The notes under the pieces are model-generated. The model was not told the origin of the DNA. It worked only from the letters and a program-made list of their open reading frames with translations, and ran no database searches. Position numbers and translations under genes: made by a program. DNA of 64,000 nt from an uncultured bacterium (GTDB lineage: Bacteria; Zixibacteria; MSB-5A5; UBA10806). The stretch covers positions 64,001-128,000 of the forward strand of contig CBEUCH010000001.1 in assembly GCA_965541585.1 (NCBI GenBank), in the 5' to 3' direction. Every line of letters begins with the position of its first letter. Position 1 is the first letter of the stretch. Positions 1 through 64,000 of this stretch are shown piece by piece.

Positions 1-2
1 AA

Positions 3-182
3 GACGCTGACCGGCTCGTCCTCACCGATGATATAGAAGAACTATATATTGCGGGGGATGCATTATCGGCAGTGGAGGTCATGAATCTTCTGGATAGATT
101 CAGAGGTCGTAAACTAAAAGTGGTCCTTATGAGCAGGACTGATGACGTTTTGCAGCGAGCCAGAATTCCTGCAAGAATTTAG
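3..182 (+). CDS. 3' end of a gene running in from the left edge (partial, unknown function)
   Basis: Open frame from position 3 (DADRLVLTDDIEELYIAG...RIPARI) ending at TAG 180-182, immediately before the next gene. Confidence 0.6.
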   Translation, partial: DADRLVLTDDIEELYIAGDALSAVEVMNLLDRFRGRKLKVVLMSRTDDVLQRARIPARI

Positions 183-184
183 TA

Positions 185-1690
185 GTGCTCATGCTTGTTT
201 TAAGGATTACAGGTTTAATACTCTTATTCTGTCTTCCCATCGTCGCAGGCGAGATCCCCATAGGCACCCCCTCATCACAGAACCTGTTTATTATAGCCAG
301 AGAACTCTACGGTCGAGGGCTTCTCGAGAATATCGAATACTACAATCCTCCGGCCGCAACAGAAGCGGGAATGAGCAATAATGAAAAAGATCTAATCGGG
401 CTCTACCATAATCTGGTTGGAGATCATCTCGACCGGAAAGAAAAATCCTGGATAGCAGGCGGCCTGGAGCTCGTTGAAGTTAACCGGCAAGAGCATTCTA
501 ACACCAATTACTTAAAACTATTTCCTCAGGTTAAGATCGACATCAATCGCAACCTGTCCTCTACAGTCATTTATCGGATCGATAGAGAGCTATCCGAAGA
601 TCCCCGGTATGAAGGCAAATACTGGAGAGGATTGGCCGGTTTTGCCGAAAACGCCACTCTGGACCTGAGGCTCGACCGTATGAAGTTCCGGTTCGGAGTT
701 GAAAGGATCTCTTGGGGATTCGGGAGGTACGGGAATCTTCTGTTTTCCAGTCAGGCAATGCCGATGACCGTCCTGGGGTTCAGTTTCAGGGGAGAGAATT
801 TCGATTTTGAATCGATCGTAGGATTCTTAAGCCTCGTGGGAGAAGAACTTGATCAAATGGAACTTGATCCTCAATATCTTACAGATCAGCAGAGATATAT
901 CAGCGCCCATTCGTTGAGCTTCACTCCTTTTAAGGGCTTATCGATTTCCCTTAGAGAGGCCGTCGTCTATGGAGGTCCCGGACGGCGGTTCGAGCCCGCA
1001 TACTCAGTTCCTTTACTCTGGTATCACGGCCACCAACTCAATTCGGGGATCGACGATAATACATTGGTGAGCCTGGGATTAGATTACAGGCATGGCGGGA
1101 AGTTCTGGGCCTACAGCGAACTATTGGTGGATGATTTTCAGGTCGACAAGAAAAGCCGGGGCGATTATGAGCCGGACCAGATAGGATTATTAATCGGCGC
1201 AGAAGCGTATGATCTAGGCCTGACCGGATCGATAATAAGCCTCGAATACGCCAGGATTAACAACTGGACCTACAACCAGGCCAGACCGCATAATCGTTAC
1301 ATCAATCGCAACTATCCGATCGGTTTTCCCGATGGTCCCGATAACGATATTCTCAACTGGGGATACTCCTGGTGGGTCTCGGCGGCTCTCAGGCTATCCT
1401 ATTTCGGCTCCGCTCGAAGGTCCGGTGAGGGCTTTATAGACGCCGGCTGGTCGACGCCGTGGCTTTATACCGACCAGTATTCCGAGCCGTTTCCAACTGG
1501 AACAGTCCTGAGGGAGACAGTTAATGGCTTCGGACTTCGGACGTTTCACAATAATCAACTCTGGGGTAAGCTGGAGGTTCGGTTGGCCGATATAACTAAC
1601 GTTGGGAACGTTCCCGGGACGGATAAGACGCACTGGGAATTTTCCGTTGAGTTAGGATATAGATTGCCACCATTTGGCTGGGGGTTTTAG
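185..1690 (+). CDS. Capsule assembly Wzi-family outer-membrane beta-barrel protein
   Basis: 501-aa ORF; signal peptide; WGFGRYGNLLFS, REAVVYGG, ELLVDDF and EYARINNWTY segments typical of Wzi-like barrels; C-terminal Phe. Start may be ATG 191. Confidence 0.7.
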   Translation: MLMLVLRITGLILLFCLPIVAGEIPIGTPSSQNLFIIARELYGRGLLENIEYYNPPAATEAGMSNNEKDLIGLYHNLVGDHLDRKEKSWIAGGLELVEVNRQEHSNTNYLKLFPQVKIDINRNLSSTVIYRIDRELSEDPRYEGKYWRGLAGFAENATLDLRLDRMKFRFGVERISWGFGRYGNLLFSSQAMPMTVLGFSFRGENFDFESIVGFLSLVGEELDQMELDPQYLTDQQRYISAHSLSFTPFKGLSISLREAVVYGGPGRRFEPAYSVPLLWYHGHQLNSGIDDNTLVSLGLDYRHGGKFWAYSELLVDDFQVDKKSRGDYEPDQIGLLIGAEAYDLGLTGSIISLEYARINNWTYNQARPHNRYINRNYPIGFPDGPDNDILNWGYSWWVSAALRLSYFGSARRSGEGFIDAGWSTPWLYTDQYSEPFPTGTVLRETVNGFGLRTFHNNQLWGKLEVRLADITNVGNVPGTDKTHWEFSVELGYRLPPFGWGF

Positions 1691-1692
1691 CT

Positions 1693-3147
1693 ATGCGGAG
1701 ATTGATATTAACTCTGGTTTTCGTTCAGGTGCTATGTTTCTCTGTTTTAGCGGCAGATTTCTTAACCGGGGCCAGGGGCGGCGGAATGGGATTTTCGTAT
1801 TTTGTATTAGCCGACGATCCCTCGGGGGCCCTCTATAATCCCTCCGGACCCGGTTTTGCAAGAGGCTTGCAATCTCAGCTTATGTATAACAACCGAAATA
1901 ATTATGACTATCCCGGCTGGCCGGAGAATCCTTACGGCGGCCAGTTCGCAGTCGTTTATTACCGTCCTGAATTCGGCGCGCTTGCTCTCAACACAATTCA
2001 GAGCGGCTCGATGTCTGAGGTAACCGGTATCCCGACTATAAACCACGCCGTCCTTACTTATGGTAGAGAGCTTGCTCCGGGCATGTCGGCCGGTGTCTCG
2101 GCAAAATACCTGAGTGAATCCATGTTTGGCGAGCGCTCGGCATTCGATTTTGATCTGGGAGTCTCCTTCAGAACCCGCGTCGGCATAATAGCAGCTGCCG
2201 TAGCCGAGAATGTTATCCGATCCAAATTGTCGCCGGAATATTCAGGCACCGCCGAATATCTGCCTCGTCGTGAACGACTCGGGCTGGGGTATTCTCACAA
2301 CGCAAGGGAGTGGCAAGCCGTTTTTGTGTTAGCGGGCCAACTGGAGGAATCCGGTATTTCGCAGAAATATATAACGGCACTTTTAAACCTCGGCACGGAA
2401 TGCTGGTTCATACCGAACAGACAGATCTCTTTAGGGGCTCGTGCGGGATATACTTTCGGCAAGGGTGTAAGATATGACATAGAGAGCGACTATTCCAGTT
2501 TGTCAACCGGGATTTCAGTCAACTTCAAGATTGGCGTCAGCGATTTAAGGCTGGATTATTCACTGGTAACTTATCCGTATGAGACTGCAGACGGCTCGAC
2601 CCCTCTGGATCATTTTCTGGGGTTAACCTACGGCTGGGGCGGCGTGCCAAAGTATGATATTCATGGCGATGGATATTCCGCGCGGGGCCAAACTGAGCCG
2701 TATGTGAGGCATCAATCTACAGAACCACCGGAGATTTTCAATCCTCCGCCGGATTCCAAGATAAAACCCCCGGTTATTGATAAAGATACTAATTTCAGGC
2801 GTCGCCGTTACCTGCATTTTGATGTGGATATGGATGTGGCTGATATTTCTTCAAAGGACTTCAAGAGGATCGTTTTCTATTTCAGGCCTCAACGAATAAT
2901 TAAGACGAATAGCTGGAAGCTATATGTATTCAAAGCCAAGATCAAAAACTGGTCCGACGGTGAAATCCTCCGCTGGGCCTTGAAAGTTATCAAAGGAAAC
3001 GGGCTCCCTCCCATAAACGTGGTCTGGGATGGAAAATCAGGCGATGGGACACTCCTGCCGGCAGGAAAATATTATTATATAATGACCGCCGAGGATCCGC
3101 AGGGACAGCGTTTCGTCACAAAATGGCATAAGTTCAAATTGGAATAG
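1693..3147 (+). CDS. PorV/PorQ-like outer-membrane protein with C-terminal FlgD Ig-like domain
   Basis: GARGGGMG...ADDPSGALYNPSG N-terminus (PorV/FadL-like), barrel strands, Pro-rich linker, VVWDGKSGDGTLLPAGKYYY FlgD-type motif. Confidence 0.65.
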   Translation: MRRLILTLVFVQVLCFSVLAADFLTGARGGGMGFSYFVLADDPSGALYNPSGPGFARGLQSQLMYNNRNNYDYPGWPENPYGGQFAVVYYRPEFGALALNTIQSGSMSEVTGIPTINHAVLTYGRELAPGMSAGVSAKYLSESMFGERSAFDFDLGVSFRTRVGIIAAAVAENVIRSKLSPEYSGTAEYLPRRERLGLGYSHNAREWQAVFVLAGQLEESGISQKYITALLNLGTECWFIPNRQISLGARAGYTFGKGVRYDIESDYSSLSTGISVNFKIGVSDLRLDYSLVTYPYETADGSTPLDHFLGLTYGWGGVPKYDIHGDGYSARGQTEPYVRHQSTEPPEIFNPPPDSKIKPPVIDKDTNFRRRRYLHFDVDMDVADISSKDFKRIVFYFRPQRIIKTNSWKLYVFKAKIKNWSDGEILRWALKVIKGNGLPPINVVWDGKSGDGTLLPAGKYYYIMTAEDPQGQRFVTKWHKFKLE

Positions 3148-3167
3148 AAGGCGCAGCCTAGAGGGGG

Positions 3168-3204
3168 GAAGCGCCGTCCGGTTTCGGGCGGCGCTTCGCT
3201 TTTG
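3168..3204 (+). terminator. Intrinsic terminator between convergent genes
   Basis: Stem GAAGCGCCGTCCG / CGGGCGGCGCTTC with GTTT loop, followed by GCTTTTG. Confidence 0.7.
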
Positions 3205-3273
3205 TGAGCTGAATGTCACTATATTAAGACCCCTGCCCGTTCTGGACAGTGGTCCGGGAAACCTCGTTTTCTT

Positions 3274-6200
3274 CTATTTTATTATGATCATTTTGCGGCT
3301 CCGCTCGAAATTGCCTGCTTTCAGACTGTAGAAGTAGACTCCGGAGGACATAGCCCGCCCCCTGTCATCGGTGCCATCCCAGGTTATGGCATGATATCCG
3401 GCTGGCAGCTTTTCAGCCAGCAGTCCTCTAACCTGGCGTCCGAGAAGATCGTAGATCATCAACCTGACATCTGATTGAACAGGTAACGCAAAACTAATCT
3501 TAGTGGCGGGATTAAAGGGATTGGGGTAATTCTGTTGGAGTGCGAATTCCTCTGGAACAAGATTGGATAGATCCTCGATTCCAGTTTCTCCGGAGACCGT
3601 CAATGTGCACTCCACGGCGATACTGCCCTCGTCGGGATCGTTGGAGATGATATCCAGGTATCCGACATATTCCCCTTCATCAAGTTGAGTGGCATCGAAT
3701 GTGACATTGATATCCGAAGAACTGCCGGGCATAACGAAACCTGAAAGCGGATCGGGAGAGAGCCAGAATGTCGGATAAACAATTTTCACGGCCAGATTCT
3801 CGGAGATATAATTTTGATTGTAGGCCATCTGCAAACCGACCGAACCGTCCTCGTTTTCAATACCTATAGTGCAGGAGTTAAGAATACCATCCAGGCCATT
3901 GTACTGGTAGATTATGGTACCATCGGCGATCAGAATGACCTCGAATGTAAAAGAGCCGCTATTGGGATAGCGGGGTACGTCCTGCCATTGAACGATGGCG
4001 GAATCGGTATCGTTGGTATAGAAAAAGATGGTTCCACCGTTAACAGGGTTTAGATTATCCCAGAAAGGAGCCACCAGGTTGTTAGGCTCCAAAGAGTTAG
4101 GAATCGATCGGTTGATGTAATCCGTGGCGGTAGCGGTGAATGATATCCAGCCATTGGAACAGATTCGGATGGAGCTAAAATAGTTGCCATAAAATGGGAT
4201 TTCGAAACCGAGATCAAATGGCCCCTGGTTTTGATTGGTATTAAACTGCAACGGTTGGCCGTCTCCCGATATATCGATCCACTCATAGGCGGGGCCGCCC
4301 GGCTCGTCGGAATCGATCCAGGTATATCCGAACTCGTCGGGTCCTCCCGAATCCAGGACCATCGGAGGATTGAGATCCGGATCCTGTCCTTTTTCCTCGA
4401 GGCCGGTAGCATCCGGGCGCGTGAAATCATCGCGAATCCCAAGCCGTCGATTTTCAACCATGGGCCTTATTTCGAATGTCAGGACTCCCCCGGTGGGATT
4501 GGTCAATGTGAGCGTCCGATCTACGGACTGTCCGGGCTGCAATTCGACTGCGAAGAAAGCAGGATCGATCTCGATATCTGGCAAGGGTAAGAAGGTCCCA
4601 CCTGAGATGTCCACGGAATCAATATACCATCCTGCTCTGGTATTCGAACTATCGGTGCCAATCCGAAAACCCAATTGTATAATCGAGCCTGCGAAGTCCC
4701 CCAGGTCGAATTCTGCCTGTTCCCAATCGCCGGAAAAGCCAGAGTAGCCGGGTTCATTATCCAGTGCCCGGACCTCATCGTGTGGATAACCTCCTGCCGG
4801 TGTGATCAGCTCCCAATCCTGGCCCAGGGTTCTGGCCGAGACATTTCCGCCGTCGTAGGCGGCCATCAGGTCACGATCGAAACGATACCAGTGGTAGAAT
4901 CTTAGAATCGCCTGGTCCTCATCGACGGCGATGAAATTCGAGATCAGAAGGTCATCAGCATAATTTTCATAGTTGTCGTCAAGAACTGTCGCCCAGACAT
5001 TAAAGCCATCGAATGCCGAACCCGGGCCTGATGTCGGTTCTCCCCATTCCCAGATGCCTTTTCCGACCCAGTAACCGTCATCATATTCAAATGACTCGAA
5101 CGGACCCAGCGTAAAATTCAATTCAACCTCTCCTCCTCCCTGAACGTGTATAGAATCCTCTCCCATGCCGAACCCAGATGCCCTGACCCGAATCGTATAT
5201 GTTAAATCGCCAGGCAATGCCTCGAATTCATAATATCCATTTTCGTCTGATTGGATTGGTTCAACGGGCGTACCGACCACCTTAATATTGGCGTCTGCTA
5301 TAGGGGATGCATCTTCGGTGTTCACCACCGTTCCATGCAGATTGCCCGCTACGGCCTCTTGAAGGACGAAATCGACTATGGTTGTCTCCTGGACAGCAAG
5401 ATCAACCTCTACCTGCTCCGGGAGATAACCGAAGTAGGAAGCCTCGAGAGTATAGGTTATGTCGCCCGGCAACATGATGTCATAGTAACCGTCCTCATCG
5501 GCGTAGGTAAACCTCTCTGAATCGATAATCTGAATCAGGGTTCCACCGATGCCATCGTCGTAGATATCTGTGATCCGGCCTTCAATGAACCCGTAGCCGG
5601 CCTGTGCAAGAAGACAAGCCTCATATAAATCGATAATACCGTGACCGAAGGTGTTTTCTTCGCCATCGGGGTCGTCAAATGGTAAATCATGGGCGGTGGA
5701 AATCAGGATTTCCTTTATAGTATCTACATCGAGATCGGGGTTTGCCTGTCTCATTACGGCAACAGAACCGGTCACATGGGGTGACGCCATGGAAGTCCCG
5801 CTCATGGTGGCATAGCCGTCGCCGGGAACCGACGAGCGAACACTCACACCGGGAGCCACAACCTCAGGCTTGATTGCCAAATCGCCCTCAGCGCATTCTG
5901 TCGGACCACGGGCGGAAAAGCCGGCTATCGGCAGGTCAGGATTGTTGCCGTCCACAGCGCCGACCGAGAATACATTAATATAAGTATCCGCCCTGTCTGC
6001 CGGAGAACGAAGACCGTTGAATGCTTCATTACCGGCGGAGAATATCACTACCGATCCAGCGGCTTCGACGTTATCGATGACTTGCCAGAAGGTTTCATCG
6101 CAATCAGGCCATCCGATATCATCCGGAATTCCCCAGGAATTTCCTATGGCATCGGGATTATCCTGGGTATGGCGATCGCCGTCAGGGTCAACCGCCCATT

Positions 6201-7047
6201 CGAATGAGATGAGAATATCCTGTATGGTGCGATTGATCCCGCCCCTGTCGACCGCCGCCGAAGCTATCCATAGCGCATCGATTGCAACGCCGATGGTGTC
6301 GCCACGGTCGGAGCGGCCACAGATCGTGCCCATGGTGTGGGTGCCGTGGGAGCCGCCGTCCTGAGGGAAATCCCATTCGGTGTCATATGGATCGAGCCAG
6401 CTTTCGTCGTAATCGCCGTCGCCATCTACATCACCGCGGAACCTCTCGCTCAGGGCTGGATGGGTACCGTCCACACCGGTATCAATATTCATGACAACCC
6501 TGCCCTCGCCGGTCCAGCCGTGTTCCCATGCCGCAAGGGCGTTTATCCTCTCGAGGCCTATCTCATGTATCAGGAGCAGGCTTTCGTCTGATTCGTATTC
6601 TACCGGTTCGATTAATTCAATCGGGATATTGGCATAGAGAATATCCAGATCCGGGTGAGCGACAAGAGCTTCTATCCCGTCTCGCGTAGCTCTGAGGTGA
6701 AACATATTGGCGATCCAGAACATTCGATAGTCTTTGACAATATCGCGGGCCTTCAGCTCATCCAGATAAGCAATCATCACCGGCTGAGTATCGGTTGCCG
6801 CTTCCTGCAATTCGATAATTACCCGTCGGTTTCTTTCTGCGAGGGTTGCACGTATCTGCTTTAGCTGCTGGTTAAGGGAGGCTATATCAGCCTGATGGTT
6901 AAAGAAGGCGATTGCCTCAACGGTTTCACCGGCATTCAGCCGGTCGAGTTCAGCCTGAAGCGATTCATGAATCACCGCCGCATTTACGGACACACTCGCC
7001 AGAAATAGAATAATCAGAACCGGCCATAAGACCTTGCCGTTACTCAT
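3274..7047 (-). CDS. Secreted S8 (bacillopeptidase F-like) serine peptidase with carboxypeptidase-regulatory-like repeats, beta-sandwich domains and a FlgD/T9SS-type C-terminal domain
   Basis: Signal peptide; catalytic triad motifs NIDTG, HGTHTMG, GTSMAS; C-terminal QNYPNPFNP...YDLLGRQV...WDGTD...SGVYFY. Confidence 0.9.
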   Translation of the reverse strand: MSNGKVLWPVLIILFLASVSVNAAVIHESLQAELDRLNAGETVEAIAFFNHQADIASLNQQLKQIRATLAERNRRVIIELQEAATDTQPVMIAYLDELKARDIVKDYRMFWIANMFHLRATRDGIEALVAHPDLDILYANIPIELIEPVEYESDESLLLIHEIGLERINALAAWEHGWTGEGRVVMNIDTGVDGTHPALSERFRGDVDGDGDYDESWLDPYDTEWDFPQDGGSHGTHTMGTICGRSDRGDTIGVAIDALWIASAAVDRGGINRTIQDILISFEWAVDPDGDRHTQDNPDAIGNSWGIPDDIGWPDCDETFWQVIDNVEAAGSVVIFSAGNEAFNGLRSPADRADTYINVFSVGAVDGNNPDLPIAGFSARGPTECAEGDLAIKPEVVAPGVSVRSSVPGDGYATMSGTSMASPHVTGSVAVMRQANPDLDVDTIKEILISTAHDLPFDDPDGEENTFGHGIIDLYEACLLAQAGYGFIEGRITDIYDDGIGGTLIQIIDSERFTYADEDGYYDIMLPGDITYTLEASYFGYLPEQVEVDLAVQETTIVDFVLQEAVAGNLHGTVVNTEDASPIADANIKVVGTPVEPIQSDENGYYEFEALPGDLTYTIRVRASGFGMGEDSIHVQGGGEVELNFTLGPFESFEYDDGYWVGKGIWEWGEPTSGPGSAFDGFNVWATVLDDNYENYADDLLISNFIAVDEDQAILRFYHWYRFDRDLMAAYDGGNVSARTLGQDWELITPAGGYPHDEVRALDNEPGYSGFSGDWEQAEFDLGDFAGSIIQLGFRIGTDSSNTRAGWYIDSVDISGGTFLPLPDIEIDPAFFAVELQPGQSVDRTLTLTNPTGGVLTFEIRPMVENRRLGIRDDFTRPDATGLEEKGQDPDLNPPMVLDSGGPDEFGYTWIDSDEPGGPAYEWIDISGDGQPLQFNTNQNQGPFDLGFEIPFYGNYFSSIRICSNGWISFTATATDYINRSIPNSLEPNNLVAPFWDNLNPVNGGTIFFYTNDTDSAIVQWQDVPRYPNSGSFTFEVILIADGTIIYQYNGLDGILNSCTIGIENEDGSVGLQMAYNQNYISENLAVKIVYPTFWLSPDPLSGFVMPGSSSDINVTFDATQLDEGEYVGYLDIISNDPDEGSIAVECTLTVSGETGIEDLSNLVPEEFALQQNYPNPFNPATKISFALPVQSDVRLMIYDLLGRQVRGLLAEKLPAGYHAITWDGTDDRGRAMSSGVYFYSLKAGNFERSRKMIIIK

Positions 7048-7224
7048 TACTGCTCCTTGGATTAAGGTTCATCCGAGAGGTATTTCGCATAACACAATTG
7101 CCCATCAAATCTTAACGGTCAAGAAAATGCCGTCTGCGGGGTCTCCCTGGCCTGCATTATCCTGCTTGTTATCCAGGCCATAGGGCGATTGTCGGCCTGG
7201 AGTGCCCCGACATCCGGTATTTCA

Positions 7225-7252
7225 AAGATAGCTGAAACGTCTTAAATGTCAA
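7225..7252 (-). promoter_or_regulatory. Sigma-70-type promoter of the S8 peptidase gene
   Basis: Minus strand TTGACA-N16-TATCTT(TG). Confidence 0.6.
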
Positions 7253-7399
7253 CAGCTTTTGAGAGTTCCATTTCGACTCAACCCGTAATGTAACAGCGGG
7301 AAATGTTGCTGCGGTTCCGCCAATCTTGCCGGGGTTATTGGTGAGAATCGGTCATATGGTTTGCACCTGGGCATGAATTACCCCGGGGGCCATTAGAGG

Positions 7400-7427
7400 T
7401 TGACATATGCCTCATGGACGTTATTTT
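7400..7427 (+). promoter_or_regulatory. Sigma-70-type promoter of the rubrerythrin gene
   Basis: TTGACA-N16-TATTTT, then AAGGAG RBS before ATG 7452. Confidence 0.6.
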
Positions 7428-7451
7428 GACGGCTGATCGAAAGGAGACGAT

Positions 7452-7982
7452 ATGAGCGAGATGAATCTGCCGGAAAAGGAAGCGCTGTCTGCGGCCATAG
7501 AGATGGAGAGAAAAGGGTATGACTTTTTTACCAGATTCGCTACCGATGCGAAAGACTCGCTGGCCGGGGAGGTGTTCGAGTTCCTGGCGGCTGAGGAGCT
7601 GAACCATATAAAAGCTATTGAAAGATTCAAGGAGGAGTATCTCTTAAGAAAATCTGCCGATGCCGATGCAGTGATCGAGAGCCTGAAGGCCGGCAGGCCG
7701 AAAGCCATCATTGAGAAGCTTTTCAAGGGGCTTTCGAAGGCCACACCGGTTGAGGGAACGGATCTCGATGTTTACAGGTTCGCCATGGATTTCGAGCGCA
7801 AGGGACAGGAGTTCTACAGAAATGCCGAGGCCTCGGCAAGCGATCCCAATGCCAGAAAGCTGTACGGCTTTCTGGTCGGCGAGGAGCGGAAGCATTTCAA
7901 AATAGTCGAATCCTGCCTTCTGTATTTCGATAACCCGGAGGAGTTCTTCCACCAGCGCGAGGGCTGGCACCTGGAAGGGTAA
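7452..7982 (+). CDS. Rubrerythrin/ferritin-like di-iron protein
   Basis: Two E...Y...EExxH repeats (MERKGYDFF...EELNH; FERKGQEFY...EERKH). Confidence 0.85.
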   Translation: MSEMNLPEKEALSAAIEMERKGYDFFTRFATDAKDSLAGEVFEFLAAEELNHIKAIERFKEEYLLRKSADADAVIESLKAGRPKAIIEKLFKGLSKATPVEGTDLDVYRFAMDFERKGQEFYRNAEASASDPNARKLYGFLVGEERKHFKIVESCLLYFDNPEEFFHQREGWHLEG

Positions 7983-8066
7983 GAGAACGCAGGTGTTATT
8001 CTCTCCGCTTTATAATGTCATATGAGTAATGTGCAGGGCTTAGAGCACTACGGCCCTGCCGGTCAA

Positions 8067-10574
8067 TTAGCCGGCCTTGCTAATCGCCGCTTTGCGTCTC
8101 CTCACAACCGCAATAGTCCCGATGGACAACAACAACAACGCCAGAACCATCATACCCCATTCGGAGAGGGTGGGGATCTCCAGTGTCGAGTTTGGCTCCA
8201 TCTCAATATTTAGTGAAACGCCTTCGCCATCAGCGACGGTTACTCTGGATTCCGTAGCGCCTATATAATCGGGATGGGAGAAGGAAATATCATATGTGCT
8301 CGAAGGCAGGAACATCGAATAGGCGCCATCCTTATCGGTAATATCGGCATCTGTATTCCCCGCGCCGTCATCGGCGGCTACCCGAACGCCGGGGATTGGC
8401 CCGTTTATACCTGCTATAATCCCATCAATTTTGCCGCCGAGCCTTGAGCGAGTAACAGTAAATTGAACCGGAATAGTGATACTGGAATCAACTGGGGCAT
8501 CGGAGATTATTTTGACTGTACCGTTGTAGGTTCCAACAGTTAAACCGGTGGCATCCATGGTGACCTCGATAATAATGGGATCCCCTGCCATCTTAATTTT
8601 GCCGCTATCCGGATCGACAGATAGCCATTGCGGGGTCCCTTCAACGATTGCGGAAACTGTAAACTCAAGGTCTCCCGCACCCAGGTTTGAGACTCTCAAG
8701 GTATCGATATCGGATTGGCCTGTGGGAGCGCTACCGGCTATATTCAAGGGTTTAACAGCTATTACGGGGGCATCCATGTTGTGCGCCCCAAAACCGCCTA
8801 TGATTTCTTGGTAGTGGGGCGTACCATTGCTGAGATTCTCATCGTCGTCGTCCAACGTCAGGTAATCGACTGTAATTTCAGGCGTAATGAGCTCTCCTGT
8901 GTGCAAAAACATGGCGTTAATTGCTATGTTGGAGATAATATCTCTATATGTGCTAGGATTAGTACTCTGCAACGAATCTCTGGTATCCCATACAGACGCT
9001 GAGAGAACCGTACCACAAGTATCGATGCTACCGGAACATGGATAATTGCGAGTATTTTGGGCAGTACGCCACCAAGCATTGCAGTCGTAATGAATTCCTC
9101 TTGCCATCTCGGGAGTGTCAGTGATGAGAACGGCCATAACATCGGCCATGCCCTGATGATACTGGCCGTAGGGCCAAAACGAGATACCGGCCATATATTC
9201 AAGATGATGGCCGTATTCATGGTGAATGATAGTTGAAAAGGCCGTATTGGGGCACGTATCAGCACTGACGATGCCAGCTCTGCCCAACATTATGCCGGGA
9301 CCCGCACGCCCGTAGCTGGTATCATCAGGAAATATATACAGTCCGTTGCATATTTTTTCATCAGTATTTGCGTAAACAGCAAATTCGGACGAGTCCAACA
9401 AACCAGGGAATGAGTCGTTATATGCCAAAACGTAATCTCGAGCGATATTGATCTGAAAATAGGCATTTGCCTCTCCCCGCGTAAAATCCGTTTCCGTTTG
9501 CATCGGGTTATGCATGAAATAGACATATTGTGACGGATCTACAGTCCATGATATCATGGCATCGGATGAATCCGGGTGATTGAATACTCTAAACCATGAT
9601 CCGCGGAGGTGTGATACTACGGTAACGTCCTCCTCGCCCTCATTGGAGATAGTAAATTCGCCGTATTCGTCGGTATACACTGTATCCCCGCCGTCGATAT
9701 ACACTCGCGCATAGGGCAAGGGCGTGCCATTTTCAGTTCCACAAGTATCCGCGCCGCTGCCTTGCGTGGTCCTGCCTCTAACCACGCCACTTACGTCACT
9801 GTAGACTATACGACTCTGTGACAACAGAATCTCGCCGGTTTGAGCGTCTATCAGAAAAAGCCACTTCTCGTAATCGAGAGACGCTTCAAAGTTGTTTTCG
9901 GCAACAATTTCCATTGCCAGGGCAGGTTCTACATCCATGTCGTCGGACCCCGCCCAGACGACCAGCCGCGGCTCGGTGAAATTGATAAAGGTAGGATTGA
10001 AGGATCTGGCGGCATTTTGGGCCATAGCGGGATTCAGACCAACGCCGGCCGGGACAGTAAAATCACCCAGATCCCGCAAGGCGGAGGCGGCCATAACAAG
10101 CGGGTAACCCGGCTTGTTGCGAACCAGAAGCCGCAGGTCGGCGCCATATACGGGAATGCCGTCCTTGAACTGAGAATAATAGACCAGTCGGAACTTATAT
10201 TTCCCTGTCTGGCGATTATACATGACCGGCTGGGTGCGCCGTTTGTCATAGAGCATGCTTTCCGGATACAGATCGTCGGGATCAACGCCGAAAACTGTTG
10301 AGTATTTTATCTTGAACTGTTCGGCGACATCAAGAGCGCTGGAGCCGGCGCCCAACGGCGTGCCGTAGATACGGGTAATGCGGTCTCCCTGCTTGTACAA
10401 CATTAAGTCAGGAAAATCGGCTTTCAGCATCGCAAGCGTCGCTTCCGATTCCGCACCGCCGGCCGCATCGGCGGCTGATGGAATAATCCATAAGACGGAC
10501 ATACAGAACAGCGCCGTCAGAAGATACCTGCTCGTGATTTTTCCCCGATTCTTTACACTGTTCGAAGCCTTCAT
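8067..10574 (-). CDS. M4/M36-like metallopeptidase-fold surface protein with IPTL-CTERM sorting signal
   Basis: Signal peptide; FTP/PepSY-like propeptide (YSQFKDGIPVYGA, LIDAQTGEIL); HEYGH; BACON-like and carboxypeptidase-regulatory-like domains; IPTLSEWG + TM helix + RRRK. Confidence 0.8.
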   Translation of the reverse strand: MKASNSVKNRGKITSRYLLTALFCMSVLWIIPSAADAAGGAESEATLAMLKADFPDLMLYKQGDRITRIYGTPLGAGSSALDVAEQFKIKYSTVFGVDPDDLYPESMLYDKRRTQPVMYNRQTGKYKFRLVYYSQFKDGIPVYGADLRLLVRNKPGYPLVMAASALRDLGDFTVPAGVGLNPAMAQNAARSFNPTFINFTEPRLVVWAGSDDMDVEPALAMEIVAENNFEASLDYEKWLFLIDAQTGEILLSQSRIVYSDVSGVVRGRTTQGSGADTCGTENGTPLPYARVYIDGGDTVYTDEYGEFTISNEGEEDVTVVSHLRGSWFRVFNHPDSSDAMISWTVDPSQYVYFMHNPMQTETDFTRGEANAYFQINIARDYVLAYNDSFPGLLDSSEFAVYANTDEKICNGLYIFPDDTSYGRAGPGIMLGRAGIVSADTCPNTAFSTIIHHEYGHHLEYMAGISFWPYGQYHQGMADVMAVLITDTPEMARGIHYDCNAWWRTAQNTRNYPCSGSIDTCGTVLSASVWDTRDSLQSTNPSTYRDIISNIAINAMFLHTGELITPEITVDYLTLDDDDENLSNGTPHYQEIIGGFGAHNMDAPVIAVKPLNIAGSAPTGQSDIDTLRVSNLGAGDLEFTVSAIVEGTPQWLSVDPDSGKIKMAGDPIIIEVTMDATGLTVGTYNGTVKIISDAPVDSSITIPVQFTVTRSRLGGKIDGIIAGINGPIPGVRVAADDGAGNTDADITDKDGAYSMFLPSSTYDISFSHPDYIGATESRVTVADGEGVSLNIEMEPNSTLEIPTLSEWGMMVLALLLLSIGTIAVVRRRKAAISKAG

Positions 10575-11081
10575 TTCAATCCTCCCTGTTGATTTTATTT
10601 CTCGAAAGGCTCTCCCGAATGATTTTTCCCAAAAATCTCCTCCTTCTGCGGTTGCTGATCAATTTACATCCAAGCCAGTATCATCAATGCGATAAGCCAC
10701 ATGCAGCCAATCGCAGTTACCTGCTATCCTCGGATCGTAAGCCACAACCTCGTCGCCTTTCGGCACGGGGTGCCCCGGCGCTACAAATACAAATAAAACA
10801 ACAACAAAAAAATCCGATACGCATCAGAAGCTCTAATTTCACGTATCAATTTTGCGGGTGTCTGTCAGAGTTGCAAGTGTCCGTCAGATAATTTAGAAAT
10901 GGCCTGTCCGTTGTCAATAAGAAAATGGATATCTGGGTTTTCTTAATGCCGAAAAGAGGGGATCGATTTAGTCAACTAATGTTAACAGGGTTATTCGGAT
11001 TCTCTGCGGAGGCGCAATACCCGATAATTTCCTTTGTTCATATTGGAGTAGTATGCTAAATTCTGGCGGCCTGGACGGTTT

Positions 11082-12419
11082 ATGCAGATTACGATAATAG
11101 GAATGGGGGAGGTCGGCAGGCACCTGGCCTCTATGCTGGCAGCAGAGGATCATGACGTCACCATTGTCGATTCCAATGCGGAGAGCCTGGAGGCCGCGGG
11201 AGATAAGATCGACGTTCGCGCTGTCAAGGGTAACGGCGCCTCGTTCCGGACATTGCGCAAGGCGGAGGTTCAGAAGTCCGATATCGTGGCGGCGGTCACT
11301 AACGACGATGCAGTAAATATCGTAGCCTCCCTGCAAGCCAAAGAGCTCGGTGCACAGACGGTGATCGCCCGGGTAGACTCCCACGACTATCTCCCCGGCC
11401 GGGAGGGAGCGTTCCACGGGCTGTTGGGGATCGACCTGGTTATCTCCACCAGTATATTGGCGGCAGTCCAGGTTCACAAGCTGATACGATCATTCGGTGC
11501 CATGAGAGTCGAACATTTCGCCGATAACCGGGTACAGATGGTTCAGCTTCGCGTGGAAGACCCCGCCAATTGCGAGACCCCCTTAAAAGACCTCAAGATA
11601 CCCTCGGATACGCTTATAGCAGCGGTTTTAAGGGGGGATGAACTGATAATTCCATCCGGCGATGATCACTTGGTGCTGGATGACGAGGCTTTCGTTATCG
11701 GTAAGACGGAGCATATTCAAAACTCCGAACCCTTTTTCGGTGAAGCGGAGCGCCGGGGTGCGAAATCGATTGTAATTCTTGGAGGCGGTGAAATCGGTTT
11801 CGCCGTGGCGCGCTCTTTAGAAAAGCAGGGAATGAGCGTCAAGATAATCGAATGGAATCCCAAGGTCTGCGAGTATTTATCCGAGACGCTGTCCGAGGCG
11901 ATCATTATCAACGGCGACGGCACGGATCTGGACCTTCTGAAGGAGGAGAAGTTGGGGGAGGCCGATGTATTCGTGGCAGCCTCCAGGCGGGACGAGGTCA
12001 ATCTAATGTCGGGATTGGTGGCCCGGGATCTCGGCGTCAAGGAAATCATAGCTCTGGTGCACAGGCCTACCTATATGACCGTTTATGAACACCTCGGAAT
12101 CGACGCCACCATCTCGCCGCGACGGCTGGCCGCCAACCAGATTCTGAAATATGTGAGGCCGGGGCGGGTGGTTTCAGTTTCCGAGATTGCGGGCGGCAAA
12201 GGGGAAATCCTGGAATTCGTGGTGCCGAAAAAAAGTAAGATCATTCAGAACAAGTTGAAAAACGTCGGGTTCCCCAAAGGGGCGGTAATCGGGGCTATGG
12301 TCGGGAAGCGGGGTATCTCGGTTCCCACGGGCGACGATAAAATCATGCCCGGCGATTCGGTTATCGTCTTTACAACGCCCAAGGTTCGCTCGAAGGTAGA
12401 ACAGTTTTTCAAGCAGTAG
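11082..12419 (+). CDS. trkA: Trk potassium uptake NAD-binding subunit
   Basis: Two RCK N/C pairs with IIGMGEVG and ILGGGEIG motifs. Confidence 0.95.
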   Translation: MQITIIGMGEVGRHLASMLAAEDHDVTIVDSNAESLEAAGDKIDVRAVKGNGASFRTLRKAEVQKSDIVAAVTNDDAVNIVASLQAKELGAQTVIARVDSHDYLPGREGAFHGLLGIDLVISTSILAAVQVHKLIRSFGAMRVEHFADNRVQMVQLRVEDPANCETPLKDLKIPSDTLIAAVLRGDELIIPSGDDHLVLDDEAFVIGKTEHIQNSEPFFGEAERRGAKSIVILGGGEIGFAVARSLEKQGMSVKIIEWNPKVCEYLSETLSEAIIINGDGTDLDLLKEEKLGEADVFVAASRRDEVNLMSGLVARDLGVKEIIALVHRPTYMTVYEHLGIDATISPRRLAANQILKYVRPGRVVSVSEIAGGKGEILEFVVPKKSKIIQNKLKNVGFPKGAVIGAMVGKRGISVPTGDDKIMPGDSVIVFTTPKVRSKVEQFFKQ

Positions 12420-12423
12420 CTAT

Positions 12424-13866
12424 ATGAACTGGCGAACCATCGCGAGACTCTCCGGAATATTACTGGTTATAATCGGGGTGGCCATGGCGACTTCCCTCAT
12501 CTGGGCCGCACTCGATTCGGATTCGAACAGTCTTAAAGGTTTTGCGTTTTCGGTGGCGATAACCCTGGCGGCCGGCTTCGGTTTGTTTTTTTCGGGCCGC
12601 AAGAGCGATGTCATCGCCATCAGGGAGGCGGTTTTCCTGGTGGCCTCCGGTTGGTTTCTGGCGGGGATCTTCGGCGCCCTGCCCTATTTTTTTACCGGCA
12701 CATTCAATGGCTTCATAGACTGTTTCTTCGAGACGGTCTCGGGGTTTACCACCACCGGCTCCACCGTGATGACCGATATCGAGGGTTCATCGAGGGCAAT
12801 CCTGTTCTGGCGGGCATTGACACAGTGGCTGGGCGGTATGGGGATCATCGTCTTGTTTATCGCCGTGCTGCCGCGGCTGGGTGTAGGGGCGAAAAAGCTT
12901 TTTGAAGCGGAGGTGCCCGGCCCGATCTCATCATCGTTCAAGCCGAAACTCAAAGCGACGTCCTCGATTCTATGGAGAATATATTTCGCGCTCACCGCCG
13001 TTGAGATTATCGTCTTGATGATATGCAATATGAGTATCTTCGATGCCGTCTGCCATTCGTTCACAACCATGTCCACGGGGGGATTTTCGACCCGGACGGC
13101 ATCGCTGGGATACTACAACTCCGCGGCCGTCGATATAGTGGTAACGATTTTTATGTTCGCGGCCGGTGTTAACTTCTACCTGTATTACCTGTCAGTCAGG
13201 GGAAACTTAAAGACCATATATAAAGACGTTGAATTCAGATTCTATGCCGGTCTTATGGTGCTGGCTACGTTTTTGATTACATTTGATATATTAATTATCC
13301 ATCCCGACTTCTGGCATGCCCTGAGGATAGGGGCCTTCCAGACGGTGGCAATCGGTACCACCACCGGTTTCGGCACCGATAATTTCAATCTGTATCCTTC
13401 GTTCTCAAGGGTGCTTCTGGTCATCCTGATGTTTATCGGGGGCTCAGCGGGCTCCACCGCCGGCGGAATGAAAATCTCCAGGTTTATAGTTGTTTTGAAA
13501 AGCATCAAGGACGAGCTTATTAAGGCCTCGCGGCCTCACGTAGTACGGGCGGTAAAGATCGGCGGGCATACAATACCGAAAGAGATCCGGCACAGCATTA
13601 TGGTCTTCTTCGCCGCGTTGATCGCAGTTTTCACAATCGGCACCTTGTTCATGACGGCGCTGGAACTCGATATCATAACTGCAGCCACGTCGGTGGCGGC
13701 CACACTCTGCAATATCGGGCCGGGGCTGGAGAGGGTCGGCTCTATCGAGAATTACGCCTTCATACCGCCCATCGGGAAACTCTTCTTAACCTTCTGCATG
13801 ATACTGGGCCGCCTGGAGCTGGTAACTGTGCTTGCCATACTGCTGCCGAATTTCTGGCGGCGGTGA
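12424..13866 (+). CDS. trkH: Trk potassium uptake membrane subunit
   Basis: SGFTTTG, STGGFS, TTTGF, GSTAGGMK, NIGPG and GRLE motifs; follows trkA. Confidence 0.95.
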   Translation: MNWRTIARLSGILLVIIGVAMATSLIWAALDSDSNSLKGFAFSVAITLAAGFGLFFSGRKSDVIAIREAVFLVASGWFLAGIFGALPYFFTGTFNGFIDCFFETVSGFTTTGSTVMTDIEGSSRAILFWRALTQWLGGMGIIVLFIAVLPRLGVGAKKLFEAEVPGPISSSFKPKLKATSSILWRIYFALTAVEIIVLMICNMSIFDAVCHSFTTMSTGGFSTRTASLGYYNSAAVDIVVTIFMFAAGVNFYLYYLSVRGNLKTIYKDVEFRFYAGLMVLATFLITFDILIIHPDFWHALRIGAFQTVAIGTTTGFGTDNFNLYPSFSRVLLVILMFIGGSAGSTAGGMKISRFIVVLKSIKDELIKASRPHVVRAVKIGGHTIPKEIRHSIMVFFAALIAVFTIGTLFMTALELDIITAATSVAATLCNIGPGLERVGSIENYAFIPPIGKLFLTFCMILGRLELVTVLAILLPNFWRR

Positions 13867-13940
13867 AGCTGAAGCACAAGAATGCCGGGTTTCTCTCCCG
13901 CTTTGCGGGATCTGAACCCGACCAACAATTATTAATAGAC

Positions 13941-14152
13941 ATTGTCATTCCCAACTCGAGTGAGAATCCAAAAGGAAGGCCTACCCCTGGATTCCCGTCC
14001 TACAGATCCGTAGGATTTACACGGGAATGACAATTTCGGTGCTGTCTAATCGGCCAGCCTGACAACACGTAAGGGTAGATTGCTTCGGCCTTCGGCCTCG
14101 CAATGACATAGTGGCGGATCTTATTTGTAGGTCGGGGATTCATTCCCCGACA
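13941..14152. repeat. Cluster of REP-like palindromic repeats (BIME-like) between convergent genes
   Basis: ATTGTCATTCCC...GGGAATGACAAT (13941-14034), AGATTGCTTCGGCCTTCGGCCTCGCAATGACA (14077-14108), GTAGGTCGGGG...CCCCGACA (14127-14152); related copies at 63268-63517. Confidence 0.8.
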
Positions 14153-14192
14153 GGAAGGCTAGTTCGATTCTCGGATCGATCTGAGATCGACG

Positions 14193-14987
14193 CTACAGCT
14201 TTGTCCCCAAGTATCTTTTAACCAGTGTATAAATGCAGACGAAATAGAAAAAACCGGCCCATCCGGCCAGACCAAATGTGCTGAAGATGGGGTAGCTCAG
14301 AAGCCTCCGGTCTATCCGGAGGATGCTATAGCCATCGTAGAGCCAGACGGCCAGACAGGCGAGGACAAGAGCCACAATACCGCCGACGATCCAGAAGATC
14401 AGTTTTTGTCCGGATTTTCGTCTGAGTGGATTTGAAGAGGGTTCCGGAATGAGGTTCGATTTCAAGGCATAAATAAATATGGTCAGCGCTCCCAGGGTTG
14501 TGCTGAGATGCTGAACGATTCTATAGTTGGGAACGGTAATGCCGAAAATAGCCGATTCTTTAATCAAAAATGGAATCCTGCGGACGATTTCGCCGTATTG
14601 GTGAGTCATTGAATCCCAGAAAAAATGGCTCAAGGCGCCGATAAGAACCGAATACGCCAATATTATTAATCCCCGCCAGCCGACCAGGCGGAATTTACTC
14701 TCTGCAAGTCCCCAGAGGAACCGGTTCAGGGGCCGCGGAAGATTCAATATGAAATGATATTTGAACAACTTGTGAAAGACAAAAGAGAAAACAATTCCAG
14801 CCGGCAGGCAGAACATGAAAAGCCCAGTCCATGAGTGGCTGACTCCCCTGTGGGTCGTGGTCAGCATCAAGAAATAGATCAAATCCGGAGTCATGGCGCC
14901 CGCCATCAGCCCCGTCAAAGAAAACCAGCGCGGCCGGATCTGTTTTAAGGGCAGGACGATTGCGGGGTGGGAGATCGTGAACGGCAT
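14193..14987 (-). CDS. DUF4184 family membrane protein
   Basis: MPFTISHPAIVLP...GAMTPD...SHS...SHFFWDSMTH...QHLST signature. Confidence 0.85.
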   Translation of the reverse strand: MPFTISHPAIVLPLKQIRPRWFSLTGLMAGAMTPDLIYFLMLTTTHRGVSHSWTGLFMFCLPAGIVFSFVFHKLFKYHFILNLPRPLNRFLWGLAESKFRLVGWRGLIILAYSVLIGALSHFFWDSMTHQYGEIVRRIPFLIKESAIFGITVPNYRIVQHLSTTLGALTIFIYALKSNLIPEPSSNPLRRKSGQKLIFWIVGGIVALVLACLAVWLYDGYSILRIDRRLLSYPIFSTFGLAGWAGFFYFVCIYTLVKRYLGTKL

Positions 14988-15166
14988 GGCCTATTATAAA
15001 CCATGAAACCGGTTTTGTTCGCAACCTCAAAAAAAAGTGGCCGGATCTTTGTGGGATATTGTCCCGGCGGCTTTTTCGACCTGACATGCAGGATAAAGAC
15101 CAATTATTTAATTTGGATTCTGTTAGAGATAAATTATATTCCAGCAAGTAAAAAGAGAGGTGAAAG

Positions 15167-15532
15167 ATGCACAAGATTCTAACTACACTAACCGTTTTTT
15201 GCATGCTGATTGCAGGGGTGACACAAATCTCCTGTTCCACAAGCGATAAGGGCGCTGAGAAGAAGGCGGAGGCGAAGACGGAGACGAAGACGAAGATGGA
15301 GGTGGAGATCAGCAATACGCAACCTCCGGCCGAGCTTTACCAGACGACAGACGCCCTTTCAGGCAAAACGATTAATCGGAATATCTATGAGGATTATGAG
15401 GGGAAACGGGTTTATTTCTGTTGCCGGAACAGCAAGAAGACATTTCTCGACGATCCTTCAATATATTTAGATAAATTCAAAGAACTGGGGGTAACCCTCC
15501 AGGATGCTCCTGCGCCGGATGCCAACGAATAG
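15167..15532 (+). CDS. YHS-domain lipoprotein
   Basis: Lipobox-like QISC; YEGKRVYFCC...FLDDPSIY YHS-type motif. Confidence 0.7.
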   Translation: MHKILTTLTVFCMLIAGVTQISCSTSDKGAEKKAEAKTETKTKMEVEISNTQPPAELYQTTDALSGKTINRNIYEDYEGKRVYFCCRNSKKTFLDDPSIYLDKFKELGVTLQDAPAPDANE

Positions 15533-15679
15533 CCGGCAGGTCGATGCTGGCTCATTTACAGATACTGACCTTTTACAGAAGATTAAAGAGAAGCGATTTT
15601 AGCCGATGTCAGGTTCTGCTGATCAGCGGGGCTGTCAATTTGTATGCATCCTGACACGTCGACATTATGCGAGTTTTCA

Positions 15680-15871
15680 TTACCCTGCAGGCCTTTCGGG
15701 GACAATGATCCAGGCGATGATATAGGCCAGCACTCCGGAGCCGACCGCGAATAACATCGCCAGCCAGATCAACCGGATTATAGTCGGATCGATATCGAAA
15801 TATTCACCCAGGCCGCCGCAGACCCCGGCAATCTTCTTCTCCTCTGCAGATCTGTACAGTTTTTTCGCCAT
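15680..15871 (-). CDS. pspC: PspC domain protein
   Basis: KKLYRS...[20 protein letters not shown]...[10 protein letters not shown]. Confidence 0.9.
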
Positions 15872-15914
15872 GCCGCTATCCTCTCATCGAGATATTATAT
15901 CTTCCGGATATGAA

Positions 15915-15941
15915 TACGTATTCTGTATTACCTATGTTTCA
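15915..15941 (-). promoter_or_regulatory. Candidate ECF (SigW-like) promoter of pspC
   Basis: Minus strand TGAAAC-N17-CGTA about 45 nt upstream of the pspC start. Confidence 0.55.
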
Positions 15942-16023
15942 AGTGCGGGCCGTGATAGTCTCTGCCCATAACAGACAACCACAGGTATGGTGCTCCGACC
16001 ATACCCGCAAAAGTCTCAGGGAT

Positions 16024-17418
16024 TTACTCTTCCGGATCCCCCTCGTCGTTAAATTCTTCGTCCGTATCGTCAATCTTCTTTCGCTCAGCCTGTACGCTGG
16101 ATCTATCGAGCAGTGCGAATTTATTGTTCTTGCCGCGGATTACCTTAAACAGGATGAAATTGTCATCTTCGTCTAAACCGTCCATTGTGTCGGTGAACGT
16201 TTCGAAGTCGGGAGTCTTTTTATGATTGACTGTTATGATAACGTCGCCCTCGAATAAATCCCCCTTGGCGGCGACGCTGCCGATCTCCACAAAGGATACA
16301 TAGACACCTTCTCTGCTTTCCAGAAGGTATGTGCTGTACATGTTTTCCGTAATCTCTTTGACGGTATAGCCGAGTTCAGACTCGTACTTCTCGGCCTTCA
16401 CCTTGGGCTGCTGCCCGATCGTGATTTCGATATTCTTGACTTTTCCATTCCGCAGCAGCCTGATGGTTTTGGTAGCGTTCACAGGAGTCTGAGAAACGGT
16501 CAGGGTAAACCGGTTCAAATCGTCCCTTTTTTCCGCCTGGAGAGTCTGATCGCCGAATTCCAGAAGAACATCACCCGGTTTCATACCAGCCTCCTCTGCC
16601 GGTGAACCCTCTAAGATATCGGCGACGAGTATGCCTTCGAGTTCGGGATCATCGAGGTACCTGGCGAAACTGCGGCTGACCGGCTGGATAACGATCCCGA
16701 GCCATCCGCGTTCAATCTTGCCCGATAAAAGAAGGTTGTTTTTAACCTCTACGGCGATGTTAATGGGGATCGTGAATCCCTGAGTACGCCCCAAGCCGCG
16801 AGAGTTTATGCCGATCACCTCTCCCCGGAGGTTTACCAGCGGTCCTCCGGATGATCCCGGTGCGATTGCAGCATCGGTCTGAATAAAGTCGTTTAAGAGG
16901 GGTGTCAGCAAGGGTACATTCAGCACCCTCCCCTTGCCGGAGACTATGCCGAAAGATACGCTTCGGTCAAAACCGTAAGGGTTGCCAACAGCCATGACCC
17001 ATTCGCCCACCTGCACCGAGTCGGAATTGCCCAGTGCGGCCGCCTTCAACACCAGATCCTCAGGAACCTCTATCTTAAGAAGCGCCAGGTCGGTCAGTTT
17101 GTCGGTACCGACAACCTCCGCCCTGAATTCCCGGTACGATTCCAGAGTGACCATCACTTCGATATGATCAACTATTACGTGCTCGTTGGTGAGAATATGG
17201 CCTTCGGTGTCGATTATGAGTCCCGAACCCAACGATTCATACCGCTGGTTGTTCCTTTTTTTTACGACCTCAATATGCACAACGGACGGTTTAATGGAAT
17301 CGGAGACCGAGATTATCAGGGATTTGAGCCTGTCGAAAATCTCAAGGCCGCCGTCGTCGGATCTCGCTGTCCCGAATGTGACGAGGAGCAAAAGTGCTGT
17401 CATTAGAGTTTTTTTCAT
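16024..17418 (-). CDS. HtrA/DegQ-like trypsin protease with two PDZ domains
   Basis: TNEHV, DLAL, IQTDAAIAPGSSGGPL motifs; PDZ domains. Confidence 0.9.
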   Translation of the reverse strand: MKKTLMTALLLLVTFGTARSDDGGLEIFDRLKSLIISVSDSIKPSVVHIEVVKKRNNQRYESLGSGLIIDTEGHILTNEHVIVDHIEVMVTLESYREFRAEVVGTDKLTDLALLKIEVPEDLVLKAAALGNSDSVQVGEWVMAVGNPYGFDRSVSFGIVSGKGRVLNVPLLTPLLNDFIQTDAAIAPGSSGGPLVNLRGEVIGINSRGLGRTQGFTIPINIAVEVKNNLLLSGKIERGWLGIVIQPVSRSFARYLDDPELEGILVADILEGSPAEEAGMKPGDVLLEFGDQTLQAEKRDDLNRFTLTVSQTPVNATKTIRLLRNGKVKNIEITIGQQPKVKAEKYESELGYTVKEITENMYSTYLLESREGVYVSFVEIGSVAAKGDLFEGDVIITVNHKKTPDFETFTDTMDGLDEDDNFILFKVIRGKNNKFALLDRSSVQAERKKIDDTDEEFNDEGDPEE

Positions 17419-17814
17419 CGGACGTTATCCTTCCGTTACGAATGCGTAAGAGATGCCGTCGGCGCCGATCGATCATAGGTCTTTCATACGTATCTTAATT
17501 TAGGGTATTCGGCCACAATTCGCCACACATTTAGGCAGCTCCTCGATTCAGTTTGAGTTTACGCACCCGTGCAGGATAACGATATGCGGGGTGCTTGCCG
17601 GTTTTATGCATCATTCGGAACCTATTCGTGGCATGAGGTTGTTCATAACCTATGACAGGTAATGAAGGAGGAGATTTTAGAATTCGTCAGGCGTTATCAG
17701 CCACAGCCACCATCGGACTTAACCAATTAATATATAAGGGATTAAGCGAGACAGCGAACCGTTTCGGAAGCTATGGAACAATTAGTCGAATTTGAAGGTA
17801 TAGCAACAAAGGTG

Positions 17815-17843
17815 TTGACATAATATCCAGGGAAGTTTATCTT
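17815..17843 (+). promoter_or_regulatory. Sigma-70-type promoter of degP
   Basis: TTGACA-N17-TATCTT; GGAGG RBS before ATG 17875. Confidence 0.65.
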
Positions 17844-17874
17844 GAAAGTTTGCGGAAATTCGGGAGGGTAGATC

Positions 17875-19419
17875 ATGAAGTTTGTTGCTCAGCTTAGAAG
17901 TGTACTCTGGGTCCTTGCCCTGGGGGCTATTTTCATGCTGGCGGGCATGATAATTGGCTCCAACTTCACAATTCCAGAAAAATTGAAAGCTGAGAGCCAT
18001 TCGGATCCTCAGAAGCAATCTCCTGGCGCTGAGTTCGAACAGATAGCACCTGTGAAGGGTCATTCTCCCTTCGTCTATGTAGCCGAGATGGTGAAACCGG
18101 CGGTGGTCAATATATCGGCGGAATCAGTGACCGAGGATAGATTTCACTCGTTCATGGATGATGATTTTTTCAGGCGGTTCTTCGGATTGCCTGATGATGA
18201 GAGAAATCGTCAGCCGCGTCTGAGGCGTTCGGAATCGCTTGGATCGGGTTTCATCATTTCCCCGGATGGATTCATTTTGACCAATAACCATGTGGTTAAG
18301 GATGCGGAGAAAGTGACGGTGACGTTATCCGATCAGCATCACTATAGAGCCGAGATCGTCGGCACTGATTCGGAGACCGATCTGGCATTGCTGAAAATAG
18401 ATACGGATTATGATCTTCCCATTATAACCGTTGGCGATTCCGATTCCATCCTTGTCGGTGATTGGGTGATGGCTATAGGTAATCCGTTTCCGTATCTGGG
18501 ATTGGATCGTACTGTGACAGTAGGCGTGGTATCGGCAAAGGGGAGGAAAGGCCTGATATTCGGCGGCGATATGCCGTCATATCAAAATTATATCCAGACT
18601 GATGCCTCCATCAATCCGGGGAACTCAGGGGGTCCGCTGGTCAACCTTCAGGGAGAGGCGATTGGAGTAAATTCTGCTATTGCCTCCCCATCAGGTGGCA
18701 ACGTGGGGATCGGTTTTGCGATACCGATCAATCTGGCCAAGCAGGTGGCCGATCAACTCAGGGAGTCGGGGATAGTCTCCCGCGGTTATCTCGGTATCTA
18801 TCCTCAGGACATAACATTCGAGTTGAAGGAAGCGAATGGCCTGCCGTCAACCGACGGAATCCTCGTGGCGCAGGTTGACAAGGGCACACCGGCGGATGGA
18901 TCAACGCTGAAAGTCGGTGATGTCATAGTCAAATTCAACGGTGTTAAGATCACCGATGCTCAGCAATTTCGTTTTCTGGTGGCTGATGCCGGGCCGGACA
19001 ATGAGGCGCGGTTGGAGATCTGGCGTAATGGTGGTTTTAAAAATATTAAGGTCGAGCTGGGTGATAGAATGGATTACGTTGACGCCCGACTTCCATCGAC
19101 CGAGAAGGAGCAGGAGGATGGCGAGTGGCTCGGCCTGGAGGTCGAGACCCCGACCGCGGACAACGCCGAGCAATTTGGAGTAGATGTTGAGCCCGGCGCT
19201 CTTATCACATCGGTCGTGCCGGGAAGCCCGGCCGACTACGCCGGATTGATGGCCGGAGATATAATTCTTAAAATTGGCGGCATAGATATTGAAAATGCCG
19301 GCGATTTCTTTAATGTTGCAGATGATTTGAGAGGCAGCTCTAAGCCGATATCTTTTTATATTAGCAGAGGGATTTCCAGAATCTTCGTGGCTGTGATCCC
19401 CGAAAGTAAGCGGCAATAA
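17875..19419 (+). CDS. degP: Do/DegP family serine endopeptidase
   Basis: TNNHVV, DLAL, QTDASINPGNSGGPL motifs; two PDZ domains; N-terminal TM helix. Confidence 0.9.
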   Translation: MKFVAQLRSVLWVLALGAIFMLAGMIIGSNFTIPEKLKAESHSDPQKQSPGAEFEQIAPVKGHSPFVYVAEMVKPAVVNISAESVTEDRFHSFMDDDFFRRFFGLPDDERNRQPRLRRSESLGSGFIISPDGFILTNNHVVKDAEKVTVTLSDQHHYRAEIVGTDSETDLALLKIDTDYDLPIITVGDSDSILVGDWVMAIGNPFPYLGLDRTVTVGVVSAKGRKGLIFGGDMPSYQNYIQTDASINPGNSGGPLVNLQGEAIGVNSAIASPSGGNVGIGFAIPINLAKQVADQLRESGIVSRGYLGIYPQDITFELKEANGLPSTDGILVAQVDKGTPADGSTLKVGDVIVKFNGVKITDAQQFRFLVADAGPDNEARLEIWRNGGFKNIKVELGDRMDYVDARLPSTEKEQEDGEWLGLEVETPTADNAEQFGVDVEPGALITSVVPGSPADYAGLMAGDIILKIGGIDIENAGDFFNVADDLRGSSKPISFYISRGISRIFVAVIPESKRQ

Positions 19420-19506
19420 TGGAACTCCCGATCAGTCATTTCAGGTTGTATGATTGCTGTAGAGTCAAAGTGATTTTGGGGCGTTGCCCGAAAGGAGCAT
19501 AATTGA

Positions 19507-20361
19507 TTGTCTAAGGCAATAAGAAAATATCGTGACGAGGATAAATCATTAGATCTGTATTTGCGAGAAATCGGCGAAACACCGCTTATAAATGCTGCCG
19601 AAGAAGTGGCACTCGCCAAGCGGATCAAGCTGGGTGAGCAGAGGGCCCTGGAGAAATTGACCAAGGCCAATCTACGTTTCGTCGTTTCGGTAGCCAAGCA
19701 GTACCAGAACCAGGGATTGTCTCTGGCGGATTTGATCAACGAGGGCAATATCGGCCTGATCAAAGCTGCCAAGCGGTTTGATGAGACGAGAGGGTTTAAA
19801 TTCATATCGTATGCCGTCTGGTGGATACGGCAAGCGATCCTGCAATCCCTGGCGGAGCAATCGCGAATCGTCCGGCTGCCTCTGAACAGGGTGGGAACAT
19901 TGCATAAGATCGGCAAGGTTTCCTCGTCGTTGCAGCAGACGTTTGGCAGAGAGCCGTCGGCCATCGAGATCGCCAAGGAGCTTTCGTTGACGGAGGGCGA
20001 GGTTTCCGACACTCTTAAGATATCCAACTCGCATCTATCGCTTGATGCACCGTTTTCCGTTTCGGAGGATAATAGCCTGATCGATATCTTGGAGGACGAG
20101 GAGCAAGAGTCGCCTGACGAGTCGCTCCTGAGCGATTCGTTGAGGGTTGAGATCGAGAAAGCGCTGGATACCCTCTCGCCCAGGGAGGCCGAGGTCATCA
20201 ACCTCTATTTCGGCCTCAACCACAAAAAGCCGTTGACGCTTGAAGAGATAGGGGCGCGCTTCTCGCTTACCCGAGAGAGGGTTCGCCAGATCAAAGAGAA
20301 GGCTATCCGCCGGCTCAGGCATGCCTCGAGATCGAAAGCTTTAAGAGCGTATCTGAACTAA
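19507..20361 (+). CDS. RpoD/SigA-family sigma factor lacking region 1.1
   Basis: [45 protein letters not shown]; 284 aa; TTG start after AAGGAG. Confidence 0.9.
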
Positions 20362-20378
20362 AGAAACGGGTCTTTCGG

Positions 20379-20411
20379 AAACGGGCGGGCTTTTTGCCCG
20401 CCTGTTTTTTT
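20379..20411 (+). terminator. Intrinsic terminator after the sigma factor gene
   Basis: AAACGGGCGGGC-TTTTT-GCCCGCCTGTTT followed by a T run. Confidence 0.85.
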
Positions 20412-20472
20412 ATAGGGATATTAAACCTATCTTATTTATTGTAAGCAACTTAGGTTCTTGCTAAAATTCCGC

Positions 20473-20514
20473 TTGACAGAGCGATATAAATGATATATTC
20501 TATAGATAGAATAT
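20473..20514 (+). promoter_or_regulatory. padR promoter with overlapping palindromic operator
   Basis: TTGACA-N17-TATTCT; perfect inverted repeat ATATTCTA-TAGA-TAGAATAT (20495-20514) covering the -10. Confidence 0.7.
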
Positions 20515-20529
20515 TATATTTATGGACTA

Positions 20530-21066
20530 ATGAAGCTCTCCAATCAAGAAATAGTAATCCTCGCAATCCTCTCGGAAACAGAGAGATACGGCTACGAGAT
20601 AGATAAGATACTTACCGAAAAGCAGATCCGGCCCTGGGATAACATAGCGCAATCATCCATATATGCTGTTTTAATCCGACTGCACCGCATGGGCCTTGCT
20701 GACAGAAGAGAAGTGAGTCAAAGCGGCCGCCCGCCCAGAAGGCTTTATTCGATATCTGAATCCGGCAGGGCGGAGCTGGAGGAGGCTATATTCGAATCGA
20801 TTCTGGATGACCGGCGAGTGATTGGACGGTTTGAAATAATTCTCTTTGTGTGGGCTATGCTCTCTTCGGATAAAAGAAATAAGCTGCTTTCTTCCTACAT
20901 GGCTCTTCTGAGGGGCCGTGAGGAATATTATCGAACAGAAGCGGGGCAGAGAATCAATCCCATTGAAGCTGCGTTATTCGAACGTCCTCTCAGGACGGTG
21001 AAAGCGGAGATAGGCTGGTTGAAGGAATTTGCTCAGAATAATGGAGTTTCGATATCCGATGATTAG
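20530..21066 (+). CDS. PadR family transcriptional regulator
   Basis: ILAILSE..RYGYEI...SSIYAVL...GRPPRRLYSISESGR wHTH. Confidence 0.9.
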   Translation: MKLSNQEIVILAILSETERYGYEIDKILTEKQIRPWDNIAQSSIYAVLIRLHRMGLADRREVSQSGRPPRRLYSISESGRAELEEAIFESILDDRRVIGRFEIILFVWAMLSSDKRNKLLSSYMALLRGREEYYRTEAGQRINPIEAALFERPLRTVKAEIGWLKEFAQNNGVSISDD

Positions 21067-21182
21067 GGAATTGATTAATGCGGGCCCTGATTAAATCAGA
21101 TTATCGGTAACATTAAGGATATCTCAGGAAAGCCGGCGAAAAGAGACGGCCGGGGGATTTCAAATATGGGAATTGGCTCTGT

Positions 21183-22358
21183 TTAAGCGGGAGGCTGTCT
21201 GGAGATCGATGAATCTGAATTACCGGCAGGAACGGATGGTACAGTGGTGTTGGCGGGTCTGGTTCCAAACCTGGTGGTCAGGACAGCCCCCAGGCCGACA
21301 GGAATAACAATAAATAGAAAGAAGCCTATTAATATCCAGCTGAAAATCATGAGCACCATCGATCCGGTAATCATCTGCATTAGGAAAAACAGGGCCGGGA
21401 TTGCGCCTAATGCCACGGTTCCATAGAGGAAAGTCTTGAAGGAAAAACGGTCGGCATGGAGAATTTTTTCGCCGAGCATATTGCTTAAGGCTGTTGAAGC
21501 CAGGATCATCCCCGCAATGAGCGCAATTGGCACGCCAAGTATGGCCAGCGGAATACCCAGTACGGTGATCAACAAGACGATAAAGGCCGTGAACGCAAGA
21601 AGATAGACAAGATAGCCCTTAAGGAAAGATACGACGAAGTTTGTTTTGATATGGTTGGCGATCATTGCAACATTAGCCTGAAAGATGGAGGTGCAGGTCG
21701 CCGAGAGAACCATCCAGACTAAGAAGACCAGGACGAAGATAAACCCCATAACTCTGAATGGCGTTCTATCAGTCAACCGGGCAACCGATCTTGGAGTGCC
21801 TGTTTTCCAGGTCCCTGTGCCGACTCGAGCCCCCGGATCCTTTTTTACCGTTCCCGATATAGCCACTGCGCTTTCTTTGACATTTCCCGTGGATGTTATA
21901 TAAATATCCCCTGAAAAGGCCAGGACTCCACCCTCGACCGTCCCCCTTACGATAATATCGCCAAAGGCGGAAACGACGTCGCCGTGAACAACGTCGTCTT
22001 CCTCGACGATTATTTTGTTTCCGACCCGAACAATATCCTCTCCCATCCGGTGGTGCTCCAAATGTCTGTCGATGTCGGAGAGAACCAAAATACTGTCATT
22101 GGAAAGGCCTATGATAATGCTGTCGCCGCCGATGGATATCTCAATGATCTCCAGTCCCTCCTCGATACCCAAAAGTATCTCCTCCAGCCCTATTATGCTT
22201 ACAGATTCATCAAGCGCCTCCAGCGATTCCAGATCCAGAAGGAGTTCCATTGCCTCCATCGGTTCTGGAGGTTCCGGCGGTTCCGGTGGCTCAGGGGGGC
22301 CGGCATAAGCCAGCCCCACGATCAAAACCGAGTATATTATCGAGGTCAGTAATTTCAT
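21183..22358 (-). CDS. Membrane protein with bactofilin-like beta-helix repeats and C-terminal TM bundle
   Basis: Signal peptide, (PPE)n tract, GDVVSAFGDIIVRGTVEGGV repeats, several TM helices. Confidence 0.65.
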   Translation of the reverse strand: MKLLTSIIYSVLIVGLAYAGPPEPPEPPEPPEPMEAMELLLDLESLEALDESVSIIGLEEILLGIEEGLEIIEISIGGDSIIIGLSNDSILVLSDIDRHLEHHRMGEDIVRVGNKIIVEEDDVVHGDVVSAFGDIIVRGTVEGGVLAFSGDIYITSTGNVKESAVAISGTVKKDPGARVGTGTWKTGTPRSVARLTDRTPFRVMGFIFVLVFLVWMVLSATCTSIFQANVAMIANHIKTNFVVSFLKGYLVYLLAFTAFIVLLITVLGIPLAILGVPIALIAGMILASTALSNMLGEKILHADRFSFKTFLYGTVALGAIPALFFLMQMITGSMVLMIFSWILIGFFLFIVIPVGLGAVLTTRFGTRPANTTVPSVPAGNSDSSISRQPPA

Positions 22359-22361
22359 TTT

Positions 22362-23429
22362 CTAGTACCTTGTAATCCTTATATCGCCCGACGACGTGGA
22401 GATGTTTAGCCTGCCCTTGCCCTCACCCATGCTGGCGATCAGCCGGGAATCGGATAAGGTCTCGATATCGGCGGAAATACGGGATTTGATATCCCCCGAT
22501 GATGTCCGCAGCGAAAGCCGCCCCTCGAACTGCGGGCTGATCTCCACCATAACATCGCCGGATATCGCTTCGATATCGAAATCGCCTTCCGTGGCTGTCA
22601 GGGTTTTGAGCATGATATCGCCGGATGAGGTTTTGGCCCGGACCGAACCGCCGGCTGTATTCACATAGATGTCGCCGGATGATGTTCTGAGATCCAGATC
22701 GCCGCCGACATCGTTGACCCGCCAATCGCCCGATGAGGAATAGATCATCATGGAACCGGTGATATCGGAAAGCCGCCCGTCGCCGGAGGAGGTCCGGAGA
22801 TCAACGTCGCCCTTCAGCCCGTCGATCCTGATGTCGGATGATCTTCCCTCGATCGAGAGGTTTCCGGTATGGTCGAAGACGTCGACATCGCCGCTGGAAA
22901 GATCGCACTTGATATTGCCGTCGGTGGCCCGCAATTCGATATCGGATGACGAACCCCGAACGTCCAGATCGAGCTTCAATTGCGATACTTCGAGGTCGGC
23001 GGATGACGAAATCACATCGACCGTTTTACCGTCGGGGATACTGACACTCAAATAAAAATTGAGATTATCGTTCCAGTCGCCGGATATGAGCCTTTTGAGA
23101 ATACTTTTCCCGGACTTTCGATGCCGGGGCAGATCAACGGTTATCAGCACCTCGCCGTCCGAAGCCTCCGCCTTGTAGACGCATTCGTCGTTTAGCCTTT
23201 CGGCATCCTCTTTGTCCCTGGCGTAGATCTCGTTCTTAAACGAGACCTCGATTTCGCTGGTTTGCGATCTGGAGAGTTTGATATCGCCCGATGGCATATC
23301 GATTCTTATGATATCGATCCGGCTGCCGTCGAAGGTTTCCTTCTTGTCGAACGAGAACTCCTTGTCGGCTTGAACCGGGCTGGCAATCAATAAGACGGCG
23401 ATTGCGACACATAGTGATAAGGTTTTCAT
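22362..23429 (-). CDS. DUF4097 family beta-strand repeat protein
   Basis: Many xTSSGDI-type repeats; signal peptide. Confidence 0.85.
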   Translation of the reverse strand: MKTLSLCVAIAVLLIASPVQADKEFSFDKKETFDGSRIDIIRIDMPSGDIKLSRSQTSEIEVSFKNEIYARDKEDAERLNDECVYKAEASDGEVLITVDLPRHRKSGKSILKRLISGDWNDNLNFYLSVSIPDGKTVDVISSSADLEVSQLKLDLDVRGSSSDIELRATDGNIKCDLSSGDVDVFDHTGNLSIEGRSSDIRIDGLKGDVDLRTSSGDGRLSDITGSMMIYSSSGDWRVNDVGGDLDLRTSSGDIYVNTAGGSVRAKTSSGDIMLKTLTATEGDFDIEAISGDVMVEISPQFEGRLSLRTSSGDIKSRISADIETLSDSRLIASMGEGKGRLNISTSSGDIRITRY

Positions 23430-23438
23430 GGCGGCCTC

Positions 23439-24011
23439 CTACCTTAGGCTTTTTAGTTTTTTCTTCAACAACTCCCGGGCGCGAAATATCCTGGCTTTCA
23501 CCGTCCCTACCGGCACCCTGAGGTGCGAGGCGATCTCCTCGTAGGCTTTGTCCTCCTTGTGGCGCAGGATGATGACCTCCCTGTACTTGTCCGGCAGCGA
23601 TTCGATGGCCTCCTCGATGCTGAAACGCTGCTGCTTGGCGGCCAGGTCGTGCTCGGGGTGGTAGGAGTAGTCGGGTACTTCCATCTGGACGTCGCCGTTT
23701 TTGGTCATGATCGGCCTGTCCAGCGACATGGCGTCGATCTTGCGTCTGCGGATGGAATCGATAGAGCAGTTGGCGGCGATCTTGTAGAGCCAGGTGGAGA
23801 ACCGGTAAGTCGAGTTGTATGTTTTCAAAGATCCGAAAGCCTTGATGAACGTCTCCTGGACCAGATCCTTGGCTTCCTCGGCGTTGCGCACGATCTTGAC
23901 GGCGATATGGAATATCGCCTGCCGATGTTGCTCGAAAAGCGCCTTGTAGGCCTTTTGATCGCCGGCAAGCGCCGATTTCACCAGCGCCTGCTCGCTGTCC
24001 GGAGAGGGCAT
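23439..24011 (-). CDS. ECF sigma-70 factor, SigW-like
   Basis: AKDLVQETFIKAF, FSTWLYKIAAN, GTVKARIFRAR motifs; start reassigned to ATG 24011 behind AAGGGAG. Confidence 0.9.
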   Translation of the reverse strand: MPSPDSEQALVKSALAGDQKAYKALFEQHRQAIFHIAVKIVRNAEEAKDLVQETFIKAFGSLKTYNSTYRFSTWLYKIAANCSIDSIRRRKIDAMSLDRPIMTKNGDVQMEVPDYSYHPEHDLAAKQQRFSIEEAIESLPDKYREVIILRHKEDKAYEEIASHLRVPVGTVKARIFRARELLKKKLKSLR

Positions 24012-24334
24012 TTTGCTCCCTTTTTTACTACGAAAAGCCGCTATTATAGTTGCGCAGGTCAAGATAGGGGATAACGCGAGCCGATTCAAGGGAGAATTGG
24101 GGGAAGGGGCATCACGGGGATGATCGAGGATGGCGGATGATTATCCTGGCGTTGCGGCTGCTGGCCGGTGGGATGGTGGTGGTGGTGAGGACGCGAGAAT
24201 TGGCGGTGGGGTAGACTGGGTACTCAATATCATAATCATACTTGCTGAGCGTCGTCGGGACTCCTTTCCCGGCGTTTTATGCTGGCAGGAAAGGATACCT
24301 GCCAGGGCGGGGAGATACTCACGCCAAAAACCCC

Positions 24335-24363
24335 TTGCACCATGGAACCGGCTCTCTTATAAT
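24335..24363 (+). promoter_or_regulatory. Sigma-70 promoter of the TPP-riboswitch operon
   Basis: TTGCAC-N17-TATAAT directly upstream of the aptamer. Confidence 0.7.
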
Positions 24364-24384
24364 CCTGTTGGAGTAAGTGAAAGA

Positions 24385-24460
24385 TAAAGGGGTGGTCCCC
24401 GTATGGGACCTGAGAGTAAACCCTTAGAACCTGATCCGGGTAATGCCGGCGTAGGGAGCA
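24385..24460 (+). ncRNA. TPP riboswitch aptamer
   Basis: GGGGTG...CTGAGAG...ACCC..GAACCTGATCCGGGTAATGCCGGCGTAGGGA canonical THI-box. Confidence 0.92.
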
Positions 24461-24464
24461 AGAT

Positions 24465-24498
24465 AAAGCCCACCGGCCGCCGATGGGCTTTTTTGTTT
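24465..24498 (+). terminator. Riboswitch-associated terminator (expression platform)
   Basis: AAAGCCCACCGG-CCG-CCGATGGGCTTT followed by TTTGTTT, between aptamer and RBS. Confidence 0.85.
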
Positions 24499-24519
24499 CC
24501 CGGGAAAAGGAGGAACAAC

Positions 24520-27060
24520 ATGTTCACCAGAACCATCATCGCCCGCCAATGGGCGGGTCTCATAGCGATCATCGCCATCATCGCTTTATTTGCGAGCACG
24601 GCTGTCGCGGCCGAGCTAACAGGCACGGTCTGGAACGATGAGACCGGCGAGCCTATCGCCGGGGTGGCCGTGAAGATCAAAGGCACTAGCATCGTCACTG
24701 TAACCGATAGCGAGGGACGTTATCGCCTGTCGGATGCGCCATCCGCGGAGGTAACCCTGCTGGCCAGTGTTATAGGTTATAGTGTGGCCTATCGCACTGT
24801 CGATGCGGAGCAAACCGGCACGGCGGATTTTTACCTGACACCGAAACTGCTCAAGGGACAGGATGTAATCGTCACCGCCACGCGAGCAAAACAGGGAGAA
24901 ACACCGGTGGCGTTCACCAATGTCACCAGCGCGGAGATCGAGGATAAGTATTTTGCACAGGATATCCCCATGCTCTTAGCCGACACGCCGAACCTGTTCG
25001 CTTACTCCGATGCCGGTAACGGCATAGGGTATTCTTATATGCGAATCCGGGGTTTCGACCAGAAGCGGATCGCGGTCATGTTAAACGGCGTCCCCCTCAA
25101 CGATGCCGAGTCGGGTGAGGTCTTCTGGATCGATCTGCCCGATTTCGCCGAAAGCGTGGAGGATATCCAGATCCAGCGCGGGGTCGGCAATTCTCTCTAT
25201 GGCGCGGCGGCTCTGGGGGGCTCTGTCAATCTGATAACATCTGATTTTTCAGCTCAGCCGGAATTGAAATTTAAATCCGGCTACGGCAGTTACAACACCA
25301 GGAAACTTCTTCTTTCGGGTAATTCGGGTTTGATAAAAGATTCCTATGTTTTCTACGGCCGCTTCTCCAAAATCGATACCGACGGTTACCGTGACAAGTC
25401 CTGGTCGAGAATGTGGGGTTATTTTATCGGCCTGGCGCGCTACGACGAGCGATCGACATTGAAAGTAAACTTCTACGGCGGGCCGGAGGAATCGCACCTG
25501 GCATACAAAGGAATCACCGCATTGCAGCTTCAATGGGGCGACCGCCGTTACAACGAGCTTCAGTACAAAGACGAAATCGATCATTTCCAGCAGCCGCACT
25601 ACGAATTGATACATGATTTCAGAATCAACGGAAAGACGTCGCTTTCCAATACGCTTTACTATTTCAAAGGCGACGGCTACTACGACCAGTTTCGCAGCCG
25701 CCGTTACATAGAGGAATATAACTTAGGAGCGATCTGGGCCGGCACGGCCGATGAGTTCCCGTCGAACTATTATGCCGACGTCGATGCCGGCGGCAATCCT
25801 ATTCCTGATCCGGCAACGGGCTTATACGAGCTCGAGAGGACTGATGTTGTTCGTCGCCGGGTCGTCAGCGAATACGATTGGGGATGGATACCTCGTGTAA
25901 CCCATGATTTTGGTAGAGGGAAAGTCGTAGCCGGAGGGGAGATGAGAATCCATGAAGGCCATCATTTCGGCGAGGTGCTCTGGGCGGCGGCCTATCCGAA
26001 AAATCTCGATCCGAATGTGCGGTACTATGACTACTACGGCGCCCGGCAATCCTACACCGTTTTCGGACATCTGGCCTACGATATCACCGAGAGACTCTCG
26101 GGCATGGCTGATCTGCAGTATCAATATTACGGTTACGACCTGAGTAATGAGAAGCGGTTCGATGTCAGCTTTGACCGCAGTTACAATTTTGTTACTCCTC
26201 GCTTCGGGATGAATTTCGCGGTCAGTGATGAAATCACGGTGTTCGGCAACGTTTCTACTGCGGCGCGGCAACCGGCGTTCAAGGATATATACGACCCTAC
26301 GGATTACTGGTCGAATCCGGTTTACAAGCCCGGTAATTTCAGGACGGTAAGCCCCGGTTATGATTTCACGGGGAAAGAGCTGGACCCGGAAAAGCTTTTC
26401 GATGTCGAGATCGGGGGAAGCTACAGGACCGATCTGGCGGGGAATAAACTGAATTTAGCATTGAACCTCTACCGCATGCAGTTATCCGATGAGATAATTC
26501 CGTATGCCGGTCAGGTGGATGATGACGGTTATCCCATCTCGGGCAATGCTGATAAAACTTTGCACCAGGGAATCGAAATCTCAGCGAAACTTGTCACAAC
26601 TGCAAATCTGAAGTTTTCCGGTAACATTTCTGTCAATGACGATCATTTTGAGGATTACACGGAATATGGTTTCGACTGGGATGCCTGGGAGGCCATAGAG
26701 CTGGATCGATCCGGCAATCGCATAGGTGGCTTTCCGGCTATGCTGGCCAATTACAACGTTACATACAGGTACTATCCGGCATCGTTCGGACTTTACGGAC
26801 ATTTTGTTGGAGAACAGTTCCTCGATAACTCCGAGAGTGACGAGAGAAAACTGAGGAGCTTTCACGTAGTCGATCTGGTCGGCTCCATCGATATAGGAGA
26901 TGAATTCGGGGTTGGTTCGATGGTGCTGTCTGTGAGAGTCAACAACTTATTTGATACAAAATACGCCGCCGCCGGATATATCGAGGAGGACGATGGACAG
27001 CCTCGCTACATGGTTGGTGCGGAGAGAAACTTTTTTGTATCGCTCGGCCTGGAGCTTTAG
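24520..27060 (+). CDS. TonB-dependent receptor, probable thiamine uptake
   Basis: Start at ATG 24520 behind AGGAGG; carboxypeptidase-regulatory-like N-terminus; plug (RIRGFD...NGVPLND, YGAAALGGSVN); NNLFD barrel end; under a TPP riboswitch. Confidence 0.9.
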   Translation: MFTRTIIARQWAGLIAIIAIIALFASTAVAAELTGTVWNDETGEPIAGVAVKIKGTSIVTVTDSEGRYRLSDAPSAEVTLLASVIGYSVAYRTVDAEQTGTADFYLTPKLLKGQDVIVTATRAKQGETPVAFTNVTSAEIEDKYFAQDIPMLLADTPNLFAYSDAGNGIGYSYMRIRGFDQKRIAVMLNGVPLNDAESGEVFWIDLPDFAESVEDIQIQRGVGNSLYGAAALGGSVNLITSDFSAQPELKFKSGYGSYNTRKLLLSGNSGLIKDSYVFYGRFSKIDTDGYRDKSWSRMWGYFIGLARYDERSTLKVNFYGGPEESHLAYKGITALQLQWGDRRYNELQYKDEIDHFQQPHYELIHDFRINGKTSLSNTLYYFKGDGYYDQFRSRRYIEEYNLGAIWAGTADEFPSNYYADVDAGGNPIPDPATGLYELERTDVVRRRVVSEYDWGWIPRVTHDFGRGKVVAGGEMRIHEGHHFGEVLWAAAYPKNLDPNVRYYDYYGARQSYTVFGHLAYDITERLSGMADLQYQYYGYDLSNEKRFDVSFDRSYNFVTPRFGMNFAVSDEITVFGNVSTAARQPAFKDIYDPTDYWSNPVYKPGNFRTVSPGYDFTGKELDPEKLFDVEIGGSYRTDLAGNKLNLALNLYRMQLSDEIIPYAGQVDDDGYPISGNADKTLHQGIEISAKLVTTANLKFSGNISVNDDHFEDYTEYGFDWDAWEAIELDRSGNRIGGFPAMLANYNVTYRYYPASFGLYGHFVGEQFLDNSESDERKLRSFHVVDLVGSIDIGDEFGVGSMVLSVRVNNLFDTKYAAAGYIEEDDGQPRYMVGAERNFFVSLGLEL

Positions 27061-27063
27061 ATA

Positions 27064-28428
27064 TTGAGCGGTACTTTAGATATAACTCTTCTGGGGCTGT
27101 ATCTCGTCTTTCTTCTGGTCATCGGTTTTCGCCAACTGGCGGGCGGCAAGAAAGGTGTTGACGAATACCTGGTCATGGGGCGACGGCTGGCCCTGCCGGG
27201 ATTCGTAGCCAGCCTCGTCTCATCATGGTACGGCGGGATATTAGGGGTCGGCGAATATTCATACAAGCACGGGCTCTCCAACTGGGTTGTCTTCGGGCTT
27301 CCATATTATATAGGGGCATTTCTTTTCGCCATGTTTCTGGCAAAAAGGGCACGCAAGACGAAGCTTCTCACCATACCCGATCAACTTGAAAAGGCCTATG
27401 ACCGGAAAACATCGCTGGCCGGGGCGTTGCTGGTTTTCATAACCACGCTCCCGGCAGCCTATGTTCTGCAGTTGGGATTTCTGACGGAGACCGTCCTGGG
27501 TGTACCACTGGTCTACGGGGTGATCGGCGGCACTTTGTTTTCGGTATTCTATATATTCGCGGGAGGTCTGCGCGGCGATGTTATAACGGATCGAGCACAG
27601 TTCATCCTGATGTTTTCCGGTTTTGCGATAATGCTGGTATACCTGTTCGTTAATTTTGGAGGTATGTCATTTATATCGGATAACGTTCCTGCGAGTCACC
27701 TGACATTAACGGGCGGGAGGCCGAAAGCGTATATCCTGGTCTGGTATTTTATCGCCCTGGGAACTCTGGTTGATCCGGCGTTTTATCAACGATGTTTCGC
27801 GGCCAAATCGGAAGCGGTGGCGCGACGAGGCATATTCATAGCCATTGCCTTCTGGGCCTTCTTCGATTTCATGACGACATCGACCGGGCTGTATGCGCGG
27901 GCTCTTATGCCGGACTTAGTCGATCCGGCAAAATCGTATCCGATGCTGGCATCGCAGGTCCTCCCGGACGCATTACGGGCCATATTCATGCTGGGGCTGT
28001 TTGCCACCGTCATGTCCACCATAGATTCGTTCACCCTAATTGCCGGACAGACGCTTGGTAAAGACTTCCTGCATAAGATATGGGGTGGCGATGTAAAAAA
28101 GCTGACGAGATGGGGCCTGGTGGTGGCTGGAGGGATTGCGATTCTTATTGCCATATACAAACGCTCCGTGGTCGATATATGGTATGACCTGGGGAGTATC
28201 TCTACGGGATCGCTGCTTATCCCGCTGGCAACGTCATTCAGTCAACGATGGAGAATGCGGCAGAATTTCGCCTTTTTGGCGGTTGTAGCGGGAGGGATGG
28301 CGGTCATTATATGGATGGCCTTGGGTTATTTGACCGGTCAGGAACGCTTTTTGGGCTTTGATACGATATATCCGGGATTGGCGTGCTCGGTGATTGTGTT
28401 TGTGATTGACAGGATGGGGAGGAAGTAA
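27064..28428 (+). CDS. Sodium:solute symporter family protein, probable thiamine or precursor transporter
   Basis: EYLVMGRRL, GGLRGDVITD..QF, YQRCFAAKS, AT.MSTIDS SSS motifs; 3 bp after the receptor. Confidence 0.88.
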   Translation: MSGTLDITLLGLYLVFLLVIGFRQLAGGKKGVDEYLVMGRRLALPGFVASLVSSWYGGILGVGEYSYKHGLSNWVVFGLPYYIGAFLFAMFLAKRARKTKLLTIPDQLEKAYDRKTSLAGALLVFITTLPAAYVLQLGFLTETVLGVPLVYGVIGGTLFSVFYIFAGGLRGDVITDRAQFILMFSGFAIMLVYLFVNFGGMSFISDNVPASHLTLTGGRPKAYILVWYFIALGTLVDPAFYQRCFAAKSEAVARRGIFIAIAFWAFFDFMTTSTGLYARALMPDLVDPAKSYPMLASQVLPDALRAIFMLGLFATVMSTIDSFTLIAGQTLGKDFLHKIWGGDVKKLTRWGLVVAGGIAILIAIYKRSVVDIWYDLGSISTGSLLIPLATSFSQRWRMRQNFAFLAVVAGGMAVIIWMALGYLTGQERFLGFDTIYPGLACSVIVFVIDRMGRK

Positions 28429-28435
28429 ATTTCAT

Positions 28436-28478
28436 TGTCGGGTTTCTTATCCCTTCGGGACCGCGGAACCCGACATAC
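28436..28478. repeat. REP-like hairpin of the TGTCGGG...CCCGAC(C/A)TAC family
   Basis: TGTCGGGTTTC...GGAACCCGACATAC between convergent genes. Confidence 0.65.
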
Positions 28479-28485
28479 AAGACTT

Positions 28486-29262
28486 TTAATCACTCGATAG
28501 TTTCTTTTCAATTAATGAAAGTACCTCATTTACATCATCCGCGTCCAAGAGGATATTGTGAGCAAGCCGCTCTATCTCCTTTTTGGTCCCTGAGTCCACT
28601 TTACCTAAATATACCAGTTTATCAATGAGTGCATCACGACTCCTGAATAGATAACTCTGTCTAAAAAACTCTCTTCTTGTTTCATTGCCCTCCGTGATTT
28701 CTCTCATAATTTCTTTATAGACAGGATCATCTTTAGAGCCTCCCCAATCAATTAGCCGCGCTGGAGGGAGGGCGGACATATCAGGCAGCGTATCAGGGAG
28801 ATTGTAAGACATAATCTGTTTTAATCCATTCATGCAGATTTCGGCAATCTCGATTCTCAAGTTTGTATTGGCGACAACATATGAATCTTCACCATAATAT
28901 TTTCCGATAGCACTAGCCCAAGTGGAATACATTCGAATGGTCATCCTATCCGCGAGGGGATAACGCAATGCCAACTCACAATAAGAAGCTGTTTTTTTCG
29001 GGTGCGTAAGCCCATTCTGTCCAAGAATCCAGGCGATTTCCGCATAAACCAGGCCGCTGTCCTCGGCGCTACTGACATTACTCAACAGGTCAAGACACTC
29101 TTGTTCAAGTCCTTGCGTATCGGTTTGCGGATCGGCGCGTTTTTGAAATATTTGAGCCAATTTGTGCGAAAGATCCGTTGTCGTGTCGGCCCGGAGTGAA
29201 CCTGTCGCTATCATAAGATAGAAGGCGGAAAACACTCCTATTATCAAACGATATTTCATCAT
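28486..29262 (-). CDS. Hypothetical secreted alpha-helical protein
   Basis: 258-aa ORF with signal peptide and AAGGAG RBS; AT-richer than neighbours; no family recognised. Confidence 0.7.
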   Translation of the reverse strand: MMKYRLIIGVFSAFYLMIATGSLRADTTTDLSHKLAQIFQKRADPQTDTQGLEQECLDLLSNVSSAEDSGLVYAEIAWILGQNGLTHPKKTASYCELALRYPLADRMTIRMYSTWASAIGKYYGEDSYVVANTNLRIEIAEICMNGLKQIMSYNLPDTLPDMSALPPARLIDWGGSKDDPVYKEIMREITEGNETRREFFRQSYLFRSRDALIDKLVYLGKVDSGTKKEIERLAHNILLDADDVNEVLSLIEKKLSSD

Positions 29263-29375
29263 GATCTCCTTTCATGAGATAAAATGAATTCGGTAATATC
29301 AAGCCATATCATCCCCATGGTCCTTGCCATTCCCCTAAACTAGTGTTTGAAGCATCTAACCTCATGCGTACAGCG

Positions 29376-30029
29376 ACTGGGTGGCATGCTTTAACCGAAC
29401 GTTTAAGCATGCTATGTTAGAAGATCCAATGCATCGTCATCCATTTTCAAAGGATAATTGTCCGAACCGGAGTAATATCCGAGGCTGGACCAATGCCATT
29501 CATCAGGTATATTCACAAGCCCTCTCCTGACAGGATTGGCATGTATATACTGGATAGCATTCATTACGGCTGATCTGGAAACCAGATTTCTATCGTATCC
29601 TCCTCCTCTTTGCCAGAATCTATAAATAGTAATGCCTGATGAGCTCTTGCGGGACATTCGCGCCAATATTCTATGATTTTTTTTCTTGACGAAGTTTATG
29701 AACCTCCTACTAACTGGTAGTTTTATTCCGGCCAGAATTTTGCTGATGCTGTATTGCTCCTTCTCCGGAAAGATCAACGTATGTACATGGTCTGGCATGA
29801 TTACATAGGCCAATATCTTAAAACAATGTTTTAACCTGGCTTTTTCAAGCCCGTCAGTCAAAAATGTGCAGGCCACCTCGGATTCAAAAAAGTCCTGATT
29901 TCTGAAGCAGGAGAATGTCAGTTCATGGACATGGCCCGGTTCGTCGAAATGAATGATTTTCTTGAACTTCATAGTGAGCAATATCCATGCTTACCCCGAC
30001 ATGAGGTCGGGGTAAGCATGCCACCCAGT
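29376..30029. mobile_element. REPtron-like element: RAYT gene bracketed by inverted palindromic repeats
   Basis: 16-bp inverted repeats ACTGGGTGGCATGCTT (29376-29391) / AAGCATGCCACCCAGT (30014-30029), each part of a hairpin (29384-29412; 29986-30020). Confidence 0.8.
29412..29972 (-). CDS. REP-associated tyrosine transposase (RAYT, HUH Y1)
   Basis: LTFSC, YVIMPDHVH (HUH), FWQRGGGYDR, YIHANPVRRGLV...WHWSS. Confidence 0.92.
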   Translation of the reverse strand: MKFKKIIHFDEPGHVHELTFSCFRNQDFFESEVACTFLTDGLEKARLKHCFKILAYVIMPDHVHTLIFPEKEQYSISKILAGIKLPVSRRFINFVKKKNHRILARMSRKSSSGITIYRFWQRGGGYDRNLVSRSAVMNAIQYIHANPVRRGLVNIPDEWHWSSLGYYSGSDNYPLKMDDDALDLLT

Positions 30030-30063
30030 AAAAGCATATGAATGCCGCATAATCACCTAATCT

Positions 30064-31371
30064 TTATTTCCCCCGCCCCTCTTTCATCCTCTCAATCCAC
30101 CACTCAAGCTTCTCTTTTAATTTGGCTTCCAGGCCGCGGTCGGTGGGGAAATAGAAGCGTGAGCCGATAAGCTCCTCCGGCAGGCATTCCATGTAAGCGA
30201 AAGCGTCCTCGGATTGGTGGGCGTACCTGTAACCCTCGCCGTAGCCCCAAGCCTTCATATGCGACGTGGGAGCGTTTCTTATCTGCATGGGAACCTGGTA
30301 AGCCGGTTTGTCTTTCACCGTTTCCTGTGTTTTGCCCAGCGCCATGTAGGCGGCGTTGGATTTCGGAGCCAGGGATAGATATATCACAGCCTGTGCGATG
30401 GCCAACTCACCTTCGGGAGAGCCAAGGAAATGATAGGCGTCCTTAGCCGCCAGCGAGATCTGCAACGCTCTGGGATCGGCCAGGCCGATATCCTCCACTG
30501 CGCAGCGCACCAGCCGCCGAACTATATAAAGCGGGTCCTCGCCGGAATCGAGCATTCGGGTCAGCCAGTACAAAGCGGCATCGACATCGGAGGCCCGAAG
30601 CGATTTGTGCAGAGCGGAGATGAGATTGAAATGCTCCTCTCCGGCTTTATCGTAGAGAATTGCCTTCTTCTGGGCGGCCTCGGTAACGAGATCGAGCGTG
30701 ATTTTTTTGCCACCCGATTTCTGCACGGTTTCGGCGCAGAATTCCAGCAGGTTCAGGACACGGCGGGCATCGCCGCCGGATAATTGAATAATCTGATCTA
30801 TGGCATCATCCGAAACCGAAAGGTCTATTTCGCCGAGACCTCGATCCTTGTTTTGCATGGCTCGTACGATAATAGACTTCAAATTATCGATTGAAAGCGG
30901 CTCCAGCATGTAGACGCGGCATCGGGAAAGCAAAGGGCCGATCACCTCGAAGGACGGGTTTTCCGTGGTGGCGCCGATGAGCCTGATAGTACCGTGCTCC
31001 ACGTGGGGCAGGAAGGCGTCCTGCTGGGCTTTATTGAAGCGGTGGATTTCATCGATGAATAATATCATTCCTTTCTGGCCGTAACCTATGGCCTCGGCGA
31101 TTATCCGCTTTATCTGCTTTATGCCCGATGTTACCGCGGAGAACGGCACGTACCGCGCTTCCGATTTATTGGCAATGATCTGAGCAATCGTGGTCTTGCC
31201 GCTGCCCGGCGGACCCCAGAGAATTATAGAGCCAACACGATCCTCATCGATGGCCCGGCGCAACGGGCTGTCGGCACCGAGGATCTTCTCCTGGCCAACG
31301 AACTCATCTAACGATGCGGGACGCATCCTATCAGCCAATGGAGGAGTCGTTTCATTCTGGAATAACTCCAT
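30064..31371 (-). CDS. rarA: Replication-associated recombination protein A (MgsA/RarA)
   Basis: [39 protein letters not shown] motifs. Confidence 0.95.
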
Positions 31372-31377
31372 GTATGC

Positions 31378-31406
31378 AAAATAGCGGCACCGGTTTCACC
31401 TGTCAA
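31378..31406 (-). promoter_or_regulatory. rarA promoter (leaderless geometry)
   Basis: TTGACA-N17-TATTTT then 6 nt to ATG; no SD sequence. Confidence 0.65.
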
Positions 31407-31515
31407 CAAAGATCCGTTGCCTACTGAAACTGTCTTTCAATTCTGCATAGAGCAGTTTGCGTGAATAGGATCTGAAGCCGATAGCCAGCAGGTAAGTTAA
31501 AACGAGAGCCGCTTT

Positions 31516-33642
31516 ATGTTAACATGGGGGGGATATTTGTCGGCCGCTCGTAAGCTGACTCTGGCATCGGTCATATCAGTACTCGTGAGTCTGCCCTTCG
31601 ATATCGTTCTGGCTGTGGGGCCCACGAATTCAGTGATGACAGCAGGCTCATACAATGATGTCGTCGGTTATGAGGATGGTTTCATTGCTGCAAATCGCTG
31701 GGGACTGGAGCTGTTTGAGATAGATTCCGGGGGAGGTCTGATCTCGACATCGAGGATTTTCACGTCGGGACGGGCTGAATTTGTCGATAGTGAAGATGAT
31801 CTGGTTGTCGCTAGTAACCTGGACGGTTCCGTCGAGATCTTTCGAATGAATGGCAGAAGGTTCGAGCGCATAGTACACCTGGATCTGACATTCCACCCCG
31901 TGGGAGTGAAGATCGTCGGCGATTATCTTTATATAGGGGGACTGGAAACGGCGATAACAGTATACGACATCTCGAATCCGTATATGCCCGAATTGGTCTC
32001 CGATCTGAGTTTCAGCGGTTATCCGCACGAGTTCAAGTTGAGGAATGATACCATGTTTGTGGCCGCTTATCAGGGGGGTGTCGTATTGCTCGATATTTCG
32101 GACAGGTCGCAGCCCGAGTTGATAGAGCAATATTTTATGCCGGACTATGTTTATGGGCTCGAACTCGATGGTTCCCTTATATATGTCTGTGCGCACAGGG
32201 CGGGGCTCTATGTGCTGGACATAAGATGGAACGGGAGACCGCCGGTAATAGGGCATAATTCGGAATTCGGATCGGCCAGAGAGGCGGTGCTGATCGATGG
32301 TGATCTGATTGTTCTTGACGGATACGGCGCCCTGAAATCGCTCGACGTATCACGCCCGTCGCTGCCGGAACTTATCTGGTCCACTCCACTGGATTTCAAT
32401 AGCCTGGGATTTGGCAAATTCGATGACATGGTCTTTGTTGCCAACTGGATATACGGTGTAAAGCTTTTGAAACTACAGGGTAAAAACCGGGCGGAGATCG
32501 TCAATAGTGAAGTTAATTACTCTGTTTGCAAATCGCTGTCGCTTGCCAACGATCGAATTTTCGCGGCAGCGGGTGTTGGTGGCCTGAAAGTCTTCGATCA
32601 TGATCTAAAACCTTCTGAAACTCCCGGCCTCGCTGTAGACGGCGATTGCCTGGAGATCAGAATTTCGGGGAATCTCGGATTTCTTTCGAGCAATGAGAAC
32701 GGATTAAACATTGTCGATCTCTCCGACCCCGGGAGCATCAAAACACTATCGAATTTTAAATCCGACGGATGGGTGAAATCATCGTCTTATGCCGGGGAGC
32801 ACGCCTTTCTAGCTAACTGGCAGGGGATCATAGCTGTGGATCTGGCCGATATCAATTTTCCGGTAGAGGATGGATTCTTAGACACCGATTTCGGTTCCAC
32901 GGAAATAGAATATCGAAACGATACCGTCTTCGTGGCCAGTTCCAGCGGCCTGGAGCTTTATGATGTATCGGATCCTGAAGATATCAGTTTTCTGAGCCGA
33001 TTTGCATCGGAATATCCATCGCTCGGTATAAATCTCACTGAAGAGATAGCGATCCTATCCTCCGGCCTCGGCGGAGTCTATTTATTAAGCCTCTCGGGCG
33101 GTCTGGATCTTATTTCTCGTATTCAGACCGGTGGCAAAGCGTATGACGCATTATTGAAAGACGACAGAATCTATATAGCGGAGGCCGATTCCGGCATAAC
33201 GGTCTGGGATATCTCCTGGAGGGATCAACCGCGGTATATTTTCAAATTTCAAACCGCCGGTCGGGTGCAGGATCTCGTATTCGTCGGCGATCGTCTTTAT
33301 GCCGCTGACTTTTACGGTGTCAGCGTATTCGATCCTGTTGAGGATTATTATCCCGGTGATCAAAGAATTGCAGGCGATAATGAATCGCCTGAAATTATGC
33401 TGTTTCCAAACCCGGTGAGGGAGGGAACGACCATCAGATTGGAGATGGAGACTCCCGCCATGGTCTCCGTGAATCTCTACGATATACTGGGCAGAAGAGT
33501 GAAGAAAATTTACTCCGGACTCATGCAAAACGGGCAGAGAATAGTAAACTGGAATAACGGTGATCTTCCGACCGGATGCTATTTTGTGCGGATCGACGGG
33601 GAGAATTTTTCCGCCACAAAGCAGATGACGATTATCAAATAA
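31516..33642 (+). CDS. LVIVD-repeat beta-propeller protein with T9SS-type C-terminal domain
   Basis: Repeats such as GLNIVDLSDP, ITVYDISNP, GLELYDVSDP; C-terminal FPNP...LYDILGRRV...GCYFVR. Confidence 0.85.
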   Translation: MLTWGGYLSAARKLTLASVISVLVSLPFDIVLAVGPTNSVMTAGSYNDVVGYEDGFIAANRWGLELFEIDSGGGLISTSRIFTSGRAEFVDSEDDLVVASNLDGSVEIFRMNGRRFERIVHLDLTFHPVGVKIVGDYLYIGGLETAITVYDISNPYMPELVSDLSFSGYPHEFKLRNDTMFVAAYQGGVVLLDISDRSQPELIEQYFMPDYVYGLELDGSLIYVCAHRAGLYVLDIRWNGRPPVIGHNSEFGSAREAVLIDGDLIVLDGYGALKSLDVSRPSLPELIWSTPLDFNSLGFGKFDDMVFVANWIYGVKLLKLQGKNRAEIVNSEVNYSVCKSLSLANDRIFAAAGVGGLKVFDHDLKPSETPGLAVDGDCLEIRISGNLGFLSSNENGLNIVDLSDPGSIKTLSNFKSDGWVKSSSYAGEHAFLANWQGIIAVDLADINFPVEDGFLDTDFGSTEIEYRNDTVFVASSSGLELYDVSDPEDISFLSRFASEYPSLGINLTEEIAILSSGLGGVYLLSLSGGLDLISRIQTGGKAYDALLKDDRIYIAEADSGITVWDISWRDQPRYIFKFQTAGRVQDLVFVGDRLYAADFYGVSVFDPVEDYYPGDQRIAGDNESPEIMLFPNPVREGTTIRLEMETPAMVSVNLYDILGRRVKKIYSGLMQNGQRIVNWNNGDLPTGCYFVRIDGENFSATKQMTIIK

Positions 33643-33905
33643 TATTCAGCCTTAATGATAATTCAAGATAATTTCCGTATAGCTACTTCGCCGAAATAAG
33701 CGCCTTCGGTGCCGGCCGGAAATAAGCACTTTCGGATTCTATAAGGCCGGCTCTTATGATTGGGTTCAATTCAATCGTATTTCGCCATCCTGATCATGCC
33801 TGAATTTCCACCAAAGGAATTGAATCGAAAGATCGGCGCTAAATGGCGGATCTGTGAAATTCTTTCATTCTGGAGTATAGTATTATGGATATGATATTGC
33901 AGGCC

Positions 33906-34589
33906 TTAGGAACTTGCCAGGAATCGGTCCCAGCGGACCCTGGACGGGAAATGGAAGAGATTGTAGAAAAATATCTGTATAGCAGGCGTGATGTAAGGGG
34001 ATCTCATTTTGGGAGCGTTGGGATCGGGCGCCCATGAAAAATAGACGAATAAGGCTTTGCCGTGAATTGAGCTCTGGGGAATAAAACCGAAATCTCGGGA
34101 GTCCTCGGCCTGGTCTCTGTTATCGCCGAGGACATAGACATGGGCCGGCGGTGTCTGCTGCGGAGGAGAATAGTCCCTGTTGGAAAAATCGGGGGGCAAA
34201 ATTCGGTAGTCTGAATGCTGAACTGTGATTGACTCCGATAAGGGCTCTCCATCCACATATACCATCTTCCCGACTATTTCCACCGTCTGGCCTTCTATGG
34301 CAATTACCCTCCGTGCAACCGTTTCGCCGGCTCTAAACGGATGATTAAATACCACCATATCTCCGGACTCCGGCGTCCCGAACCTATATGATATCTTTGA
34401 TGCCAGCATATAATCTCCGGAATAGAATCCTCCCAGCATGGCGTCATTATCGACTTTGAAAGGGAAGACAACGAAAACCCGCAGAGCCGAGGCTATCAGA
34501 ATTATCAGGATAACTGCTTTTATAAGCTCTCTTTTCCTGGAGATCCTTTTGGTTTTACGTTTTTTATCGCGTTTTGGTTTATTAAGCAT
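33906..34589 (-). CDS. lepB: Signal peptidase I family protein with divergent catalytic positions
   Basis: N-terminal TM helix, GDMVVF and VLGDNR..SRDFG boxes; usual SM and K-R motifs read AM and RR. Confidence 0.75.
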   Translation of the reverse strand: MLNKPKRDKKRKTKRISRKRELIKAVILIILIASALRVFVVFPFKVDNDAMLGGFYSGDYMLASKISYRFGTPESGDMVVFNHPFRAGETVARRVIAIEGQTVEIVGKMVYVDGEPLSESITVQHSDYRILPPDFSNRDYSPPQQTPPAHVYVLGDNRDQAEDSRDFGFIPQSSIHGKALFVYFSWAPDPNAPKMRSPYITPAIQIFFYNLFHFPSRVRWDRFLASS

Positions 34590-34715
34590 GCTCCAACCCT
34601 GTTGTTCTTAGAACCTGTAAGAGGTTATCGGCTTTGCTCTCGTAAAATTGAGCAAAACCACGGCCCTGAGTTTGACTCTTCGTAAGCTGGTTGCAGACAA
34701 TGCATATCGAAACAG

Positions 34716-34743
34716 TTGACTTATTACCTGGATAGAATATTAT
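34716..34743 (+). promoter_or_regulatory. Promoter of the HAD gene (leaderless geometry)
   Basis: TTGACT-N16-TATTAT then 6 nt to ATG 34750. Confidence 0.6.
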
Positions 34744-34749
34744 GTAAAT

Positions 34750-35463
34750 ATGAACATAGGGCTGGGATTTTTCGATGTCGACGGGACCTTGATCCGGAGA
34801 AACAGGCAAGACGGCCTGAGCCTGAAGTCCCGATCCTTTAATTATGCCATTGAAACCGTCTTCGATCTGGAGAATATCGATTATACTGCCATGCTGGGGA
34901 AACGGATCTACGGATTGACCGATAAAAAGGTCTTAAAACTCACTCTCTCGGAATTAGGAATATCCGAAAGACAATATCGGGAGAAGGAAGATAAGCTGTT
35001 TGTCGCGGTCAATGAGTATTTCGAAGAAAACAGATCGAAGAACGATATCCCCGACTATGTCCCGCTTGCGGGCATACATGAATTCTTGAGGCTGTTGAGA
35101 TCAAGAAACATCCGATTGGGAATTATGACCGGTAACATAAAAAAGCATTCTTCCTGGAAACTAACCAATACCGGTTTTGACGGTTTTTTCACCACCGGCG
35201 CCCACGGGGACGACGCAGAAGATAGAGAGGAGATTCTTTCTATCGCCATTGAAAGAAACGGCGATATTCCGGTCTCACGGATCTGCCATTTCGGCGATTC
35301 CCCGCTGGATCTCGAGGCAGCCCGATCGTGCAATGTCAGGGGGGTAGCTGTGAGCGATAAGGGCGGCGGAACGCATACTGCTAAAGAACTGGAAGCTATC
35401 GGCTATGGACTGGTAATTGACACCTGGAGAGATCTGAAGGTTATTGAGGAATATCTCGGTTAA
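34750..35463 (+). CDS. HAD-superfamily hydrolase
   Basis: FDVDGTL, MTGN, GDSPLD motifs. Confidence 0.9.
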   Translation: MNIGLGFFDVDGTLIRRNRQDGLSLKSRSFNYAIETVFDLENIDYTAMLGKRIYGLTDKKVLKLTLSELGISERQYREKEDKLFVAVNEYFEENRSKNDIPDYVPLAGIHEFLRLLRSRNIRLGIMTGNIKKHSSWKLTNTGFDGFFTTGAHGDDAEDREEILSIAIERNGDIPVSRICHFGDSPLDLEAARSCNVRGVAVSDKGGGTHTAKELEAIGYGLVIDTWRDLKVIEEYLG

Positions 35464-36108
35464 TTAATCTGCCAGAATCCCCACACAAATCATATACAGG
35501 ATTTCGCGGTCTTTCCGAAGCCCGAGGATTGTCTCCAGCCTCTTATGATAAAACGCACCGACAGGCACACTCCCCAGCCCCCGGGCGGCTGCCATAAGAA
35601 GGATATTCTGAGCGATATGACCGCACTCAAGAAGCGTATAGCTTCGTGATTCACGGCCATATTTGCGCACGATCTTGCCTGGATTATATACTAAGAAGAA
35701 TGTCACATTAGCCAGAGGGATAAATTCCTGTTCGAGAGATGCCCTACATAAATCATTCAGATAATTTCCCTCTTTGACAGTTGTAAGCTGCTCGTTTCGA
35801 CTGTCGTAGAGGTAGATCCCATCCGGGCAGCCATTGACGTTATGCAATACAATATATATTTCCACGGGATAAGTCGCCCCGGCCGAGGGCGCAGTGCGCA
35901 TCTTCATCCGGCCGTCGCTATGAGTATGACCGTATCCCGCCCAGACCAGGTCGTCCAGAACATTCCGGGTAATATGTCCCCCGGTAAACTCTCTTACTGT
36001 CTGACGGTTTTTGAGGGCTGTTTCGAGGGAGCAGTTATTTTTTGATTTCTCTCTCACGTTACCGGATCTCCCGGACCGGGTTTTACAGGGATAAGCCGTT
36101 TGCACCAT
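35464..36108 (-). CDS. SagB/ThcOx family dehydrogenase (nitroreductase fold)
   Basis: RQTVREF, RTAPSAGATYP, LECGHIAQN, GLGSVPVGAF; start uncertain. Confidence 0.85.
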   Translation of the reverse strand: MVQTAYPCKTRSGRSGNVREKSKNNCSLETALKNRQTVREFTGGHITRNVLDDLVWAGYGHTHSDGRMKMRTAPSAGATYPVEIYIVLHNVNGCPDGIYLYDSRNEQLTTVKEGNYLNDLCRASLEQEFIPLANVTFFLVYNPGKIVRKYGRESRSYTLLECGHIAQNILLMAAARGLGSVPVGAFYHKRLETILGLRKDREILYMICVGILAD

Positions 36109-36225
36109 GATATGATAATTTATGAATTTTTCACAAGGTGTTTTTGCACGGCGATCTTAAATCGAGTTCTCGACGGGCAAAACTAAAGATATTCGGTGAT
36201 CGAAAGGAGGTGATTTTTTGCGATA

Positions 36226-37176
36226 TCAGGGGCTACTGAAGGACGTAGCCACCCTCCATGTAAGACTTTCCGAGATCTGGCGGCCATTGACATAATCGTA
36301 GATCGGGATCGCCAGCTCTAAATCGAAAGATATGCCAGCCGCCGGATTGAGTTCAAATCCGGGCGTAAGATAGATCCAGTTTCCGCCGGAGTCGCGGTAA
36401 GCGCCACCTCCGTACGGATCATTCGGAGATCCGTCATAGGCATCTCTGGCGGAGATTCGGCTCTGAAAACCTATAAATGGGTTGACATGATCTGATAGCA
36501 CCGGAAACAATATATGCCCGATGAACTGAAACTCATTTCCGAATCGATAGCCTCTATCGTTTTTTGTGGGGATACGGTATGCGGCGCTGGCGTAAGCGAT
36601 ACCCCATCCGAATGATTGATTGTAATATCCGCTCATTATGAAATCGAATGCGCCCGTACCGACCTGCTGGCTGGATGACATAATGCCGAAGCTGTCTTCT
36701 TCGATATAGCCGCCCGTGGGAGCTTTCAATCCAAAACCGAGTGCCAATTCCGGTCGGCGGGGCGAGATCGGGGCTGTGAGCTTGAGTTTCACGATCCCTA
36801 ATATGTCCCCGATACCGGCCGTTTTACGGACGACGCGATCATCCAGAAGCGATAGCCTGGTCCACTTGAATGGAATAATAACGGTCGCCGCTAACCGATC
36901 GGAGAACCCATAAGAGGCGGAGGCGATTAGAAGCTGAGTCCTGTTCCAGCGATGGAGGGGATCGTTTATTTCATCGCCCTTAAGAAGCGTTCTATCAAAA
37001 AGTGAATTCTCATAGGCGACCCTGAATTCGTACTGGCCTTTCAGCAGCGTTTTTTGCCCCACGTCGCCGGCAGGGAGCGTTACTCTCCCGCAACACGATT
37101 GTGCCCCGCCTGTTTGCGGGTAGAGGATGACCGCCAGGATCAACCAGATCGAATAGCTAACCGGGAAAATTCTCAC
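36226..37176 (-). CDS. Outer-membrane beta-barrel ('transporter'/MetA-pathway-like) with N-terminal CC motif
   Basis: Signal peptide then QSCCG; GIGDI, GLKAPTG, QVGTGAFD, YRFGNE motifs. Confidence 0.7.
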   Translation of the reverse strand: MRIFPVSYSIWLILAVILYPQTGGAQSCCGRVTLPAGDVGQKTLLKGQYEFRVAYENSLFDRTLLKGDEINDPLHRWNRTQLLIASASYGFSDRLAATVIIPFKWTRLSLLDDRVVRKTAGIGDILGIVKLKLTAPISPRRPELALGFGLKAPTGGYIEEDSFGIMSSSQQVGTGAFDFIMSGYYNQSFGWGIAYASAAYRIPTKNDRGYRFGNEFQFIGHILFPVLSDHVNPFIGFQSRISARDAYDGSPNDPYGGGAYRDSGGNWIYLTPGFELNPAAGISFDLELAIPIYDYVNGRQISESLTWRVATSFSSP

Positions 37177-37868
37177 GGGATCACCGTTATAGTGGTGGAT
37201 CCGGAACCGGTGGCGCGCTCAGGATCTCTAACCACCACCCATACGGAATAGGCGGTTGGACAGCAGGATGGGACGGGCGCTGTCCATGTTACCGCCGTCC
37301 CTTCGCCGCTGAAACTGCCCGCAGCGGCTCCCCATTGGTAGACAAGCAGATCGTCGTCACCGTCGGGATCGAAGGCCCCGACCGTGATCTCCGTTTCGCC
37401 CAATGACGGTAAAATGTCGGGATTGGAACTGATAAAGTTAATCACCGGGGGCCGGTTGTCAGAATAAGCATCGATGACCGACACCTCGATGGTGCTATTT
37501 ACTGCTGCCAGTCTATCATCCTCCACGAAGACCGAGATCAAATATTGACCGATACCATCCGGAGCGGTCCAGGTGGCGGTGGTGCCGTTGCCTGTAATTC
37601 TTCCCCCTGATGCGTGCCAACCGTAGGAAAGCAGATCGCTTTCAGGATCGACGGCGTTAACCACGATGCTTGTGCTTCCACCGATCCCGAGAGTATTCGG
37701 ATCAGCCACAAAAGAAACGATCTCCGGAGGCTGATTCGCTGACAGGTCGTTACTTGGGTCGCTTCCCTTGTCACTCCCGCAACTCCAAATCAGGAGTGAG
37801 AAGCTAACGGCAAAGGCTATTAATATGGCTGGTTTCGGCAAAATTGACCTGATTCTCATCGTTGCCAT
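37173..37868 (-). CDS. Lipoprotein with two Ig/PKD-like repeats
   Basis: Lipobox LIWSC; two N.PP.I...DP(E/D).D.L.Y.W....G...G.G....WTAP repeats; SCCP near C-terminus; 4-bp overlap with the downstream gene. Confidence 0.75.
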   Translation of the reverse strand: MATMRIRSILPKPAILIAFAVSFSLLIWSCGSDKGSDPSNDLSANQPPEIVSFVADPNTLGIGGSTSIVVNAVDPESDLLSYGWHASGGRITGNGTTATWTAPDGIGQYLISVFVEDDRLAAVNSTIEVSVIDAYSDNRPPVINFISSNPDILPSLGETEITVGAFDPDGDDDLLVYQWGAAAGSFSGEGTAVTWTAPVPSCCPTAYSVWVVVRDPERATGSGSTTITVIP

Positions 37869-38108
37869 TTTTCCTTCTTTCAGAGTTTCCCAATCCGGCT
37901 AACTCGGGGAATTCGCCTGAACCTGCTATCCTGGCCAGAGAGTCTCCTGATAATAATTATCGTCATCAGCTGCCCCTTCTCATAAACCGAAATGGTATCC
38001 TGAAGGTTTACGGAAAATGAGAAAAACACCGAAAATCTCCGATTTTTTTACCAAAAATGCATTAATCGCAAAATCAAATAAACGATGCCATGACCAGCAA
38101 GTGGCCAG

Positions 38109-38741
38109 CTATTCATCTTCGCTCGATTCGGCAGCAGGAGTATCGGGCGTTTTTACCAATTCGGCCTGATAACCAATATCTTCCAGATCGGAGATTATGC
38201 CTTGTATTGAACTGTCGGAAGGAGGATAATTCTTCCATTCAACCAGCAATGTCCTCTCTTCATAATTTGCCTCGCTTTTCATGACGTCATCATTTTGGCG
38301 GGCCACACTGTTGACCGCCGCCTCGCAACCTGAGCAGGTCATGCCCTCCACCGCGAATAACATCGAGGTGGCGTCGTCGACCGCTGTCTCGTTGCCCTCC
38401 TTTTCGCCGCCGAAAAGAGCACCGCTGTAATACGGAAAGGCCATCAAAGTCAGGGCGAAGACCGATGCTATCCAGAGGGATGTTTTGTTGATTCTCCCGC
38501 GATTCGGTGTTGCGCAGGAACCGTCTGCGCAAACCTCTTTGGGTTTCCTGTATGCGAAATAGAAGCCTGTCCCCAGGAATATGAAAGTAAAAGCCATGAA
38601 GTAGGGGCGATATTCAGCCAGGGCCGCGGCAAATCCGAGCCCGCCAATGCCTAAGCCCACCAGGATTAATGGTCCGATGCAGCAGGCGGAGGCCAGGGCC
38701 GCAGAGAAGAATGTTCCAATATTCAGCATTCTCGCTTTCAT
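38109..38741 (-). CDS. merT: MerT-MerP (HMA) fusion mercury transporter
   Basis: ASACCIGPL, YRPYF, C...SC loop, then VEGMTCSGC heavy-metal-associated domain. Confidence 0.88.
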   Translation of the reverse strand: MKARMLNIGTFFSAALASACCIGPLILVGLGIGGLGFAAALAEYRPYFMAFTFIFLGTGFYFAYRKPKEVCADGSCATPNRGRINKTSLWIASVFALTLMAFPYYSGALFGGEKEGNETAVDDATSMLFAVEGMTCSGCEAAVNSVARQNDDVMKSEANYEERTLLVEWKNYPPSDSSIQGIISDLEDIGYQAELVKTPDTPAAESSEDE

Positions 38742-38742
38742 C

Positions 38743-39006
38743 TTATTTCTCCTTGGCTTGATGATTTATCAGTTGACTCTCAGCTTCTTTAGATTCTGGC
38801 ACACCTCGAAACACCACCTTGTCGTTGAACAGAGTTGCGGGAACAGACAGGATGGAATGTTTTTTTGCCAGCGTGCTTCCTTCCTCGGAAGCAATATCAA
38901 CCTCCCTGTAATCAAAATAAAATCTCTTGGCCATACTCGCCCATAGTTTCCTGGCCCCCGGGCAGATCGGGCACCAGTCGGCTATTATCAAGGTGATCTC
39001 AGTCAT
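38743..39006 (-). CDS. Small thioredoxin/glutaredoxin-like protein
   Basis: WCPIC and SVP motifs. Confidence 0.8.
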   Translation of the reverse strand: MTEITLIIADWCPICPGARKLWASMAKRFYFDYREVDIASEEGSTLAKKHSILSVPATLFNDKVVFRGVPESKEAESQLINHQAKEK

Positions 39007-39316
39007 TTTTGGCGTCCTTCAGGGCCTTAACTATCATCTCTCTCTCAGGAACTCCGCCGAATTGTCCGTTATGTTGATAAATCCTGCATTTCATACCGAA
39101 GTCATCTCTTCCCTTTGCCAGGGGGTCGATATCCAGGCCCTGTATCCGGAGAGTGGGAGAGCCGAGAAATTTCTCGACCGCCGCCTGCTGCTCTGATTCT
39201 ACCTTGATAATCTCAATTTTGGATCCGGGGGCGTATTCATCCACGCATTCTTTCAGGATCTCCAGGGCTTTTTCATGAGTGGGGCAGCCATCAAAATAAA
39301 GCAGTTCAATTTTCAT
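38999..39316 (-). CDS. Thioredoxin-like DUF2703/'DF family' protein
   Basis: LLYFDGCP, FLGSPTLRI.G.D, CRIY...G.P signature. Confidence 0.75.
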   Translation of the reverse strand: MKIELLYFDGCPTHEKALEILKECVDEYAPGSKIEIIKVESEQQAAVEKFLGSPTLRIQGLDIDPLAKGRDDFGMKCRIYQHNGQFGGVPEREMIVKALKDAKND

Positions 39317-39726
39317 TTTTCGACCTCCTCGGTCATCAAAGCCTCAATAATCGGACAGCTTTTGATACTCTGTTGCCTATCGCACTGTGTTGCGAGATTC
39401 GAGAGAATGCTATCCAATTTTTGAAGGTTGATTATCTTTTCTCTTATCGCTTCCAATTTCTTCAGCGCTATGTCTTTTACCTCATCGCAATCGGTTATCT
39501 CCCCCCCGCTGAGCTTAAGCAGTTGTTTTATTTCGCTTAAAGAGAAGCCCAGCTTTTGTGCGCGCTTCACGAAACGGATTCGGTTGACTGTTTCCTCGTT
39601 ATATTGCCTATATCCTGACGGCGAGCGATCCGGTTCGGGAAGAATCCCCTGCTTTTCATAATATCTGATTGTCTCGATATTCACTGCAGCCATTTTTGCC
39701 AGATTTCCCCTTTTAAGCGCCTTCAT
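39313..39726 (-). CDS. merR: Hg(II)-type MerR family regulator
   Basis: ETIRYYE, SGYRQY, GFSLSEI; three Cys (CDEV, QCD, SCPII) at the Hg-binding positions. Confidence 0.85.
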   Translation of the reverse strand: MKALKRGNLAKMAAVNIETIRYYEKQGILPEPDRSPSGYRQYNEETVNRIRFVKRAQKLGFSLSEIKQLLKLSGGEITDCDEVKDIALKKLEAIREKIINLQKLDSILSNLATQCDRQQSIKSCPIIEALMTEEVEK

Positions 39727-39751
39727 CTCATGCCTCCAGTTCTTTTAACTT

Positions 39752-39784
39752 CCTGTAGTATAGTACAGGGTTTCTGAAAATCAA
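39752..39784 (-). promoter_or_regulatory. MerR-type operator overlapping the operon promoter
   Basis: Palindrome CCTGTA-N6-TACAGG (39752-39769); TTGATT-N16-TATACT on the minus strand with the -10 in the dyad centre. Confidence 0.75.
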
Positions 39785-39950
39785 GGATTTTGGTGGAAAT
39801 AGTAGACATTCATTTTGAGGAAATATATCCTTGATTGTAGAAGCTAAGGATTGTCCTTAATATAAAATAGCGGCGTCGGGAGACGCCGCTTCATAGATCT
39901 GGTTTCGATCAAACAAATAATGTGTCAGCCGACCGGCTAAAGGCTCAGCT

Positions 39951-40142
39951 TCACGTAAAACCGCCTGATTTCCTGCAGGAACCGGATAGACTTGAGGGAC
40001 TGCTGGCGGTGGCAAAACCGGACATGAGCCGCTCGGATTCTTCAGATCCGCAGTTATCGCAGGTAATTTTGTCGCTATCGGAATAGACTAAAACCTCGAA
40101 TTTCTCACCGCATGTCCTACATTTATGTTCATAAATCGGCAT
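39951..40142 (-). CDS. FmdB family zinc-ribbon protein
   Basis: MPIYEHKCRTCG.KFE...CDNCGS; GGAGGT RBS. Confidence 0.85.
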   Translation of the reverse strand: MPIYEHKCRTCGEKFEVLVYSDSDKITCDNCGSEESERLMSGFATASSPSSLSGSCRKSGGFT

Positions 40143-40147
40143 CTGAC

Positions 40148-40348
40148 TTACCTCCATGCAACCAGGAAACCGATGACTGCGAAATACGGTATGGCGACGG
40201 CCTGGTTACATAGAATCAGACACTGAGATCCAGCGGAACCGGCCACCGACGAGGCGATATAGCCGACTGCACTCCCCAGGGCGAACCCCAGGATTAATCT
40301 CCGGAGAAGCTTGGAGCGGCGGGCCTTTTTTCCATTATTTGGCTTCAT
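40148..40348 (-). CDS. Small membrane protein with CxxxC (DUF6132-like)
   Basis: Two hydrophobic helices around SQCLILC; fills the gap between DUF302 and FmdB genes. Confidence 0.55.
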   Translation of the reverse strand: MKPNNGKKARRSKLLRRLILGFALGSAVGYIASSVAGSAGSQCLILCNQAVAIPYFAVIGFLVAWR

Positions 40349-40718
40349 CTACGATTGACCTCACAATAATATCGACCTCTGCAGCCAGTTCTTTTAGGCG
40401 CGGTTCTGCAAAGAATTCGCTGATCATCGCCGGTCTCATGGCCGAAATGATCGTCTCGTTGTCTTTTATGTAAACGTTTATCTTGCAAGGTATAAACAGG
40501 CCAACGTCCTCGGCTATCCCCAGGACTTGATGCGCAAATCCGGCATTGCAGACCTCTATGATCTTGAAAGGTCCCCTTTCAAATCCCTTTTCCTGAAGAG
40601 TTGCCTTCACGTCATGGATATGCAACACCCGAAAGCCCTTGGCGGCCGTAATCTCCTCTATTTTCGCCACCGCGTCGTCGAATGCCCTGTTTGACTTCGT
40701 CGTGTACCCTAACTCCAT
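40335..40718 (-). CDS. DUF302 domain protein
   Basis: GFRVLHIHDVKATL, IIEVCN, GLFIPCKI motifs. Confidence 0.9.
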   Translation of the reverse strand: MELGYTTKSNRAFDDAVAKIEEITAAKGFRVLHIHDVKATLQEKGFERGPFKIIEVCNAGFAHQVLGIAEDVGLFIPCKINVYIKDNETIISAMRPAMISEFFAEPRLKELAAEVDIIVRSIVDEAK

Positions 40719-40825
40719 TTTTTTCCTCCGAGCGTTGAAAACCGCTGTAACATACCAAAAGTTTCAAAAAATCAAAATAAAAATTTCGCCGCTTAACTGC
40801 CATTATGATGTGACGATATATTGAA

Positions 40826-42415
40826 ATGATGGATAATGCGAAGCTTGATTTGCTAAGAAAAGCCTCGATTTTCAATTCTCTCTCGGATGACAGCCTGGCT
40901 AAGTTGGCGGAAGTCTTTGAGCAGCAAAAATATCCGGCGGGGAGCTACATCTTTAGAGAGGGAGAGGCGGGCGACAGCTTTATGCTTGTTGAAAGCGGCA
41001 CGGTAGAGGTAATCAAACACGGATCTTCTGCCGATGCCGATGTCAACCTGGCTAGCCGGGGACCGGGAGAGATCCTGGGAGAGATGGCCCTGATAGAGGA
41101 TTCGCCGCGGTTCGCAGATGCAGTAACCCGGGATGACGTAACTGTTTTAGCTCTTTCCAAGAGTCAGTTTAAGCATCTGCTGGCCGAAAATCCGATGGTC
41201 GCCATGGAAATCATGAGTTCGCTGTCGTCCAAATTGCGGCAGGCCGACCTCCAGATGATAAGCGATCTGGAGAAAAAGAATGTCGAGCTTGAGTCTGCCA
41301 ACGTTGATCTGACCAGGGCCAAAAACTTCAGGGACAAGATCATTGATAATGCGCCGTTTTTCATGATTATTACCGATAATTCTGGCAATATCGTTCTCAT
41401 AAATGAGTCGGCGGAGAAAATATTCGGTCATTCATTCGATGAGATCGAAGGCAAACCTATCAGCGCCATCATCCTGGCGGCCGGGGAGCACGATGTTCTG
41501 GGCGAGATTAGTGAATCTTTGAGCCACAATGGCGTTTGGAGAGGGCAGCTAATCACCGAAAGGTCTGATGGCTCTCAGACGATTATCGATCTGATAGTGG
41601 TGAATGTCGGGGAAGACAACAGCAAAAGCCAGTCAGTGCTTTACATGGGCAATGATGTTACGGAGGAAAAGCATATGCAAAGGCAGGCTTTTCAGCTGGA
41701 GAGGATGGCCACTCGCGGCGAGATGGCCGCTGAGATTGCTCATGAACTGAACAATTATCTTTCCATAGTCTCCGGCAACCTCGAATTACTGGGTATGGAT
41801 ATCGGACGAGGGAAGTTCGATAAAGTGGAAAAGAAAACCACCGCCATGAAAAACGGCTTGGTGAGGATCACTAAATTCGTCGAGGGTCTGATGTCAGTAG
41901 CCCGGCCCGAGACAAGGATGGAAATCTTCGATATACATCAGTTCCTCGATAACGAGTTGTTCTTCTTGAAGCCTCAACCCAAGTATAAGGGGATTGAATT
42001 TATTTCGCGCTGGGGTAACGATATCCCGGCCATTGAAGCGGACGGCGGGCAGCTTCAACAGGTGTTGTTCAATCTATTTAATAATGCCTCCGACGCCCTG
42101 TCTGAAATTCCGCCCGGGAAGCGGAGAGTGACGATTTCGACAGCATATTCCAGTTCGGATGAGACCATAACGCTGACCATAAGCGATAACGGTTGCGGCA
42201 TGTCGGAGGACGATTACGGCAGGGTATTCCGGCAGCATTTTACTACGAAGAAAACCGGGCATGGATTCGGGCTTCTGGCAGTCAAGCGGGCGATCAAGAG
42301 CCATGGTGGGAAGATATCAGCATCACCCGGTCCCGAGGGAGGCGCCAGTTTTATGATTGAATTGCCCAGACGCTTGAAGCTACGTGTTGAAAAAGCGGTC
42401 GAGGCCACGGCTTAA
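40826..42415 (+). CDS. Cyclic nucleotide-binding PAS histidine kinase
   Basis: IFREGEAGD...GEMALIEDSPRFADA (cNMP cassette); coiled coil; PAS; AHELNN; N, G1, F and G2 boxes. Confidence 0.9.
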   Translation: MMDNAKLDLLRKASIFNSLSDDSLAKLAEVFEQQKYPAGSYIFREGEAGDSFMLVESGTVEVIKHGSSADADVNLASRGPGEILGEMALIEDSPRFADAVTRDDVTVLALSKSQFKHLLAENPMVAMEIMSSLSSKLRQADLQMISDLEKKNVELESANVDLTRAKNFRDKIIDNAPFFMIITDNSGNIVLINESAEKIFGHSFDEIEGKPISAIILAAGEHDVLGEISESLSHNGVWRGQLITERSDGSQTIIDLIVVNVGEDNSKSQSVLYMGNDVTEEKHMQRQAFQLERMATRGEMAAEIAHELNNYLSIVSGNLELLGMDIGRGKFDKVEKKTTAMKNGLVRITKFVEGLMSVARPETRMEIFDIHQFLDNELFFLKPQPKYKGIEFISRWGNDIPAIEADGGQLQQVLFNLFNNASDALSEIPPGKRRVTISTAYSSSDETITLTISDNGCGMSEDDYGRVFRQHFTTKKTGHGFGLLAVKRAIKSHGGKISASPGPEGGASFMIELPRRLKLRVEKAVEATA

Positions 42416-42427
42416 GGTAACAACATC

Positions 42428-42769
42428 ATGGACCCCCTGTTTTTCTTTTTACTGGGACATTTTATTGGCGATTATGCTCTTCAGACCGATAAGATGGCCG
42501 CCAATAAACAGAAAATCAGCGGTCTTCTAATCTTTCATGCAACGATTTATTCTCTGACTATAGTCGCCTCTGCCGGCGTACATGATCTATTCTACCGGCC
42601 TTCCATAATCTTAGCTACGTTACCATGGATAATCCCGATTTTTGCTATCCACGTTTTTCAGGATTTGATCAAATCGAAATATCTTAGCAGTTCACGACAG
42701 TCTTATTACATCGATCAGGCTCTGCATCTGGCCGCGCTTTACGCCCTGCGGATCATTGTAGGAGGATAA
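42428..42769 (+). CDS. DUF3307 family membrane protein
   Basis: HFIGDYALQ, H, HVFQD, DQALH motifs. Confidence 0.85.
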   Translation: MDPLFFFLLGHFIGDYALQTDKMAANKQKISGLLIFHATIYSLTIVASAGVHDLFYRPSIILATLPWIIPIFAIHVFQDLIKSKYLSSSRQSYYIDQALHLAALYALRIIVGG

Positions 42770-42785
42770 TATCATAGATGAATCG

Positions 42786-45700
42786 GTGAAAGTGCATCCG
42801 AAGCTCCAGTGCCTCGGATACCTCTCGCGGCTTGCGTTGCAGCAGGTAAGAGATAAGAGAAATCTGATCGAGATCCGGGGAAGTTTCCTGTTCGCGGACC
42901 TTTCCGGTTTCACGGCCATGTCTGACAGGCTGAGTGCCTCCGGACGTCTCGGCTCCGAGGAATTAGCATCGACGATCAACAAAATTTTTGATCCCCTGCT
43001 TGAAATAATATTCTTTTACGGCGGCGACGTTGTGAAATTCGGAGGCGACGCTGTGCTTGCTTTATTCGACGATAACAATCATACGGCAAGAGCAGCATCG
43101 TGCGGCTTCTCGCTTCTCGAAAGCATCGGGCCATCCTGTAAGGTTTCTACGAGTGTGGGAGATTTCGCAATTGCGATTCATATCGGTATATCCAGTGGTT
43201 CAGCGCTTTCGGCGATTGTCGGCGGCGAGGGAGGGCGGTACGATCATCTCTTTTGCGGTCCGGATATCTCGCTGGCCTGTGCGGCTGCGGATGAAGCCGG
43301 ATCAGGAGAACTTCTCCTGGCGGAAAACTGTAAGGTCTATCTGGAAAACAACCTGATTGAAATCTCATCGGATAAACGATTTCTATCGATAAAAAAGCCT
43401 GCTGAATCGCTGGCACAACCGGCTGAGGATAATCGAAAAATGATAGATTTAGGGCAGTCGCGGCTAAGACCATTCTTACCGGCAGGGCTCTGGGAAAAAA
43501 TAACTATTGCTGCAAATGGGAGAATCGAAGGAGAACATCGCCATATAACCGCCATGTTTATGGGAATCGACGGGTGGCATAATAATCTGGTTTCGCAGGG
43601 CGATAACCGGGGAGGATATTACCGGTTTATAAACAAACATATCGTTGAGTTGTTTGCCGTTACGGAGAAATACGGAGGAAATATCGTTCGGCTGGATCCT
43701 ACAGATATAGGAGAAAGAGCGCTGGTGCTTTTCGGGGCACCGGTGCTGCGGGAGAATGCTCCGGTAGATGCCTTGAAGGCTGCGCTGGAGATGAGGAAGA
43801 TCACCGATGAAATTTCGCAAGCGTTGCCGAAACCTTTGAAGATCAAGATCGGAATTAACTCTGGTATCAGCTATGTGGGGGACGTTGGAGGGAGTTTCCG
43901 TCGGGAATATACCGCCATGGGGAAAGGGGTCAATCTGGCTGCCCGCTTGATGGCTAAGGCCGATTGGGGAGAGATAATTGCAGGACCGGTAACACTGGAG
44001 GCAGCAAGGGGGTTTTTCAGGACCGAGGTGAAAGGTGTTTCCGCTGTGAAGGGAATTGAAAAGACCGTTACTCTGGAAAGAGTTATCGCTGAAAGAGAAG
44101 CTTTGGTTTCGAGAAAAGGATCCCCGAATCTGATAGGTAGAGAAAGAGAGATTCAGATTCTGGATGAATTCGTGGTGAACGTGTTGGCCGGCCAGGGTGG
44201 ACTCGTACAGATATTTGGGGAGGCCGGCTCGGGGAAATCAGCCCTGATGGAAAAAACTAATTCGGAGTTCGAAAAAGATAAAATCGTAATTTTGCGAGCC
44301 GCCTGTTTTCAGCACACATCCAATACGCCGCTTTATCCCGTGGGAGAGATTCTCCGCCAGAGCCTTGGAGTTACGGAGCAGGATAGCAGAGAGGAAAGAA
44401 AACACAGGCTTCAGTCTGCCCTCTCCGATGCCGGCAGTCTGGAATGGGAAGGACTCCTGTGCAGGCTGATGGGCTACACCATCAAACCGACACCGGAAAT
44501 AAGTAATCTCTCTGAAACCGCAAAGTGCAACAGAGCATTCCAATTAATTAATTCCCTTCTTCTTCTCCGTTGCGGCGGGAATCCGGCCTGCATCATAATT
44601 GACGATTTGCACTGGAGCGACCCGACCACAATTGAATTCTTAAACCTCCATACCGGAATACTTGTGGAGAATGGAATCAGCGTTTTGCTGATATCCCGTA
44701 TCTCGGAACTGGTTCCCCGGTACGATTCCTCGATCATCATCGATCTGGGATTGCTGGACGAAAAAGCCAGCGCGAGGCTCTTCAGATCGGTGCTGAAGAG
44801 AAAGGTTCCGGATGACTTCGTAGCCGAGATCGTCAAAGCCTCCGGGGGAAACCCGTTTTACCTGGAGGAAATGGCAAAGGCAATACTCGATATGGGTATC
44901 GAAGCCTGGTCAGAATCGATAGGTATACCGGACAGCGTCGAGCGGGTGATAACAGCCAGAATCGACCGGCTCGATGAAATGGTCAAAACCACAGTCAGGA
45001 CAGCCAGTATCATAGGCAGGATATTTGGTCTGGAGGATCTGACGAATATTTTCCCGTTGCAGGAGAATAAATCCCATATCCCGGAATATCTCGATAAGTC
45101 CGCGGCGCTGGATATCACGCCTCTGGAGCGTACAGAACCGGTGATCGAATATGGCTTCAAGCACATTTTGACAAAAGAGGTTGCGTATTCGGGCTTATCG
45201 TATAAATCCCGTAAAATGCTTCATCATGCACTTGCAGGATATTATCGAATTTGCGGGCGAGGCCGAGGCATAGGGCCTGAATTGATAGGCTATCATTTTG
45301 AACGTACTGAGACCCCGAAGATGGCGGTTCCTTATTACCTGTTGGCGGGGCAGGCTGCCGGGAAAGCATTCTCGAATCCCGAGGCGATATTCTATTTCGA
45401 AAAGGTCTTAGAGCTTCTGGGTCCCGATGGCAATCCGAAGATGATATGCCGCGCCAATCTGGGGCTGGGCAGGGTTTTCAAGTTAACAGGGAAATATGAT
45501 AACGCAGAAAAACATCTCAAAATTGCGTCTGGAGCCTCCGCCACCTGTCGATTCTGGCGTTCGGAGGCCTTGAAGGAGCTCTCGGAACTGTACCGGATCA
45601 AGACCGAATTCGACAAAGCATCTGAGATTTTAAGTATGCTTCTGGATCTGGACGAAGGCAATCCTACGTATCAGGCAACATATCAGAACGGCATGGGGGA

Positions 45701-46832
45701 GATCGCCAGACGAAAGGGGGATCTCGATCCAGCGCTGAAGCATTTTTCCTCTGCGCTGCAATACAGGGATAGGATTGATTCCGGGTTGACGGCTGAGATA
45801 CTCAATAATACAGGAATTTGCCTGTGGATGCTGGGGCGCCTTGATGAAGCCCTGCTAAAATATGGGGATGCCAGGGCCATTTATCTGGAGAAGAGAGATC
45901 TCCAGGGTATTGCCAAGATCTCGAACAACTCCGGTATTATCCAGGAGCAGAAGGGTAACCTGGCCGGGGCGGCGGAGTCCTACGGGGAAGCGGCAGCCGT
46001 TTTCGAGAGGATCGGAGATATCCGGTCCCAGGGCTTCTGCCATGGCAACCTGGCGACAAATTTCATTACCAGGGGCATACCCGCTATGTCCAGAGAATAT
46101 ATTGACAGGGCGCTGCAGCTGTTTGAGAAAATCGGTGATCGCGGCAGCTATGCCTTAACCGTTGGGAATCTGGCCGATTGGCACTACCTGGTAGGCGACA
46201 ACGAGGAGGCATCACAGGTTTGCGAACGCACCATCCAGCTGGCGAGTGAATTGAAGAATGAAGAGCTAATCTGCGAGACCAATATAAGAAAAGCTCTGCT
46301 GATGTTAATGGATGATACGGTTGATCCAATGATCCTGTTAAAAAACGCTTACGAAGAATCAGTGGAGAAAAAATGGCATGATCTCGGAATAAAAGCTGAA
46401 TTTTATCTTCTGGAATGGGAGATCCTGAGAGGACAATCCGGTAATCAAAAATCAGCTTTATCGAAGTTATCGAAATTGAAAAAGAAAAAACCGCCTCCGG
46501 AGTTAATCTGCAAAATAAATAAGCTCAAAGGTTTGTTAGAATATAAAAAAGGCAGTCAAAAAGCGGCTCGTATCTCCCTTATGGCTGCATATCGGGTCGC
46601 CAGGAAATGCGATCTGGTATGCGATTGCCGGGAGATTCTCGGTCTTTATGGCTTTCTCTGGCCGGATTATAGGAGGCCGGTAGAAAAGAGACTGAAAGAC
46701 CTCGAACTGCGGATTTTTGAAAATCTGCATGAGAGAAACGTCAGGCAGATGAAAGCCGGACTGGAAAGAAGGTTGAGTCTCTATCTTTCGATGGCTAACT
46801 CTCCCGTAAAGCAACCATCGACTGTCGTGTGA
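42786..46832 (+). CDS. Tandem class III nucleotide cyclase - STAND AAA ATPase - TPR protein (soluble adenylyl cyclase-like architecture)
   Basis: C1: FADLSGFT...KFGGD; C2: EYTAMGKGVNLAARL; Walker A GEAGSGKS; Walker B IIDDLHW; GNPFY; FKH; many TPRs. Confidence 0.9.
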   Translation: MKVHPKLQCLGYLSRLALQQVRDKRNLIEIRGSFLFADLSGFTAMSDRLSASGRLGSEELASTINKIFDPLLEIIFFYGGDVVKFGGDAVLALFDDNNHTARAASCGFSLLESIGPSCKVSTSVGDFAIAIHIGISSGSALSAIVGGEGGRYDHLFCGPDISLACAAADEAGSGELLLAENCKVYLENNLIEISSDKRFLSIKKPAESLAQPAEDNRKMIDLGQSRLRPFLPAGLWEKITIAANGRIEGEHRHITAMFMGIDGWHNNLVSQGDNRGGYYRFINKHIVELFAVTEKYGGNIVRLDPTDIGERALVLFGAPVLRENAPVDALKAALEMRKITDEISQALPKPLKIKIGINSGISYVGDVGGSFRREYTAMGKGVNLAARLMAKADWGEIIAGPVTLEAARGFFRTEVKGVSAVKGIEKTVTLERVIAEREALVSRKGSPNLIGREREIQILDEFVVNVLAGQGGLVQIFGEAGSGKSALMEKTNSEFEKDKIVILRAACFQHTSNTPLYPVGEILRQSLGVTEQDSREERKHRLQSALSDAGSLEWEGLLCRLMGYTIKPTPEISNLSETAKCNRAFQLINSLLLLRCGGNPACIIIDDLHWSDPTTIEFLNLHTGILVENGISVLLISRISELVPRYDSSIIIDLGLLDEKASARLFRSVLKRKVPDDFVAEIVKASGGNPFYLEEMAKAILDMGIEAWSESIGIPDSVERVITARIDRLDEMVKTTVRTASIIGRIFGLEDLTNIFPLQENKSHIPEYLDKSAALDITPLERTEPVIEYGFKHILTKEVAYSGLSYKSRKMLHHALAGYYRICGRGRGIGPELIGYHFERTETPKMAVPYYLLAGQAAGKAFSNPEAIFYFEKVLELLGPDGNPKMICRANLGLGRVFKLTGKYDNAEKHLKIASGASATCRFWRSEALKELSELYRIKTEFDKASEILSMLLDLDEGNPTYQATYQNGMGEIARRKGDLDPALKHFSSALQYRDRIDSGLTAEILNNTGICLWMLGRLDEALLKYGDARAIYLEKRDLQGIAKISNNSGIIQEQKGNLAGAAESYGEAAAVFERIGDIRSQGFCHGNLATNFITRGIPAMSREYIDRALQLFEKIGDRGSYALTVGNLADWHYLVGDNEEASQVCERTIQLASELKNEELICETNIRKALLMLMDDTVDPMILLKNAYEESVEKKWHDLGIKAEFYLLEWEILRGQSGNQKSALSKLSKLKKKKPPPELICKINKLKGLLEYKKGSQKAARISLMAAYRVARKCDLVCDCREILGLYGFLWPDYRRPVEKRLKDLELRIFENLHERNVRQMKAGLERRLSLYLSMANSPVKQPSTVV

Positions 46833-47126
46833 ATCAGCTGATTTGCATCTAAGATGAAAGCATTCGCTTGAGCTCAGGCATCATAATCGCAAATTCAAAT
46901 ATGCATAGATATTGAAGTCTGGTGTTTCGTATTCGCCCGAAAGGCGAGTCTTTATAGATGCCTGTCTTTTGAATTCTAAACCTCCACACGAATTATCTGC
47001 TCCCTTTCGCCTTGACAATCGCGCCGCAGGTGGATTTCTTGGTTTTGTTGTGAGGAAGTGTGCAGGTGCCGAGGGATCTTCGGATCGGGCGCCACGGATG
47101 GTTATCAGGATATGATCGAAGGAGGA

Positions 47127-48308
47127 ATGGTGAAAGAGGTAGTGGTAATAGATGGCGCGCGGACTCCGTTCGCGGAATTCTGTGGATCGCTAAAGGAGAT
47201 TATAGCCAACGATCTGGGAGCGATAGCGGCCAGGGGAGCCATGGAGCGTTCCGGGGTTAAGCCGGGTCAGATAAATCATGTTATATTCGGCAACGCCATG
47301 CAAACGTCGGGCGATGCCCTCTACGGGGCCCGCCATGTCGGCCTGAAATCGGGAGTTCCGATCGATGTGCCGGCGATCACGGTTAACAGGATCTGCGGGT
47401 CGGGTCTGCAGGCGTTAGTTTACGGCGCACAGCTTATTCAACTCGGTGAGGCGGATATCTGCCTGGTCGGTGGGATGGAAAATATGTCGCAATGCCCCCA
47501 TGTGATTCGAGGCGCTCGCTGGGGTCTGCCGCTCGGGCAGGGGCAGATGGAGGATGCGCTCTGGGTCGCGCTGTCGGATTCATACAACAATATGAGCATG
47601 GCCATAACGGCTGAGAATCTGGCGGCAAAATATAGTATCTCCCGTGAGGAGCAGGATAAATTCGCCCTCAGATCACAGAACGCCGCTATCAACGCCCGCG
47701 ATAAGGGCTGGTTGAAGGAGGAGATGGTTCCGGTGATGCTGCGGGATCGCAAAGGAAACGAAACCGAGTTCTGGACCGACGAGCATATACGGGAAACCTC
47801 AATAGAAAAACTCGGCAAACTTCGAGCGGTGTTTAAGAAGGACGGTGGTGTCACCGCGGGCAACGCGTCGGGGATAAACGACGGGGCTTCTGCGCTGGTT
47901 ATCGCGTCGGCGGAAAAAGCCAAAGATCTGGGCCTGACACCGAAGGCGAAGCTGATGTCCCATGCCGTCTGCGCTGTCGATCCGGATATCATGGGGATAG
48001 GCCCGGTACCGGCTATAAGAAAGGCCGCCGAAAAGGCCGGGACGAAAGTTCATGATTTTGACCTCGCGGAAATTAACGAAGCCTTTGCAGCGCAATACCT
48101 GGCCTGTGAGAAAGAACTGGAACTCGATCGCAACAAGGTCAACGTGAACGGTGGCGCCATCGCGCTCGGACATCCCCTGGGCGCATCCGGGGCGCGTCTG
48201 GCCTTGACACTGATTTACGAGATGCATCGACGAGATGCTAAGACGGGCGTGGCGTCGCTGTGCATCGGCGGAGGACAGGGTATTGCCGCCGCGTTTGAGA
48301 AGATTTAG
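47127..48308 (+). CDS. Acetyl-CoA C-acetyltransferase (thiolase)
   Basis: NRICGSG, NEAFA, GHPLGASG, CIGGGQG motifs; start ATG 47127 or GTG 47130 behind GGAGG. Confidence 0.95.
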   Translation: MVKEVVVIDGARTPFAEFCGSLKEIIANDLGAIAARGAMERSGVKPGQINHVIFGNAMQTSGDALYGARHVGLKSGVPIDVPAITVNRICGSGLQALVYGAQLIQLGEADICLVGGMENMSQCPHVIRGARWGLPLGQGQMEDALWVALSDSYNNMSMAITAENLAAKYSISREEQDKFALRSQNAAINARDKGWLKEEMVPVMLRDRKGNETEFWTDEHIRETSIEKLGKLRAVFKKDGGVTAGNASGINDGASALVIASAEKAKDLGLTPKAKLMSHAVCAVDPDIMGIGPVPAIRKAAEKAGTKVHDFDLAEINEAFAAQYLACEKELELDRNKVNVNGGAIALGHPLGASGARLALTLIYEMHRRDAKTGVASLCIGGGQGIAAAFEKI

Positions 48309-48380
48309 TTCTCGAACATATGCAGTATAAATCGCAAACGTCATAGCCTGAAATAATCCTTTTAATCTGTCGGAGAAAGT

Positions 48381-48755
48381 ATGAGAAGATTTCTTGCTAT
48401 TTGCATAACGCTTTTTTGCGTGGCCTTGTCTGCCAGGGCGGATGACGGCCCGCTGGGTTTTGCCCCGATCGTAAACGAGGTCTCGGTCTATCAAAATAGT
48501 TCCGATGAGGGGGACGATCTCGGTCAGACATTGCAAATCATCTCCATAAACGAGATAAAATTGGGCACCGCTTTCAACCTGGAATTCACGGCCGATTTCA
48601 ATCGCAGGATGACTCCGGGAGAAGATAAAGATTACTATCTCGAAATAAGCCTGGTAAAACCGGTCTGGAAGAAACTTTCGGTTAATTATCAAAGGATTCA
48701 CGGGACTTTCATAGCCGATCCTGTTAACCAGTTTGGAGTGCGATGGAGCTTCTGA
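48381..48755 (+). CDS. Hypothetical small secreted beta-strand (probable outer-membrane) protein
   Basis: Signal peptide, amphipathic strands, C-terminal WSF. Confidence 0.6.
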   Translation: MRRFLAICITLFCVALSARADDGPLGFAPIVNEVSVYQNSSDEGDDLGQTLQIISINEIKLGTAFNLEFTADFNRRMTPGEDKDYYLEISLVKPVWKKLSVNYQRIHGTFIADPVNQFGVRWSF

Positions 48756-49336
48756 AGAAAAACTTCCCGATATTATTTGCCATAGTACTGTTGGGATGCG
48801 GTTCTCATAATTACAGACCGCGAACCGGAGATATAGTCCTCCAGGACTTAAAAAGCCCATCATCCGAGGCCATCAAGCTGGCAACCGACTCACCCTATTC
48901 TCATTGCGGCCTGGTGTCCGTGGAGGGTGATGTTGCATTCGTCATCGAGGCTGTAGGACCCGTCAGGAAGATTCCCCTCGAAAAGTGGATCGAAAACGGC
49001 GAGGGATCATATTCTGCCTTGCGGCTGAAAGAAAGTGGAAATGTCGATGATGCAATTCTCGCCGCTGAAGAGTATCTGGGTTTGCCATATGACCACATGT
49101 ACCTCTGGAGCGATGATGAGTTTTATTGCTCCGAACTCGTCTACAAAGCATTCATCAGGGGCTGCGGGATAAGCCTATGCGATCTGAGAAAGTTTGAAGA
49201 ATACAATCTTGAATCCGTGGAAAGCGCTATCCGGGAACGCTTCGGGGAAATCCCTGTCGGACAAAAGGTTGTGACGCCCGAGGATCTGGCGCATTCAGCC
49301 CTGCTGAAGCCTGTCTATTCAAATATGAAGGAATAG
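48743..49336 (+). CDS. YiiX/YebB-like permuted papain-like (NlpC/P60) amidase lipoprotein
   Basis: Lipobox LLGC; GDIV, YSHCG, PYD, YCSELV, VTP motifs. Confidence 0.85.
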   Translation: MELLKKNFPILFAIVLLGCGSHNYRPRTGDIVLQDLKSPSSEAIKLATDSPYSHCGLVSVEGDVAFVIEAVGPVRKIPLEKWIENGEGSYSALRLKESGNVDDAILAAEEYLGLPYDHMYLWSDDEFYCSELVYKAFIRGCGISLCDLRKFEEYNLESVESAIRERFGEIPVGQKVVTPEDLAHSALLKPVYSNMKE

Positions 49337-49590
49337 CATCGTTTTGTACCTGCAATTACCCAGTAATTGTGTCTGCCACTTCGGTCTTGTGTCGATTCTC
49401 TGTTTTTTGAGCCTCCTGCAACAAAATTTCCATGTGAAATCTCTGTAATAGCTTAGCTTCTAACACCTTACGCGAATCGGAAGAAGTGTTTCAAATTTTA
49501 ACGTTTGACGTCTCTTCCAACCAAAGCAAATTTTAATCGATCCTCATTCCGATAATTGAAAAGTAACCAAATATTATCACGGGAGGACCG

Positions 49591-51501
49591 ATGAAGAAGC
49601 TTCTGATCAAGTGCATAATCCTGTCGCTTATGGCGATGGTGTTTATTGCATGTGAAGAGGATGTGACAGAGCCGGGGGCTCATTCGGGTGCGGTAACTTT
49701 CAATCTGACCGCCCCGGCCTTCGAGGAGATTTCCGGTAATCAGGTTTATGTAGGTCTGTTCTCATCATGGAACGACAGTATCCCGTTCGTCATCGAGGAT
49801 GGAACATTTTCTGGAAGCGTTACTACCCTGGAGATAGCCGATGTCGATCCGGGAACGTATGTGGCGATTGCAGCGATCAACGGCGAGGGAGACGGTTTCC
49901 CGGCTGACGAACCCTTTGGGGACCATGATCTATTCTGGATGGGTCTCGATTTGGAAGTCGATGGCGACGAAGTTATAAACGTATCCCAGTACGCCTGGCA
50001 GGAAATAGAGTTGCCTGCAATACTTGTCGGTTTTAGAGGTTTACCTGCCGGCCACGATGGGGATATTTTCGCCTGCGGAATATTCCCGGACGAAACGGAT
50101 ATTTTTGCAGATCCCGGGGCCGAACCATACTACGGTGGTGTCGGTATTGTCTATAATACCTCAGCTGTGCTCGCATTACATCCTGAAGACGATTCCGCAG
50201 AATCCGCGCTTCCTTCAGGCAGTTATGATCTCTGGATGCTCCTGGATGTCGACGGTAATATGGCAGATTGGCATGATACGACAGATCATATGCGGCATTA
50301 TCCTTTATCAAACGGCGATCTTATATCCAGCCATGATTTTACTTTCGACGCTTCAGATGATGCCGACTACGGTCAACTTATAACAGCGGCTGCATTTACG
50401 GAGGTTCAGGCTTTTATTTTGACATTGAATTTAACTGTCCCGACAGGTGAAAATCTGGAAGGCAATATTGTTCTGGGCGCGGTCTGGACAAGCTTCGAGG
50501 ATGAGGATCCGTTCGCAATGGATACAACCACCATTTCCTCTGGTTTGGCCACGCTTCAAATCCCGGTCATTGCAGATGCAGAATTCTCCGTAGCGGTGTT
50601 TTTGGATAGGGACGGAGGCGGTTTCGATTATTCTGATGATGGCCCTCTCGATTATGGCGATTACTTCTGGGGTGCGATGAACATTTCAATGACGGCCAGT
50701 ATGACAGTTAGTGTCACGGCTAATGCCTGGCAGCAATTTCATTCTATGATAGTCGGCGTGGATAACATTCCGGCCGGGCATGACGGTGAGATCTTTTCTC
50801 TGGCGGTTACTCCGGCCGACGGTAATCCATTTAATCCATACCGGGATGATGTCGCAATGGGAGGATTCGGGCTGATCTATAACAGTTCTGCTATAATCAT
50901 GCCCTGGCCTTTTGGTGAAGCCGATTCAGCCTGGACGTTGCAGAATGGTGATTATAAAATCTGGTGTCTCATTGACGTCGATGGCGTTCTTGATGATTAC
51001 CTGAATGCGGACGATTCATCAGCGTTCAGTCCCGTGACCGATGGCGATTACTACACGGTTTATGACTATACTTATCCCCCCGCACAAGCTGATGATAATT
51101 TTATACAGATATCGGGAAGCTTTTCGCCGGTAGTGGGGATTAGCGGCACAGCATCCTGCCCGGACTGGACCAGCGGCGGCGGTGGTACTTATGTCTATCT
51201 TTTTGCGGAAAATCCCCTCGTCAGCGATACCGCCGATGCGTATTCGATGGCATCCTTAGCTCGGCCGGGAGCTTATTGGCTCCCCTGCCTGCCCGGGGAT
51301 TCCGTGTATGCCGTCGGTTTCTGGGATATCGATAATTCCGGTGAGTGGGATGGCCCCTCGCAAGACGATTTGATCGGCGGATATGGATCGTCAGTCGACT
51401 CCCTGGAAGCCGTTCTTTGCACGCAGTTAGGCGTCGGCAATATAGATTTTGTTCTCGATACGCCGTATGATACGACACTATTCGAAGGCCCACGCAGGTA
51501 A
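49591..51501 (+). CDS. Highly acidic lipoprotein with an internal tandem duplication, function unknown
   Basis: Lipobox FIAC; two ~240-aa repeats sharing PAGHDG(D/E)IF and DVDG motifs. Confidence 0.8.
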   Translation: MKKLLIKCIILSLMAMVFIACEEDVTEPGAHSGAVTFNLTAPAFEEISGNQVYVGLFSSWNDSIPFVIEDGTFSGSVTTLEIADVDPGTYVAIAAINGEGDGFPADEPFGDHDLFWMGLDLEVDGDEVINVSQYAWQEIELPAILVGFRGLPAGHDGDIFACGIFPDETDIFADPGAEPYYGGVGIVYNTSAVLALHPEDDSAESALPSGSYDLWMLLDVDGNMADWHDTTDHMRHYPLSNGDLISSHDFTFDASDDADYGQLITAAAFTEVQAFILTLNLTVPTGENLEGNIVLGAVWTSFEDEDPFAMDTTTISSGLATLQIPVIADAEFSVAVFLDRDGGGFDYSDDGPLDYGDYFWGAMNISMTASMTVSVTANAWQQFHSMIVGVDNIPAGHDGEIFSLAVTPADGNPFNPYRDDVAMGGFGLIYNSSAIIMPWPFGEADSAWTLQNGDYKIWCLIDVDGVLDDYLNADDSSAFSPVTDGDYYTVYDYTYPPAQADDNFIQISGSFSPVVGISGTASCPDWTSGGGGTYVYLFAENPLVSDTADAYSMASLARPGAYWLPCLPGDSVYAVGFWDIDNSGEWDGPSQDDLIGGYGSSVDSLEAVLCTQLGVGNIDFVLDTPYDTTLFEGPRR

Positions 51502-51521
51502 ACAGCATCGATAATTTGAGA

Positions 51522-51545
51522 GGCCGGCTTGATGCCGGCCTTTTT
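51522..51545 (+). terminator. Intrinsic terminator
   Basis: AGGCCGGC-TTGAT-GCCGGCCT followed by a T run. Confidence 0.8.
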
Positions 51546-51711
51546 CCTTTTATGAGTTAACCTCTTGCGCAAGCATATTATATCTATATCAGGCATTTTG
51601 CAGGACGTGCTGGTTTCCCCATTTGACAACAATATTGTTTTTGAGTAGCTTTAATAATGTGAAAAGACGCAATCGACAAGAGTTACGTTTAGAAATTAAA
51701 AGGGTGTCAAT

Positions 51712-52251
51712 GTGTTAAAGTGGATCATTTTCGGCTTTCTGGTTATAGCAGTTTTATCGTGTTCGAATGCGGTATTGAAAAATCCATTTGAAAAAGACAA
51801 TATTACCGATCTGACCGAGCGAGAACTCTGGCGGATGCACAAAGATGTCCGTTTCGCAGGCTTTATATATGACGATCGTTCTGAAATAGAGGGGCTCCTG
51901 CTTCGATGGCAGCCGGATTCGATCCTGATTCAGCCAAGAGGAGCGGATCAGCCGATAAGAATCCCTTCATCCGGAATAACAGGGATAAGAATTGAAACAG
52001 GTAATAGAATCCTGGAGAGCCTGATCTTAGGAACGGTGGCTGCAGCGGCGTATGTTGGGTCGGTTAAGAGCTATGATCTTGGCGAGACAACCGCGACAGA
52101 GGCAATGACCAAACTCCTGGGGCCTCCACTGATAATTTTCGGCGCTATCGCCGTCGGATCAAGCATGGAGAAATACAGGCTGTACCGGGTGCCCGAGGGA
52201 TTCGAGTTCGATTTTGAAGAAGCCAATTCGCTTTATGAACTTCTGGAGTAG
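51712..52251 (+). CDS. Hypothetical lipoprotein
   Basis: GTG start, lipobox VLSC, two hydrophobic helices; TTGACA-N17-TAGCTT upstream. Confidence 0.65.
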   Translation: MLKWIIFGFLVIAVLSCSNAVLKNPFEKDNITDLTERELWRMHKDVRFAGFIYDDRSEIEGLLLRWQPDSILIQPRGADQPIRIPSSGITGIRIETGNRILESLILGTVAAAAYVGSVKSYDLGETTATEAMTKLLGPPLIIFGAIAVGSSMEKYRLYRVPEGFEFDFEEANSLYELLE

Positions 52252-52529
52252 ATCCACGAGCTTCGAATCCGAATAGACGTAAAATTCACTGGCAGGACCT
52301 TTAGCCTCCGCTGGACCAGGATTATTTGAATAATATAGATATTGCGGAGATATCGGGAGGAATTCTTTCCTGGCAACTGACCGATCAAACTTTCGATATG
52401 TTCATATACATTATTCACTTGACAGTTTCCTGCGGTTGTCTTTCCTTTGTAAAAGGTTGTTTGAATTTATGCCAAAATCCCGAGAAGCCGACAACAGAGC
52501 ACTTGTTTAATCATAGACAGAGGTAGCCT

Positions 52530-52952
52530 ATGGATATTGAAGTTCGACTGGCAGAAAAGAGCGATCTCAAGATTATCCACGAGATCTTAGGGGAGATCCA
52601 GGAATGCGAGATTGAAAATAGGCTGAAGAGATTCGAAGAAGCTTTAAAGTCCGATTTTTCGACCTATTTGCTGGCGGTTACCGATGGCAAGGTAGTAGGT
52701 TATCTGAATACCTGGCATCTCCCCGATCTGGTTGACGGCGAGGTACTTTGTATCCTGCTGGATTGCTATGTCTCAGCCGAGTTTCGGCACAGGGGAGTGG
52801 GCAGGATGCTGTTGGAGGGAGCCATCGAGGAGGGAAGAAAGCATAATGTCAATAAGTATTACGGCTGGATGGATTTTGAGAACAAACCTGCGATCTCACT
52901 TCTAAAAAAGCACGGGTTCTCCACGGAAAGCTTGATGCTGGAGAAAAGGTGA
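52530..52952 (+). CDS. GNAT family N-acetyltransferase
   Basis: V...FRHRGVG motif A; N..A..L.KKHGF. Confidence 0.88.
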   Translation: MDIEVRLAEKSDLKIIHEILGEIQECEIENRLKRFEEALKSDFSTYLLAVTDGKVVGYLNTWHLPDLVDGEVLCILLDCYVSAEFRHRGVGRMLLEGAIEEGRKHNVNKYYGWMDFENKPAISLLKKHGFSTESLMLEKR

Positions 52953-53093
52953 AAATCAGGCGTAAACATGAGATTCCGAAAGCAGCTTGAGATCCTTTTT
53001 CGATTATTGTATTTTAATATCCGGCTTATGGCGGACGTTTAGTCATCAGGATTCTCTGGGCTATCAATCGGATGACTTGGCGGGAGGCTGGAA

Positions 53094-53489
53094 GTGTATA
53101 GATCACTGCAGGGCAGGTGCGGGCTTTATTGCGGCGATTGCGAGATCTACATTGCCTATTCCACTAATGACACCAAAGCTCAGCGAAAAATAGCCCGAAA
53201 ACTGAGCAAGGAGCGCGGAGAGACCATATCGCCCGATCAGATTAAATGCCTTGGCTGCAAGGGCCCTGATACATCATGCTGGGGGGCGACCTGCAAGATA
53301 AGAATCTGCGTCGAGGAGAGAGGAATTGAGTTCTGTTACCAGTGTCGCGATTATTCATGCGATGAACTCAATTCATTTTTCGAAAAAAAGCCGGCGGCTC
53401 GGGAAAACTTGAGGATGATTTCCAAGATCGGGCCGGATGCCTGGATAACGGCCATGATGTCGCGATCCGGGAAAGGAACAAATGGCTGA
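53094..53489 (+). CDS. DUF3795 Cys-rich protein
   Basis: CGLYCGDC, CLGCK, CKIRIC...FCYQC..YSC. Confidence 0.85.
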   Translation: MYRSLQGRCGLYCGDCEIYIAYSTNDTKAQRKIARKLSKERGETISPDQIKCLGCKGPDTSCWGATCKIRICVEERGIEFCYQCRDYSCDELNSFFEKKPAARENLRMISKIGPDAWITAMMSRSGKGTNG

Positions 53490-53561
53490 GATCCTGAATG
53501 AGAAAGCTCAATGGATTTTGAGGTGTTACATATTTGATGATTTTTCAGATGAGGAGTTTTG

Positions 53562-54419
53562 ATGGAGATTGAGAAAATTGGTGTTTGCGGTTGCGGGCTA
53601 ATGGGTTCGGGCATCGCCGAGGTGGCATCGAAGGCCGGTATGATGGTCGTGGTCCGCGAGATCAATGAAAGTTTATTGAAAAAAGGTCTGGGCCGGATAG
53701 ATAAATCTCTCTCCCGTGCGGTGGAAAAGGGGAAGCTCGACGGGGCAGGGAAAAAGGCTGTGCTTGACAAGATCACCGGGACCACAAAGCTCGAAGATTT
53801 CAAGGATTGTGATCTGGTATGCGAGGCGATCATAGAAAACATCGACGTGAAAATCGAACTCTACAAGGATCTCGACGGCATCGTGAAGATGGACGCGGTC
53901 TTCGCCTCGAATACCTCCTCTCTTTCCATCACGGAGATGGGCGCGGCAACCGGCCGTCCGGCCAAGTTCTGCGGTCTGCATTTCTTCAACCCGGTGCCTG
54001 TTATGAAGCTGGTGGAGGTCGTCAGGACGGTTGCCACATCGGACCAGACTTTCGAAACGGCGAAAGCGTTCGGAGAAAAGCTGGGCAAGGTGGTGGTATC
54101 CTGCAAAGATACACCGGGATTTGTCGTCAATCGTATTCTGGTGCCTTATCTGCTCGATGCCATTCGGGCGCTGGAGTCCGGGGTTGCCACCAGAGAGGAT
54201 ATCGATACGAGTATGAAGCTTGGTTGCGGCTACCCCATGGGTCCGCTCGAGCTGACCGATTTCGTCGGGCTGGATACGACTTATTATATCGCTGAGATTC
54301 TATTCGACGAGTTCAAAGATCACCATTACGCCGCCCCGCCCCTCTTGAAGGCTATGGTCAAGGCGGGATATTGCGGACGGAAGACGGGACGCGGATTTTA
54401 CGACTATACAAAGAGGTAG
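53562..54419 (+). CDS. hbd: 3-hydroxybutyryl-CoA dehydrogenase
   Basis: GCGLMGSGIA, ASNTSSL, HFFNPVPVMKLVE, GFVVNR, PMGP. Confidence 0.93.
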   Translation: MEIEKIGVCGCGLMGSGIAEVASKAGMMVVVREINESLLKKGLGRIDKSLSRAVEKGKLDGAGKKAVLDKITGTTKLEDFKDCDLVCEAIIENIDVKIELYKDLDGIVKMDAVFASNTSSLSITEMGAATGRPAKFCGLHFFNPVPVMKLVEVVRTVATSDQTFETAKAFGEKLGKVVVSCKDTPGFVVNRILVPYLLDAIRALESGVATREDIDTSMKLGCGYPMGPLELTDFVGLDTTYYIAEILFDEFKDHHYAAPPLLKAMVKAGYCGRKTGRGFYDYTKR

Positions 54420-54428
54420 GAAACACTG

Positions 54429-55211
54429 ATGGAGTATAAAAATATCAAGCTCGGGAAGGACGGTTCGGTCGCCATTGTCACAATTGACCGTCCTCAGATG
54501 CTGAATGCTCTAAACGATGAGACCATTGCCGAACTCGACCACTGCTTCACTGCCATTGCCGATGACGAAAGCATACTGTGCGTCATTCTGACAGGTGGCG
54601 GCGAAAAGTCATTTGTGGCCGGCGCCGATATAAATGAGCTGGCGGTCTGCGACGTCGTCTCCGGCCGTGCCAAGTGCGATCGGGGGCAGAAATTGTTGTC
54701 CAAAATAGAAAATCTACGGCAGCCGGTCATAGCCGCTATCAACGGTTTTGCTCTTGGCGGTGGATGCGAAATTGCCATGGCCTGCGATATCAGGCTGGCA
54801 TCGGAAAAAGCCAAGATCGGACAACCGGAGGTGAGTCTCGGCATAATACCCGGCTACGGCGGCACGCAGCGGCTGTCCCGGCTGGTGGGCCGCGGCAAGG
54901 CCAAGCAGATGATATTCACCGGCGATCATATCAACGCCGCGGAGGCGCTTCGGATCGGCCTGGTGGACGAGGTTTACCCGCCTGAAGAGTTGATGACAAA
55001 GGCCAAGGAGATGGCCCGGAAGATAGCGTCCAAAGGCCCCCTGGCAATAACGGCCGCCAAGGAAGCGATCAATCTCGGCCTCGATGTCGATCTGAAATCC
55101 GGCTGCGAGCACGAGGCGTCGCTGTTCGCAGGGATCTGCGCCTCCGAGGATAAAACCGAGGGGACCAAAGCATTTTTGGAAAAAAGAAAGGCGGAGTTTA
55201 AGGGGAAGTAA
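54429..55211 (+). CDS. crt: Enoyl-CoA hydratase (crotonase)
   Basis: FVAGADI, ALGGGCE, GQPEVSLGIIPGYGGTQRL. Confidence 0.92.
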   Translation: MEYKNIKLGKDGSVAIVTIDRPQMLNALNDETIAELDHCFTAIADDESILCVILTGGGEKSFVAGADINELAVCDVVSGRAKCDRGQKLLSKIENLRQPVIAAINGFALGGGCEIAMACDIRLASEKAKIGQPEVSLGIIPGYGGTQRLSRLVGRGKAKQMIFTGDHINAAEALRIGLVDEVYPPEELMTKAKEMARKIASKGPLAITAAKEAINLGLDVDLKSGCEHEASLFAGICASEDKTEGTKAFLEKRKAEFKGK

Positions 55212-55262
55212 GAAGCTTATTTTGATGCTAAAATAACGAGCTTGCTTTGCTAAAGGGAACCG

Positions 55263-57995
55263 ATGAATAGAGAGCTTGATTTTAACGCTCAAAGCGTAAA
55301 TGACGCCATAGAAGGTCAGATGCAACGGGAGGGAATAAAGCCCAAACCGGTAAAGCCGCTCATTGCACCCGTACTAGCCAAACCCCATACCGCGATTTAT
55401 AAAATGCATCGCTACTATGCCAGAAGGCCTCATAATGTTTTTGCGAAACTGATTGAGCATTACACCAACCCAGGAGATATTGTTCTCGACCCGTTCTGCG
55501 GGGGTGGGGTAACTGTGGTAGAAGGATTGAAGCTAAAACGTCGAGTTATCGGGGTAGATATTAATCCTTTGGCGACGTGGATTACGAGAATTGAAGCTGA
55601 GCCCGTTGATTTTGATAAGCTGGCAGCCGTTTTCGGCGATTGGCAACAATGGGTGGAAGGAAATGTTAGCCCCCTTTACAGGACAAAATGCACAAAGTGT
55701 GGCAAAATGGCCGTTGCTGAATGGTACGAATGGTCTAATGTCGTGAAATGCGTCAATTGCGAAAAAGCTGTTGTCTTGGCAGAGGCGAAAAAGCTGCCGA
55801 ATGCTGTTTACGAATGTACCAATAAAAAGTGTAAGGCAAAAATAAAACCGGACAACTGTGAACGCCTGAAAGATAAGATGCTGTCAGTTTTTGTGAATTG
55901 CTCTAAGTGCTCGAAGAAGTATATACGGGATGCTCAGGCCAGCGATATAAGGCTTGCAAAATCCATAGCCAGAGAAGAGAAATTTACAATAAAGAGTAAA
56001 AAACTACGGATTCCGCCAGATAGCTTTCCTGACATGAACTCGGTTCGAGAAAACAATCTTTATTCAAAAGGATTCTACAAATTCCGTGATTATTTCACTC
56101 CAAGGCAGAGGGTGTCGCTGGGATTCATAAAAAAATGGATCTCCAAGAACATAGAAAGAAGCGATGAGGCCATAACAAACGGCATTCTTCATCTATTCTC
56201 CGCCTTGCTGCGTTATTCTAATAAACTCGTATTTAGGAGTCAGGGATGGCAAGGAGGTAATCCTATTGAATGGGCTGGTCATATTTATTGGCCGCCGGAA
56301 GTTTATGTGGAAATGTCACCCCTGCCGCCTATGCTGAGGCGATACGCAGCTCTTAAAGCAGGAAAACGCGAGCAGAACAAATGTGTTGGAAGTTTCTATC
56401 GGCCTCCGAAAGGACCCAGACCATGGGAAGAGATAACAGAAAAGGCCACCTGTTGGTTGCTTACTCAATCTAGTCATGAGTTGAGAATACCAGATAACTC
56501 GGTTGATGCAGTAATAACGGATCCACCGTTTGGTGGCAATGTACAATATGGGGAGCTGTCGGATTTCTATTTGGTATGGATCAAGGAATTTCTGGATCTT
56601 AAGAATGGGGTGGACAAGGAATTTGAGGCCATTGAAACAAGACATCAAGGATTCGAAGGGGCGAAAGACAGAGCCTTTTATGAGGAAATGCTTTTCAGAG
56701 TGTTCAAAGAATGCCGAAGGGTAATCAAGCCGGATGGATGGATGGTCCTGACATTCCATAACAAAGATGTTGGTGTTTGGATGGCTATGAACCGGGCAGC
56801 TATCAGGGCCGGTTTCAGACTTCCCACTGTTGATGAGTGCAAGAATAGAGGAATGGTGTATCAACCTCCAATTGAAAACTATACGCAAACAATACATCAA
56901 AAAAGAACCGGTTCAATGTTAGGAGATTTCATTCTTTCATTCCGACCCCATCAGCCGATTTCCGAATTGGATGCCATAAAAGAACAACTATCTATCGATG
57001 AAGAAAAAGAGCTACTAGAGAAATGTGAAGAGATAATAAGATATAATGGTGGTGCTGACGAGACAACTTTGATGACAGGTTTGTTGCCATACTTTTCGCA
57101 AAAAGGACTATTAGCACGGTTGGCGAAGTTTGATCTAAGGTTACTCTTGTCTAATGGAAAGTATGTCTTTATTAAGAGAGAAAAAAAATGGTTCATGCGA
57201 GATATGGTGGAGGAATCAGGAGCGCTAAAATATATAGATATAATCCCTGCTGAGAATCTAACACAGCAGCTAATTTACAGCCATCTGGCTGAACATAGAA
57301 GAGCCTCACTTGATGAGTTGCTCGTTGTAATTTATTCGCAGTTAGTTAATTCCTATAGGCCCCAAATGACAACAATTGGCAAGGTTCTGAATAAATATTG
57401 CAAAAAGACAAAAGTTAAGGGCCATAAACGAGAATTATACGTATGGAATCCCAAAGCCAAGACCCCTGAGGAGATTGAAAGAGTATTGGCCGCCCAAACT
57501 GCATTAGATTTGGCGGCCCTTGTGGTCAGTGACCACGATAGCATAATAAAGATTATTTCGGAATTCGCAATAAAAGCGGGCTATAATGTTCATATAGGCG
57601 AAACTGAGCAAAGAAAATCCCCAAAATTAGAAGCAATAAGCGTAAAGTTAACCGGTCTGGAATTGGGCTTATCCCCTGAGACCTTTAGATTGATAAAAGA
57701 AATAGACACAATTATTTTGAAAGGTTTTAATAATATGTTGGCTGCTGTTGAGGTGGCAACTACGATCTCTACCTTTAATAAGGCCGTAAATGACAGATTC
57801 AGGAATTTGCTTACGATTGCACCGAATCTAGATGTAAAATTAAACGCTGTTGTTTCAGATAATGATTTCGATAAAGCCTATAAAGAATTATACACGCCTG
57901 CGAACGTGAAATCTGGTCTTGCGAAAAAAGTGAATTTGATTAAGATTAGCGAGCTAAATACTCAAGATTTCTTAAGGAAAGTTGTCGGTGGCTAG
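55263..57995 (+). CDS. Amino (N6/N4) DNA methyltransferase with zinc-ribbon insert and C-terminal restriction-endonuclease-like domain
   Basis: Motif I VLDPFCGGG; four Cys pairs; motif IV TDPPF; C-terminal H...G..V.IG...EID...VEV segment; AT-rich. Confidence 0.8.
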   Translation: MNRELDFNAQSVNDAIEGQMQREGIKPKPVKPLIAPVLAKPHTAIYKMHRYYARRPHNVFAKLIEHYTNPGDIVLDPFCGGGVTVVEGLKLKRRVIGVDINPLATWITRIEAEPVDFDKLAAVFGDWQQWVEGNVSPLYRTKCTKCGKMAVAEWYEWSNVVKCVNCEKAVVLAEAKKLPNAVYECTNKKCKAKIKPDNCERLKDKMLSVFVNCSKCSKKYIRDAQASDIRLAKSIAREEKFTIKSKKLRIPPDSFPDMNSVRENNLYSKGFYKFRDYFTPRQRVSLGFIKKWISKNIERSDEAITNGILHLFSALLRYSNKLVFRSQGWQGGNPIEWAGHIYWPPEVYVEMSPLPPMLRRYAALKAGKREQNKCVGSFYRPPKGPRPWEEITEKATCWLLTQSSHELRIPDNSVDAVITDPPFGGNVQYGELSDFYLVWIKEFLDLKNGVDKEFEAIETRHQGFEGAKDRAFYEEMLFRVFKECRRVIKPDGWMVLTFHNKDVGVWMAMNRAAIRAGFRLPTVDECKNRGMVYQPPIENYTQTIHQKRTGSMLGDFILSFRPHQPISELDAIKEQLSIDEEKELLEKCEEIIRYNGGADETTLMTGLLPYFSQKGLLARLAKFDLRLLLSNGKYVFIKREKKWFMRDMVEESGALKYIDIIPAENLTQQLIYSHLAEHRRASLDELLVVIYSQLVNSYRPQMTTIGKVLNKYCKKTKVKGHKRELYVWNPKAKTPEEIERVLAAQTALDLAALVVSDHDSIIKIISEFAIKAGYNVHIGETEQRKSPKLEAISVKLTGLELGLSPETFRLIKEIDTIILKGFNNMLAAVEVATTISTFNKAVNDRFRNLLTIAPNLDVKLNAVVSDNDFDKAYKELYTPANVKSGLAKKVNLIKISELNTQDFLRKVVGG

Positions 57996-58033
57996 GTATG
58001 ATAAAATCGCAAGATAACCACAGAGGGGAAACG

Positions 58034-58273
58034 ATGGAGGAATATTCAGGCGAAGGGCAGGAGGTCAATCCGCTAGCCCTGGGAGCAGCATACCTCGATT
58101 ATTGTGTCAGGCAGGGATGGCTGACCAAAACAGGCGAAGGCGATACGTCCCAGTATAGTCTGACTCCCGATGGCGAAAAGAAACTGGCGGATGTTCCCTT
58201 CAATTTCGATCTGTCAGCGTTGACCAGAACAGGAGAAGAGCCGAAACGCCGGCGAAGACGCCGGAAATCGTAG
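58034..58273 (+). CDS. Small hypothetical protein, winged-helix-like with Arg-rich tail
   Basis: GAGGGG RBS; GWL.K....YSLTPDGEKKL; KRRRRRRKS end. Confidence 0.65.
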   Translation: MEEYSGEGQEVNPLALGAAYLDYCVRQGWLTKTGEGDTSQYSLTPDGEKKLADVPFNFDLSALTRTGEEPKRRRRRRKS

Positions 58274-58389
58274 GCCGGACCGCCCGGCGCCTGGCAAGCG
58301 AGGGGTAGAGAGTATCTGCTGCATATCGGGCACTCCCAATGTTTTGTCAGGTTTTTTCTAAAACGAGATAGAACCGATCGAGGGATATT

Positions 58390-59202
58390 GTGAAGTGGAT
58401 GGCGAATTTCTTCAGTGACGTGGGCGGGAGCCTGGCAGGCGGCGATTTCTACGGTAAGGCGCTTTCCTATTCAGCAGCGAGATGTTGGCGATATATGCTG
58501 ACGCTGCTTTTCATAATTTCATTGATTCATACTGTTCACTATCTGGGTTTCATGGCGGAATACCATCAGAAGGTTGTTGATTTATTCGAATATAACAACT
58601 ATGAGGTTGTTTTTGAAGAAGGTGTTATAACAAATACCCCGGCGAATCCCAGGTTCATAACCTTCGAAGGTGATACCATGGTCGTCTGGGAGTGGATTCG
58701 AGAAATGTCGGATGCCGACAGCCTCAAAGAATTGCATCCCGATATAAACGTATATATCGGGCCGAAAGGCATTGTCAGGCTTGGAGGCCCGTCTCCATAC
58801 TATAGAGAATATCCTCATGATTTGACCCTGACCATCGACGCCGACTATGTGAGAACACTGAAGACGTCTTATAGCTGGATTGTCTTTCTGTTTCTGTTCG
58901 TAATGTTATTCATTGTCTCGCTTTTCTGGACTGCCGCGGTAATCCTGATTTTTATTGCTCCGGTGCTGGCCATCAAATTCTCAAAGGTCGGTCTTAAGTT
59001 CGGCGGCATCTGGAAGCTGGGAATGTTCCTGGTGAGTTATCATTTGATTCTTATCACCATATTCACGCTATATAACATTAGAATCCCCTATCTATGGGTT
59101 TATAATTTTCCTTTATATATTTTCATAATAGCGCTGCTGGTAAAGATAAGGCCGGAGGATCTGAACCCCGAGACAAAAACAGGGGATAGATTTGTCCGAT
59201 GA
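58390..59202 (+). CDS. Membrane protein (DUF1189-like topology)
   Basis: N-terminal TM helix, periplasmic domain, several C-terminal TM helices. Confidence 0.6.
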   Translation: MKWMANFFSDVGGSLAGGDFYGKALSYSAARCWRYMLTLLFIISLIHTVHYLGFMAEYHQKVVDLFEYNNYEVVFEEGVITNTPANPRFITFEGDTMVVWEWIREMSDADSLKELHPDINVYIGPKGIVRLGGPSPYYREYPHDLTLTIDADYVRTLKTSYSWIVFLFLFVMLFIVSLFWTAAVILIFIAPVLAIKFSKVGLKFGGIWKLGMFLVSYHLILITIFTLYNIRIPYLWVYNFPLYIFIIALLVKIRPEDLNPETKTGDRFVR

Positions 59203-59332
59203 TCGGCATCCCGCAGGCATTTCCGGGCTTCGATCCTTTCAATCACAGCGGCGAGTATAAAGGATATCGGTTTTCAAAATACGCTGATGGGATTGATTCC
59301 CTGACAAATCCGAGATGACAGCAGAGGAGAAC

Positions 59333-60607
59333 GTGGCTCAAACAATTGCACAGAAAATATTAGCTGACCATGCCGGACGTGAAGAGGTTACGCCGGGGGA
59401 GATAGTCACCGTTCCCGTGGATATTGCTATGGCCAATGAGCTATCCGCAGCGCTTTCGATTAAAGAGTTGGGCAAGTGGGGAGTGGATAAGCTGTTCGAT
59501 CCGGAGAAGATCAGCCTGATACCGGACCATTTCACTCCTGCAAAAGATATCAACGCGGCCGGTATCGCGAAATTGGTCAGAGACTTTGCGAAGAAGCACG
59601 ATGTCAAATGGTATTTCGAGGTCGGTCGGGCTGGAATAGAACATGCCGTGTTACCGTTGGAGGGTGTAATTCTGCCCGGTCAGATCATGATAGGCGGCGA
59701 TTCGCATACCTGCACCGCCGGGGCTATTAACTGCTTCGCCACAGGTGTAGGATCGACCGATATCGCCTGCGCCTGGGCCACCGGCGAGGCCTGGCTTAAA
59801 GTGCCGCAATCGGCAAGGCTAACATACACCGGCAGTCTCAAGCCGCACGTTTATGGTAAGGATCTGATTCTTTATGCTCTCAAGGACCTGACGGTCTCGG
59901 GCGCGACATATATGTCCATCGAATATCATGGGGACGTCTTCAATAATCTGTCGATGGCCGACAGATTCGCCATGGCGAATATGGCTATTGAAGCCGGAGC
60001 GAAAACGGGCATTTTTAATTTCGACGAAAAAACGAAGACACTGGTAGAATCGACCCCCAGATTCAAATCCGAAAAGCCAGCATACAAAACGTATGCTGCA
60101 GATGACGGTGCTCAATATGCGCTTCAGAGAAATTACGATGTATCAAATATCGAACCCCAGGTAGCCTGTCCGAATTCCCCCGATAATGTCAGGCCGGTAT
60201 CTGAAGTCCGCGACGTAAAGATCGACCAGGTTGTGATAGGGGCCTGCACAAATGGATGGCTGGAGGATATGATCCGGGCGGCGGAAGTTTTCAAGGGCAG
60301 GAAGATTCATAGTGATGTTCGCGTTATAGTGATACCGGGTTCGCAGGCAATCGCCAGGGAAGCGTTCGAGTTAAATATCCCGCAGATTTATATCGATGCC
60401 GGCTGTGTTTTTTCAACCTCGACCTGTGGGCCATGTTTGGGAGGGCATATGGGGGTTCTGGGGGATAACGAGGTCTGCGTCTCCACCACCAACCGAAATT
60501 TCAGCGGCAGGATGGGACACATAACATCGAAAGTATACCTGACCAACCCGGCGATAGCAGCGGCTTCCGCCGTATTGGGGCGAGTGGGTTCACCTGATGA
60601 ACTATAG
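59333..60607 (+). CDS. leuC: 3-isopropylmalate dehydratase / homoaconitase family large subunit
   Basis: DSHTCT, IGACTNG, CGPCLGGHMG, STTNRNF; GTG start behind GAGGAG. Confidence 0.9.
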   Translation: MAQTIAQKILADHAGREEVTPGEIVTVPVDIAMANELSAALSIKELGKWGVDKLFDPEKISLIPDHFTPAKDINAAGIAKLVRDFAKKHDVKWYFEVGRAGIEHAVLPLEGVILPGQIMIGGDSHTCTAGAINCFATGVGSTDIACAWATGEAWLKVPQSARLTYTGSLKPHVYGKDLILYALKDLTVSGATYMSIEYHGDVFNNLSMADRFAMANMAIEAGAKTGIFNFDEKTKTLVESTPRFKSEKPAYKTYAADDGAQYALQRNYDVSNIEPQVACPNSPDNVRPVSEVRDVKIDQVVIGACTNGWLEDMIRAAEVFKGRKIHSDVRVIVIPGSQAIAREAFELNIPQIYIDAGCVFSTSTCGPCLGGHMGVLGDNEVCVSTTNRNFSGRMGHITSKVYLTNPAIAAASAVLGRVGSPDEL

Positions 60608-60628
60608 TAGATATAAGGCTCGATCCGG

Positions 60629-61630
60629 ATGAAAGTTGCTGTAACAGGGGCCGGAGGATACCTGGGCAGAGCGCTGGTCTATCGACTGCTCGCTTCTGGA
60701 TTCGAGCCGTTCGCTATTGTCAAAAAGGAATCCGACGCTCTAGAGTATGAGGGCAAAGGGATCAATTCGGTATGCCGCGACCTTTCGGTAGAGAATGATT
60801 ACAATGGCTTATTAGATGGCTGCAAGGCCCTGGTGCACTGCGCGGCGTTAAGGCGCGATTATGGACGGTGGGAGGATTTCAAAAGAACAAATATCGATAT
60901 TACACGCCTGGTAATGGAATGCGCATTAAATAAGAAACTCGAAAAGATCATTCATATTTCCACGGCATCGATATATGGCAATGACCGAAGCCACTACGGG
61001 ACGGACGAGGAAGCCGATTACGGCCAAAGAGTGGTGGATTATTACACACGTTCCAAGATAGAGGCCGATAAGATCGTTTCCGGTCTTATAAAGTATAAGG
61101 ATTTTCCCGGGGTGATTCTTCGGCCGGGATATATCTGGGGTCCCGGCGGTCAGACGATAATCCCCTTTATCGTGGAGCGCTTAAGATCGGGAAGGCTGGT
61201 GCTGGTGGAGGACGGCGAGAATTTGCTATCACTTACCTTCATTGACAACGTGGTCGACGCGATCATGTTGGCGCTTAAGAATAAAGAAGCAACCGGGCGA
61301 ATTTTCAACATTACCGATGGTTCCAAGGTAACATCGAAACGGTTTATCAACGATATAATGTCCGTGCTGGGGATAGATGTGAAGCTTAAGGCTGTACCGT
61401 ATCCGTTGATATATTCGATGGCATATCTGCTCGAGCGTTATTATGGAGCTGCGCGTAAATCGACTCCGCCGCCTTATACTCGGTTCGCCGCGAGATTTCT
61501 CAAGTACAGTGCGGTTTTTGATATCTCCCGGGCCATATATGATCTCGGTTATCAACCGAAGATCTCGTATAAGGCCGGAATGACATTTATAACGCCATAC
61601 CTGCGGTCGCTTTATTACGGCATTAAATAG
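60629..61630 (+). CDS. NAD-dependent epimerase/dehydratase (3-beta-HSD-like extended SDR)
   Basis: TGAGGYLG, YTRSK, LRPGYIWGPG. Confidence 0.88.
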   Translation: MKVAVTGAGGYLGRALVYRLLASGFEPFAIVKKESDALEYEGKGINSVCRDLSVENDYNGLLDGCKALVHCAALRRDYGRWEDFKRTNIDITRLVMECALNKKLEKIIHISTASIYGNDRSHYGTDEEADYGQRVVDYYTRSKIEADKIVSGLIKYKDFPGVILRPGYIWGPGGQTIIPFIVERLRSGRLVLVEDGENLLSLTFIDNVVDAIMLALKNKEATGRIFNITDGSKVTSKRFINDIMSVLGIDVKLKAVPYPLIYSMAYLLERYYGAARKSTPPPYTRFAARFLKYSAVFDISRAIYDLGYQPKISYKAGMTFITPYLRSLYYGIK

Positions 61631-61647
61631 AACGCCGGGGAGGATAG

Positions 61648-62145
61648 ATGAAGCTTTCTGGAAAGGTCTACAGAGTGGAGGATAACATTAATACCGACAT
61701 TATCCTGCCGGGTCGATGGTGCCACCTGACGGATGAAACCGAGCTGGCCAAACACTGCATGGAGGATTACGACAAGGATTTTCACCTAAATTTCAAACGA
61801 GGTGATATAATAGTAGCCGATGAGAATTTCGGCTGTGGATCATCGCGGGAGGTGGCGCCGCTTTCTATGAGGGCGGCCGGTATCTCTGCGGTGGTAGCCA
61901 AATCGTTCGCCCGAATATTCTACAGAAACAGCATAAATATCGGATTGCCGATATTCGAATCGCCGGAATGTGTCGATGCTACCGAGGCCGGTGACGAGCT
62001 TCGGATAGACATTTTCGAAGGAAAAATTGTCAATGTTACAAAAGGGAAAGAGTTCGAGTTCGTGCCGTTTCCGCCGTTTATGAAAACTATAATCGAGAAA
62101 GGCGGCCTTAAGGGCTGGGTGATGGAGAAGCTGGGGAAGGCATGA
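61648..62145 (+). CDS. leuD: 3-isopropylmalate dehydratase family small subunit
   Basis: NINTDII.P, NFGCGSSRE, SFARIFYRNSINIGLP. Confidence 0.9.
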   Translation: MKLSGKVYRVEDNINTDIILPGRWCHLTDETELAKHCMEDYDKDFHLNFKRGDIIVADENFGCGSSREVAPLSMRAAGISAVVAKSFARIFYRNSINIGLPIFESPECVDATEAGDELRIDIFEGKIVNVTKGKEFEFVPFPPFMKTIIEKGGLKGWVMEKLGKA

Positions 62146-62206
62146 GAAAATACGCTGATATTGATATGTATCGTTTTGCAGTTATTGAAATATCGAGAGG
62201 AAGATC

Positions 62207-63262
62207 ATGTATAAAATCGCGGTAATAGGTGGTGACGGCATAGGGCCGGAGGTCACATGGGAAGCCCTCAAAGTCTTGAACAGGGCCTCGGAATTATATG
62301 GATTCAGCTATGATACGACCGAATACCCGTTCGGCTCGGAGCATTATATCAAGACGGGCGAGTTGATGCCTGAATCTGTATATTCGGAATATAAAGAACA
62401 TGACGCTATTTTCTTAGGCGCTATCGGCGATCCGCGGGTGGAGGTTGGCCTGGTGGAGCGGGCGGTGATAGCGGGGATACGGTTCAAACTCGATCTATAT
62501 GTGAACCTGCGGCCTATCAAGCTGTATGCTGAATCACTCTGCCCCATCAAGAATAAGAAAATAGAGGATGTCGATCTGGTGGTGGTGCGCGAAAATACCG
62601 AGGACGTCTACACCGGAATCGGCGGTATCATGAAGAAGGGGACACCTGACGAAATTGCTATAGCCAATATGGTTTTCACCCGTAAGGGATGCGAGCGGGC
62701 GGTGCGTTACGCCTTCGAGATTGCCAAAGCCCGCAATAAGGATAATAAGGTAACGCTGGTCGATAAGGCCAACGCCATCCGCGCCCAGGATATCTGGACC
62801 CGCACCGTGGAGGAGGTCGGCAAAGAGTATCCCGATATCACACATGACCATGCCTATATCGACGCCGCCTGCATGTGGATGGTGAAAAACCCGGAGTGGT
62901 TCGACGTGGTCGTGACCACCAATATATTCGGCGATATTTTTACCGATCTGGGCGCCATGGTGCAGGGCGGTATGGGGATCGCCGCCTCCGGCAATATCCA
63001 TCCCGGCCAGGTCTCCATGTTCGAGCCGATTCACGGTTCCGCCCCCAAGTATAAGGATAAGAACGTCGCCTGTCCCATAGCGGCTATCATGGCGGCACAG
63101 ATGATGCTCGATTTCCTGGGAGAGACAAAGGCCGCTGCGGCTATCGAGGAGGCGGTTACATCGCTTCTGCAATCCGGGCGTATCAAATCCCTCGACGCCA
63201 GATCCGGTATACCTACATCGGAGATGGGGGATATGGTGGTGGCGGAGTTGAAGAGAGAATAG
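62207..63262 (+). CDS. leuB: 3-isopropylmalate dehydrogenase
   Basis: GDGIGPEV, GAIGDP..VER, VRENTE, NIFGDIFTD, FEPIHGSAP. Confidence 0.88.
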   Translation: MYKIAVIGGDGIGPEVTWEALKVLNRASELYGFSYDTTEYPFGSEHYIKTGELMPESVYSEYKEHDAIFLGAIGDPRVEVGLVERAVIAGIRFKLDLYVNLRPIKLYAESLCPIKNKKIEDVDLVVVRENTEDVYTGIGGIMKKGTPDEIAIANMVFTRKGCERAVRYAFEIAKARNKDNKVTLVDKANAIRAQDIWTRTVEEVGKEYPDITHDHAYIDAACMWMVKNPEWFDVVVTTNIFGDIFTDLGAMVQGGMGIAASGNIHPGQVSMFEPIHGSAPKYKDKNVACPIAAIMAAQMMLDFLGETKAAAAIEEAVTSLLQSGRIKSLDARSGIPTSEMGDMVVAELKRE

Positions 63263-63267
63263 CTTGG

Positions 63268-63517
63268 TGTCGGGAGACGAGCTCCCGACCTACGGCGTGG
63301 GATTGTCATTCCCAATCCTACAGATCCGTAGGACTTGATTGGGGATTCCAACGGATCCGTAGGACCAGGACGAGAGGCATTCCGCTGGATTCCCGCGTTC
63401 GCGGGAATGACATGTATGGGCGTCAGGAGCGCAGGCCTATGGCTCGTATGAGGCTCCTGACCTACGGGCTAGGTGTCGGGGGATAAATCCTACGAATCTG
63501 CAGGACTCCCGACCTAC
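63268..63517. repeat. Cluster of four REP-like palindromes (BIME-like)
   Basis: Three GTC(G/A)GG...CC(C/T)GACCTAC hairpins (63268-63293, 63422-63465, 63474-63517) plus a GTCATTCCC...GGGAATGAC element (63302-63412). Confidence 0.85.
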
Positions 63518-63852
63518 GGCAACTCCTCCAGGAACTCCACCGCCCGGCGCATGTGGGGGATGACGATCGAGCCGCCGACCACCAGGGCGACGCTGAAGAT
63601 TTCGAAAAACTCCTCTTTGCTCACACCGTTCTCGTGACACTTGATGATATGGTATTTGACGCAATCGTCGCAGCGAAGCACCATGGACGATGCCAATCCC
63701 AGCATCTCCTTCGTTTTGATATCGAGTGCCCCCGGCTGGTAGGCCATGGTATCCACCGAATAGAATCGCTTTATCGTCTTGTTGTCGGCATCGAGGATTT
63801 TCTGATTCATTCTCTCCCGGTAGCTATTGAATTCATCGAGTAACTTTCCCAT
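63514..63852 (-). CDS. Carboxymuconolactone decarboxylase (AhpD-like) family protein
   Basis: GALDIKTKEMLGL..S.VLRCDDCVKYH...GGSIVIPH; ATG 63852 behind GAGGAG. Confidence 0.88.
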   Translation of the reverse strand: MGKLLDEFNSYRERMNQKILDADNKTIKRFYSVDTMAYQPGALDIKTKEMLGLASSMVLRCDDCVKYHIIKCHENGVSKEEFFEIFSVALVVGGSIVIPHMRRAVEFLEELP

Positions 63853-64000
63853 GTCGGCTCCTCTATTTTTTCTCATATCTTAATTGAAATCAGGTGCCGG
63901 CGCAAAATAAATAAGTAAGCAGCGATGGATGATCCGCTTCGGTCATTACTCTACAATAGCTGCAGTCCTCGCAAAATTGGTTGACTTTCAAGTCGAAATG

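Follow-up and report, generated by a model that had tools for sequence, protein, structure and literature searches.

The locus comprises three genes on the forward strand of a 64,000-nucleotide stretch of an uncultured Zixibacteria genome, here called the window (Table 1). The sequence-only reading of this DNA described a co-oriented trio, and the three open reading frames do lie on the same strand with intergenic gaps of only 12 and 16 bp. Their tight spacing, together with their conservation, suggests that they likely form an operon. Promoter and terminator scans gave numbers at chance level (12 promoters found vs 9.6 +/- 2.7, and 8 terminators vs 7.6 +/- 2.7). The genome has 40 receiver domains, all of them outside the window, in agreement with the earlier remark that it contains no response regulator. 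The genes flanking the trio are metabolic and differ between families.

Table 1. Features of the three-gene locus (positions in the window; amino acid numbers refer to the respective protein)
Feature	Position	Strand	Basis
Gene 1, cytoplasmic cNMP-binding/coiled coil/PAS/histidine kinase, 529 aa, predicted reader	40826..42415	+	Pfam, hydropathy, orthologues
cNMP-binding domain, aa 34-122, cassette G85-E86...P94-R95-F96	40925..41191	+	Pfam, locus alignment
D141, C-helix residue, base-reading position	41246..41248	+	alignment to 8jsk and 4ev0
PAS domain, aa 168-278	41327..41659	+	Pfam
H306, phospho-acceptor His (EIAHELNN)	41741..41743	+	motif reading, 77 aligned rows
HATPase_c domain with N, G1 and G2 boxes	42041..42373	+	Pfam, motifs
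Gene 2, DUF3307, 113 aa helical bundle, moderately hydrophobic	42428..42769	+	Pfam, predicted structure, conservation
Gene 3, C1-C2 class III cyclase/STAND NTPase/TPR, 1348 aa, predicted writer	42786..46832	+	Pfam, structure match
C1 cyclase domain: metal-binding D38 and D88, K84, C165	42873..43385	+	alignment to 4cm2
C2 cyclase domain: R302, T376, N383, R387	43518..44075	+	alignments, locus conservation
R302, Arg at the site of sAC K334, CyaB Lys and Cya2 Glu	43689..43691	+	alignments
STAND NTPase: Walker A G478-S485, Walker B D607, GNP motif, winged-helix region	44130..45335	+	Pfam, motifs
TPR array, predicted sensor	45423..46295	+	Pfam

Gene 1 matched the Pfam domains cNMP_binding, PAS, HisKA and HATPase_c, the HisKA match (24.6 bits) being slightly below the cut-off of 26.9. 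No transmembrane-like segment was found in this protein (best 19-residue hydropathy 0.92). The intact phosphate-binding cassette that had been proposed for it, G85-E86...R95, is present, and its kinase core is complete, with the H, N and G boxes all found. Gene 3 matched Guanylate_cyc twice, AAA_16 and TPRs. Its catalytic residues are split as had been described, with D38 and D88 in C1 and N383 and R387 in C2, and both Walker motifs follow intact. The best NCBIfam match of gene 3 was the kinase/cyclase fusion TIGR03903, far below its cut-off, and 1825 database proteins, several of them named from Chloroflexota, matched the C1-C2 region at E <= 1e-20.

DUF3307 is a small predicted membrane protein, modelled as a helical bundle with a pLDDT of 95.8. 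Its fold gave nothing significant in a PDB sequence search, Foldseek or VIA-align (no match at E <= 0.001); the best structural matches were generic helical bundles (Z 7.8), and the viral ones were DUF3307 or phiKZ Orf197-like proteins (E > 0.2). It had no PADLOC match, and no description of its function was found in the literature searched.

Conserved residues of the predicted reader and writer and of DUF3307

The cassette residues E86 and R95 of the kinase were kept in 76/76 loci, while position 96 is F in 63 of these and S in the other 13. D141 was also kept in 76/76 loci; it occupies the position of PycTIR N143 and CRP S128, whose base-reading meaning is taken from the accessible text of PMC11224242. 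D141 was considered as a marker for a receptor of cGMP or cUMP and rejected, since the CRP-family structure 4ev0 shares the RRLREAD motif, Asp included, and this residue therefore does not discriminate which base is read. The kinase contains both features of CRP-type receptors, namely the G-E...R phosphate cassette and the C-helix base-contact position. The H306 column (77 rows) contains His in 66, another residue in eight and a gap in three; that is, the phospho-acceptor is replaced in 8/74 scored cassette kinases.

In the cyclase, D38, K84 and D88 were kept in 77/77 loci, N383 and R387 in 73/73 scored loci, and T376 in 71/74. The second half of the TPR array is conserved like the cyclase domains (0.50 vs 0.51). 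The Walker A Lys was replaced in 6/71 cyclases, a loss found in family f10, and with the loss of the phospho-His in the kinases this suggests that some members of the family do without phosphorylation and some without ATP switching.

The site where adenylyl cyclases carry an adenine-reading Lys is occupied here by R302, a replacement that the sequence-only reading had missed. This column is Arg in 74/74 true C2 domains and in 58/58 close database homologues, and among 62 more distant homologues it is K in 43, G in 10, R in five, S in three and A in one. R302 differs from all the solved adenylyl cyclases in the alignments compared, and it aligns with the position of R142 in EaPycC. According to the accessible text of PMC11224242, EaPycC uses R142, located four residues before the second metal Asp, for CTP, while Table 1 of PMC12867704 has sAC K334 reading the base through water. 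Because the adenine-reading Lys is always Arg, as in a Pycsar cytidylate cyclase, the product may not be cAMP. Overall, cAMP is probably the product; cCMP is a doubtful candidate, and cGMP or a mixed output is doubtful to the same degree.

The invariant set of DUF3307 is H11, D15, Q19, H37, H75, Q78, D79, D96, Q97 and H100, of which H11, D15, H37, H75, D79, D96 and H100 were unvarying in 114 close sequences. In distant members the counts were 138/138 for H11 and D15, 137/138 for H37, 118/140 for H75, 115/139 for D79, and 129/129 for D96 and H100. The motif HxxxD...H...HxxxD...DQxxH is common to 138 distant representatives and the phage copies, and its His and Asp residues are predicted to form a candidate metal site. 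The wider family (PF11750) includes phage members and SatD-linked members, and the cassette subfamily stands apart as a distinct cluster in Zixibacteria (E falls from 1e-19 to 1e-15 after ten representatives). Outside the trio, DUF3307 recurs next to cNMP genes. The idea that SatD is a relative of cyclases was rejected, as comparing profiles for a single SatD sequence gave no match (probability 0.1%). The predicted complex of DUF3307 with C1-C2 (score 0.00, mark 0.32) tells neither for nor against binding. DUF3307 could be a phosphodiesterase that removes the cyclic nucleotide, although we consider this possibility rather unlikely. Nine metallophosphoesterase matches were found in this genome, so another phosphodiesterase may exist.

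Distribution and possible decay in Zixibacteria

The complete trio was found in 79/239 Zixibacteria genomes, so the co-conservation that the sequence-only reading had named beforehand as its test was borne out; 139 genomes contain none of the three genes, and the three unmatched orthologue cases all lie at contig ends. At 77/79 fetched sites DUF3307 is located between the kinase and the cyclase (73 complete, four cut by contig ends), and the gene order is fixed in 77/77 cassette loci. In 41/41 close metagenome matches at least one partner was in its usual place, the kinase before DUF3307 or the cyclase after it. The trio stays while the flanking genes change between families. It is single-copy, and the concatenated tree mostly follows families, with some mixing. 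Presence is near-fixed in f1 (10/12), f2 (9/10), f5 (17/20) and f4 (5/5), and patchy in f9 (13/86). With a median identity of about 35%, D38, D88, R302, N383 and R387 of the cyclase and E86, R95 and D141 of the kinase are invariant, so the catalytic and cNMP-pocket residues are conserved together. These counts come from related genomes and are thus not independent observations, and genes may stay together in an operon even when their products are not linked one to one.

Three genomes contain remnants. In G012 (69% complete) a kinase without the cNMP domain occupies the same site, with neither DUF3307 nor cyclase; in G146 a truncated kinase runs into a DUF3307 remnant; and in G236 the Arg of the cassette is missing from an orphan kinase. 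All three look like coupled decay, and none of these genomes has a detected class III cyclase. A relative of the cNMP-PAS kinase without the trio was found in 13 genomes, eight of them without a detected class III cyclase. The orphan kinases of G053, G060, G217 and G227 are His-less yet keep the GE...PR cassette without a detected cyclase, indicating that the reader can outlast the writer of the trio. A paralogous locus (L072) contains a kinase and a cyclase without DUF3307. An all-genome scan with a single DUF3307 protein as query returned only two loci, and a plasmid search gave one weak match.

A proposed cyclic-nucleotide circuit and its alternatives

This genome has no class III cyclase gene other than gene 3, and among the four proteins with a cNMP domain only the gene 1 kinase has a canonical GE...R cassette. 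We favor the interpretation that the trio is an inherited Zixibacteria unit encoding a housekeeping cyclic-nucleotide circuit, with a probability of roughly 0.6. The single copy, the largely family-wise descent and the absence of a killing effector point to housekeeping signalling rather than defence. In the proposed mechanism, the STAND-TPR region would gate a single-site, sAC-type C1-C2 cyclase, holding it off until a conserved cellular ligand binds. The product would then bind the CRP-type domain of the kinase, shifting the C-helix and the coiled coil and so setting the dimer state of the PAS-kinase part. The kinase may signal to an unlinked response regulator or, in the His-less lineages, by protein contact, and DUF3307 may remove the cyclic nucleotide. 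The module had been called self-contained, a description that does not hold: the trio is not accompanied by a response regulator gene or any other gene for an output, and across 40 loci no conserved fourth cytoplasmic gene was found.

One alternative is that the kinase and the STAND-TPR protein are mainly a direct protein pair, with the kinase acting on the STAND and the cyclic nucleotide serving as feedback or side output. A parallel pair without a response regulator is found in this genome (C13:37322-42521), formed by a GAF-PAS-kinase and a Ser/Thr kinase-STAND-TPR protein, and also in 20 regions fetched from relatives, where 12 STAND and 10 kinase N-termini were checked for their domains. 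No other kinase of this genome scores as high against that of the trio (220.7 bits vs 136.8 for the next), and a phospho-His that is dispensable in some cassette kinases (8/74) would also fit a direct contact. However, support for the two kinase clades as sisters is only 0.764, and the STAND tree, built from the sequences gathered here and poorly resolved, does not join the two modules; neither tree demonstrates common ancestry of the cyclase-STAND and kinase-STAND modules. Conservation within the trio is highest in the cassette that binds cNMP and in the active site of the cyclase, as expected if a nucleotide link is its core. We consider the direct pair improbable. About as improbable is a shared supply of cNMP, made by the cyclase and sensed by various receptors (GAF domains, CRP-like regulators), with the kinase as one convenient neighbour. 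The intact-cassette orphan kinases in genomes without a detected class III cyclase, the three additional cNMP-domain proteins and the GAF proteins of this genome, and a second, membrane-type cyclase in some trio-bearing genomes would all fit a shared pool, but the other three cNMP domains lack a canonical cassette, and a gene order fixed in every cassette locus argues for a dedicated partner.

An anti-phage role, in which the TPRs would sense a phage protein and a Pycsar-like signal would let the kinase or DUF3307 stop the cell, is very unlikely. TPR-STAND proteins are common phage sensors in the accessible text of bioRxiv 2026.01.04.697583, which classes only 198/589 STAND clades as defensive, and the accessible text of bioRxiv 2026.08.12.744502 predicts an immune role for a cyclase clade fused to NACHT/AP-ATPase STANDs. 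The shared position of R302 and the cytidylate cyclase residue R142 of EaPycC, the patchy presence in some families such as f9, some mixing on the tree and a DUF3307 that could be a membrane effector would fit defence. Against this, no TIR, nuclease or known pore effector is encoded with the trio, and its PADLOC matches reflect shared domains only. Among the 34 other open reading frames of the window, PADLOC identified one DNA methyltransferase 8.4 kb downstream, which would favor defence; four further matches, of protease or MzaA type, lie at distances above 20 kb. The single copy, near-fixed in several families with a tree that is mostly family-wise, the metabolic and variable neighbours, and a sensor conserved as strongly as the enzyme also speak against it, so the anti-phage option raised by the sequence-only reading is weak.

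Equally improbable is a non-immune cCMP circuit, with an sAC-type enzyme re-tuned to CTP by the replacement of Lys with Arg, a kinase reading cCMP and DUF3307 as the erasing membrane phosphodiesterase. If true, DUF3307 would be the first of a new family of membrane-bound, metal-dependent cNMP phosphodiesterases, and phage DUF3307 copies could counter Pycsar-type defences. If instead the cyclase makes cAMP and DUF3307 has no activity, the trio would be an ordinary, though undescribed, lineage-specific signalling operon. The trio offers a compact, expressible model for the control of sAC-type cyclases by a STAND-TPR region, since the sAC structures among the matches extend over C1-C2 only. The trio also bears on cyclic pyrimidine signalling outside phage defence and on the role of the widespread DUF3307.

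Comparison with known systems

Human sAC ranked first by both sequence and structure, supporting the ADCY10-type resemblance proposed earlier; the C1-C2 model matched it with an E of 6.9e-28 and a TM of 0.80. Full-length sAC has a C-terminal STAND region. Like human ADCY10 (4clw, 4cm2), the trio cyclase has tandem C1-C2 domains with one active site, and sAC D47/D99, K95, T405, N412 and R416 correspond to its D38/D88, K84, T376, N383 and R387; the roles of these sAC residues, T405 excepted, are those given in Table 1 of PMC12867704. The identity is about 22%, and K334, the PPi-binding K144 and the bicarbonate-binding R176 of sAC are replaced by R302, H132 and C165 (variable). The mammalian bicarbonate site (K95 and R176) is thus incomplete, with K84 kept and C165 at the R176 position, as in many non-mammalian sACs that also lack R176 according to the accessible text of PMC12867704. 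The trio cyclase, unlike sAC, is encoded with a cNMP-binding kinase and DUF3307. In SWACOS STAND NTPases a cyclase or Ser/Thr kinase is followed by a STAND with Walker A/B and GxP, and then by TPRs; gene 3 fits this architecture, shared by bacterial sAC-like cyclase-AAA-TPR proteins such as those of Chloroflexota. Distant sAC-like relatives keep Lys at the base-reading site in 43/62 cases, whereas the trio cyclase has Arg.

The trio resembles Pycsar and Pucsar in that a class III cyclase adjoins a CRP-type cNMP-binding protein, but their receptor is a CNBD-TIR or transmembrane effector and here it is a histidine kinase. The trio cyclase carries a STAND-TPR region, is nearer to sAC than to PycC, and in this window is not located in a defence island. 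The structure 7r65, which we take to be a PycC, ranked 34 of 35 in the structure-sequence comparison, and there was no PycC-titled entry among the structural matches listed. PycC-labelled PADLOC models scored E 1e-15 or weaker against the cyclase, and the PycTIR matches to the kinase span only aa 6-172. Clade A PycC has two cyclase domains in the accessible text of PMC11224242.

Antiviral STANDs of the Avs/NLR-like type have a killing N-terminal effector, whereas the N-terminal domain of gene 3 is a cyclase. A further likeness is with XC_0249, presumably with a GGDEF output and with XC_0250 as its neighbouring cyclase, in which the enzyme fused to the cNMP-binding domain is under its control. 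This Xanthomonas protein is a cGMP-specific CNBD protein in the accessible text of PMC11224242. In the trio, by contrast, a histidine kinase with a PAS domain forms the output, a STAND is proposed to gate the cyclase, and a third conserved gene lies between them. The kinase has the boxes of a classical two-component system, but there is no receiver domain in the window that could belong to a cognate response regulator, and the 40 loci inspected share no fourth cytoplasmic gene. The supplementary tables of the two bioRxiv papers, listing STAND clades and cyclases, may cover the family, but literature searches yielded neither a description of the trio operon nor a histidine kinase that senses a cyclic mononucleotide directly by means of a CRP-type domain.

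The cassette in its window and across the phylum

The three genes of the cassette, a cNMP-PAS-histidine kinase (predicted reader), a DUF3307 gene and a C1-C2 cyclase-STAND-TPR gene (predicted writer), are separated by gaps of 12 bp (genes 1 and 2) and 16 bp (genes 2 and 3), and every motif named in the sequence-only reading was found in the three ORFs. The absence of a response regulator from the window was also confirmed, since the carrying genome (G000, 98% complete) encodes 40 receiver domains, none of them in the window. Homologue labels assign the lineage to Zixibacteria. By Pfam match, the cassette is flanked upstream by a DUF302 gene and a MerR/MerT-type cluster, both on the opposite strand, and downstream by a thiolase gene. 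The heavy-metal cluster does not travel with the cassette in relatives, and the flanking genes vary from family to family.

Coordinates of the cassette, its neighbours and related loci (G, genome; C, contig; L, fetched locus)
Feature	Position	Strand	Content
Gene 1, kinase	window 40826-42415	same as genes 2, 3	Pfam: cNMP-binding, PAS, HisKA, HATPase_c
Gene 2	window 42428-42769	same as genes 1, 3	Pfam: DUF3307
Gene 3	window 42786-46832	same as genes 1, 2	Pfam: two class III cyclase stretches, AAA_16, TPRs
Heavy-metal cluster	window 36226-39726	-	MerR regulator, DUF2703-like protein, MerT-HMA fusion, PKD lipoprotein, unnamed 316-aa protein
DNA methyltransferase, 910 aa	window 55263-57995		PglX / type II methyltransferase matches; local GC lower (0.41)
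HFSKY ZU5-like lipoprotein	L051:11584-12243 and 36 other loci; G000:C23:37323-37901		G000 copy unlinked, on another contig
Parallel module	G000:C13:37322-42521; loci L073-L092		GAF-PAS histidine kinase, immediately followed by Ser/Thr kinase-STAND-TPR
1742-aa frame	G000:C11:92379-97604		Ser/Thr kinase, STAND, TPR, GAF, sigma-54-type activator
Second kinase and cyclase copy, L072	G016:C9:58300-64024		no DUF3307; kinase His-less
Non-cassette DUF3307 genes	L033:6338-7823; L099:184-1617		directly behind SatD-family gene

Among the 239 genomes of the phylum set, DUF3307 was detected in 82 (single copy in each), the C1-C2 profile matched 85 and the profile of the kinase N-terminus matched 94. All three genes were found together in 79 genomes and none of them in 139, which bears out the co-conservation that the sequence-only reading had suggested checking; counts are given without a p-value, since kin genomes are not independent. 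The mismatch cases carried a longer DUF3307 that follows a SatD gene (G039, G163), were broken by contig ends (G231, G020, G079), or matched only in the second half of the cyclase and look like cyclases of another kind (G087, G165, G177, G219). When 79 DUF3307 sites were fetched from other genomes, 77 were in the cassette (73 complete, four cut by contig ends) and two were of the SatD type; three further sites, two fetched additionally and one (G238) judged from coordinates, were consistent with the cassette. In all 41 close metagenome matches, which may overlap with the phylum genomes, DUF3307 was preceded by the kinase, followed by the cyclase, or both.

The tree of concatenated domains from 69 loci groups mostly by family. 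The exceptions were the intermixed families f7, f9, f14, f17 and f18, one copy from f5 that groups with f9, and one genus of f1 that falls within f2. The pattern is one of mainly vertical descent, with losses and some transfer. The genome with the second kinase and cyclase copy (G016) also has a full cassette.

Predicted writer and reader

Both by sequence and by AlphaFold model (pLDDT 90), the C1-C2 region most closely resembles human soluble adenylyl cyclase (sAC), and no class III cyclase gene other than gene 3 was found in G000. Residues D38, K84 and D88 were kept in 77/77 loci, and N383 and R387 in 73/73. Where the mammalian enzyme has its bicarbonate arginine (residue roles from PMC12867704, Table 1 and text), the G000 cyclase has C165. 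R302 occupies the base-reading site, at which sAC has K334, CyaB a Lys and the guanylyl cyclase Cya2 a Glu. Arg was present at this site in 74/74 true C2 domains, excluding a lone Lys from the C1 of a cut contig wrongly assigned as C2, and in 58/58 close database homologues; the 62 distant homologues carried Lys (43), Gly (10), Arg (5), Ser (3) or Ala (1). According to PMC11224242, the cytidylate cyclase EaPycC requires R142, four residues ahead of the second metal Asp, and this residue occupies the same site as R302. An Arg could plausibly reach a smaller base presenting the same donor-acceptor edge. Nevertheless, cAMP remains the likelier product of the predicted cyclase, because sAC reads the base via water and substitutions at this site are tolerated.

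The STAND Walker A motif is intact in the G000 copy and lost in family f10 (six changed, one gap). The f10 loci L056, L057, L062, L067, L117 and L130 retain the cyclase residues and the TPRs, the Walker A loss being family-wide. Conservation in the second half of the TPR array is on a par with that of the cyclase (0.50 vs 0.51), which would suit a constant ligand.

In the reader, E86 and R95 of the cNMP-binding motif, together with D141, were kept in 76/76 loci, and only the kinase among the four cNMP-domain proteins of G000 has the canonical motif. D141 aligns to the base-reading position N143 of PycTIR (PMC11224242); its use as an indicator of the base read was ruled out by the same Asp in a CRP-family structure. 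The phospho-His was kept in 66 rows, replaced in eight and unaligned in three. Since reader and writer residues are invariant and the phospho-His is replaceable, the invariant core is making and binding the nucleotide, not phosphorylation.

A related kinase without the three-gene cassette was found in 13 genomes, and the 12 such sequences included in the tree nest within the cassette clade. Three cases, in G012 (only 69% complete and not among the 239), G146 and G236, look like kinase decay following cyclase loss. Against this, a His-less f16 clade retains the Arg of the cNMP-binding motif in 7/8 kinases examined, four of them from genomes with no class III cyclase found. These orphan kinases limit the claim of a circuit. 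In the f16 kinases (L139-L144, L149, L152) the phospho-His was gone in 8/8 examined, and an MFS transporter gene adjoins in several genomes, in some of which no class III cyclase was detected.

DUF3307 and associated modules

DUF3307 was modelled with confidence as a bundle of helices (pLDDT 95.8); it has two segments of moderate hydrophobicity and is likely membrane-associated. Seven His/Asp residues are invariant across 114 close sequences and nearly so across 138 distant ones, a pattern as expected of a putative metal site; sequence and structure comparison with solved folds gave no match. A cNMP-binding or cyclase domain was found within 1 kb in 14 of 39 distant metagenome loci and anywhere in the available flanking DNA in 21, as raw counts with no background rate from loci most of which look interrelated and cyanobacteria-like, some being near duplicates. 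The other 18 lacked such a neighbour, several being on short contigs. Gene orders vary, with DUF3307 beside CRP, a CHASE2 cyclase, MscS-cNMP proteins and one different-looking cyclase-AAA locus. The proposed circuit has no eraser, and a metal-dependent hydrolase that tracks cNMP genes would fill this role; DUF3307 could otherwise serve as a regulatory subunit or act as a membrane effector.

Feature look-alikes of DUF3307 include many phage members. Six related phage contigs (L159-L164) carry DUF3307 with its His/Asp motif complete, and behind it lie several ORFs with apparent calcineurin-like phosphoesterase motifs. The phylum's only two non-cassette DUF3307 genes encode 245-273 aa, and that of L033 also adjoins a diadenylate cyclase.

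In 37/63 scorable loci (14 more were too short), the cyclase gene is followed, in the same orientation, by the gene of a predicted lipoprotein that ends in HFSKY. The lipoprotein has no Pfam name, ESM Atlas connects it to ZU5 clusters, and it is possibly a fourth, exported component. Many Zixibacteria carry the parallel module, among them genomes that lack the cyclase cassette, and no response regulator was seen beside the module; its common descent with the cassette is weakly suggested. The domains of the 1742-aa frame were read from sequence, and relatives of 1730-1760 aa were found in many genomes.

Biological role and relation to known systems

The sequence-only reading had considered stress or anti-phage signalling. 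Immune clades exist among TPR-STANDs (bioRxiv 2026.01.04.697583, section 4) and among STAND-fused cyclases (bioRxiv 2026.08.12.744502, section 5). However, the cassette has no killing effector, its PADLOC matches correspond to shared domains, and it occurs as a single copy that is close to fixation in several families. Proximity to defence genes, scanned in its own window (34 ORFs), was limited to the methyltransferase 8.4 kb away, with nothing else defence-like nearby. A defence system is very improbable, and the cassette probably has a housekeeping role.

With 1825 matches, the cyclase architecture is common as well as already known, and the pairing of a cyclase with a receptor also has precedent. 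No description of the three-gene unit was found in the accessible portions of the literature searched for the cassette and its families. The cassette is real and conserved, a variant of cyclic-nucleotide signalling not described in that literature. What is new here is the phylum-wide count, the distinction of invariant from dispensable residues, the recognition of an Arg in the base-reading position and the orphan kinases; the cassette's significance would rise if the product were cCMP or if DUF3307 were a phosphodiesterase.
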